A DNA stretch of 63,951 nt, counting the filler, from Collodictyon triciliatum (lineage: Eukaryota), in assembly GCA_043381765.1 (NCBI GenBank). It is 7 parts of 7 records of this genome, joined end to end, with 100 filler letters (N's around TTAATTAATTAA, not from the genome) between each part and the next. Parts side by side here need not be neighbours in the genome. Positions count along the whole stretch, not along the records: positions 18,632 to 27,843 come from JBHJMP010003111.1; 6 more parts are not named here. One strand, 5' to 3'. Below the pieces are notes generated by a model. The model was not told the origin of the DNA, made no database searches, and was given only the letters and a program-made list of their open reading frames with translations. Both the position numbers and the translations under genes were made by a program. Below, piece after piece: positions 1 to 63,951 of this stretch. The first letter of the stretch is position 1. Each line of letters begins with the position of its first letter.

Positions 1-13
1 AAAAAAAAAAAAA

Positions 14-48
<35 letters not shown>

Positions 49-1228
49 TCGATTTGAGACAAAACGCTGAGAGCTGACTCGACGAGTTCGAAAGGACGGC
101 CGCATAGCTATTGCGACTGAAAGTCAACACATCAGCTCCAAACAACATGATTGCCGCCGCAAGTATGGATAGTACGCTTTTGTGAAATGCATGTTTGGTG
201 GCAGTTTATAAGGACGGGTTCTGTCTGGGCCAAGGCAAAGGCTTGTTTGTCATTTTTGAATTTTAATGAAAATGATAATATTGTATCAATGGGAAATAAT
301 ATAATTGATTATATGAATATAATGAGATTATTACGTATTTTTAACATAATTATATATACTAATTACACTATTATATTATCCAGATTGTTTCTTGGATTCA
401 TCAAAGCTCCTGCTTTCGTCAATCCAGATTTAATTCGATTGTTTTCTGCGCAATAATCTGCTATATATATATATATGCGGGTACACTTTCGTTGCATAAA
501 AAGTGGTGTGGCTTGATAGGGATAGAACCAAGCTCGTCACAACCTTTGTTCTGAAGTTTATCCATTTACAGGCTGAATGAGGCCGAAGAAAAAGAAAGAG
601 AAAGAAAGAAAAGATAAATGAATCAGAGCAACTAATAATGAGTACTATAATCATAATTATCTTGCTACCCGTGGGTCGATGGCTTGAGCCCGAGGCCTTT
701 TTTATACCCCTTTATTATTATTCGTTTCAAAGAGCTCGATGCGTCTTATTGGTAGCTTGTTATACTCGCGGGTATGTGGTACCTGGCGTCTTGATTGTCG
801 GTGTGTCTCGGTGCATAACCTATGTTGCGAAGGGGTGTTTTCAAGTGACTTTTTCGCTCTACGAGTAGGCAGCGTCAGCCTTCTCGGTTTGCGTACGATC
901 AGTTGGCGTTCATTGGCACTGGTTTCTTAGAAGGCGGTCTCGTCCTTCCGATCGCTGGCTTGTTTTTTTTTTTTTTTTTTGAGGGCTTCAGAATGTGGTG
1001 GGTTGGGAAGAAGGAAAGAACCCCAGTGTAATGATATTATTTTTTGGAGAATGTGTCTTTTTTCTCTCAGTGTTTATTATTTCTCAGCAAAAGAGACTTT
1101 TTCTTACTCATTATGTTTCTTTTTTCCCTATTGTTCCTCTCAAGTCTGCCTCAGTGTGATCACCACATATATCCACATTGTGAGGTGTAGAATACATTGA
1201 TCTTTGAGAAGTTTGTCTCACAGCCACG

Positions 1229-1323
1229 AACAAACAAACAAACAAACAAACAAACAAACAAACAAACAAACAAACAAACAAACAAACAAACAAACAAACA
1301 AACAAACAAACAAACAAACAAAC
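1229..1323. repeat. (AAAC)n microsatellite
   Basis: Perfect tetranucleotide run. The same unit recurs at about 9115-9218, 31985-32030, 32598-32662 and 54739-54836. Confidence 0.95.
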
Positions 1324-1508
1324 ATGCTGTGCAAATTTATGACTTACAAGATTACTTTATCATAACAATGTTTACCACATACTATACCTACAAAATCATG
1401 CAATTATAAGCTCCAGCCCGCATATCTTCTTTTGCTTACTCGACTCACACATAGAGCATACAAGGCAGATTACTATTACTATTTGTTTTTCGTGCTTTAT
1501 TTTTGTTT

Positions 1509-9030
<7,522 letters not shown>

Positions 9031-9218
9031 CTATGCATACATTAGTGGGTTTAATAAAGTAAATTTTCGTCCCCGATGAGAATCAAATATTCAATAAAAG
9101 ATGTTAATTTCAGCCAAACAAACAAACAAACAAACAAACAAACAAACAAACAAACAAACAAACAAACAAACAAACAAACAAACAAACAAACAAACAAACA
9201 AACAAACAAACAAACAAA

Positions 9219-9318
9219 NNNNNNNNNNNNNNNNNNNNNNNNNNNNNNNNNNNNNNNNNNNNTTAATTAATTAANNNNNNNNNNNNNNNNNNNNNNNNNN
9301 NNNNNNNNNNNNNNNNNN
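9219..9318. other. Artificial contig linker N44-TTAATTAATTAA-N44
   Basis: The same six-frame-stop linker occurs at 18532-18631, 27844-27943, 37156-37255, 46469-46568 and 54639-54738. Confidence 0.97.
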
Positions 9319-9548
9319 TTCTTTCCTTCTTTCCTTCTTTCCTTCTTTCCTTCTTTCCTTCTTTCCTTCTTTCCTTCTTTCCTTCTTTCCTTCTTTCCTT
9401 CTTTCCTTCTTTCTTTCTTTCCTTCTTTCCTTCTTTCCTTCTTTCCTTCTTTCCTTCTTTCCTTCTTTCCTTCTTTCCTTCTTTCCTTCTTTCCTTCATC
9501 TAGTTCTATTCATATCGAATGAAAAGTGACTTACATCGGTGTGTGCAG

Positions 9549-12500
9549 ATGGAGGAGCTTCCACCACAAATCACAGCACTCAGTAATCTGCAGACTATTT
9601 GGATAAAAAGGCATTCGATATTCACAAAAAGTATACAAAGGGCACCACGCGGCATCACAGATATTCCATGCTGGAACAACCTAGATCATAAAGATTGGAA
9701 AAGCATTCGTGCTTTAGAGCTCTATGAAGTTCCGGTATGTCGCACCATAAATTACCAGAAAAATGATAATAGTATATAAGGATTTTTTTTTAAAACTATT
9801 ACACATGAAACAGGATAGTGAGATGATAATAGACGGATGGGCTCCAAATTCGATTCAAATCAGCTTCTGATCACTTAATTTTTATGGCATGGGAATTTCT
9901 AAATTGCCGGCTAATATCATACGCTTGACTAATTTGTCATATCTCAGCATTAGTAATAATAAAGTAATACATTTTTTTTATTACCTCATAATTTAAAAGC
10001 GACAGAAAACTAATAAAATGAAAATAAATCAGTTCACTGAATGTCCTCAACAACTGTCTCACATGAGTTCCCTCGAGTTTCTAGATTTATCATTCAACAA
10101 GGTTTTCATTTATGTATATAAAATGCGAGATTGTTCAAAACTATCTTCAGTCACCCAGCAATACTATACATTTCTTTAATATATGACTTATTCAAATCCA
10201 AAAAAACCATTTCATCTTGACAATTGAAACAGACAATAGTTTTCTCTGCATGGTTTGGTGCTATGTCTTCGATAAAAAGGCTGAATATATCGCACTGCCA
10301 GGTAAACCAATTTTATAAACTTACCCACCAAAAATTGATTAAATACATAAATTTACTTTCCAAGATAATAAAAAAAAATAATGTAAATCACTATTACAGC
10401 TTACTGGAATCCAAGATTCTATCGCTTGTCTGACAAACCTGGAGAAATTAAATTTCTCTCACAATAAGGCAATATATTTTATTCTGGCCAAATACACGCA
10501 ACAAAGCTTCTGATTATATATTCATATTGATCGTTACTCTAAATTTCCGATATTTTGATTTCTTTAGATACAAGAAATACCTACACTCCTCGCAACCATA
10601 CGAAAACTAAGAACTGGGCTTCATTTTTAGAAAAACCCTATTGAGAATGTTCCATCAAATGTTCTACAGAGAGGCTCTGCGGATGTGTATGACTACCTTG
10701 CATCACTTGGTGATGTTATTCTAAATAAAGAAGCCAGGATTATTTTACTTGGAGAAGGAGAAGCAGGAAAAACGACACTACGGATGTCACTGAAGCGTAT
10801 GAAACCGTGGGTTTTTCAAAGTTTTCCCTCCACAGTAGATCCTAACCGAGGAAGGACGGATGGAATTGAGATAGAGAAAGATGGCATCCTTCTGGATTAT
10901 ACAGAGCCACAGATCGACGCAAAAATATGGGACTTTGGGGGCCAAGACATCTTTCACGCTACTCATCCATTTTTCTTGGCTTGTAACGCATTAATATTGA
11001 TAGTCTACAAAGTGACAGATAAACCTCATCTGACGAGTGTGTCTGAATGGCTAAGCATGATTTCAAGTTTCTGCTCTGGAGCTCATGTCATCATTGTGGG
11101 CACGCACTTAGATAAATTCACAAACCCTATAGAAAGGGATGAGACGAAGGGAAGCTGTGAACAAGCTTACCAGAAATTGAAAGCTTCAGAGTACTACAAC
11201 GGGAAAATAGAATTTTGCGGTCACTTTATGACGAGCAGCAACAATGGTCAAGGTATATTCGAACTGAAAGAACATATTCATTATGAGTTATTGAAGTTAC
11301 TGAATGTGGGGCAATACATACCCAGAATATATAATCAGATGAAGGATTTATTAATTGGTTGGCGAAGAGCCCACCTGTCCGTTTCGATGGAAGATGTGAT
11401 CCATCAAGGCAAAAGTTTCGGGTTAGGTGAGGAAAAAACTAAATCGGCACTTCGATTCCTTACCGACCTGGGCATTATTGTCTGGAATCAAAAAACGTGA
11501 AAAAATAAATGGTACGGTTTTCCTCGACCCAGATATATTAATATCGTGTTTTCGTGAAGTCTTCAACCTAGAAGCAGTCAAAAACACACGAACTCTTAAA
11601 AGAAATCAAATAACCGATATCAAAGGTGTATACGAGGAAAGAGAGCTCGAACAAGCTATGAAGAACATAATCAAATTAAAATCTGGTGCAATATTACCAT
11701 CCTTAGCACCAGATTTTACAGAGAAAATAATAAAGCTCTTTTGTGACTACCAACTCGCTTATTACATCAGCAATACCAAAGTCATTTCCCCCATACTTGT
11801 CGATAATGAAGAACCTAAGGGCGTTTGGGTTACCAATTTATCTGAAGTTAAGGAAGCAGTTCATTACAGTATTCAATACCAACATGAAATACCCAAAAAT
11901 AGCATCAGTCAAATAATCAGTGATATTATAGAGAAGTTGAACACATTCTCTAAAATATTACCTAGTGATTTATTCCTGAGCAAGCAGCGGATGATATTCC
12001 CTTTTTCGTTGTCCAGCAATTCAGAACCCAGGATTGTGATGAAAGAAAAAAACGATTTCGCCGCGTTCATACACTTCGTACCCCTGGTTGCACACTAGGT
12101 ATGATTACTTGATTTTCCCTTTTATTTAATTCAAAAGGTATGTTTACTTGACTTATAGATACCATCGTTAGTTTTTCTTTTATAATCTCTTTTTTTCATT
12201 TATAATAACAATACCTGAAAAATCAACAGGAGGCGCAACATAAATCACAGTATATCAAATTACCCAGCTCACAAAAAATAATAATTATTGTAAAGACCTT
12301 GAAAAAAAAAGAGTTGTACTCTCAAAGCAACTAAATACATCGTGGATGAAGTTGTAAAACCCAATATTGATATAAGAATCCAAGAAGAGGGTATCATTTG
12401 CCCAAAGTGTATCAAAAATTTTCAAAAAAGGAGGAAAGTTTATGACTGTAAATCCTTGCTCAGACCAGATTTTACAAATATAATTGAATCTGGAGTCTTG

Positions 12501-15500
12501 GTTTCTGAAGGTGAAGAAACACGCTCAGCTTTATACGAATATCCTAGCCTTCCTGGTGAATGGAGTCCATTCCATCAAAGTGTCAAATGTAGTAACACCG
12601 AAGCACACGAAATCAAACAGGCTGAATACATGGAGTTGAAGCTTCCCACAAATACTTTGCGCTTGCATTATGCCGGAACAAAACCTGTGGAAGGAAAAAA
12701 ATTAGATGAAGGTACAAAAAAGATTCACATTTTCCTCTAATCTACATTCAAGGACATGAAGCAAGTTCGAGAGAGTTTCTGCAGATACGTACAACCGCAG
12801 TAAAGATATAATAAGAATCATAATCATTAGTAACATGATTGGTTTCATAAATTTGTCTATATAGTTTTATCATTTTTTTCAAATAATAATACAAAAACTG
12901 AGAATAAAGCTGCGTATCTTCATAGCATAATTAATGCTGCTCGTCAACGGGGTATTGAAGTTCGATTCATCGATTTAAGATGGGGCATTTCACCAGAACA
13001 ATCGGAAAAAGGAAAGGTATTCACTTTTACCAATTAATATATGTTTTGGGGATATTCAGAGTACGAGCGTATCTAGATATCAGTACATTATGAAATAACA
13101 CTCACAGGCTCTAAACAGACGATGCATGAATGCCTTGGGGGTGTCGAAAAATCAAAATATTTCGTGTGCTTCCTGGGCTCTAGGTTTGGATAATTGATAA
13201 AAATGGGCTGCATTACACAAATGTTAGATTTCCCCTTGTATTAAGTTCTAAGGTTTTTTTGAAAATTGCAAACTTCTGCTCCCAACTAATTATGCAGGTA
13301 CGGGTGGATTCCAAGAAGAGACGACTCAACAGAATGGAATGGGAGAATAAACGATGAATTTCCTTGGGTCAATTACTATCCAACTGCTAGCGCTACAGAG
13401 CTGGAGGTATAAAATGGTGATCAGAAATAGAGAGCTTATCATTTTTCAAGGCTCATGTTGGCAATTTTATTGTAACATAAAAATAGATTCGAGCAGCAGG
13501 TTTCATCGAAAACCCTTATGCGTATCGTGTTTTCTTCTACGAAAAGACAAAGGTAAGAAAAAACAAAGGTAAAAAAAGAAAAAAAGAAAAAAGAAAAAAG
13601 AAAAAAGAAAAAGAAAGAAAGAATGCCGTTGAAGTTATCTATCAGTAGTATCATACTTATTAAATGTATTTGATTATCATGAATTTTGGAAAATTTAAAT
13701 TTGGGCTGATGCGTAGGAAAAAAATGAGGACCGAGTAGATGGAGAAAAACAACAAGGACTAATATCTGATATAAAAAGACAGTATCCTGTTTTTGAATTT
13801 AAAAAAGAAAACATCAGTGAACTCGTCGATATGGCAAAACGTCATGTGCTGAACGCGTTAAACGAAGACTTTAAGGTATGTTAGAATTAATTCCATGATA
13901 TAATGAATTGTATGTGTGTGTTGTTGCTACAATCTAAGCCATATATATATATAAATTCCGAGTAAATTGTGCATAATATACCATAGGAACAAGATTTCTG
14001 TGTCATAAATATGGAATACAAGGTTTGATGCACTTTACGTAAAATATAATTCAAAATTCCCTCCGAAGGCTTCATAATCTTTATAATATTTATAAAATGA
14101 CAGATGGACGATGTAAAATTACAGCCTAATGTCGTAATCAGTCGCTTACAATCAAGTTGTCAAGAATATTGCAAGCAGCTATCAGAAGAACAAAAAAGAA
14201 TCATAAACGATGGAGTGAAATCGACATCATCGTTATGTATGGCTAAACAATCAAGTTCTATGATCTTTTGTTTCTCAGCCGAACCAATTATAAAGTTAAA
14301 TATTTCATAATTTCTTAAAGGTAATCTTACTCTACTGCGCTTGGTTTTGTCAGAATTGATTAGCTTCGGTGAGTTTGATAAATTGGACGTCTTTTTACGG
14401 GACATTGTGTTGAAGGCGAATTCAAAAGATTACAACGAACTATTAGAATTTATAATGGGCCAATATGAAAGGCATTATGGTATATCTGTTAATATATTTA
14501 ATAGCTATAATTAAATATATATATTAATATTATAAAATTAGTCCCTTTATCTTCAACTTGTTTCAGGTACAGAGCTCGTGCGATATACAATCACACATTT
14601 TTTGATTACTGATATCGGCATTCGCATGGTCATCCACCAAAAGATGCAGTTTGAGAATCGTCAAGATGAATCGGATATATTCAAATGGTAATCACCTAGG
14701 ACAAGGCATCTACAATATAATTTTGATCTAACGCTTTGTACATTATCTAGCGAAGCTTTCTTCTTTTTACTGGAACATTTTGGGTTTATTCGCTCGGATG
14801 ATAATAGGTTCCTTCTAATACACATGCCTTTAGCTTCAAACTATTTCTTTCAAGGGTGATATTTACACGCATAAGTAATTTATATTTTCTTTCTTTACCT
14901 TTTAGGTATAAGTTTGTAGAAAACAAAATCCTGCGCCCTTTTCTCACGAAGAAATATCTTCAAAGTGAGCCACAAAAACATGGAGCATGGCAAGAGTACA
15001 TCAAATTGCTAGTTTGCGAAATAGAAGAATTACCAAGCCTGAAAGAAACGGGGTCTAAGCTTGTAAACGAGTTGCTTCGAAGCTACCAGAAGCTATTCCA
15101 AAACAGCGGGAATCATTATCATCGTGCGCATGAATCATTTATTGCCCACTTGGGCAAGCAAAAAATTGTTGAGGTATTAAAATTGACTGGAAATGGGTTG
15201 ATGGATGTGATTCAAAAGGAAGCCCGCATGTACAGATTTGAGGACAACAAGATGTTATGGTACAAAGTCCTGTTGGTGCGTTTACGCATTATTGAAAAGA
15301 TAAACCACCCAGCATTTAAAAATATTCGTATTTGTTATGAAAATTTATTGAAGGAATCATGGGCTAGACTAACCGCGTGCACTAAGACTGAATCAATATA
15401 CAGAGCTCCAAACATGCTGCTGCTCATTTAACAGTTTATCTGGAGACGGAGAAACATATGTGGTCACTACTGGAGGAGTGCCTATTAAAATGGGAGAAAG

Positions 15501-15955
15501 GCTTATGCAACTCAGGCATGGAGAACATGGGTACTATATGAATTCACTTTTCATTTATCCAATCACTTACACAGTCCATACTTATTTGGAGTGGATATGG
15601 GTAATATTATGTAATTTGTAATTTTAGAAAAAATGATGAAGCCCACCATAATAAATTCAAATTATAGAAGACCTGGTTATAAAGGAAATGATTTATGTTC
15701 GCCTACACTCCTTGACTTCTAAACAAAGAAAGTATAACAATTTTACTGATGTCGGGTTTCATGTATCGCCCATGTGTTATAATACAATCTCACAAAAAAT
15801 ATCTGCACTAACTGAAAGGAAATAATACTACTAGATCGAAGCAGGTAATTGAGGGATACGAGGCTAAAATTGTGCATGTGAAAGAACGACAGCATCGATT
15901 GCGGCTGAGGGAGCATGGAATCCTTACACCTGACCCGACATCTGAATACACTTAA
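9549..15955 (+). pseudogene. LRR-Roc-COR (Roco) fused to a DUF4062/TEP1-NPHP3-like domain; inactivated, probably 5'-partial
   Basis: LRR exons; Roc motifs GEGEAGKTT, RTDGIEI, WDFGGQDIFHATHPFFL and IVGTHLD; COR segment ALRFLTDLGIIVW/VFLDP. DUF4062 motifs IFL*STFKDM, RFIDLRWGI, CLGGVEKSKYFVCFLGSR|YGWIP and SATELE. In-frame stops at 10628-10630, 12096-12098 and 12738-12740; frameshifts near 11490 and 12300. Confidence 0.85.
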
Positions 15956-16459
15956 ACCTAACCCTCAAAAGAAATGAAAGAAGGAAATAAGAACCAGGCC
16001 AATCAACTCAATAAAAGGGCAGTTCAAGAACTTCTCGTTTCTTTTCGATAGTTTATTTATCCGTTCATTCGATTCAAAACGTAACAGGGTGAAGCTGTAC
16101 ATAGAATCGATAGGTGTGTGTAACAGAGCAAACTTGAATAGAAGGAGCCCAATAGTTTATTGAGAGAAAATACCACCGATACCGCCTTCGCCTCTAGGAC
16201 AAGAAATCAGCTGTGGACGAGGAAGTGGAAATCCCCGGATTGTGTGGTTAGAGTTTTTGTGTTTTGGGTGGAAGAAAAAGAAAACAGCGAGTAGAAAGGA
16301 GAGGAAGTGTTCTCACACACAGATTTTCTACCCGAAGTGATTCAGCTCCAACGCGATTTCTGGTTGTGTTCGAAACTGATAGAAGAGCGGATGAAGTTGT
16401 CGGGTCGATGAAAGTACGCACATGGAAGTTACTTCAAGAATCGATTCTGACGAGTCCTT

Positions 16460-17050
16460 TCAACCGTCTATCCCAGACAAGGTTTGCATCCTATTTAATT
16501 CCACGGGATGAGTTTTTTGAGGAGACAACGGGTCACTTTCCTTGCGTTTCTTGCTGGGCGACTCTGACAAAAAGCGATACGTCTTTGTTTGTCTGGTATT
16601 ATCGGAAGTGGCGCTTGACCGCCTCCTGGTTTCGGAACCATGCGTAGCCGGCAGTGGACTTTGCTTAACCGGAGTGTGGCTACGCGTTTGTGGTTTTAGA
16701 ACCATAGGCTCCTGCTTGCTCGAACTGTCATTGGTGTGTGAAGTTCCAAGCTTGGATTCGACTTGTGGTGTTGGCTCTTGCTCCTTGATTCTCGGTGCGA
16801 CGGTTTGGGGCAGGGTAAACGGACTATCTTTGGTGGGCGCTGGTTCTTGTGTTGCCTTCGCTTTGGAGTATCCTTTCGGATAAGTAACGAAGACTGCCTT
16901 GATGCCTCCTATGTTTAAGCATATTCACGTCAGTCTGAATGGGTATTTTAAGGGGATTTCTTTCGGGGTTTGGAGATGCGCTGCTCTTGGGTCATGCGAC
17001 GTGCGGGCTTGTCCGGCGTTGGCTGGAGGGGCGGGTGCGAAGATTCCTAG
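16460..17050 (-). mobile_element. Possible decayed retroelement ORF1-like fragment
   Basis: GC-richer, intronless frame with one internal stop (…KYPFRLT*ICLNIGGIKAVFVTYPKG, then a P/S/T/K/Q-rich tail). No RT or endonuclease motif is seen. Confidence 0.25.
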
Positions 17051-17104
17051 TCTGCTATGGGGTAACTCGATTCAAAATACGTGCTTGACAGTAAAGATAT
17101 TCCT

Positions 17105-17137
17105 CTGATGAGGGTAACTATACCCGAAACCTATGGA
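17105..17137 (+). ncRNA. Hammerhead ribozyme core, probably decayed
   Basis: CTGATGA-GGGTA(ACTA)TACCC-GAAAC gives exact core boxes and a perfect 5-bp stem II. Stems I and III and the NUH site do not form convincingly. Confidence 0.35.
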
Positions 17138-17544
17138 CATACAAAGACCATATTTACAAAAGCATGAAAATGTCTTACCACCATGACGAGGAAAGCTAAA
17201 CGGGTTGCTAATAGCCATATACTTTCACCTAGATGGCTTCTCAACAAGTCATCTTAAAAATAGTATTATTGTAGGAAAAAACAATTTAACAGACCGGCGA
17301 CTTGAATTGGTAGATTGCAGATATACCCAAAGCCCGACCTTGAGGAGCTTAGCTCAATCAGTAGAGTCCTTCATCGGATACCTTAAAGGAAATAGCAGAA
17401 AAGTTTTCCACGTCCGAATCTTTAAATCTGTTTGGGAATATACATTCAGAAGGAATTGCTGGTAAAAGATGAACAAAATGAACAAATTCTCAAAAGCTTG
17501 AATATGCACTTATTTTTTTGCATGTCTGCATCATATATTGATAC

Positions 17545-17736
<192 letters not shown>

Positions 17737-18420
17737 CACACTTGAGAGTCACAGGAATTATTCTTTTCATCCTCTGTCATCCATGTAAACTTTACCTACC
17801 CTTTGTATAACCCAGCCTCTGATATATTTAAAAGAATATGAAAAATAAATACTTTAACTTATGTTCATTTAGTCCAATAGGACGAGTGCAGTAGCAGATA
17901 AAGAGCTGAGCTAAGATATAATAGTGCAGAAGAAGAAACCACTTCGGTGGCAGCAATTATATGAGCAAAGTGTCCCAAATGGATTATTGGATCCGTGGGT
18001 GGCGGAGGCCAGATATGAAATGGGGGACATATTCCGAATTTTTCACACATTCCTCTTCGCTTGCATTCGAAGTAGTGAAGAATGCAACTGTCTTCCAGCC
18101 AGCCACCCAAGGAGCTGTATTTCACAAGGGTTTCTGGTCTGGATGGATTCGGATTCTATATTCCTTGCTTGGCCGGGTCGTTCGAGGAAGGTAACCTCAC
18201 AGACACAAAAAAAAATCAACAGCATATGTCCACTTGCGGCTATCCACAGCACTTATTTTTGCTTTGTGCTGGTATCTTGAAAGGTGGTGAAGTCGCAAAG
18301 AGCAGAGGCTGTTGAAGTGCTGCGATATTTGGAGTAATAAAGGAATAGTTGTATTTCTGGAATATATTTGACATAATCTTTAAAAATTATCTTGACATTT
18401 ATGATGCTAAACAATATTGC

Positions 18421-18531
18421 TCTTCGATCTCGTCTGGTTTAATTCAACCATCGATCTCTTCGATCTCGTCTGGTTTAATTCAACCATCGATCTCTTCGAT
18501 CTCGTCTGGTTTAATTCAACCATCGATCTCT
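18421..18531. repeat. 36-bp minisatellite, at least 3 identical units running into the contig end
   Basis: Unit TCTTCGATCTCGTCTGGTTTAATTCAACCATCGATC, with no spacers. Confidence 0.9.
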
Positions 18532-18631
18532 NNNNNNNNNNNNNNNNNNNNNNNNNNNNNNNNNNNNNNNNNNNNTTAATTAATTAANNNNNNNNNNNNN
18601 NNNNNNNNNNNNNNNNNNNNNNNNNNNNNNN

Positions 18632-18746
18632 CTTGTATCTCTCATGCAAGCACAAGACCCAGGCTACAGGCCAAACCGCAGGATGCAATTCCTGATAACC
18701 GACTACTTCTCCGCCACCCGGCCACCAAGTAGCGTCCATGCAAACG
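18632..18746 (+). repeat. 115-bp direct repeat, copy 1 (codes LVSLMQAQDPGYRPNRRMQFLITDYFSATRPPSSVHAN)
   Basis: Matches 27460-27574 with 3 mismatches. Confidence 0.9.
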
Positions 18747-19339
18747 GTGGCTCGCGAGTCACAGGCGAAGCCTCCAAAATTTTGCACGAACTGAAAGGAG
18801 GAACAAATACATCGCTCGGTGATACAATGACAAATACGTCATATGAAAAATAAGATAGAAGATAAAAGTTCTTCCTCAGGTAGCTTTTTGCACAAATATG
18901 AAATATTCGCTCTGTGGGCCAAGACCTATCTCACCACACGTAAAAAAAATGCATTTGAATTGCCGAGATTTATCATATAATCGCTGGCAGTGTCAAAGAA
19001 GGATTGTCATTTGTGCAACCAAGCCTAATCAGTTGAGCAACTTGCAAGGCGAAGTTAGAAAGTCATTATTTGCTGTTTTATTTATCCTGGAAAACTGCAT
19101 AAATTCCTGTGGAATTTAATCGCAGTCACACATCCATTTTCTAAGGGATGGCTTTGGGAAAACGGAAACTATTTTTTTTTCTCATTATTCGATTCCAAGT
19201 AAAACGTAGACAATATTTTTGATTTCTGGTGACAGCTGGAAATCCAAGTATCAAAGAAAGAAATAAAAATTTTAAAAAATGAAAAAAGTATCGAACGAAA
19301 AAAAAGTGTAAAAAAAGGGGTCTTATGTTGAAGGAGATT

Positions 19340-22300
19340 CTAAAGAGGGATTGGTGCACTCTCGGTAAATATTGTCAATTCTTTCTCTTTCTTCAATCCT
19401 TCCCATTTGTTCCTTGCGCAAATGAATAGTGAATGACTCACCACAGCCTTAAATAGAGGCTCTGCTAGTCTCTCTATTTTTCCAATGAAGGAAATGATTA
19501 ACGCCGGGCCGGCCTTGTACAAAAAAACTATTGCAATCAACCCATTGGACATAGCAACAAGGGCAACGAGTAAATATTCGGCAAAAATACTCAGATCTGA
19601 ATAGCGAAACAAAAGACTTGTCATCAACGTAAAATATAGGACAGATGTTGACCACATATGAGATTTCTTTAGGACTTTTGACATAAATGGCTTGAAATAA
19701 ATTGACGACGTAAAACTCAAAGTCAAAATCCATGAACCGAAGTAAATTTGCGAAGATGGAGAGAACAATATACCAACAATAACAACAAGCAGCTTTTGCA
19801 TCATCGTTACCATTTCCCAATAGTAACATCTTTCGTTGTACCCATCGACCAAAAATCGAAGCAAATTGTATGTATTAGACGTAGGATTTAGTAGTGACGA
19901 CCTTTTGTGAAACATATACGCAGCGAGAAACAGCGGGCCACCGAAGCAATACATAATCATGTAAGCCATGCATACATTTTTCCAAATCAAATAAGTGGCG
20001 TCAGTGCACATTATTGACATGTCAACCTTCAAATAACTTTCATTACCCAACTGTACACAAACAAATATATTTGATATTGATGATGCAATTGTTGGATGAA
20101 CAAATATGAGCATCACCAGCATCGAGAATATAAATTCTTGGTTCATATTGTAAACTGTTACATGTTTCCTATCAATTTGATTGGTTTTTAATCTCCACAG
20201 AGTCTTTACAGTGACCTCTATCGAAACGACGATAGTCAAAGCTAGTGGTGTAGCCATTGCAAACAAGACTTTATCGTATATATTCATGTCGAACTGACAT
20301 TCTGTTGTATAATTTTCTAACGATAGAGAAAACGATAAAAGGCTTGGAATGTTCATTACAGAGATAATAGTCGAGCTCCAGTCAACATCAAAGTTGGCTA
20401 GATAGGATAGAATCTGAAAATGTGTCGAAAGTGTCTTCAAAATTTGAATACTGCCAGTTTTTGGTTGCCTTGACTGCTCTATCATGTAAAAAGCAAATGC
20501 AAGAGGAAATATGATACTCAGAATGACCAAAAATACATTCACGCCTCTTGATGCGCATTTTATGCAGAAACTACCACCTGCTTTGCCGTAGCCTTCATCA
20601 CAGAAACTACACAAAATCCCGGTGTATCCATCGGCACAAGTATTGTTCTCTCCTCCCACGCAAGCATTTTCATTTAGACACTTGTATGCAATATAATCTT
20701 CAGTAGAACTTGTAGCTTGCCAATATCCGGTAGAAATAGATGGCTTTTCTGTACCATCACATACAAACCCTTTCGGACATTCTTTGCACAAAGCAGACTT
20801 TGGATCTAAATATGTAGAGCGGAAACACAAACAATCTTTTATAGTGTCCGATCCTATTTTACCTCCATTCCACCCGCTCGCGCATACAGTGCAGCTTGTG
20901 CCAAATCCTACACTGAAGCTTCCAGACGGGCATGGTGTGCATGTCTTCAGGGTAGAATTATAGGAGCCACCAGCACAAACTTCCCAGATTTTAATTGTGT
21001 TATCATGATCTCCAGAAATGATTTTAGAACCATCAAGAGTAACAGCAACACTGTAAACAACACTAGTATGACCAGTCAATTTTCGAATCAACGCTCCATC
21101 AGAAAGATTCCATATCTTAATTGTATAATCAGCACCTCCAGAAATGATTTTAGAACCATCAGGAGTAACAGCAACACTGTTAACACCATCAATATGACCA
21201 ATGAATGAGCGAATCATAGCTCCATCAGAAAGATTCCAAAGTATAATTGTTTCATCTTTACTTCCAGAAATGATTTTAGAACCATCAAGAGTAACAGCAA
21301 CATTGGTAACACTACTACTATGACCAGTCAATGTGCGAATCATATTTCCATCAGAAAGATTCCAAAGTATAATTGTCCAATCCCAACTTCCGGAAACAAT
21401 TTTGGTGCTGTCAGGAGTAACAGCAACACTGCAAACAACACTAGTGTGACCAATCAATTTGCGAATCAAAGCTCCATCAGAAAGATTCCAAAGTATGATT
21501 GTTCTATCATAGCTCCCTGAAACGATTTTTGAACCATCAGGAGTAACAGCAACACTGTAAACAACACTAGTATGACCAGTCAATTTTCGAATCATATTTC
21601 CATCAGAAAGATTCCAAAGTATAATTGTCCAATCCCAACTTCCGGAAACAATTTTGGTGCTGTCAGGAGTAACAGCAACACTGTAAACATAACTAGTATG
21701 ACCATTCAGTGTGCGAATCAAAGTTCCATCAGAAAGATTCCAAATTATAATTGTCCGATCCCAACTTCCTGAAACGATTTTTGAACCATCAGGAGTAACA
21801 GCAACACTGTAAACAACACTACTATGACCAGTCAATGTGCGAATCATATTTCCATCAGAAAGATTCCAAGTTATAATTGTCCGATCCCAACTTCCTGAAA
21901 CGATTTTTAAACCGTCAGGAGTAACAGCAACACTGCGCACCAATTCAGTATGACCAGTGAGTGTGCGAATCAAAGCTCCATCAGAAATATTCCACATCTT
22001 GATTGAGTAATCAACATAATAATAATGATCTCCATCTGCAGAAATAATTTTGGTGCCGTCAGGAGTAACAGCAACACTGAATACATTTCCGGGAGTTGCT
22101 AAAATCTGAATCAAAGCTCCATCAGGAAGATTCCAAATTATGATTGTTCTCTCATAACCTCCAGAAATAATTTTTGAGCCATCAGGAGTAACAGCAACAC
22201 TGAAAACATAACTATTATGCCCAATCAATGTGCGAATCATATTTCCATCATAAATGTTCCAAATTTTGATTGTAAAATCATCACTTCCAGAAATAATTTT

Positions 22301-22924
22301 TGAACCATCAGGAGTGACAGCAACACTGTAAACATAACTATTATGCCCAATCAATGTGCGAATCAACGCTCCATCAGAGAGTCTCCATATCTTAATTGTA
22401 CAATCAGCACTTCCAGAGATGATTATTGAATCATCAGGGGTAATAGCAACACTTTCAATGGCATCAGTGTGTCCATTCATTGTGTTAACCAAAGCCCCAT
22501 TAGAAAGATTCCACACTTTGATTGTACTGTCATCACTTCCAGAAATGATTTTTGAGCCATCAGGAGTAATAGCAACGCTCCTTATAGTATCACTGTGACT
22601 AGTCAACACTCGGTCCAAAGCTCCATTAGAAAGATTCCAAACTTTGATTGTACTGTCATCACTTCCAGAAATGATTTTTGAACTATCAGGGGTAATAGCA
22701 ACACTGTGCACAACTCCAGGACTCCCTATGCTACGAATCAGAAAATCGTCTTGCCCTTCAACTGGGCAAACATGGCAGAGGGGCACCATTCCTGAAAAAA
22801 AAAGCGGTTACTATATTTCATTGAAGTTTTAAGTTTAATACAGGTGATAATTCCTACTTTCTGCAATATGATAAAACAAACCTAAAAGTAAAATGGCCGC
22901 AACAAGTTCTAAATTCCACTCCAT
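19340..22924 (-). CDS. Receptor-like protein: signal peptide, 14 WD40 repeats, Cys-rich (GCC2/GCC3-like) linker, multi-pass TM domain
   Basis: 1149-aa ORF with 14 mostly 42-aa GH...SVAVTPDG...W repeats, CxxCPxG modules (CADGYTGILCSFC) and about 8-9 hydrophobic segments. A short upstream exon (22924-22858, MEWNLELVAAILLLGLFYHIAE) splices in frame through one GT-AG intron. Confidence 0.88.
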
Positions 22925-25900
22925 ACTGATAGTAAAAGTATTGCTACCAAAAATTGAAGTCATCATTTTAATAGCGCCAATTTTTTATATCAATTTTAGT
23001 TTTTTATATCAATTTTTTTGCATTGTTCACAACTCTAATTTATTAACAAAAACTTCTTTTTTTTATCAATTCATAAAGAAATATCTCAATCAAAATTTAG
23101 TATTTAATACTATCGTGAAAAATTCAGATGAGGCTCTTGCAGGATATATTTCATGATTCACATTATATTTTATGGTATTCAGTGTAACCAAATTTATTTC
23201 TTGAAGGAAAAATACCGAAAATATTAAATATAATTTCAACAATTGATCATATAATTGGCACCACAGTTACAAATTTATTATCATGTAATTAAATTAAATT
23301 TCAAATACCAAAACACTTTAAACACGTGATCAAAATGAAAATAATATCTTGAGAGAAGGTATCTCGGATTATTTGATAGTATTTTTGATAGAAAATAAGA
23401 TTATTTATTTAACAAAGTGAAGTATACTCAACAGATCATTTATAAATTTTCAAGTGTCAAGGCTCCCCAAAAATACATATCAAAATTAAATTCGTCGGAA
23501 TGATAAAGGTATTTGTAAAAAATGGAACTAATTTACAACAATTATTTGAATATTTTTATCTGTAATTATTAAAAATATATTCAAGGTGCATGTCCATAGT
23601 TTGAGGTTTTGGGTAGTCAACCAATAATGCCAAATATCAGAATTCAAAAAAAGTAAAATTATTTACACATCGTTATTTGATACCTTCGATTAGTCAATCA
23701 AAGTCAATGTAATATTTTCTAAAAAAAATTAGAGAACAGTTTTTTACGTAGATTGTAATGATTCATTTGAATGATTTTTGTCAATTCTAGGGATAAACGA
23801 GCATCTTTTTCTCCCTCGAATGATAGAGCAGATATCATACGATAATTAACAATAAATAACGATGAGGGTTTGTATCAAAATACAAATTTGCACGAATAGA
23901 ATGAAATATTGATGTTAATCAATATAAGGTATTGAAAGTAACGATATTAGCGAAAATTTTAAAAATAATTTATAAGCGTATAGATGAAGAAAGTCAATCA
24001 AATGAGCACCGAAAATCAAAAATTCTTTTAAAAAAGTGCTATGTAGTTCCATCATTGACAAATCGTGCGTAATAAAATCTACATCATTTTCTTGAAATAT
24101 TTTTACTGCGTAATCAGCTATATTCTTGAAAATAAAAAATTATGCTGTGATTAATAATTTGTAGATTATCTCCGTGTAAATTTCTGAAATTATGGAAAAT
24201 AAATGAAGATTGTTTGTGAAATTAATATTCATCATCAAAATAAAATATGTCCGGTTAAGATGTATTGAAATGGTTATTAGTTATATGTTAAATTAATGAA
24301 TCAAAGTATGATTACGCTCAAATCCTTCAATTTTTGAATAATAATCAGATTGGATATTACAAGCCAGGATAACTTGTGATTGTTTTGTCATTAGCCTCGG
24401 GGGGAAATTTGGTATCGGATTGGATCCAGGTCAGGGCCTCTGGAAGTTGCAGCTCTTGAGATTTGTAATTATTCTCAACCCACTCTGGTGCATTGTGATG
24501 AGCCATGAATCCAGCTTCCATATCCAGCGGGCCAGCATCCTTATCCGACACGCTTCACTACTTTTATCCAAGGCACAAAGAATGTCGCCGAACTATAAAA
24601 ATTTTTTAAAAAAACTTTCCTTCCCTTGAATCAAATAAAGGAAAAAAAGCTTGTGAGTGTTTTTCTGAGAAAGTTACTCGTTTCTTTGAATTGCAACCAT
24701 ACCATGTGTATGGAAGAGGGTATCGATGCTAATTTTATGGTTCATTGCTAGTCAAATAAAAGTTTCTTTTAGGACATTCTAAATATTTTAACTGATATGT
24801 AAGACAAATAGTTTCTCTTTGTTGAAAATTAATATACACTTATGTTATTTCCTCACTCTTGATGAAATTTTCATTTCATCTAGACAACAACTAGATACTC
24901 ACATTGAAATTAACCTATTATGAAATATTTATTACTAAAGAAAAAGTGCGATTTAGCTTTTTTCTTCTCCTTTTTACTGCATTGAATGGCTCAGATGGAG
25001 AAAGGATCAAGTGAATCATCTAACTACGACTATAGACAGCGTCTGCATGCATCGAATAAATGCTTGAAATTTAGAATGAGTTCAATTAGTTAAAATATAA
25101 ATATATTTCATTATTTAACAAACTCTTTGCACTTAATTTTGAACATTATGAGTGCCAGTTCAATATAGAAATATATCTTGATGATATAATTTAAATAGTC
25201 TTCCTAGAATAATCAAATTTTAATGTAAGAGCGTTGATTATCATCTTTGTAGGATTAAATCATGAACTGCGACATTGTAATAAATTTGTTTGAATTTACC
25301 TGATTATGTTGAGTATTTTCGTACCTTGTGATAGTGTTATAATCATAAAATCAAAATCAGCCGCTTCATTGGTAAATTCATCAATCTAAAAGAGTTTGTC
25401 AGATATTAGTTCAATCATTCCATTTTACTCAAAAACATGCAGCTAGTCCATACATTTCATCTAGTTTAACCTGTACAATTTCAACACTAGTACGTGTGGG
25501 AATGTTCGTGGTGATTTAGTTAAATGATGGCCCCTCCAATCGATAGTGTGATATCAAATGAAACATGTTATATTGCCAGTGCTACGGACGCATTTTTATC
25601 AAATTAGAATAAACTTTTAATACTTGGATGATAATTTTCGTATATACTCTGTAGCTATTGTACAGAATTATCAATATATAAGGTATTCGTATTTTAATAA
25701 ATATATGTGAATTATTGTGATAAAAGCATGAAATGAAATTTAAATTCTATGTTGGAATATTGTGGTAGCTTTAGAATAAATCATTAGCTTTCAACATATG
25801 AATGATGAAAACAATGAATAAAACGAAAAAGACAAGAGGATAGTGGCAGGGTTAAAGGAATTGAGAAGGGAGCATAAAACGATTAAAAAAATCCTGATAA

Positions 25901-27459
25901 GGTAGTTAAACAAGCAAATATGCATTCAAGACGATTTTGTTTGGCTATGATTCGTTTGTTATCAGGGTAGGAAGGTGGGGTGGGGTTCTGTTGGATTTGT
26001 GAGATAAAAAAAACCAAACAATTAAAGGAGAAAAATTAGCTAATATATGAAATTTTATTACGAAAATTATTGATTATACTTCAGTATAGGTCCTAAACTC
26101 TTATTCGTATTTTCAATTGAAAAAAGTTTTGATAGGTGAGGGATACCGATGTGAACTTCTGGGCTGAAGAGTGCATGACAGTCAAGGGGAGGTTCTGTAT
26201 CATTCAGAAGCTAACTCGTTTTGAACAAGGGTATGGTATATATTTCTGACAGGGTACCAAGTAGCTTCATATACAGATTGTTTGCTTTTCTAACTTTATT
26301 TTTAAGATATATTACTTAAAAATAATAATGGAATAAAACAAGTAATAAAGACAGTAAAGACAAATGAACTCTTCTGGTAAATATCTCATTGGTGCATTCA
26401 TTCATTCTAGGAGATATATCTTTACAAGTTGTAACAATAAAAGACCCTATGGAGTTTATAGGTGGAAGAGCTCCAGATTCAATATTCGTACCAAGATGGC
26501 CTTCACTTGAATCTTAATCACGTCTTGCTTTATAATGAAGACATAGCAGCCACATCAGACAGTACAAAATGCAAAATTCCTATCCTTGAATCTATTAAAC
26601 GATGAAAATAACATTATTGGTAAATTCATGATCAATTTTGTTTGTTTTCTCACGGTTGATAAAGCGAGCGATTCAGAATTAAATTTGACAATTTTATAAG
26701 ATTAAGCTATCCAGAGAATGTGGGCCAGGATGCATTTACTTGGAGCATTAGTAGACTGAAGTTGCCAAAATAAGAAGTTTAGACGTATCAATACAAATAA
26801 TACCAATAAAGTTACATCTTCAATATCAAAAATTGAATTTTGTGATATTGTGGGTAAGTTTGATGAGTCAATATCTGATGTATATGCTTATTTTGATAGA
26901 TCGATTCCTGGGACTAACAGTGCTGGTGCAACTTTCAAATTGAATTGGAAAGGGCGAAACTATCAAAGATGTTATTTTTTTTTGACTTTCAGACTCATAA
27001 ATATAAAGAGAATTTGATTTTTGAAATTATTTATGATAGTAAATATACGGATAAAACCACACTTGCCTTCACTTTATGACATTTCCAAAATTAGAGGCCT
27101 TTAATACAACACTCCTGACCATCTTCCTTCATGTAGTAAATGAAAAAAAAAGCCTCTCCTTGAAGTATTTTCTTCGGCCTTTTCAATCATCGAAACATTG
27201 TATTATCATCAAATAAATGAAACTGAATGTTTTTCGCTCATAGACGCTAAAGAGGTTTTGTCGAAGTTCTGAATGGATTTTTGAATTATTTTTTCTTTTG
27301 TTAACGAAATGCCTCTGTCATTGTGGAGTGATCCTGGTGAGGTATCCCATAGGTGAAGTTGGTTGATTGTAGTCAGGTCTTGCAGTCTCCATGTTATGTT
27401 ATGGTAATACTATGAGAGGAGACACGTGGAAAGAGGCTGAGAAAGATAGTAAACTTCGC

Positions 27460-27574
27460 CTTGTATCCCTCATGCAAGCACAAGACCCAGGCTACAGGCC
27501 AAACCGCAGGATGCAATTCCTGATTACCGACTACTTCTCCGCCACCCGGCCGCCAAGTAGCGTCCATGCAAACG
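27460..27574 (+). repeat. 115-bp direct repeat, copy 2, within a ~246-bp unit bounded by GTTATGGTAATACTAT (27398 and 27644)
   Basis: Direct comparison with 18632-18746. Confidence 0.9.
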
Positions 27575-27741
27575 ATGGCTAGCGAACCAAAGCCAACATT
27601 TCCACCATCCTGCAAAAAATTGAATGGAAGAATAAAAAAAAACGTTATGGTAATACTATTAAAATGTAGCTATGGATTTCCGTCAATTTAAACACAAATG
27701 GTATAAATTATACCCTATCTACAGACAATTTTGAATCGGGG

Positions 27742-27843
<102 letters not shown>

Positions 27844-27943
27844 NNNNNNNNNNNNNNNNNNNNNNNNNNNNNNNNNNNNNNNNNNNNTTAATTAATTAAN
27901 NNNNNNNNNNNNNNNNNNNNNNNNNNNNNNNNNNNNNNNNNNN

Positions 27944-28013
<70 letters not shown>

Positions 28014-28194
28014 GGAGTCTGTGAGCGCCTGCCTTTTTCTTTCTATTCCCCTCTATACTTTTCGCTGCGCTTCCTTGTGCCCTCCCGATAATATCCTTTA
28101 TCTTCTGCTTTCTCAAAAAAAATCCTTTGTTGTTGGGCGTAAGAAACAGGAGGAAGAAGTGGAGGAAAGGAGGATGCTTTGTCCATGTCCTTAC

Positions 28195-31100
28195 CTCGCA
28201 TACTGGTGGTTCCTCCTAAAAGAATGATGTTGCCAGCAATATCGCGGCGATTGTCGATAGCACACTTCCCAATTGCTTGTTTGATGAGGCTTGGAACTCC
28301 TTCATACTCAAGCCCGCCGAGCGATGGTCTGAAAAGCAGCTCAGGAGCACGGAAACAGATATCACCAACCATGTATTTGCGACCTTCATTCAGTAAAAGC
28401 TCGGCTGGCTCACGCTCTCCGGTGCGGTGCTTGATAACTTCGTCTTCATACGAGAGCGCGTTGTAACAGTACCTATGATTTGGTTAGACATGTTAAAGTC
28501 CATCTATTTTCTACGATAAGAAAACCTTTCTTGCTACGAGTAGAAACACGCCTGTGTAAGAATTTTATATGAAAGGCATCGAAGGAGGAAGACTTTTTAT
28601 CTTTGACATTTTAGAAACCTTTCTTTAAAAGGTCGGAGATATTGCTCGATTCGATGGCTGGGCAGAGTGACATTTAACTCCTTGTTCATCAATTGGTAAA
28701 GATACTGGTTAACATGATATCCTCCCAAAGGCGTCGTTGTTGATGCATCTTCGATAATAGTATTCTCATATACAGCAGTAACCTAGAAAAATAAATAAAT
28801 TGGGATTTAAGGAGGGCACTCAATTTCAGAATTATTAACTATTTATTACTAGAATAAAGGGAAATAGATTGGAAATGGATGTCTTTTAGGGGAGGAAAGA
28901 TGACAAGGCATACCGCTGCATCTCGCCAAATAGAAATATGTGAATGTGTTTACGTATTTAACTTAGATGGGGCAGTCTTATACATAAAAGTGATTGTGAT
29001 ATCTCAATAATTCACCGTCGTTGTTGTCCCTATGTCAACTACAAGTCCAGTTGTTTCACCAAACACATACAAAGGAAGATAAGCAGGCTTGTGAACAATA
29101 ACAGAGGGAACTTCAAAGGTTTCGAACAAGATTTGAAGGCAGATAGAAAGGTCTTCGCGTTTGAAGTTTGGTGGCTCGGTCAACAGGACCTGTTTGGGTC
29201 AAAACTTTAATATTTATCTTTTCTAATGAAACCATATTATTATTATTTTTTTTTTGCATCAAATACACACATCAGTTTTGTTTAAGGAAAACATTACTAC
29301 GGGGAGAGGAGGGAAAATAGAACGACTTATGAAACAAAAAAAAACGTAAATTTTAGCTTACATGAATTTATCATATACGCACCTTATGTTCTCTTGGGTC
29401 AACACGGAGAACATTCTTAAAGCAATGATCGTACAGGCTGATGAAAGATTCCCAATCGATTTCACGATTATGACTAAAGATGTGGCTTAGATTGCACTCC
29501 TCCGTCACAAACTGAATGATTACAAAGTTTTATTGTCGTTGCAATGGATGTATCAACGAAAGGAATAAATGCAGTCATGTGATTGTATGTAGTAAATTGC
29601 GACTCATAATTTTTGAATGAAAATAATTCGTCATGGCAAAGAGTTACATGGCTATAGGCATCGTATCCGAAACTCATGGTGTTGTCTTTTCCGGACTTGT
29701 AAAATGCAGAAGGGAAAACATATGCGGGAATTTCATCCTCCGCTAAACCAACCCGAAGATATGCAGCCCCGTTGTCGAATACGATTGGAGATTTCGAGTT
29801 GTGTCTGAGATTATAAAAATGGATATAAAGATAGAAATTGATATTCATGATGCCAGGCAACACACTGTATTTTCAGAAACCGAAAATAAAAAAAAAAAAC
29901 GAGATTAATTATCTTATCACAAAGGAATTTTTAGGGAAAATACGGGAGAGTTTCGTAGAGAGGGAGATAGCTGCAGCTGAGCCTTTTACTATCAACATCC
30001 AGTGCAAGCAATTCGGCGGGTTCATCATCAGTCTCAATTTTACGAGCTGTCTGCTACCAATATTTAAGCAATAAGGGCAAAATGTTTTAAAAGTAATGGG
30101 ATTAAATTAGGTAATTTTTGACGGAAAATTTTGTTAATTTATTTTTTAAGAAAAAAAAAAGAGGGAAGAACTTGACATACAATTTCCATATCCACTTCAT
30201 CCTGACCCTCTTGGACTGGAGAGGCTTCACCCGGCTTGACGATAACTAATGTCAGAGATAATAGAATGTTTATAAATGCTAAAAAATGACTCTATGAGCC
30301 AGAAGGAAACAGCATGTTATGTATCATAGAGTGTTTTTTTTTTTTTTTTTTGCCATAGCATTATAATAGAATGAGGGTAGGGACGTTAAATTGGTAAATG
30401 AAGATGACAAAAGGGATATGTTGCTGGCTTTACTTGATCGGAGACTTTCTTGTCTCTTTATCAAGGCTTGAAGGGCAGCTTTTGATGTCTCAAATATATC
30501 ATTTTTCCATAGCTTCGCTTGACTCTCATCGGAAGCTTGGAAAGTGAGTTTCTGCGCAATAGAGGAGGAAATATGTTATTTGAAATAATTCTCTTCGACC
30601 AGTATTTACACACATCCTCAAAATGGATGCACACGTCAAGCAAGGTATAAATAAATAACAATAATAGACTAAGTAGTAGTAGTAGTAGTAGTAGTAGTAN
30701 NNNNNNNNNNNNNNNNNNNNNNNNNNNNNNNNNNNNNNNNNNNNNNNNNNNNNNNNNNNNNNNNNNNNNNNNNNNNNNNNNNNNNNNNNNNNNNNNNNNN
30801 NNNNNNNNNNNNNNNNNNNNNNNNNNNNNNNNNNNNNNNNNNNNNNNNNNNNNNNNNNNNNNNNNNNNNNNNNNNNNNNNNNNNNNNNNNNNNNNNNNNN
30901 NNNNNNNNNNNNNNNNNNNNNNNNNNNNNNNNNNNNNNNNNNNNNNNNNNNNNNNNNNNNNNNNNNNNNNNNNNNNNNNNNNNNNNNNNNNNNNNNNNNN
31001 NNNNNNNNNNNNNNNNNNNNNNNNNNNNNNNNNNNNNNNNNNNNNNNNNNNNNNNNNNNNNNNNNNNNNNNNNNNNNNNNNNNNNNNNNNNNNNNNNNNN

Positions 31101-34100
31101 NNNNNNNNNNNNNNNNNNNNNNNNNNNNNNNNNNNNNNNNNNNNNNNNNNNNNNNNNNNNNNNNNNNNNNNNNNNNNNNNNNNNNNNNNNNNNNNNNNNN
31201 NNNNNNNNNNNNNNNNNNNNNNNNNNNNNNNNNNNNNNNNNNNNNNNNNNNNNNNNNNNNNNNNNNNNNNNNNNNNNNNNNNNNNNNNNNNNNNNNNNNN
31301 NNNNNNNNNNNNNNNNNNNNNNNNNNNNNNNNNNNNNNNNNNNNNNNNNNNNNNNNNNNNNNNNNNNNNNNNNNNNNNNNNNNNNNNNNNNNNNNNNNNN
31401 NATCTTGGCTAAGGACAATCCATTTGTGCTCGATTTTTTTGCCTTCAGTCTCTCCGAACTTACGAATGTGAAGATAGCCTTTCCTCACCACAGTGACACT
31501 CTATTGTTTCAAAATAACACTCTCAAAGCTCATTTCTTTCATAAAGAGTCGATAATTTTCTCTTTTCCCATTTCTTTAAAATGAATGTTCAGTTTGTAAA
31601 TGTCAAATGAACACATTTTTGTATTAGACTTTGTATTAGACTTTGAAGGAGTCCAAAAATAATGAAGAGAGGGGATAGCTGCAGAATAGACATACCTTAG
31701 CACTTCGGATAACAGCGGCAATATTTTGTTCGTATTCTTGCACGTCGACATTACTGTCGACTGTGAAGGAAGCGCTGGTACCGTCAGAAAAGAAAATGAG
31801 AATGTTGCGATCTTTTACGCGAATGGTAGATTTGGCCAACGAATACGAGACGATTGGATTGACATCCTAGGGACAGTTATTCATGTGGTTTATGGCACTG
31901 ACCGAACTAAAGCGAGAATATGTGTAGATCGTTGTTGATGGCATTCTATCATATTAATTATAGTATAAAAATATATACCCAAGAGTTTGTTTGTTTGTTT
32001 GTTTGTTTGTTTGTTTGTTTGTTTGTTTGTTTTTTCCAAAAAGCTTACTCCTTCCTTATGGTATAAAGACAAGTGCCCATCCGTTGCGATAGCCCAATAT
32101 CGTCGATCTCGAGAGAAATATGACTTCCTCGGTTCGATTAGGTAACCTGTCCACCGATTATCAGTTCCCTGATTATAAAGATGTATCATATCATAACTAT
32201 TGTTTTAGCTGATTATACTGTTAAACAATATTTTGCGAATTTTTTCAACTCTATGGTATGTCATGTAATGAATGGGAATATGAGGTACATCAAAGAGTTG
32301 TCTTCATTTGAAATGTGTGTATGAACTCGACGTACTTTAGCATGTATAATGGCCATTTCGATATATTGTATCCATATAGAAAACGATTCAGAGTTGAGAC
32401 ACTGCAGATCATAACTCCCTTCATTTGTCTTGATAATGAAAACCAATTCACGGCCCGGTATTTTGGATTTGTTTACGCGCATTTTTTTCAATTCAAGTGA
32501 AATTGAGGCTGCAGCCTGACACAAAAAAATATATATTTAAAACAGAATTAGTTCGGAATTGAGTAGCAAGTTAAACCCATACATGAGTCAAGACTCGCAA
32601 ACAAACAAACAAACAAACAAACAAACAAACAAACAAACAAACAAACAAACAAACAAACAAACATATAAAAGGTAACATTAGCTCAAGGCAACACGGAGTG
32701 CATCAGGGTGAGGGTTAAGTGTTATTTAGCAATATCACACCACACAAACCTGCGAATCACGAGAGCGACGGATTTCGAATGATGTATCTGTTAACGTGCA
32801 CCAACTAACAGATATGATTTCTCCTTTCTTGTTCTGGGCGAGGTAACCCTCGTACTTCACATGGAAATTCTTTGGGTGCTATTGAGAAACGGATACATAT
32901 TTGAATATATATGAACGGAAGTATAAGAGAGTGATTGTTTAGCGTGCAAACATGAAGGAGGCCAGAGAAACTGTGTGCTTCAAACAATTCTGATGCAATT
33001 GTTTCCATCCACCATTCGGTGGCTTCGGAACCATCAGATACAATTTGGATAGACGATGACACGTTTGTAAAGGTCATGGTCTTCTTCTCGGGAGTCATTT
33101 TCTTAAATTCTACAAAGGCGGAATCGAGGGCCAAGTTTTCCAATACTTCCTCCTAGAATAATAGAAGTTGACAAAAAAGACAAGGTGTTTTGAATTGTAA
33201 TTGGTTTACACGCATATCTGAAAAAAGGGAAATATGTATCAGCAAGAGACGAGAGAAATGGAAATGATAAATAAGAGGGACCACAGTGGCCCATGGAGCA
33301 CATAGAAGTGATCTTAATATAATGTCCTTTCCATTTATTTGGCACGCGAGAAATAATAATAATAATTGGTGACCCATACAGATTGAGAGTAAATTTTTAG
33401 AGCCCAATTTTCGATAACTCCTGTCACGCCATCTATCATGGAATCGCTGCCAGCTTTTTTGTAAGAAAGTCGACCAAGATTGATGGTGTACTATTGTAGT
33501 CATTATCTCTAATGAATCTTTTAGAGTGGGAGATATTGCAAAGCAGTAGCAGTAGTAATAGTAGCAACAACAACAACAATATCATTAATAGCACCACCGT
33601 AACATTACTGAAAAATAATCTCAAGTAAAATATTTACACTTCCAAGTGTTTTCTCTGGTGGAAGCTCAGTGTCTTCCGAGTAGACTAGTTTGTGTTTTAC
33701 GATTAAAATAAAGAATAAAGATTTTGATAAATTATGAAATCAGGTATAATCATGTGTGAACATATCGATTATGGCACACGAAAGATATATAAACATGTAT
33801 AAAAGTATACACATTATACAATCTTCAAATAAGAAGACTTGAGACAGGATTACACAAAGAAGAGATGGGACTTACGAAAGCGAGACTTTAGGAAATCTAA
33901 AGGAGATGCAGCCTGTGCGACTTTCTTTTTTATGTTGTCTCCTGCCACATTTGCATCGATTTCTTGGGCCATTTGCTGAATATTCCGAATATTTTCGTTG
34001 TCAGTCTGCGCAACGACAGCTATGGCGCTTGCAAAGAGACCCGCCATTCCAACGGTCGGGATACTCTCTTCTTCCTCCTCCTCGCCCCAAATGTAGGACA

Positions 34101-35170
34101 GGAAACCCCATCCCTTCTCTTTCTTTGGTGTTTGGGCCGGTTTCGAGGACTTCTAAGATGGTTGTCCATGAGCCAAATGTCCACAGTAAAATAAATTCAA
34201 GCGACAAATAATATTGAAGAAAATAAAATAGACAATGGGCTGAATAACGAAGTGAATTCTTGTTAATAAGAAAAAATTACATATAATAAATATGTAAAGG
34301 GGAGGACAAATGATTTGCGACAGTGCAATGAAACAAACACAAGGAGAGAAAGGAAAGAAAAAAGTGTGAGAGAAGAAAGGATAAGGAACAGTGATTATGA
34401 TCGATCATACTCTAGAAGATCCTGACGACGAAGCGGCAGAATTGGTAGCCCGGCCAGTTGTCGATTCAGTCGCGGTTGAGCTCAAGCTGAGGGACAAAGG
34501 ACCCGCCTTCTAGAATCCAAGGCGACAAGAGATTCAGCAAACAATACCTTCCACATATTATTTCTTTCTGCATTCGTGTATATATATATACAAATAAATT
34601 CGTAAATGAATATGAGAAAAAAAGAAAAAAAAGAAAAAAAAGAAAAAAAAGAAAAAAAAGAAAAAAAGAGAAAAAAAGAGAAAAAGAGAGAAAAAGAGAG
34701 AAAAAAGCAAAAAGCAAAAGACAGAGAAACAGAAAGGGCCAGGAGAGGGGGCGGACAAGTGGACGGTCGAAAAGAACCTGCGCAGGCCTCGCAGCAGCTG
34801 GGGAGGCGACGGAGGGTTCGGCGAAGGACTTTTGGCTGAGCGGGGTGGTCGGAGACGCCGGGGCCACCGGGGACGCGGGTGTGGAGAAGGAGCGGGGCAG
34901 CGTGGCGAGAGACGTGACGCGGTCGTGCAGGTCTGCGAGGGTTTTGCGGTGGCGCGCGTCTTGGAGCCAGTCGAGCGGCGGCAGCGCAGGGACAGGGACA
35001 GGGGCAGGGGCAGGGGCAGGGGCGGTGTCTGCGGCCGAGGCAGAGGCGGTGTGGTCGCGGGTTGGCGACGAGGCGGCGGACGGGGCGGCGGAGGCAGAGC
35101 CCACCAGCTCCAGTGTCTGCGCGACGCTGGCGAGGTAGCTGAACAGCGGGGCGAGATCCGCTTCGGACAT
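28195..35170 (-). CDS. Multi-PH-domain protein fused to a C-terminal actin-like domain; 3' end and one internal exon block missing
   Basis: Actin fold: PIVFDNGAAYLRVGLA..PAYVFPS, VLLTEPP, LFETFEVP, TTGLVVDIG, FRAPELLFRPS, NIILLGGTTSMRG. PH-like segments: KYEGYL...WIQYIEMAI, WTGYL..RRYWAIA, VRKGYLHIRK..KWIVL, EWWMETI. GC-rich first exon MSEADLAPLF. Confidence 0.75.
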
Positions 35171-35371
35171 GGCGCTGCGTTGGTGGCAGAGGCGTTGTGT
35201 TTCTCGTTTTGTTTCTTTTTTTTTTTCCTTTTCTTTTCTTTCTTTTCTATGCGTAAACTAATGTCTTTTCTATTCTGCAATCTTTTTATTATTGTTGTTA
35301 TCATAGTTATGGGTTTCTTTTCATTTTTCATTTTTGTTTTTCATTTATGTTTGTTCGTCCAGTTTTTCCAT

Positions 35372-35450
<79 letters not shown>

Positions 35451-36398
35451 CCTGTTTTTTCTTTTTTTTTTTTTTTTTTTGCTATTTAAAAGGGCTTGTG
35501 CTCTGTGTTATTTCGTGTCGGTAAGGAAGAGTAAAAGTGGACAGGCTCTTACAAGAGCCGGGGTTGGTTGGGTTAGGGCGCCAATGAAAAGAGAGGGCGG
35601 TGCAGAAGAGAAAGGGCGATTAGGTCGATCGCCAGAGGCTTGCTGTCTGCAGATGCCGAGTAGAAAGCAACAGGAAGGATCAATGCCCGTATCCCGCATG
35701 GCTGGTTGGAGTTTGTTCGCCGCCCAGTCTTTCCCTTGGATTTTCTTCTTTTCAAATATCATCTGGCCGTATTGCGCCTCATTGTTGAGATTGGCTCATG
35801 TGCTGTATAATAAACACATCCACACACAAAACACCGCAACACAGCACGAAACCTAGACATCAAAAAATAAAAGGGGAAGGGTCGGAGAAAAAGCAAAAGA
35901 ACAAAACAAATTACCAGATGTCACTCCTCTGCAAACGCGTTTTACTTCAAAATGCGTTTTATGGGCGCAAAAGGATATGTGTTAAAATTTCCTGATGTCA
36001 TCAGGCCTGGTGGGAGGCCAAACTAAGACTCAGGGGCTGCGTATGTGGCTGTTTTTGTTATAGGTTTTTCTTGGTTGCCGCACGAAAATGAGAGTGTCAA
36101 TGGACTAATGAAGGAATTGATGTGGAAATTATGCGAGCGCTTTTGGCAGATAGCCCGAGGAACAATAGGCGAAAAAGGATATATTTCGTTGGGAATTGCC
36201 CTTTTATGGATGTGGATTTTAAGAATCCGGATTCCTTAGCTCTCATCATTTGTGGATGAAATACTTTGAATCGAATAAAGGAAAAAAATCATTTGTGGAT
36301 GAAATGAATGCAGGGCGTAGCATATATCTTGTTGGGGCTGACCAACAGATGCATCACAAGCAACGTCACGATATCGGGTGCTGTTCTTATTGGCTTTA

Positions 36399-36525
36399 CT
36401 AGAAGGAGTATACCAATTGAAAGGTTGGTAAACCTGGTTTGCTGGTATCCAAGGTCTCACCACATTTTTCACAAAGGTTGTGTAGTGGCGAAGGCTGCCT
36501 GGAAAGACCCAACAGCCTGATTTTT
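36399..36525 (-). ncRNA. Putative Fanzor omegaRNA scaffold (copy A)
   Basis: Non-coding 3' region conserved with copy B; nested stems are preserved despite substitutions. Confidence 0.65.
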
Positions 36526-37053
36526 TTAAAGCAACGTGTGTGCATATTTTGAAGGGTTAAAAGAACTTTCTTGAGTATATTATTAGAGCTGATAAAGTCC
36601 CTTGTCAAGAATACAATTTGTTTGCTTTCTGAGCGATTACATTCTCTACATATGAGGCATCTATACACCTTTTTTTGTATTTCCTTTCGGTATCATATAT
36701 TCCAGTTCTTTTTCGCCGTGGCAACACATCTTGGAGGTTCTAAATCCATTTACAATAACTGGTTCAAAACGTTTGGGTAATACTTTTCGTAATCCTCTTC
36801 CGATTGTTGGCATAAAATGCTTCATCTGATATTTTCTGCTCCAGCCTCCATACGCCAGTACAACATCCTTGCCAAATGCCTTTTCGATTCGGTCCATAAT
36901 CAATTGTTCACTTCCTTTTGTATAAACATACCGTATCCATCTCATCTTTCGAAAAGTCACTTGTTCATAAAATCTGAATAATTCTATCTGGTATCTTGAT
37001 TTCATAGATACATATTTCCGAAATTTTTCATAATCGACCGTGCATGAATTATG
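36399..37053 (-). mobile_element. Fanzor1 element copy A, 5'-truncated (RuvC-II, Zn finger, RuvC-III, omegaRNA region)
   Basis: KMRWIRYV...KDVVLAYGGW...VNGFRTSKMCCH...YRCLICREC...TRDFISSNNIL. Colinear with 44231-44885. Ends in a hairpin plus CTAG. Confidence 0.88.
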
Positions 37054-37312
37054 CGAAACAGCCGGTGAGATTCTTCGACTGACACTCAAGACGGCTGCAG
37101 CTGTTGGCCCAATCCAGGCGATATTTGGGCCTCTGCAACAGCTGCGTCCAGATGCNNNNNNNNNNNNNNNNNNNNNNNNNNNNNNNNNNNNNNNNNNNNT
37201 TAATTAATTAANNNNNNNNNNNNNNNNNNNNNNNNNNNNNNNNNNNNNNNNNNNNAAAAGACAATAAAAAAAGACAATAAAAAAAGACAATAAAAAAAGA
37301 CAAAAAAAAAAG

Positions 37313-37410
<98 letters not shown>

Positions 37411-37617
37411 CAAAAAAAAAAAGACAATAAAAAAAAGACAATAAAAAAAAGACAATAAAAAAAAGACAATAAAAAAAAGACAATAAAAAAAAGACAATAA
37501 AAAAAGACAATAAAAAAGTCACAACAAAGTCGATCGATACTTCACATTTCAACGTCGCTTGTGTACGAATTGCTATCATTTCTTATGCCCCGATTTTTGA
37601 ACGACATCTCTTGCAGA

Positions 37618-41608
<3,991 letters not shown>

Positions 41609-42509
41609 GGAGCCATTTATCTTTCTATTATTTATTATACATACTCATATACGCATGTGCACATAATAACATGTACATATTCTCTCGTCCTGGCTCTGCT
41701 CCGGGCAAATAAATAGCTGTCTTGACAAGCATCAAACACGGCAATAATGATATTTGCTCTTAAAAAAAATCAAGAGAGAAAAAAAAAGACAAGATTAACT
41801 ATCTTGTTTAATTATCATTATAATTATTTTAGCAAAACCGACGTGCGAATAAGAAGGCAGCCAAGAAGCGCAAGAACAAGTAAGCCCGAGGCCACTGCGG
41901 AGAACTGTCTTTTCCGAGCGACAAAGTGGAGACTTGCCCACCAACACGGAATCAGAGGATACAACGACACGACAACAAAAGATCAGCAGCAAAGCAGACT
42001 TTGGATAAACCCGCCACGGCTTTGTTTCCTTCCTCACCCGCTCGTGCGTTTCTCCTGCAACCGGACACAACTCCCCAACACAAAAGTTGCAGATTCATCC
42101 CCGGCCAGCAAGGGCAGAGGAAAACAACAGGGCGCGGCGGCAAAAGGGCAGGAACAAGAGTCCCTCCGCGACCTACTTGCAAAGGACAAACTCGAAGCAC
42201 ATGGTTGCAGCAGGTAGGGTTTTATTCTGTGCCGCAGAAGCCCGCCTAGATCAAGGCAAGCGCCGAACAAAGAAGCGAGAAGTGGGCAGAGGAACAAAAG
42301 GCAAAGGACGAAAGACAGACTTTTACATGAACGAGAGACCGCCGATCCCACAAGTCGCAGCCTTCCTCTGGGCGAGAGCCTTTTGCAGCATAGCGTGGCG
42401 TTGTTTTTGGAGAGAAAGAAGAAGGATAGAAGGAAAAAGAAAGAGAAAGAGAGAAGGAAGCAGGGGTAAGGCTGCCTTTCAAGCAAGCAAGAGCGGCGGA
42501 CGGCGTCTC

Positions 42510-43492
42510 TTAGATCAGAAGCTTCTCGACGGCGTCCTTCATGCTGGTGATCTGGGAGGCCAGCTGCGACTTTTCGTTCGAGAGAATCACTGCCGTGATC
42601 ACGGGGCGCGTCACGCCGCAGGCACGGCCCAGGGCCTGGCGCGAGGGCACGAAGACGTACGGGACGTTCTGTGTGGGTATGCCAAGCGTGGAGTTGGGGT
42701 GTGCAAAAAAAAGAAAGAGGGGGTTGGGTTAGGATTGCGGGTAGGGTTGGCTCGGAGGTTGCCTGGTTCGGGTATTGTGAGGAAGGCGTGCTTCTTGTTG
42801 CTGCGTTGGAAAGGTAGGCGGAGTATGCAAAAGAAGAAGAAAAAAAGGAAAGAGAAAATAGACAAAAAGAAAAAAAGAAAAGAAAAAAAGAAAAGAAAAA
42901 AAGAAAAGAAAAAAAGAAAAGAAAAAAAGAAAAGAAAAAAAGAAAAGAAAAAGAAAAAAGGAAAAGAAAAAAGAAACCTTGTCTTCGCAGAGGAGAGGCA
43001 GGTGGAGAAGGATTTCAAGCGGCTCGGTGTCTGCTGCGAGGATAACAAGCTCTGCAATGCCGCGATTCAAGGCTTTGGTGGCTGCATCAGAAAAATAAAA
43101 GAAAAAGGGACTTAATTGGGAGCGAGAAAAGAAAAAAAGGAGAAAAAAAAAAGGGGCGAGTCGATCTTATTCTATATACAGCGCAATCGTGCGTGTGGGT
43201 TGTAGGCCGTGTGATGGCTTTCAAGTCCACGTACCTTCATTCGCGCCTTTCTTGATTTGCTTGTAGTTGACGGCTTGTTGGGTAAGATCAAGAAGCTTCG
43301 TGCTGAGCTGGGCGTTGGCCAGGGGGTATGCTTTGGGGTTGACTTCAGTGGCGGACTAGAGTAAGGCACACCAAATTAACGACAGCGGGCTCATAAGGGC
43401 AGAAAAGACACACAGGGACTCTATTGCTTGCGTAAGTTGGGCATGCTGTGAGGTGGGCTCCAGTTAAGGAGTCAAAGTTGTCGGCTTACCAT
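42510..43492 (-). CDS. SNU13: Snu13/15.5K (NHP2L1) L7Ae-family K-turn-binding protein, 4 exons
   Basis: Spliced translation [99 protein letters not shown]...VEKLLI*. All introns are GT-AG. Confidence 0.96.
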
Positions 43493-43840
43493 AGTTTTGC
43501 GAAGGGTGGCTTAAGATGCGCTGGTTATAAGGCAGGAAGAAATAATTAGTAAGGGCCGGTAAGAAACTTTGCAGCTGATCTAGCTGCGTGACGTTAAAAG
43601 CGCGTTGAAGAGCCACACGGAGCAAAACCAAGTTCCTTATTTTCGTAAAACGTGACCCGCACGACAGTCGCGTTCCTTGCGCAATAGGGAAAAAAAGGTG
43701 GGGAGGGAGGGAGAAAAGAGGGCAAGAGAAAGGGAAGAGATAGAGCTGCAGAGAAAAACCTCTATCAATTACACTTTTCTGGGTTGCTAGGGTTTGCTCT
43801 CTTTCTCTTTCACTCACTCTCACCCGTTGAACCGCCTGCC

Positions 43841-43927
43841 TTGAAGTGATGATCAGCTGTTCTCATTTGTTGCTGATCCATCAAACACAAGCGCCTGTGA
43901 AGCTGTTGTGTAGGAAACTCTGATTGG
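43841..43927 (+). ncRNA. Candidate box C/D snoRNA
   Basis: Box C GTGATGA (43846), D' CTGA (43873), weak C' TGAAGC, and D CTGA (43920). The D' guide GTTCTCATTTG is complementary to the conserved LSU rRNA segment CAAAUGAGAAC. Confidence 0.4.
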
Positions 43928-44230
43928 AATCTCGGCTTTGTGTGGTCTGCAACATATGTGGAATTTATAACGTGCGTTCGTATGTTGCGGGTAAGCGAAA
44001 AATGGAATGAATTTAAGCGCACAAATCGCGCGACAGCAACTACAACCCGACACTCAGGAAAGGAGCTGGCTTCTACTCTCGAAACGTCTAATCGACCCTG
44101 CATGCACAAAGGCATGTAATTTGTATCTAAAGGGGGATAAACTGCACAAAGACGGACTGTTTCATGGCACAGATGCAATGTAATCATTAATCAGATGGGC
44201 CGATGCAAGCTCGATGTATTCTATATGTAC

Positions 44231-44355
44231 CTAGAAGGGTATACCAATCTTTCGATTGGTAAACCTGGTGCGCTAGTATCCAGGGTCTCACCACTTTTTT
44301 CACAGAGGTCGTGTAGTAATGAAGAGTGCCAGGAAAGACCCAACAGCCTTTTTTT
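44231..44355 (-). ncRNA. Putative Fanzor omegaRNA scaffold (copy B)
   Basis: Minus-strand stems GGGTCT/AGACCC, CATTAC/GTGGTG, CACG/TGTG, CCTGG/CCAGG and TACCAATC-GAAA-GATTGGTA. Confidence 0.65.
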
Positions 44356-46234
44356 TTTTAGAGCGAGTTGTATGCATATTTTGAAGGATTAAAAGAACTT
44401 TCTTGAGTATATTATTAGCGCTCTTCAAGTCCCTTCTCAATAATAAACTTTGTTTGCTTCCTGAGCGATTGCATTCTTTACATATGAGACATCTATACAC
44501 ATCTTTTGTAGTTCCTTTCAGTTTCATATATTCCAGTTCTTATTCGCAGTCACAGCACACTTTGGAGGTTCTAAATTCATCTGGACTAACTGTTTCAAAA
44601 CGTTTGGATAGTATTTTTCGTAATCCTCTTCTGATTGTTGCCATGAAATGTTTCATCGGAGATTTTCTTCTCCAGTCTCCATATGCCAGTACAACATCCT
44701 TGCCCAAATGTCTTTTCGATTCGGTCCATAAACAACTGTTCACTTCTTTTTATATTAACATACTGCCTTCATCTCATCTTTCGAAAAGTCACTTGTTTAT
44801 AAAATCTGGAAAATTCTATCTGGCATCTTGGTTTCATAGATACATATTTTCGAAATTATTCATAATCGACTGTGCATGAATTATGTTTACTCAATTCTGT
44901 CTCTAAATCGATTAAAGATACTCTTGATGTCTCAAACAGCTGATTCTCTTCAAAAGTCCTGTGACCAAAAAGAAATAGCACTTTGTAAATCTGTTGCCAT
45001 GTATATCCCTGAATTATTGTAATTTTTTCTTTTTTTCTCGCCCAAGAGTATGTTGTGATTTTTAAGAAATTTGCTATCATGTCTTGTTTGGTGTGTTGTC
45101 TAACGTAATTTCTTGCCTGCCTCATCCTTCATGTAAACCATATTAAACTCGCCTGCGTCCACTCCAACTATTTTTTGTCGCTAATAAAGATAACTGCTCT
45201 TCGGAGAGTTCATCTAAATAAACATAATCTTGGGGGTTTGATTTATATTTGAATTTTGAATTTGAAATACCTTTCTTTACAAACAATAATGACACTGCCA
45301 AGCCGTCTGTTTGTATCATGTATTTGAAATCGTATTATCTTTGATGAAAAACTCTCTTCTTCATTTAAAAATAATCATCTCATAGAGTCTCTTTGCATCC
45401 TGATATATTCTTCAGTAATAATGTTTTTACAGACAATACTAATAGATCTATCAAACATGCGTTATCTAGAGTAATATGGCATGATATATTGTTAGTTATA
45501 GAGATTGGTTGAAACAGTTTGGTTCCAATGTCCTCAAAAAAATGCGATTCATGTAAATCACACATGGAATGTACTTGTTTGGGTTGACTTTGACGTCATA
45601 TTCGATACCATTTACAATATCGCTGGGAATGATACGATGCAAATGCATTTTTAACCCATCCTTTATATTGTAACAGTATTTCGAGATTCTCGAAGATGGC
45701 TTTTTTTTAACTTTCATAACTCTGCCTTTTTAATAGCTTCCGTCATATTCTCACCTTTAGGAACTGTTTGATTTATAAAGCGCAGCAACCTCTTTACAAA
45801 ATGTTCCTTAATGTTATTATGATAAGCTTTTAAAATTAGCTTCGCCAGGTACGGTGATACATGAGACAGTCTAACCAACGGAAAGCGTTCTTCTAGGGAC
45901 AAAAGGAATCGAAAATCATTGAGATAAAAAGTCATCATGTCTTTACTCATTTCTGGATGTTAAAAATTTGTGGGTCTATCTTATGAAACTACTACTGCCT
46001 TTAAAGCGTACAAGAAAACTTTTCATCGATTGTTGGGAGTTGTGATTTCAGTATGTAGCATCTTGCAAACAGATAAGTGTCAGTAACCAAATTATGACAC
46101 AATAAAACCGTATCGTTGATTTTGTAATAGTCATCCGCATTCTTTACAATCGACTTTAGAGATGTTTTCACATTTCGATAGTCTGGTTTTACATACTTTA
46201 GATTATCAGACTCAAGATGTTTTCTTTTCTTCAT
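44231..46234 (-). mobile_element. Fanzor1 element copy B with a near full-length but frameshifted, stop-containing Fanzor ORF
   Basis: N-terminus YRNVKTSLKSIV..KIND.V..CHNLVTDTYLF; YMIQTDGLAVSLLF; RuvC-I KKIVGVDAG (about 45150-45178); RuvC-II PDEFRTSK; Zn finger CCDC/CLICKEC; RuvC-III RRDLKSANNIL. Confidence 0.92.
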
Positions 46235-46280
46235 GTGAAAGTCTTTGTTTTACTTTTTCATTTAGAAAACCACCGAGTTT

Positions 46281-46288
46281 TCAATTTT
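46281..46288 (-). promoter_or_regulatory. AAAATTGA motif (mimivirus early-promoter-like) about 47 nt upstream of the Fanzor ATG
   Basis: Exact octamer on the coding strand. The motif also occurs elsewhere in the window in unrelated contexts. Confidence 0.3.
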
Positions 46289-46418
46289 AATAAAGCTTTA
46301 GTCATTTAGTCAATCAAATAAAAAAAAAAACAACGGCATAAAATCAATTTATGTAAAATTAAGCATCTACCGAGACTCTCAAAATGTGCGCATTGTGGCA
46401 AACAGTCACACGAAGTTG

Positions 46419-46450
<32 letters not shown>

Positions 46451-46602
46451 ATTTTTAAAAAAAAACAANNNNNNNNNNNNNNNNNNNNNNNNNNNNNNNN
46501 NNNNNNNNNNNNTTAATTAATTAANNNNNNNNNNNNNNNNNNNNNNNNNNNNNNNNNNNNNNNNNNNNGGGGGGGGGGGGTGGGGGGGTTGGCAATTAGA
46601 GA

Positions 46603-49600
46603 TTATTGTTCTATCTCTAGAGCAAGGAAGAATCTCTCGATAGGCTTTGTTTCGGTGACGACTTGGTCCGGTATCATAAGGAGCATAGACCGTGTTTGCC
46701 TTAATGTGGTTACTCTTTGCATGAGCAAGAAGCAAAAGCAAAGTAAAAGCTTTTCTCTTTTGTGGTTCTGTCACATACAAATGAAAGAAAAGAACAATTT
46801 TGATCCAACAAAGAAAATTCTATATTCTTGGAGGCTAAAAACAAACCTCTTCTCCTCAAGAAGAACACGAAACATCGGCCGGAAAAAGAAATAATAAGAC
46901 AGCATTATTACGGCGCAGGTAGCACCTGCGATACCACTTTGAACATCCTATAATAATTTGTGGCACATTAGAACCTATTTTCACAATCAATACAATAGCA
47001 TGGATTACAAGAGTAGTGTTATTGAAGGGAGTCATAGTTATAGCGGGTTCATCAGAAACCTGTATCTGATGTATGTCCCCTTGTGCGTTATTGACAAAGA
47101 TGGATATGCCCTGGAAAAGGCCTATTATTCATTTTTATTTCGAAGATAGAAAAAGGATTGATGAATAGACAAAGATTACGATGGTGGATGATTAATTTAC
47201 ATCAAATAATCCTGATTAGCTCCATACAAAGAAATATTGTTTGTGTACATTAAACTTTTATATCAAATCGTGCGGAAATATAACAACGAAATTAAACACA
47301 GGAACCTTTTCGCAACATAGTTTTGGAATTATGCCAGACTAGCAAAAAGTCATCGTTCGTCATAGACGCATCTTCATGGTTGTCGAGCAAAGAGAGCATC
47401 GATCGGCTGACTTCATTGGCAACATTTGCAAGTCCGGATCGACTTAGCTAAAATATTTAATGTACAAATGAAATAAAGGTAGGTTTTCCTCTTTTTTTTT
47501 CTTTTCATTAGTTTTTTTTTTGTTGTTTTTTGTTTTTTGGTGAAGACGAATGTGATTATTTTTTAAAAAAAAATTATAAACAGAGATAATATGTATATAT
47601 GGATTAGTCACATCATAATAAAGGTTCTCTGGTTTAGGACAGGATTTCACATCTTCCAAGTAGCATCTGTTAGGGCCAAAAAGGAGTCAAAAATCTTACT
47701 ATTGTGATACCAACTTTGGGTACATCGGTTGATTGTATGTTTGAATATGGGATATTTTAGTGTATCTAACACGAAAGCAGTATTCATTAGACTAAAACCT
47801 GTTAGAGTATAGTAATTCCACATGAGATGTTTGTCTGTCACTTCTTTGCAGAGACTTTTCTTCACACCCCTCGGATATACAGTACATCAATGTGTTGTAT
47901 TCATTCAGTTCGTGGACAAATCTGTTCATCTTCTGATTGTTCATCTTTCCTTCAGCCAACTAACGAGAAATCGATATTGATTCATAATTTTGCTACGCAG
48001 AAAAAAAAAATAGATGCTTATATAAATGATTTTTAAAGATGATATAATAGATTAAAATAATCATACCAAGAGCGTGTGATATGTAAGAGAACTAGAGAAG
48101 CTCAATAAGTAAGATGCATGATAAATCAGGGCGGTCTTCTGCTGGGATTTTTTGTTCTCTATATTCCCATACAAAGTCACTGACGCAAACCCGAGACAAA
48201 TCAACATAAGAAGAAAAATCCATTTCTTGGTTTCTTTGCGGGCGTGCAAGAGATCGGCGACTCTTCTCACGACGGACCACAGCCTCATTAAGCGACGGCT
48301 ATTTCATCAGTCATCAATCATCAATCATCAATCATCAATCATCAATCATCAAAAAATTTTAAAAAAGAAATACGGGTTAGAATACAGATATATAACTTAA
48401 ATTTGTGTCTTGTGCGATGAGGAATGGAAAAAAATATCAAACATTTGGTTGATATTTTTTCAGCTTTTAGTATTTTCGGAATATTCTTACGTTATTGGAT
48501 ACCAAGCAGGAAGAAGAAAGTTTTCACCTTGCAGGGCCTCTTCATCCTCTTCAATAGCAGGTACAATTTTCTGGTTAAGAAAGGGTGATCTTCTTAAAAT
48601 GTCTGAGATACATCATAATTATCTTGACAATTATGTTAAGAAAAAAAAAAGACAAATAAACTAAAACCACCAGTTCGGTTTATCCTCACATTATTATCTT
48701 TATTTTTTTTTAAAAAAAAATCCTTTGAAATATGGAAAAAAGGCTTTCAATATACCCATATATCGAATGCTATATTATAAGGTTTTGTAATACATTTTTA
48801 GAGCCTTTGGAGCGTTTGCTTTTAGAGTTAAAGGAACTTTGTGGGCTTCCAACTGACGAAGTCGATGCCTTTCTTTTTGATGGTGGTGCTCTGTTGCCAG
48901 AAGAGACGGAAATAGCTCCAACCCTTTCATTCAATATGAATTTCAGAAACAGAACAAAATAAGACAAGGAAAAAGGCAGAAAAAAAAAACATAACAGGAT
49001 ATGCCGAAAGCCAAGAGTTAACGCAATGCAATGTCATGCAAATACAAATAGAAATACAAATAGAAATACAAATAGAAATACAAATAGAAATACAAATAGA
49101 AATACAAATAGAAATACAAATAGAAATACAAATAGAAATACAAGTAGAAATGCAAATACAATACGAGATGCAGATTAAACCATGCTTAATACCCAATATC
49201 TTCATCAAATTCATCCACCGCGTCAAAAGTGTCAGCAGCATCGATATCAGAATCACTACTGTCGATTTGCATCTGAATCCTGTGATATCAAGTCAGTCAT
49301 AAGTGTCAATAAAGATATAACTGAGTCTAAATATCCTTTTTATTAAAATTAAAAAGAAAAAAAAGCAACCATTCAATAACGTACTTAGAGAGTGTCCGGA
49401 CCACATTCTTTGGTATAGTCAGGAAGAGATGCAGAACAGAGTGTTTCTCGAGCATCACCGCATCGAACCCAGGGCGAATTACAAAAATTCCAAGAATAAT
49501 GACAGATACGACTTGATAAGTTTATAATAATAGATGGTCAGCAAAGATCTGAAATCGAATTCTTTAAACATCTCATATCATATGATTATCATATTCAGAT

Positions 49601-51936
49601 TGTCACCAGCAACCCCAATCGCACAACTCTCTACAATGAGTATCAAATTGTAAGAGGCATCGGACTCATCATAATACGCCTGAATGATATGGTCCCATCG
49701 ATTTCCGAGAATATCAGGCCCGTTGTTGAGAATAAAGTATATGTATCTGTGGTAACAAGATTGAAAATGCTGACCGGAATTTATTCACAACGAGATAGCT
49801 GTATAAGTCGTACCTTTTCGCCAATAAGCCGTCCCAGTTATCTAATTCTGTCAAAAATCGTGCATAGAATATATATGATTTCATCGACCGAATGAATGAT
49901 GAGCGCGATACCTGGGTGCAGGGAAGGGGTGAGCCCGAACGTGAGTTAAAAAAAAAAACATAACAAAATGATGAACTAAAAAATCAACAATTTATTAAAA
50001 ATTACCTTTATTTGACCATCGGTATTCTCCAATATACCCAAATCAACATTTGTATAGAGCTATATAATAGTAATTGTTATTCGATGTATTCTTCTGTTTT
50101 CACATGATAACGCTATAGGGGTGTGTGAAGAATAAACTGGAACAACAGCTGGAGTAAATATAAACAACTATTCATCAAAGTGTGCATATAGAAGGTTATC
50201 AAAGAAAGGAGCATTAGAAACCTCCTTCAGATGTTGGCTTAAAAACGTCTCTGGTGATATTGTCTTGGCCTCGTATGGTTGAAGTAGAGAGTTGAAATTT
50301 GAATATGCTAGAGTCTGGTCATACTGAGAGAAAGAAATGGAATTAGAATAATAATCGTACTTTCACACTCATGGTCAAGTAGGGATTGAAAGAAATTCTG
50401 TAGGACTTGCAATAGGTAATTTAAAAGTATATGTACAAAAGAATGCTTTCGAAGCATACCACGTGATTGACATTCTCGTTCATGTAGAGAGACATTAGAG
50501 AGTGTTCCAGCATTATGGCATCATTTTTGAGTTGTAATAATGTTTCAATATCAATCGTTTGGTTTCTTGGTGAAGCGAACACCCTTGAAAACAATGTAGC
50601 AGGAAATTTCAGCAATTTGACATATACCATATACAATAAATAAATGTGAATCCATTACAGTAATGAACATTAAATATTTTCTTACGATAGCCCGAGGACG
50701 GACGTCTCATTTAGATGTTCAACCAAAGTGTATATAGTCCGATGAAACCCAATTGCATTTCCGCACAAAGCAACAGAGTATGATAGGACAACATGCTTTC
50801 CAGCAATCTTTTGTTTCAAAAAATGCATTAGTTGTGAGAGGCCTGAATAAAACCCACTCCCTCCCCCTCTTAAAAAAAAAAGAAAAAAGAAGGCGTAATT
50901 GATTGCAACTGAAGTGATTAGATGAATACCACATATATTGTCGTAAAGAGGGCCAATGAGATAATGATCAACATGAAGAGGGCTATTAAAATTCTTCTTT
51001 GGAGGGTTTCCATGATAGAGTCATTTTGGATTTTCCTTTGCATTTGATATCTTATCCGTTGAATTCTTCTGATTCCCGTATGAGCCCCAGACGTCAAACT
51101 ACTACTCAAATAATATATATACACATATATATCAAACAAGATGATTAATAATATGTGACAAACTAATACAAAAGCGAACCTGGTTCCCTCAGATGAATCT
51201 ATATCGCTGCTTTTATCATTAATAACTGCCTTAAGCTGCGGCTTTGGAGGAGGTGATAGCCCTCTTGCTTGCTTGGAGCTTGCTGCAGGGCTCGGAATAA
51301 TTTCAGGCGCCACGTTGCTTGGGGGCAATAAATTTTTGCTTCCTGCAATATCAAGACGACTAGACTCTCCATTTCCCAACACTTTCGATTGCTGTGTTGC
51401 TGCTCGGCTGGCGAGCTGGAATCTTGATTTGAGAAAGGGGCCTGTTTTCGTCTTTTTCCTGGCAATTCTGACAAACATATAGTAAATATTTTTTCCCTTT
51501 AAATTACATATAAAATTATTAAAACATTTGCAGGTGAAATTTTTAATAATCATAGGATAATTGATTTGTTTGGCTATGTAAACATATTGTAACCATCGCT
51601 ATTCTCTGTTGAGAGAGTTGGGAAAAAAACCTGAGACAGAATCCTGTCTCTATGACAGATACTTCTGCAAAAACAGAAATATGGCTCCCATCCCGATGGC
51701 TTGCCATCATTTTAGTTCTAGTGATACAAAAAGTGTCAATGCAGATAATCAAACCAAAAATCTATGAAAGGAAATTTTACTTAAGTCCAATAATCTTCAT
51801 CGGGTCAAAAGCATCACCATGTGGAGCAGACGATGTTTCTGGAGCTCCAACTATGAGAAAAAATTAATGGTTAATTATTCTTTTCTTTCAGCATACACCT
51901 GGTATAGATTGATTAGGATGGCGGGGTAAAATATGG

Positions 51937-51969
<33 letters not shown>

Positions 51970-54479
51970 TTGTTTTTTTTATGTTTTTTTTTTTTTTTTT
52001 TTTTTTTTTGTTAAAATGTCGATAGATAGAGTGTGTATTTGCGTGGTAAGACAGTACCTTGAATTGTATGATCGTTTATTGGCTTGCAAATTTCAAACAA
52101 ATTCTAGTATACATAAATGGAATTCAAATTGACAAAGTGTCGAAATAGAGCCAGTATCAATATTGAGTCAGATAAAAGTGGTGAATAAAATGGCTAGCCA
52201 AAGACAGATGCAACAAGAATAGTACCGTTCCCTTCAACTCATGCGATGATTTGCCAAATAAATGAGGCGTCAGGTCATTAAGTTGGATTATGATTCCGTT
52301 TGTTTCCGTTTGGATTGTAATATCAGATTCATGCACCAGAAATATTCTGTTGATAAATATTTCAATTTGATAATGTATGCATTTATTATCATAATGTATG
52401 CAATGCTAATGATAAAAATTTGACCAAACCTGATAACATATAAGCTTTCTCCACTTAGCTCCTGGTGTGATATGTCTATAGATACGTCGATTTCTTGTCC
52501 CGAGGTATCCAACGAGTGTTGAGAAAGGAATGCATTTATAGGACCCTTCCCTTTTTGAGCAGGCATGATATCGGTAAACTCTATCCCCCGAAAGCTGGAA
52601 TCATCAACATAGTAAATATTCAAGACTTGTCCCGATGAAATGCTAAACTCGAAGCATATACAAATATGATTGTGCAACGTACTCTTTCGACAAAAGCTTC
52701 ACAAATTTTGAAACAGGCTGCCCAATCATCTCTGCTGTGCTTCCAATTATATTCACGGCTCTTTATGGAAAAATAAATCATACGGGTCATGATAAGAATA
52801 AGCATTAACAAGCACATGAGATGAACTCATATTAAATATATTGTCGGAATCATACGCTTCATCATGTGACCGAATTAGACCGTCATTCCCAACCATTAAG
52901 CGACAACAAGGTATTTCTGTCTTTTTTGCAAAAGAAATTCTCGCAGAAAATGACTTCGTCCCATCAACTGTTTTGAGGGGTCAGGAATATAGTTTGGGAG
53001 ATAGGGACTTTAAATTTGGAAAATAATCATAATACTATTGCTAAATACGTATATTTTTTTTAGTACTTTCTCCCTCTGACACGAGAAGATGGACTTTAAA
53101 TCGGGCCCCATCTACGTGCTTTCCTTCAACAACCCGGCTCTGGCCAATTACATTTTTAATCCCCGTTGTCATATAGGACCTGAAAATAGATTTTTTTTTC
53201 ATTAATTTTTCTTTGGACAGCTCACCCAAATGTATGAATAATTATGGTTTATAAAATTTGTATATCTAAATGGGTAAAATTAAATTAATAGTTATATTAA
53301 AAGTCATTATGTGTAATCCAACTTACTTTAGATATGAATCATGATAATCTGAATACGGTTGGGGCATTAATGTGTTCACATTTTGACCAATTATCTCTTG
53401 TCGAGAATAGCCAAATATATGACGAATGAAATGGTTGCATGTCAAGATATGCCCGGACTCATTTATTGATACATTGACCTAAAGGTAGATAGTGAACACT
53501 CATTCAATCCAGTCTCTAGTTCATAACCTTTGGCTTATTTGATCGCATACTATTGATGGCAACATATCCGGAAAAAAAAACCTCAATATCATCCATGAAC
53601 TCTACAGTACATCGAAAATATGCCATATCTAGTAGTATGGTTATAAGTAGAACAAAAAAAAATTCCGGTCGTGGGCTTAAGATTAATCTGAATGAATTTA
53701 AATAACAAAGTATTGTAATACCGTTTTGAGTCTGGCGTACAGGGGATATAATGACTTGAACAAATGACCCATTTCCAGATTTAATAAACTATAGTAAGTT
53801 AGTTTGGATCATCAATTACTTGGGCAACACTCAATCAAATACATATTTCAAAATAACCGAAACAAAAAAAAAAGCTTGACTATTCAATACATGAAATATT
53901 TTGTTCACAAACAGTTTTAATGGTGTCCCTCCCATTTATATATCCTTCCAGATCATCAACATTGACTAAAGATTCTTCAGAAGGGTCCCCTGAGAAGAAT
54001 TTCCTTATATTATATTTGCTGATGGTTAGAAAATTATATTATAGCATTAAGGAAACATGCATATCTTCCTCTTTATTTCATACCCAAAATTTTGGCCGAC
54101 TAGCTCTCTCGATGTAAGTTCTATTTTCTTCGTCAATACCTACCAATCCAAAAAAAAAAAATTGAATTCAAAACTCATATATATATATATGTCTGCTGTA
54201 TGTCAAAATAATGCAGATTATGTATTTTAGCAAAAATATTGTAAATATAATATGTATTTTGGAATACATATGTTTTTTTTTTAAAAAAAAAACCTCATTG
54301 CAAGACAAAATTGTTCCGTCGACTGTAAAGGTTATGATACTAGAGGAATCTTCCATTTTCTCGACAATACCCACAAAAAAGACTTGGCCATTAACGTCTG
54401 TTTGATGTACAGAGAGTCTGACAGGTATCAACTCTCCTTTCTTATTCTTTGCATCTAGCAAGCGAACATTCCCCAATAC
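46603..54479 (-). CDS. TmcB/TmcC-like multi-PAS, multi-pass membrane protein, 5'-partial
   Basis: PAS repeats (LDAKNKKGELIPVRLSV; FGYSRQEIIGQNVNTLMPQPYSDYHDSYL|SYMTTGIKNVIG). TM hairpins end in IRP...EKHSVLHLFLTIPK and in FFFRPMFRVLLEEK|QTRSMLLMIPDQVV...EIEQ-TAA (46603). Confidence 0.78.
49038..49160. repeat. 12-bp tandem repeat (CAAATAGAAATA)n, intronic
   Basis: Seen directly. Confidence 0.9.
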
Positions 54480-54536
54480 CTGAACAAAGAACAAGCAGAC
54501 AAAAAAAAAATTAAAAGAAAAGGGCAGGATTGGGAC

Positions 54537-54635
<99 letters not shown>

Positions 54636-57297
54636 ATANNNNNNNNNNNNNNNNNNNNNNNNNNNNNNNNNNNNNNNNNNNNTTAATTAATTAANNNNNN
54701 NNNNNNNNNNNNNNNNNNNNNNNNNNNNNNNNNNNNNNCAAACAAACAAACAAACAAACAAACAAACAAACAAACAAACAAACAAACAAACAAACAAACA
54801 AACAAACAAACAAACAAACAAACAAACAAACAAACAGCTTGAGCGACGCACTAGATCGTTCCAATATCCCCACAGCCTAATGTTTTGCTATGTGCCGTAA
54901 TTTTATTTTATTTTATTTTTAAAAAAAGTTGGGGAAAGTGATGTATTCTTTATTAAGGGCAGGGCCAAGTTCATGCATCACGCGATTTATAATTCTGAGG
55001 ATTTGGGGATGAAACGACTTTTTTTCATTCTCCCATTCAATTCGCGACGGGATGTCTGCTTGATTCGCTAGCCTTCGTTTGCACGGACGCTACTTGTTGG
55101 CCGGGTGGCGTGGGAGTGGTCGTTTATCATGAATTGCATCCAACAGCTCGGTCTGCAGCCGGGTCTTCTGCTTGCATGTAAGACGAAACAAATCATTTGT
55201 TTGGCTCTCTTGATTGCAATAACATTTATTACAGCCTTTATGTTTCTGTTGACTGTTTCATAATTATCTCAAAAATTGATGAGTGTACAACCGTGAATGA
55301 TGCGCAATTTTAATAGGTAACTGAAAGGAGTATAGGACACGCCACTCCCTTTTTCATTTACCTCTGTCTGTCGTTACTGATCCTCAATTCTTTCATTATC
55401 TCTTTCGTATCCTTTATGTTTTAAATTCCAAAATATAACGCCCATCCCTAGCGTCATTTATTATCAATTACAAGACAAAGAATTGAATAACGAACAAATA
55501 ATAGCTCCCTATTAGTCTAATTGTAGAACTTTAACTTCAAGTTGGAATCTAATGATTTACGTCTGCTTCGTCTCTACGACGACTATCCGATTGTAGTTCG
55601 CTGCTCTGTAAAACTACATGTATCTTACTTATCATGCAGCACCTTTCCGTCGACTTGGCAATCTCTGAGACTAATTTGAGAATGAGATTGAAGTTGCAGT
55701 CCACCATACTTTGGCACTAACATCCAAACTCATTTTCGAGCAGGGCGTATTTTGAACTACCTGGCCATCTTGAATGCTTAAGAATATCTACCTACCACCT
55801 AATCTTGGCTTCTATACGCTTTGTCCCTGATTAATATATCACACATCCATTCCATGCGAGCAGACTCGTTTGTTTCCTGGATTCTATTGCCAGTCCGTGA
55901 TATTTGATTCATACGCCATATTTGGGCCATCATATTTTCTTATTTCATGTTCTATTAACTTTTTTAGTGAGACAGACAAAGAGAGTTGTCGAGTGGAATG
56001 TACCATTTTAAACGTGCGATCTTGTATATATTTGCTTGATACCCTAAATTCATTGGATGTCTAGTCTGATGTTCCAAAGCGCAAGGAGCTGAAGTAGAAG
56101 CAGGAATGACCGGCGGCCTCGGGCGCGTTCACTCAGGCTAGTTTTTTTTTTTTGAGTCTCCACTGCAGCACGCCTCAATTCGATTATACATATTTGTGGA
56201 ATATTTAATAAAAGGTGGCTAATATATTAACTGTAAGGTAAAATTCGTTCACATATCATATAACTAAATATAAGAACATATATTGTCTCGACGCATAATT
56301 ATGATCGGGAAATCCACTTGAGTTCAATCGGGGCAACGGTTTACCGCCGAGCCAAGAATTTCACTGAATGTTTGTGCGTCTTTGGTTTCTTGCATTTGTC
56401 GACTTGTGTTGAGAAGAAGCAGCTTTGAGACACAACCGTTTTCGTCTTGTAGCAATTTCGAATTTGCACCAAATATAGGTTTTTTTTACTGAAGCTCACT
56501 CCGGCTCATAGCTAGTGTTAGTGCCTTTGCAAGACGGGTTTTGTGGAGCACAGAGGCAAACATTCGAAGAAAAGGCACGATTTGGGCCGAAGGACAGACA
56601 ACGCGTTTGAAAAGCCAAGCGGAATGCTTCAAGAAGAGAAAAATAAAATAAATTGGGAATCAGAAAAACACCAACCAAATGGGTGTGGTGCTTACACGAT
56701 TAATATTTTTATTAGTTTTTTTCTTGACAGAGTGAGACTGACAAAACTTATACAAAATAATCGACTATTTTTCTTTTCAACAAAAAAAATTCCTTAAGGT
56801 CTCGGTCTTGGTGCTATAATGTAAATTATTTTTCTTTCTCCCAGCTCCACCAGACCCTGGCAAGAAAGACTGATCCATAATTTTTACAAATCGAGGATTT
56901 GCTAAATTTCAAAAAAAAAAAAAAGGGATGAGAAAAAACTAATTTCTTCCCCTATATGAAGGCAAATTCTAAAAGACCAGACCAATCCTCTAACACACAA
57001 ACACGATTCAAACTGACTGACGCACAGCAACACAAAGAGCCAAAGCATGTGTTATCCTTTCGAACCAAATAGCCGTGCATTCCGTTTACTATTCACCCCT
57101 CTTTGTCTTTGGGATGCTCGACATAGACTTACACTCACCCACTCACTCACTCAACCAACAAGCCCCCACGCAAATACGAAAAACAGCTCCATACTGCTAG
57201 CAGCCATAGATATTCTAACCAAGTTTACTCCACACACTTTCAGGGAGTTTCACAGAAACGCTCTGAAAAGTAAAAGTTAATCCAGAAGGTCCGAGTG

Positions 57298-58533
57298 ATG
57301 AAGGAAAAAAGTGCACCGAGAAGCTTATCATATGGACAGCAGTTGTCTACAATCTGGACAGCAGAGGAGGACCGCGCGCTCGCCGATGCTGTTCAAGAGG
57401 GACTTAAATGGGCTGACGTTGCTCATCGAGTCGCTGCTGTCTGCATCTCGGCCCCAAAGAACAGCAAGCAATGCTGCCAACGTTGGCTGCGTGTGCTTCA
57501 TCCGGACATTCGCAAGGTTCTTTCTCCTGATCTTTCTTCTTCCTCTCTCCCTCCATCACTTCATCTTGTACATACACTTACGAATATGACAGCCTGGGTA
57601 TCCAGTCTGTCTCTAAATTAAAAGCCCATTACAGCATTTCCACTTGCTACAGCAGGTTTTTGTTGACACAAACTGATCTACGCTTAGGGGAACTGGTCCT
57701 CTTCAGAGGACGCCCAGCTTCTGGCGGCCGTCCGTCGTCATGGAACTCATTCATGGAAGCTAGTTTGTGTTTGCATAATTGGTGTACATGTCCGTCTTTC
57801 CTCGCCAACTAATTTACACAAATTTTTTTTGTATGCATTCCTCGATCGCATGTATACCTCTTATTGAAGATCACTAGCAGACACATGCCTTAAAACTATA
57901 CGTATGATTGTAGCCAAGTGGTTTGGTAATTTTTTTTTAATTAAATCACAGATATCTGTCAGCATCCCAGGACGCACTGGCCTACAATGTCGGTCTCGTT
58001 ACTACCAGCATCACTGCCCTCTGTCAGAATCATCAGCTTCTGCAGCGTCGCTCGATCCCCATACACACCCGCCCCTGACACCGCCCCAGTCTCATCTTCA
58101 CTATGAAGCAAAGCTCCCTCCTCCTCCTTCTCTTCCTTCTCTTTCTTCATCTTATTTTACAACGAATTTATCATCACCGAATAGTTTGCTACAGTTGAGT
58201 CCTTGCGCCTATGCTGACGTTCGTATGAACATACCCCCAGAAAAGCCAAAAATGATGGCTTTGGGAACACGAGAAGGAGGACATACGGCCTACGGGTTTG
58301 TATCCAAGATACTCATAGACTCACAGACCCAAACGCACACATTTGTCGATGCGCAGACTCAAACTCAAACGCAAACTCAAACTCAAACTCAAACGCAAAC
58401 TCAAACTCAAACACGACCACAATTGCAAATTCAAGCCCATACACAAACAGAAACAGAGACATTGACGGAAACCTTGTCAGTTTTCTATGATAAGGTCCCT
58501 CAAAAAATGTCCTTGAATTGGATTCTTAACTGA
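57298..58533 (+). CDS. Two-repeat Myb transcription factor (exons 57298-57516, 57688-57762, 57952-58533)
   Basis: WTAEED...W...KQCCQRWLRVLHPDIRK|GNWSSSEDAQL...SWKL|ISVSIPGRTGLQCRSRY, followed by a Pro/Ser-rich region, a TQ repeat and C-terminal KMSLNWILN. Confidence 0.9.
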
Positions 58534-58839
58534 TTCAAATGAGGATTTATCTGTCTGCGTGACAGTCCTTGTGCTTCCTGATGTATGCGCGCATCAACAC
58601 ACCGCCTCTTCCACCTTGGTGCCTTTCTCTTACTCGTATCTAGCATTCTCCTCTTCTCCCTACCACTTCTATATATAACGAATAACCAAATCACAACCTG
58701 CCTCCACCACTATACCAAAAGATGCCTATCTCTAAGAGTAGCAAAACAAAAAAAAAAAAAACACACCTACACAAATAAATGTTAGTTGCTGAGAATGGTG
58801 ATCTGTTAAGTCACTTTTAAATAATTCTTAATGTCCACC

Positions 58840-58896
<57 letters not shown>

Positions 58897-60486
58897 AAAT
58901 GCATGAATATTTTTCCCCTTTATTCAATTCCAAATACATGAATATATTTTTTTTTCTTTAACTCGATGAGAGTGGCTCATATTGCCATGGCCTTGGCACA
59001 TACAACTCTACCTAAGCATATTTTGGATTCTCCTGGAGCACTTCCACAGCTGGATGTGTAGCTGCTCCTCTTATCTATTTTTCCATTTATTGCCTTAGGA
59101 AGCAAATGCAAGAAGATATTGCTAATAGGTAAGATAATTGCCAAAGATCCGGCGATGAAGATGATGAAGTGATTGAGGTGGGGAGCAGAATCCTTTCTTC
59201 ATATAACCCACACTGCGGCGATACGAGAGAATTCATATCCACCATTTAAGTGGTTATTCCTTGTGTAAACTAAGCTCTCGAGCATGAACTTTCGTATTGG
59301 ATTCAAACAACACTCTATGCACCGAAAAAAAAAACCCGAGTTACTCATTTATCGTTGCTGACTTTTCGGTCAGCCCTTTTCATACGTGTTTGTGTTGATG
59401 TCCCACGTGGCGACTGGGGTGGGTTTCTGTAGAGTTTGTAGAAACATCTTTCTGTATAAAATATACTAATATTTATTTTATATATCAAGTATACCAATTG
59501 AGCGTTAACTTATGCACAAAAATGCGTGTATATTATAATTTCCACATTTGATTTCACATGTCATTTAATTTCCGCACATAGAAATTTTAATTCGTTGTGC
59601 GAATAGATGGTAATCAAGTTGAGGGAGCCTCGAACGCGCAATATCCCATTTAATAAATTCCTTTTGAAAATACACAGAAATAAAGTACTATTGGGACTTT
59701 TTCCGTATGATTTTCAACCAACTCTGTCACTTTTTCAACGCTCCTACCGTGGTTCGATGCCTATGTCTCTCGCTGGGCGCTGTGTCGAATGTAGCCACAC
59801 ACCCCACCAACAAATTTCTCAACACGACAAGGCACCCAGGGAGGACAACCAAGCTTCGAACACGACAGCAGCAGATGTAGCTGGCCTCTTTCTCATTTTC
59901 CTATACCCACATCCTAGTTTCCTTTCTTCCAGCACCTTTCCTTTTGTTTTCTTTCGTTTTCCGTCGTTTTTTTTTTGTTCTCTCCCAGCCTTGCCTTTGG
60001 ATTCCCCTAGATAACCGTACTTTTTTTCTTTTTATTTTCTGATTTCGCCTTCAAAATATGTTTCACATGCATTTAATCGATGCAAGACGCTTTTCATAGG
60101 TATAAATTGATTCTATTCATTGCCAACTATCAGCCTGAATACATTTGCACCCATTTTCTTTTCCTTCTTGACATTTTTTCTTAACTTGTTTAGCCCTGTA
60201 GCAAGTTTAGTTACTAAAAGAGACTTCCTAGCTACACTGGCTCTGGCCTCGACAAAAAAAGAGTTTGTAACACTGCGTCGGAGTTAAGCAAGTTGCACCC
60301 CTCCGTTGTTTCACATATACATCCACGACTAATTCTGTATTTTTTCACTGAAAAAAATCAACATGAAACTCGTGATTTTGGGCTTAGCTTCTTGTGACTT
60401 ATTGAGTGAATAAGAAACGAACCGATAGGGGGTTTTTTTTTTTAAAGAAAGCAAGCGTCTTGTCGCTGTGCTCTGAATAAAAAACT

Positions 60487-63235
60487 TCAGAATCCTACGG
60501 CATGGTCGGAAGCATCCATGTACTTATGACTTCCTACAACACAGATATCGGGTCTCTTTGTCCACTGGTCCACACGCCTTGCCTGTTGAGGTACATGTAT
60601 GATACACCCCACACATGCAAATACCTCACCATTGCTCCTCCATGCCTTCAAAACTGTGTTTCCGAGCAAGCAATAAGGTATCGACTCCATACACCCATAA
60701 ATATACGACCGATTATTGCATACATAACGGTGCTTGCCAGTGCAAGGGTGCCAGGTGCGTGTGGAAAAACCAGACATATTGTAGAACTACACACTATAGC
60801 CAAACACGGATCATAATAAACGGGGCGTAAATATCTCTTATAAGCGATAGCATCACGTATGGCAATAAGGCCAATCTAGGTAGGTGCGACTGCTATGGCG
60901 ACGAGCGCTTCAATCCGAAAAAGAAAGACACAAATCAAAGTGGTTGATGAGTCGCGGAGTATTCTTCAAAATCAGAGGGATGCATGCCTTTGAGCGATAT
61001 GATATGTACTTTTCTTTACTTTCGAATAACGATATGAGCTTCAAAAGCGCGCCTGTCGTGATATAAAGCCTGTCATATACTCCGAGGGGTCAGAATCGGT
61101 ATGGGACAGAGAATCTGATTGAGGCGGTTGCTAGGCAAACATGATGAAAGCAGATTGGGTAAACGAAGACTGGGGTTTGTACGGGGTTCACAAAGTGAGG
61201 GGGGCATGTAGATATTAAGGGTTCGAGGTGAAAAGGTGGAGTTTCAGGATGGGAAGCATTGTGAAACACGCTCGCATTCGCTCTTCATTGCCCTGCCTAC
61301 CAGCGAAGAGAGATACGAGAAAATCTCACAACATACCTCCCTTCTCATATTCAGCCTCGCCAGACGTGAACAGTCAACAAACCGGCTGGGTTTAATGGGA
61401 CCAGTCCGCCAGTCCTGATTTCTCTTCGGCAAGATATCTACCAACTCGTCCTTCGTAAACACCTCGGGTTTCAAGCAAATGCGGTTCACATTTCCCTAAC
61501 GGGCTGATGCCTGATTCTAAGAAATAAATCAATAAAAAGAACAAAAGAAAACAAAAAAAAAAAAGAAAAAAAGAAAAAAAGAAAACAAAAGACAATTAGT
61601 ATACACCCAACGTTTGCATCGCAACTCATAGTGAGATTGACTGAAATGGGGCATGACCTTAAAAAATTATGTCGTCTACTATTTGAGATTGTATGAAGAT
61701 ATCTTAGTGCGAGGCATTTGCTCATCATTAGAATTGAACTCTTTGAATCGAATATATGGCTTTTTTTTGTTGAACCAAACAAGAACCATATTATCTGACA
61801 AAACTATAATATATTTGCCTCTTCGAAAGATGCAATTGCAAGGAAAAAAATCAACTCGTTGGATCGAGAACAAAGATGTCTTGTTTAGTTACACTATACA
61901 TATATTTCTTGGAAACAGCTAATCAAATGAAACCAGGCTCGTTCCTTTTCTACAAGAGCACAACCCGTACATTTGTGGAAAACATGCACATGAAAATAAA
62001 AATAGTCAGACAATTTTGAATCCGACCAACCAACCAACCATCCAATCAACAATTAAAAACAATTTAAAGTCATAGTTTTAATTTATCCTTGCTTATTTTC
62101 TCGATGAGACTGAAATTTTTTTACTCAGTTGATAACATTTGAATATGTTCCATACGTTCTTTTTCCTCTTTAATGTAAATCGGCTGAGATGCTCGTCAAG
62201 AGTTCCTGAGTTAATCAAAATTACTTATACCTCATTAAGAATGAAATAAATTTTTAGAGTATTGCTATAGATTAGGTACTTCATCAGTTACCAGAGCACC
62301 CTTTCCAATCAGATATTTTGCGCTAGCCCTATCCTAATAGGTTTGACAAATGTATCAAAATGAAAGTATGAGAACATACCGGGTCATTTAGCTCTAGTGC
62401 GCCAGGGGCCACATCAACAGAAACGTCTCCATAGATATCAGACGTGCTCGCCTAACATCGGAGTTTTGTAATTCCATGAGCAGCCCTTCCAAAAGAAATT
62501 CGACCCTCAGCATTTTGAATAAGGAGTCCTGCCAATTTGGCGGGAGTAGTTATTCCTGGGGCAAGTGCCCTAGATGAACGTTGTGGTGAGTTGAACTATA
62601 TATGCTTCAAATAATCGAGGTCTCGGAACTTTTTTAATTCAAGATTAAAAATGAATTATAATATATTATCTCTCTCGCTTGAGCTGATTTAATTACACAA
62701 TATAAAAAAAGAAAACATACTATAATCAGCTATAGAAAATAAAACAAAAATTAATGAGGGTTGATTCTTTCTGCCAATACTTCCACCATCTTGCAAAAAC
62801 TGAAAGGAAGAATAGATAAATACATATAAAGCTTGTTTCTCTTCACACAGGGAGATCCCCCAGATGCAGGTAGCTTAATCCGGAGATACAAGATCTCTTC
62901 TGGGAAAATAGTGAGTTGGTTACCACTAACCCCAAAGGCACCGAGCTTGAGGACAGCAGAAATACCCTCAGGAATCGACGGGCTCATGTTTTGATAGAGC
63001 CGCAACTTCTCTGGGCATAGTGAGAGAAGGATTTCCATGGGGAAGCTTGAGAGGTCGGACTCTGAAAGATTCAGAGCGGTTGAGTTTTTTTCCCGAAGGC
63101 TCGCCTGCAGGATCCGGCCGGATTCCTAACAACCTCAGTCCTTGTAGAAGATCCTCGACAAACATGTCGGCTTTCACGTCCAATGATCAGCGTATGCACA
63201 GTTCGAAGCCCAGGGCGGCTCTAGTGTTACCGGCA
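60487..63235 (-). pseudogene. Heavily decayed LRR / ankyrin-like / kinase-like remnant
   Basis: Fragments IPEGISAV.KL..F.VSGNQLTIFPEEILYL (LRR-like), AKYLIGKGALV (ankyrin-like), and ALRYLH and KPEVF (kinase-like), spread over several frames with stops. Confidence 0.3.
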
Positions 63236-63298
63236 ACGTGTTTCTATTGTTATGTGGTTATCTATATTCTTGCACTTAAGTTCATTTTTTCTTCTTTA

Positions 63299-63332
<34 letters not shown>

Positions 63333-63951
63333 TTATTATTTGCTTTTGTCCTTGTTTATGTTAATGCTTATGTGTATGGTTTTGTTTACGTTCATGTTTT
63401 TTTAAAAAAAATAAGTCATGGAGAAAGAATGTACTTTGTGGATCCACACAACACAGCAACTCAAATAGATTCACCGGAGACTTTTGAATACCACGTTGCT
63501 TAAGATGAGCAAATCGCAAATAGAGTTCAGGGCAAACTGGCTTGTCGAGTTGTACACTTCCTTCATTTTTTTGTTTTTGTTTTTTGTTTTGTTTTTTGTT
63601 TGGTTTGGTTTTGGCTTTGGCTTTGGTTTTTGTTTTTGTTTTGTTTTGTTTTGTTTTGTTTTGTTTGTTTCAGATGTTTCAGATGTTTTGGTATGGTTTG
63701 TTTTGTTTTGTTTTGTTTTGTTTTTTTGGTTTTGTTTTGTTTTATTTTGTTTTGTTTGGTTTATTTTGTTTCGTTTTTGTTATTGTTATTGTTATTGTTT
63801 TTGTTTGTTTTATTTTATTGTTTTTGTTTGTTTTATTTTATTTTTATTTTTATTTTTTTGTTTTGTTTTTGTTTTTGTTTTTGTTTTTGTTTTTGTTTTT
63901 GTTTTTGTTTTTGTTTTTGTTTTTGTTTTTGTTTTTGTTTTTTTTTTTGTT

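Follow-up and report, generated by a model that had tools for sequence, protein, structure and literature searches.

A mosaic WD40 array with probable positive selection at four top-face codons on a predicted nine-helix membrane protein, and its expanded gene family, in Collodictyon triciliatum

The window analysed here is a stretch of 63,951 nucleotides of Collodictyon triciliatum DNA (GCA_043381765.1) in which N-runs with the TTAATTAATTAA spacer, for example 18533-18631, join unrelated contigs; microsatellites lie at many contig ends. The gene under study occupies contig C3111 (JBHJMP010003111.1, 9212 bp), and because separate contigs are joined in the window, the remoter genes are not its true neighbours. 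One of these, at 9900-13500 on the plus strand of a different contig, is a multi-exon gene with LRR-like exons, a Roc domain and then a weak COR-A match, with a break in frame near 11497 (a frameshift or an assembly error). Another is an actin-related gene on the minus strand, with exons at 28043-28483 and 29474-29872, the first of which matches Pfam Actin. The WD40 gene comprises the following features.

19340..22807, minus strand: open reading frame of 1155 codons
22882..22924, minus strand: exon 1, first half of the predicted signal peptide (14 codons plus one base, ATG at 22924)
22792..22881, minus strand: predicted phase-1 intron of 90 nt (donor GTTTGT, polypyrimidine tract, CAG acceptor)
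22754..22791, minus strand: second half of the predicted signal peptide, with V-E-G at its end and Gln next
21845..22741, minus strand: WD40 repeats 1-7, a putative first propeller (best solved relative 2YMU)
20981..21844, minus strand: WD40 repeats 8-14, a putative second propeller (mosaic)
20831..20968, minus strand: Ephrin_rec_like cysteine-rich repeat (PF07699, from Pfam), the stalk
20555..20683, minus strand: DUF7630 (PF24633) inside a conserved cysteine-rich neck, matched by 37 of 37 paralogues
19520..20548, minus strand: nine-helix membrane domain, predicted N-out/C-in (AlphaFold2 and topology)
19340..19519, minus strand: cytosolic extension of helix 9, short basic tail and stop codon, with no catalytic domain

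The predicted spliced product is 1164 amino acids long. The start codon at 22924 and the GT..AG intron at 22881-22792 proposed in the original prediction are present in the DNA as described, and would give a hydrophobic leader of 27 residues after splicing. Two further in-frame ATGs lie upstream, at 22966 and 22963, and a start there could lengthen the protein by 13-14 residues. Signal-peptide cleavage favours small residues at (-3,-1), and cleavage after V-E-G would place the start of the mature protein at 22753. The cysteine-rich stalk and multi-pass membrane part anticipated behind the array are recovered as PF07699, PF24633 and nine predicted helices, and an alignment profile matches the EphA2 ectodomain CRD. 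The spliced protein contains no Walker A motif, and a Pfam scan of its C-terminal half, the remainder being WD40 repeats, found neither a NACHT nor a kinase domain.

We found 14 WD40 repeats, recognised as WD40 by Pfam, between 20981 and 22741, in agreement with the predicted 14 repeats of mostly 126 bp. Twelve have 42 codons, or 126 bp, and the other two have 41 and 48; TRF reports a period of 126 with 13.4 copies. The repeats had been described as highly similar at the DNA level, which holds for the central ones (74-94% pairwise identity among repeats 7-13), while the range across all 12 full repeats is wider (63-94%). Ten of the 42 positions are invariant, and entropy is highest at positions 10, 12, 28 and 30 (2.4-2.9 bits, 6-8 different residues each), which adjoin the conserved V11 and D29 and carry the variable residues as originally listed. 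The array contains two cysteines and is a mosaic, with repeats 9 and 11 identical over 84 bp and repeats 10 and 14 over their first 42 bp. Repeats 8-10 and 10-12 share about 86 of 100 residues by hand count, which is borderline against the threshold used for HNWD-type internal conservation (85% identity over 100 aa; PMC4986451). In repeat 6, the b-c turn of the top face contains an insertion rich in Tyr (22013-22036). A single-sequence AlphaFold2 model of the WD40 part failed (pLDDT 35) and was not used, so the probable propeller fold rests on sequence likeness to 2YMU.

The gene is one of many. Searches with the C-terminal module returned at least 99 matches in the same genome (98 scored of 313 candidates), so that the receptor family suggested from a single gene comprises about 100 or more loci. 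We examined 60 loci from the module search and 20 chosen from a WD40 search. WD40 repeats, stalk and membrane domain lie in one open reading frame at 39 of the 60, the other 21 being edge-cut or frame-broken. Twenty-two of these 39 have about 7 repeats, 8 have about 14, 8 have about 21 and 1 has 25, and these multiples of seven suggest one to three propellers per protein. Stalks contain between 3 and 103 CxxCxxG motifs, that of the window gene being among the shortest, and membrane domains are 48-96% identical across the family. Close paralogues in the 7-repeat group have membrane domains that are 87-90% identical, with identity at the four variable sites mostly 0-17%, and 603 different four-residue combinations occur at these sites among 793 repeats. 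Insertions also concentrate in two top-face loops (49 of 54), those at the b-c turn being rich in Gly, Tyr, Ser and Trp, and the DHSW tetrad is kept in 716 of 834 repeats. Among 15 genes with homogenised repeats, 50 of 139 repeats have their nearest neighbour within their own gene; best repeat matches outside the window gene reach 79-93%, and recent duplication explains part of this neighbour pattern.

The genome holds several related arrangements. Loci L135 and L163 (contig C949) carry about 60 or more WD40 repeats of the same type behind a signal-peptide-like segment and lack the cysteine stalk, and L122 (C2488) carries at least 41; in one repeat of these long arrays the b-c turn is extended by 11 inserted residues, rich in Tyr. 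In the family member L130 (C4786) the stalk is followed by FG-GAP repeats, and the membrane module was not seen in the stretch examined. At least 41 NACHT matches over the cut-off occur in the genome, and those examined are large NACHT-WD40 proteins (for example L147-L162), some with pentapeptide or Sel1 repeats, which form a separate NLR-like family with diverged WD40 repeats. An origin of the heads from these NACHT-WD40 genes is not supported, as their repeats match the family profile only partially. Two closely similar cytosolic-type HSP90 genes (L243-L246, on C907 and C1088) were also noted, with named database matches about 66-77% identical.

We then considered on which side of the membrane the array would lie. 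A predicted split signal peptide, consisting of a short ATG exon, a phase-1 intron and a hydrophobic leader, recurs at 49 of the 62 WD40 loci whose 5' end is intact, a further 9 being cut, compared to 3.7% of shuffles of the upstream DNA; the signal peptide postulated for the window gene would thus be a family trait. This canonical-intron search supersedes a looser exon search that allowed any donor (27 of 47, control 14%). Exon 1 has 14 codons in about half of the 49 paralogues, and many of these exons are clearly homologous. The family's intron donors are mostly GT..GT, four with the window gene's hexamer GTTTGT, and intron lengths run from 40 to 168; the triplet that most often precedes the predicted cleavage site is V-E-G (13 of 49). 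Exon 1 of the window gene lacks the basic n-region common in the paralogues.

The repeats themselves point the same way. The WD dipeptide is mostly W-N in the family, and 322 of 619 motif matches form an N-x-S/T sequon there, compared to 3 of 70 in 16 NACHT-WD40 proteins encoded by this AT-rich genome (p=1e-16); a profile-based count gave 375 of 793 family repeats versus 15 of 554 in outside WD40 proteins. L135 (7 of 41) was discarded as an intracellular control for this comparison, since it has the signal-peptide-like segment upstream. Under an N-out topology, summed Lys and Arg are 18.1 inside versus 9.5 outside in 34 family sequences and 17.0 versus 8.1 in 68 further homologues, and the conserved loop cysteines fall on the outside. 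Between the WD40 array and the disulfide-type stalk there is no membrane helix, so the two share a side, and heads typical of extracellular proteins (TIG, FG-GAP, RCC1, PQQ, LRR, DOMON and Sushi) occur on homologues of the module. These data suggest that the WD40 array lies outside the cytosol, at the plasma membrane or in an internal lumen, and the charge bias, loop cysteines and sequons place the N-terminus where the extracellular topology first proposed would have it.

When the last 506 residues were modelled with AlphaFold2 from an alignment, the confident result (pLDDT 92.3, pTM 0.86) contained nine long helices, which points to a membrane domain of nine helices rather than seven. Foldseek found no match to this model at E<=0.001, and a VIA fold search none at Z>=8; its best match, Hrd1 (Z 7.9, rmsd 4.8, 188 aligned), we read as generic helical likeness. 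Comparison with the GPCR (7TM) fold likewise sets nine modelled helices beside fold searches lacking a clear match, and the RSF and GPRch3 GPCRs were dropped as candidates, the accessible portion of their description giving them no ectodomain (PMC12716839). In sequence databases, a profile of 37 family sequences matched 17,091 clusters at E<=0.001. Thecamonas and sea cucumber are represented among the proteins with this module, and its atlas neighbours are eukaryotic. Among 157 proteins examined, none contained WD40 repeats of the family type in two or more copies, while RCC1, FG-GAP and PQQ propeller heads occur. WD40-plus-stalk fusions were absent from 92 WD40 protein matches and 79 metagenome loci, and the atlas gave no usable match, in searches dominated by WD40 words that leave absence elsewhere unproven. 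The window gene belongs to an uncharacterised DUF7630/nine-helix receptor superfamily, with a WD40 head not found elsewhere in these searches.

A distant link between the module and fungal Pkd2/FLC proteins (PF06011) is suggestive. PF06011 matched 5 of 72 scanned homologues, 2 of them at or over the cut-off, and neither the window protein nor any of the 37 family sequences; in a search of the Collodictyon genome nothing matched, controls being equally silent. Any Pkd2-like channel step would thus rest on a transitive link, because no family sequence itself matches PF06011.

We next asked whether the four hypervariable positions evolve under selection. In Podospora, selection acts on codons 7, 9, 25 and 27 of the repeat, which belong to two top-face elements, the d-a loop and the b-c turn (PMC1805685). 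Positions 10, 12, 28 and 30 have the same HET-E spacing (2-16-2) around a conserved V and D and lie in the same loops, in line with the likeness to HNWD top-face positions noted at the outset; the mapping was made by spacing and loop description, not by direct alignment. Using a fixed-sites codon model on 13 ungapped repeats of the window gene, we obtained omega of 5.6 (GY, LR 32.5) and 3.2 (MG, LR 21.9) at the four codons, compared to 0.33-0.47 at the remaining codons and 0.84 at four other variable control sites. This test is partly circular for the window gene, because the four sites were first noticed there. Since the repeats are mosaic, we simulated neutral sites under gene conversion; among 84 simulations in three regimes, the top LR was 7.0 and the top omega 2.66, versus an observed LR of 27.4, and 2 of 84 exceeded the 1% threshold. 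The excess of nonsynonymous change expected at the variable sites is therefore present (dN/dS 3.2-5.6) and lies beyond neutral simulation. Tree-free pairwise counts gave dN/dS of 2.2-3.1 in the three lower-divergence bins, and half-repeats with separate trees gave omega >1 in both halves, more weakly in the second (p=0.01-0.04). Synonymous change is not raised at the four codons (pS 0.31 versus 0.32 elsewhere), which argues against targeted mutation.

Across 58 genes tested, omega exceeded 1 in 25, significantly in 14, and many diverged arrays were significantly below 1. Among the 15 homogenised genes (mean repeat identity >=0.74, a cut picked after seeing the data), 14 had omega >1 and 12 were significant. 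These results support positive selection at the four top-face codons, confined to members with homogenised repeats. Variable top-face hotspots as such are general in highly repetitive WD40 proteins (PMC5587647).

We consider it probable (at roughly 0.6) that these genes form an expanded family encoding recognition receptors of the cell surface or the phagosome lumen, whose top face binds variable foreign ligands. The signal peptide would export one to three WD40 propellers from the cytosol, with their far side N-glycosylated; a disulfide-rich rod of variable length would space them from the membrane, and the nine-helix domain would anchor them there. The propeller top face would be the binding site, the stalk setting its distance. 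Repeats would be duplicated and exchanged within and between genes, homogenising the framework, while selection would favour new residues at the four codons of the top face, along with insertions rich in Gly, Tyr and Trp in the same two loops. The likely ligands would be variable foreign molecules, that is prey, parasite or virus surfaces. Because no cytosolic enzyme domain is present, a signal would have to pass through the nine-helix domain, most plausibly as a Pkd2-like ion (Ca2+) flux or via a bound partner.

A bolder form of this reading, which we hold to be doubtful though worth stating, is an antibody-like repertoire in a unicellular eukaryote: about a hundred or more receptor-channels would bear outward-facing, blade-reshuffled propellers with paratope-like selected sites, Tyr/Gly-rich loop insertions among them, and binding or pull would directly gate a Pkd2-like calcium pore. 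If true, NLR-style diversification would have moved to the cell surface and become coupled to an ion channel, and the family would offer the first functional handle on a membrane-protein superfamily of 17,000 clusters.

Alternatively, the proteins could be targets, a variable surface coat or decoy that changes so that a parasite, virus or predator can no longer bind it. Large families with long rods and broken copies recall protist surface-antigen families, and this family is large, with cysteine-rich rods of great length and numerous copies that are truncated or broken in frame; positive selection would suit either side of an arms race. However, change is limited to the binding face and two of its loops, with other variable surface sites near neutral, the insertions in those loops are rich in Gly, Tyr, Ser and Trp, and an elaborate nine-helix domain is conserved, all of which make a coat unlikely in our view. 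Somewhat less likely again is recognition of self, kin or mating type, in which the propellers would bind polymorphic partners of the same species, as in HET-E/HET-C or in Tetrahymena MTA/MTB, which is described as a self/non-self system (PMC7786109, PMC3608545). The selected sites do match those of an allorecognition receptor, but about 100 or more loci would seem to far exceed what known allorecognition systems need.

It is much less probable that the top face is simply drifting, with relaxed constraint and gene conversion producing an artefactual dN/dS, although top-face residues vary in most WD40 proteins (PMC5587647), mosaic repeats can inflate tree-based tests and omega falls below 1 in diverged members. 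The neutral conversion simulations fall well short of the observed LR, and the tree-free counts and both half-repeats give ratios above 1. Least probable of all is a cytosolic array, with exon 1 unused or the first hydrophobic stretch an uncleaved anchor: the cytosol is the usual place of canonical WD40 domains, the DHSW tetrad is retained in repeats with almost no cysteines and the splice is predicted from DNA, but the split signal peptide, sequon gain, charge bias and lack of a membrane helix before the stalk all favour the outside.

Diversifying WD40 sensors have been described from cytosolic fungal NLRs, and canonical WD40 domains are rarely reported outside cells. If the recognition-receptor reading is correct, the family would show the four-codon diversification recipe reused on the outside of a single-celled eukaryote, and would allow the recognition of prey, parasites or kin by protists to be studied in a concrete system. 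Its propellers would also form a naturally occurring set of binders, and its members would give access to a nine-helix superfamily that is very large and uncharacterised and for which we found no solved structure.

In literature searches covering main texts outside subscription journals we found no precedent for WD40 repeats, stalk and nine helices in one protein, and several known systems share parts of this architecture. The plant receptor CRINKLY4/ACR4, as far as its description was accessible, also places an extracellular seven-bladed propeller (termed "WD40" by its authors) on a cysteine-rich domain; its disulfide-bonded blades come closest to BLIP-II and UVR8, and it has a cytoplasmic kinase (10.1101/2020.08.10.245050). 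In contrast, the repeats of the Collodictyon family are canonical GH-WD, nearly cysteine-free, homogenised and selected, and the protein lacks a kinase. Neck and membrane module are shared with uncharacterised proteins in which variable heads precede Ephrin_rec_like, DUF7630 and nine helices, but those heads are TIG, filamin-like, FG-GAP, RCC1, PQQ, LRR, DOMON or beta-helix domains, not WD40.

Fission yeast Pkd2 has a predicted signal peptide, an extracellular domain and nine helices (10.1101/2022.08.11.503631) and passes calcium on stretch (PMC9727806). In the accessible descriptions, fungal Pkd2/FLC proteins share with the family a signal peptide, an extracellular N-terminal domain, nine predicted N-out/C-in helices and a cytosolic C-tail; their N-terminal domain is Ig/ML-like, whereas the Collodictyon proteins carry WD40 repeats, a stalk and DUF7630 and form a large variable family. 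Highly repetitive WD40 proteins (2YMU; PMC5587647) resemble the family in their near-identical repeats with diverse hotspots, but the 92 protein matches and 79 metagenome loci had no stalk or membrane module.

The closest parallel to the array lies in the NWD/HNWD NLRs of Podospora anserina, HET-E and HET-D, which share its 42-codon repeats and homogenised framework (PMC1805685, PMC4986451), as well as four selected codons in two pairs, repeat numbers up to 21 and, probably, repeat exchange, as far as the portions consulted describe them. Unlike these NLRs, the Collodictyon protein has no NACHT or effector domain, and its repeats carry sequons in place of the WD dipeptide. Its array is N-terminal, behind a predicted signal peptide and on a stalk and nine predicted helices, while that of HNWD proteins is C-terminal and cytosolic. 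The WD40 array thus resembles the HNWD sensor domain, but the protein that bears it is not an NLR.

Follow-up and report, generated by a model that had tools for sequence, protein, structure and literature searches.

What is the paired sequence on the minus strand of this stretch of DNA, and does the point at which its two copies cease to match also mark the end of a guide RNA? Fanzors are eukaryotic RNA-guided DNA nucleases, of interest as compact genome editors. The whole stretch analysed here (the window; 63,951 nucleotides, filler included) holds two segments, copies A and B, which are very probably two dead copies of one many-copy Fanzor1 DNA element. This explanation draws on homology, motifs, decay, copy number and a 3′ boundary, all of them directly observed.

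Two dispersed copies and their common 3′ end

The window consists of seven pieces, each of about 9.2 kb and separated from the next by N-spacers, so that copies A and B lie on different pieces, in agreement with a preliminary description that had placed them on different contigs. The main parts are as follows.

44231-46234, minus strand: copy B, by sequence a full-length decayed Fanzor1-type gene, beginning with an ATG at 46234-46232 and reaching the 3′ end of the element (frameshift-aware read-through, tblastn)
46235-46415, minus strand: 5′ leader of copy B, in the repeated family to at least 46400 (contigs of runs X4 and X8 cover 46278-46353 and 46354-46400)
36399-37053, minus strand: copy A, a 655-bp 3′ remnant corresponding to residues ~426-616 of the intact relative P0123 (ORFs, tblastn, MAFFT)

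The alignment of 36399-37053 with 44231-44885 that had been noticed was recovered by blastn as a single alignment with 86.1% identity over 657 columns (bit score 761), and four blocks without gaps, of 83-90% identity, join 36408-37053 and 44239-44885. Copy A is the sole match to 44101-46468 elsewhere in the window that is not of low complexity (blastn). In a MAFFT alignment, minus-strand homology between the copies begins at CATAATTCATGCAC (37053 in A, 44885 in B) and stops at ...GGTATAC(T)CCTTCTAG (36399 in A, 44231 in B). Beyond this 3′ end the flanks of A and B are unrelated to each other, and each is unique within the window. As chance can yield matching flank bases, two copies place the end to within about 1-3 nt.

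Contig pieces related to the element were collected from four sequencing runs (8, 13, 360 and 378 pieces; 759 in total). All 759 respect the 3′ end, and none enters 44150-44225. Those from runs X4 (360 pieces) and X8 (378) are 80-100% alike to the element and cover all bins of 44226-46400. Copy number was read from the contigs of these two runs, whose organism may not be the species of the window; shares were small (0.05-0.12) in every run, and uncovered parts in X1 and X3 are uninformative. Since hundreds of pieces cover 44226-46400 and none reaches into 44150-44225, the element family is dispersed and many-copy, as had been proposed. Position 44231 is the true 3′ end of the element, common to copies A and B; the sharp stop of homology first reported for this strand is upheld both by the unrelated flanks and by the contig pieces.

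The left side is different in kind. Because the start codon is at 46234 and the repeated family extends past 46400, position 46290, to which the element had been thought to span, is neither ORF start nor element end. The left end of the copy B element was not found within its piece, which ends at 46468. Neither a terminal inverted repeat nor a target-site duplication for copy B was found in the piece, the left end lying outside it; when the 3′ terminus was sought in inverted orientation, a chance-level match with 3 mismatches at 39474 was all that appeared. For the related giant-virus family, an upstream alignment of 64 loci was too AT-rich and gappy for a left end to be called. A neighbouring Roc-GTPase ORF had Atlas matches from mixed phyla, which did not place the host.

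A decayed Fanzor1-type gene and its intact relatives

A frameshift-aware read-through of copy B aligns with residues 1-593 of P0123 (259/574 identical, 45%) and with residues 1-588 of a second intact relative, P0001 (227/564, 40%). The tblastn HSPs are spread over all three minus frames, the first 370 N-terminal residues are colinear with both relatives, and the N-terminus (MKKRK) resembles their basic N-termini. The motifs of copy B are these.

45151-45171, minus strand: RuvC-I, IVGVDAG, with the Asp codon at 45157-45159 (aligned to IVGCDPG in P0001 and MVGADPG in P0123)
44672-44686, minus strand: AYGDW, with Gly (44678-44680) at the canonical RuvC-II position, the 'rearranged' site typical of Fanzors (alignment)
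44561-44584, minus strand: PDEFRTSK, with the shifted catalytic Glu at 44576-44578 (aligned to INECNTSK in P0001 and INEFRTSK in P0123)
44471-44557, minus strand: zinc-finger cysteines CCDC ... CLICKEC, the two groups separated by an in-frame stop at 44540-44542 (alignment to relatives)
44408-44437, minus strand: RuvC-III, RRDLKSANNI, with Asp at 44429-44431 (aligned to RTRDANSSINI in P0001 and TRDLNSAQNI in P0123)

Copy B thus has the three RuvC acidic residues and the zinc finger that had been ascribed to it in spite of its frameshifts, and these motifs align with those of intact relatives. The RuvC-I Asp is retained, the Pro of the relatives' DPG having become Ala (DAG). A shift of the RuvC-II Glu, replaced by Gly or Pro with an alternative Glu downstream, is known from Fanzors (Jiang 2023, PMC10530073; also Yoon 2023), and this rearranged arrangement is present in copy B as AYGDW ... 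PDEFRTSKVCCDC. When aligned through the paralogous segment of copy A, the PDEFRTSK site corresponds to IDEFRTS in Parasitella Fz1 and LDEYKTS in SpuFz1.

Decay of copy B had been put down to frameshifts. The read-through against P0123 confirmed seven of these, of both signs, and revealed ten in-frame stops that had been overlooked (TAA 6, TGA 3, TAG 1). Of the nine copy B stops checked, five fall where a sense codon stands in most of the related contigs (40 of 601 contig rows), and copy B has therefore decayed within a family that was formerly intact, although no intact copy came to light. Copy A is 5′-truncated, with one frameshift near 36690. It lacks the shifted Glu, a loss likewise overlooked at first, since Gly takes its place (codon 36745-36747, motif VNGFRTSK); the first Cys pair of its zinc finger is damaged (CCHG), and its RuvC-III reads TRDFISSNN. 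Judged by their reading frames, neither copy can work now, and both belong to Fanzor1 through ancestry and not through function.

Membership in Fanzor1 emerges from protein comparisons. A 130-aa open piece of copy A matched the solved Fanzor1 proteins of Parasitella (E 7e-10) and Guillardia (1.2e-3) as well as SpuFz1 (0.057), and P0001 matched these three solved Fanzor1 proteins with E values of 5.4e-29, 5e-24 and 4.4e-22; no Fanzor2 or TnpB chain was among the PDB matches of either query at the thresholds used. The closest database relatives of the copy A piece are intact proteins of 623-634 aa, among them P0001 (44% identity, E 3.5e-26) and P0123 (53%, E 1.5e-34). The Fanzor1 signature DPG..E......[CH]..C..C..RD.....N, taken from Yoon 2023, is satisfied by P0001, by P0123 and by 49 of 77 representative hits of at least 550 aa. 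Profile searches with the copies themselves were negative, with no relevant match for ten fragments in Pfam or four in NCBIfam. Intact P0001 reached only E 0.011 against the TnpB-type zinc ribbon PF07282, under the family cut-off, and the precomputed Pfam assignment of the P0123 and P0001 families is PF26935 (Atlas name DUF8286). By sequence, then, copies A and B are Fanzor1-type TnpB homologues; the first assignment to this RNA-guided nuclease family agrees with the matches of copy A to solved Fanzor1s and with the colinearity of copy B with intact relatives. They would be new decayed members of the known Fanzor1 group, and published lists of loci or RNAs may include the family of this host.

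A cluster look-up placed the nearest proteins on short metagenome contigs only, and scanning metagenomes for 21 conserved bases from the 3′ region produced no match. Scanning metagenomes with alignment A4 returned only two distant loci, one 51% identical to copy A and 76% to its relative P0123 (L086), the other 36% (L087); in IMG/VR the same alignment gave identity above 47% in none of the 50 loci returned. An extra segment of ~33 aa after RuvC-I marks the window family off from the giant-virus P0123 and P0001 relatives and recurs in one metagenome fragment (P0122).

On the proposed explanation, a Fanzor1-type nuclease is the only recognisable gene of the element. Copy B measures ~2.0 kb between its ATG and the end of the element, to which a leader of at least 170 nt is added. 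The intact ancestor would have encoded a protein of ~640 aa with WED, REC, RuvC and zinc-finger architecture. Its rearranged triad would have comprised the Asp of VGxDxG, a Glu displaced to DEFRTS, with Gly occupying the canonical RuvC-II position, and the Asp of RDxxxxNI.

The 3′-terminal region as a candidate omegaRNA

By analogy with Fanzor1 and TnpB, a structured RNA of ~120 nt would begin within the terminal portion of the gene, run to the right end of the element and be bound by the protein. Its 3′ extension of ~20 nt into the flank would act as guide, and DNA matching it beside a TAM would be cut. Both RNA and guide, and whatever part they might play in the spread of the element, are conceived from this analogy. 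The segments concerned are listed below.

44231-44350, minus strand: 3′-terminal 120 nt of copy B, candidate omegaRNA scaffold, a predicted hairpin followed by CCTTCTAG at the end (GC, fold, boundary)
44211-44230, minus strand: 3′ flank of copy B, 'guide B' of the preliminary description, a guide by analogy only (unlike the flank of A; covered by no related contig)
36399-36519, minus strand: 3′-terminal 121 nt of copy A (ORF 36399-36692; fold z -2.48; GC 47%)
36379-36398, minus strand: 3′ flank of copy A, likewise 'guide A', a guide by analogy only (MAFFT alignment)

Fanzor guide RNAs are described as 3′-terminal and directly adjoining the right end of the element (Saito 2023, PMC10432273; Jiang 2023, PMC10530073; Yoon 2023). 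The 3′-terminal region has a GC content of 47% in both copies, against 33-35% in the ORF. The predicted fold of copy B reaches -35 kcal/mol (z -2.51), and one of 200 shuffles was as good. The sense-strand z was -2.5 in both copies, as compared with +0.10 to -1.45 for four coding controls and -1.81 and -0.50 for the antisense strand. The predicted terminal hairpin lies 8 nt from the element end in the window copies.

When each copy was folded alone and then given the 20 substitutions of the other, pairing was lost in 6 of 12 and in 4 of 11 of the pairs affected, which is not below chance (P 0.16 and 0.13). A count in which 9/9 pairs were compatible, made on a consensus fold, was discarded as an artefact of the choice of consensus structure, because the single-copy folds show no significant sparing. 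Identity between A and B over the 3′ 121 nt (95/121) is not above that of the coding parts. In giant-virus relatives, the 3′ RNA is conserved and covarying, shares sequence with the end of the ORF and terminates abruptly at the element's right end; compensatory changes occur in 5 of its 24 predicted pairs (65 sequences), one pair being AU 29, CG 23 and UA 11 times. A covariance model of this RNA (R1; built from 60 sequences) matched locus L085 with E 4e-18 and L081-L084, of the P0123 family, with E 0.002-0.036. Within the window it gave unrelated weak matches only (E 0.37-2), all of them outside 44231-44350 and 36399-36519, and Rfam at permissive thresholds gave no match in 36200-46468.

Each copy has an open reading frame over all of its 3′ region, a point absent from the preliminary description, so any scaffold would sit inside the ORF end; in copy A the frame of ORF 36399-36692 extends to the terminal TAG of the element. 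The tail is also homologous, as protein, to that of P0123, and coding alone could therefore explain the place of this region in the element. On such an account, the conserved 3′ end would be a C-terminal coding tail plus a terminal recognition sequence, with no omegaRNA there or with the guide RNA elsewhere. We regard this as rather unlikely, although the open frame, the alignment of the tail with that of P0123, the lack of significant sparing of base pairs and the silence of R1 and Rfam all speak for it. It is opposed by the GC enrichment and by a fold signal confined to the sense strand, by covariation at exactly this position in the giant-virus relatives, and by the origin of all studied Fanzor and TnpB guide RNAs at this position, often overlapping the ORF end, as far as the available sources describe them. 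An omegaRNA with an adjoining guide thus remains a plausible reading of the 3′ end by analogy, and the modest folding signal together with position plausibly favours it, for a putative RNA only. The earlier derivation of an omegaRNA from this end keeps the support of position, GC and fold, and gains none from pair sparing, R1 or Rfam. Both 'guides' are 20 nt of flank named by analogy, with starts placed to ±1-3 nt, beside dead nuclease genes.

Origin, comparison with known systems and significance

Two further accounts concern the nature of the copies themselves. Copy B keeps every catalytic motif, which could suggest a working gene read through an unusual genetic code or programmed frameshifts. 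This is next to incredible: all three stop codons occur in frame along with seven frameshifts of two signs, copy A or most related contigs have sense codons at several of these places, and the standard code gives a normal reading of the window's remaining long ORFs. The copies could instead descend from giant-virus DNA that became integrated, as endogenous viral fragments, with no multiplication of a transposon in the host genome. Their closest intact relatives (53% identity) lie on IMG/VR contigs named giant-virus MAGs, a label given by contig names only; P0123 is 88% identical to L081, which is carried by a 254-kb contig. A relative of the P0001 family is encoded in 354 of 398 IMG/VR candidate stretches, and Nucleocytoviricota clusters are among the nearest in the Atlas. 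However, repetition is confined to the ~2.2-kb unit, which breaks off sharply at 44231 and whose flanks are unique and unrelated to each other, and hundreds of diverged contig pieces all fall on the element unit only. The ORFs adjoining copy B are without any Pfam family, viral or other, the best viral identity is only 53%, the top three Atlas clusters are eukaryotic (Zoopagomycota, Mucoromycota), and metagenome databases are virus-biased. A viral relic is therefore quite improbable.

As two dead copies of a Fanzor1 element, A and B can be set beside known systems. Their similarity to the solved Fanzor1 proteins (SpuFz1, GtFz1, PpFz1; Saito 2023, PMC10432273; PDB 8gkh, 9cer, 9cf0) is direct. 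Both groups share the RuvC-I Asp, the shifted Glu in DE(F/Y)xTS, the zinc finger and RD..N.NI, as well as a length of ~620-640 aa, multiple genomic copies and a conserved 3′ end abutting the right end. Unlike the solved proteins, the window copies are pseudogenes, and identity is low and detected over ~90-180 residues only. The giant-virus P0123 and P0001 proteins are closer, being colinear from the first Met and like the copies in basic N-terminus and C-terminal tail. By contrast, the 3′ part of their elements includes a further module, in which a long stem encloses GGCGTTTTAAATG and which ends in AAGGTGTAA ~95 nt past the stop; this module is absent from the window copies.

A non-autonomous Fanzor1-only transposon of a Spodoptera frugiperda ascovirus, described in the preprint Yoon 2023 (10.1101/2023.08.09.552727), has a ~600-aa Fanzor1 as its sole gene, as here. 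Its ~120-nt scaffold is followed by a ~20-nt guide from the flank, with a stem-loop adjoining the guide, where the window copies have a predicted terminal hairpin. That family is defined by short TIRs and a TTAN target duplication, whereas the left end of the window element is outside the piece. TnpB of IS200/IS605 and IS607 has the same RuvC and zinc-finger core and takes its guide RNA (omegaRNA) from the right end of the transposon, overlapping the 3′ end of the ORF. It differs in being ~400 aa, prokaryotic, mostly with the canonical RuvC-II Glu and partnered by TnpA, whereas the window element has no gene resembling TnpA. Copy A recalls the 'ghost loci' of S. punctatus, in which omegaRNA occurs without protein (Saito 2023, PMC10432273), in having a 3′ end and flank with most of the gene gone. 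Unlike them, copy A looks like an ordinary truncated and decaying fragment with 490 nt of coding sequence left.

A further decayed family is in itself a small addition, because thousands of Fanzors are already catalogued. We consider it unlikely that the host has intact, active masters of the element with an unusually compact scaffold that sits wholly within the last 120 nt of the ORF, has the terminal TAG as stop codon and does without the terminal RNA module of the closest relatives, carried by freshwater giant viruses. Were it true, gene flow between giant viruses and this eukaryote would be marked and a distinct pair of Fanzor1 and RNA would be offered.

Two cautions arise from the family: 1) what is taken for a '3′ non-coding tail' in elements of this type can be an open C-terminal reading frame; and 2) folding of a two-copy consensus overstates the support for RNA structure. 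The window family is a clean case of a high-copy Fanzor1-only element with a sharp right end. It also ties a eukaryotic genomic family to Fanzor1 genes on giant-virus contigs (at most 53% identity), which could help to trace movement between virus and host.

Repeat and element boundaries

The 63,951 bases of the window comprise seven pieces of about 9.2 kb with spacers N44-TTAATTAATTAA-N44 between them, and the DNA is AT-rich (30-40% GC) with many microsatellites and poly-T tracts. Both copies of the element lie at the ends of pieces; the WD40 and Roc GTPase ORFs in other pieces are ordinary eukaryotic genes.

36399-37053 (-): copy A, at the end of piece 27944-37155
44231-46290 (-): copy B, with the extent given in the preliminary description, at the end of piece 37256-46468
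19340-22807 (-): uninterrupted ORF for a 1155-aa multi-propeller WD40 protein
10631-11500 (+): uninterrupted ORF with a Roc/Ras-type GTPase domain

The pieces are also repeat-rich: satellite-like arrays with a period of 13-14 nt (AAAAGACAATAAA type), a long (CTTT)n microsatellite and poly-T tracts of 28 to >50 nt occur at 34539-34775, 37217-37570, 42787-42937, 40912-41031, 35370-35480 and 46416-46443.

Comparison of 36399-37053 with 44231-44885 by blastn gave a single alignment of 657 columns with 86.1% identity, confirming the repeat reported in the preliminary description. Four gap-free blocks of 83-90% identity link the two copies, and 44101-46468 had no other blastn match within the window except poly-T. 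On the minus strand, homology starts at CATAATTCATGCAC (37053 / 44885) and ends at ...GGTATAC(T)CCTTCTAG (36399 / 44231), beyond which the flanks are unrelated; this 3' end, being placed from two copies only, may be 1-3 nt off. We found that contig pieces from two public sequencing runs, X4 and X8 (360 and 378 pieces, 80-100% likeness), covered every bin of 44226-46400. None of them entered 44150-44225, a stretch that two freshwater metagenome runs (21 pieces) also left uncovered. As coverage stops there, 44231 is a true family boundary, and the 3' end proposed in the preliminary description holds. By contrast, 46290 had been given as the end of copy B and is not the element's other end, since family coverage runs on to 46400; the left end lies beyond the visible part of the piece. 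The element family has many diverged copies in the organisms of these two runs. An inverted partner of the 3' terminus was not found in the piece of copy B. Just upstream of the DNA-level break of copy A, 37054-37079 (-) has a weak protein likeness to relatives over about 8 residues (VEESHRL versus IEKETRL). The 5' break of copy A may thus be a diverged or rearranged stretch instead of a clean truncation.

Family assignment and decay of the copies

Searches of Pfam and NCBIfam with fragments of the copies found nothing. The longest open piece of copy A (130 aa) matched solved Fanzor1 proteins directly, from Parasitella parasitica (E 7e-10), Guillardia theta (E 1.2e-3) and Spizellomyces (E 0.057). 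Large protein collections contained the intact relatives P0001 and P0002 (623 aa, 44% identity), and an exhaustive HMMER search returned 1314 representatives at E <= 1e-3, with the following close relatives.

P0148: 84 aa, 72% identity, a fragment with a frameshift of its own, among the nearest by HMMER
P0122: 209 aa, 55% identity, among the nearest by HMMER
P0121: 54% identity, among the nearest by HMMER
P0123: 634 aa, 53% identity, intact and among the nearest by HMMER

P0001 in turn matched three solved Fanzor1 proteins (E 5e-29 to 4e-22). The signature DPG...E......[CH]..C...C...RD.....N, a Fanzor1 criterion according to Yoon et al. 2023 (10.1101/2023.08.09.552727), is present in P0001 and P0123. 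These direct matches and the signature in intact relatives bear out the Fanzor1 family named in the preliminary description. One source names the Fanzor fragment P0121 '6-pyruvoyl-tetrahydropterin synthase', yet it aligns lengthwise with Fanzor1-type P0123, so this name looks like a misannotation.

A frameshift-aware read-through of copy B from 46234 (ATG) to 44390 aligned with residues 1-593 of P0123 (259/574 identical) and also with P0001 (227/564 identical). The motifs named in the preliminary description are all there and correctly aligned with relatives.

Asp 45157-45159 (-): RuvC-I, IVGVDAG, aligned with intact relatives
AYGDW (-): Gly at the canonical RuvC-II position
Glu 44576-44578 (-): shifted catalytic Glu, PDEFRTSK
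CCDC...CLICKEC (-): cysteines
Asp 44429-44431 (-): RuvC-III, RRDLKSANNI

By position, PDEFRTSK is the DE(F/Y)xTS motif of SpuFz1; the 'rearranged' site with a shifted Glu is described in Jiang et al. 2023 (PMC10530073). Relative to the giant-virus proteins, copy B has about 33 extra aa after the RuvC-I region (44940-45105, -). The metagenome fragment P0122 contains this segment as coding sequence, which identifies an insertion specific to the subfamily rather than an intron.

Copy B is dead. Its frame contains ten stops (45983, 45962, 45716, 45382, 45367, 45337, 45102, 44858, 44771 and 44542), with TAA, TGA and TAG all represented, and seven frameshifts (near 46015, 45707, 45652, 45540, 45169, 44988 and 44699); the preliminary description had recognized frameshifts and overlooked the stops. 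Among 40 of 601 differences listed, nearly all related contigs have a sense codon at five of nine checked stops, and the remaining four do not appear among those 40. Because related contigs keep these sense codons, copy B is a degenerate member, and the common form of its family was much more intact. The read-through practically excludes a functional gene with recoding. Copy A represents only the last 655 bp of the element, with a frameshift near 36690, the catalytic Glu replaced by Gly (36745-36747) and the first zinc-finger pair damaged. The copies come from a decayed family member, whose value would rise only with intact copies and an RNA from the full genome.

The 3' end and a candidate omegaRNA

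The literature locates the guide RNA of Fanzor and TnpB at the element 3' end, where it frequently extends into the end of the ORF and takes its guide from about 20 nt of flank (PMC10432273, PMC10530073, 10.1101/2023.08.09.552727). Yoon et al. describe, for a Fanzor1-only element, a scaffold of about 120 nt with a stem-loop adjoining the guide (10.1101/2023.08.09.552727). The last 120 nt of the window element have a GC content of 47% versus 33-35% in the ORF. For sense-strand RNA of the 3' end, folding was more stable than in shuffled sequences (z -2.51 for copy B and -2.48 for copy A), against +0.10 to -1.45 for four coding controls and -1.81 and -0.50 for antisense. A central hairpin is common to both single-sequence folds, and copy B also has a clean hairpin at the terminus, lying 8 nt from the element end, with a loop differing from that of copy A at 6/7 positions.

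RNAalifold on both copies gave nine one-sided changes, all pair-compatible, a count biased by the use of one structure for both. Each copy was therefore folded alone. When the other copy's 20 substitutions were placed on these folds, 6/12 and 4/11 touched pairs broke, not significantly below the number for randomly placed substitutions (P 0.16 and 0.13). Conservation in the 3' region does not exceed that of the coding part, and Rfam gave no match to it. The reading frame is open throughout this region in both copies, with copy A ending on the terminal TAG, so any scaffold would sit within the ORF end; at the protein level the tail aligns with that of P0123. Coding alone could explain why this region belongs to the element. 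The serious alternative, which concerns the RNA part alone, is a 3' end made up solely of the coding tail and the transposon terminus. Position, GC content and fold z speak for an omegaRNA, and the null pair-sparing and Rfam results against it; the preliminary description over-read the RNA and the guides. An omegaRNA may reasonably be inferred for the window family rather than reported as a result, and the two 'guides' are flank sequences that owe this name to analogy.

Relatives on giant-virus contigs and their RNA

The P0001 family is very abundant in IMG/VR, where 354/398 candidate stretches encode a relative, on contigs named giant-virus MAGs, some with two copies (L003 and L072). Another such contig, of 254 kb, has a gene with 88% identity to P0123. 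Loci L001-L080 (e.g. L001:6805-6950) contain this Fanzor1-type family of 623 aa with 80-97% mutual identity. Neither IMG/VR (at most 47%) nor JGI metagenomes yielded a closer relative of the window family, and the ESM Atlas gave clusters of Zoopagomycota and Mucoromycota first, then of Nucleocytoviricota. An endogenous giant-virus fragment as the source of the window copies is unlikely, as only a 2.2-kb unit is repeated, with a sharp end and unique flanks.

At 73 loci, homology persists for about 95 nt downstream of the stop before breaking down. RNAalifold on 65 distinct sequences predicted a hairpin across the end of the ORF, followed by a long stem that terminates at AAGGTGTAA, with compensatory changes in 5/24 predicted pairs. 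The conserved RNA of these elements overlaps the stop codon and has its sharp end at that 9-mer. A covariance model of it (R1, from 60 sequences) matched the P0123 family (E 0.002-0.036) and locus L085 (E 4e-18), and gave no match to the 3' ends of copies A and B. Members of the clade clearly carry an RNA at the right end; the version of the window family, if any, is different and shorter. In two giant-virus loci, at L011:2439-2463 and L033:4584-4608, the terminal 9-mer recurs 7 nt beyond the right end, a repeat that may trace the target site or an earlier insertion.
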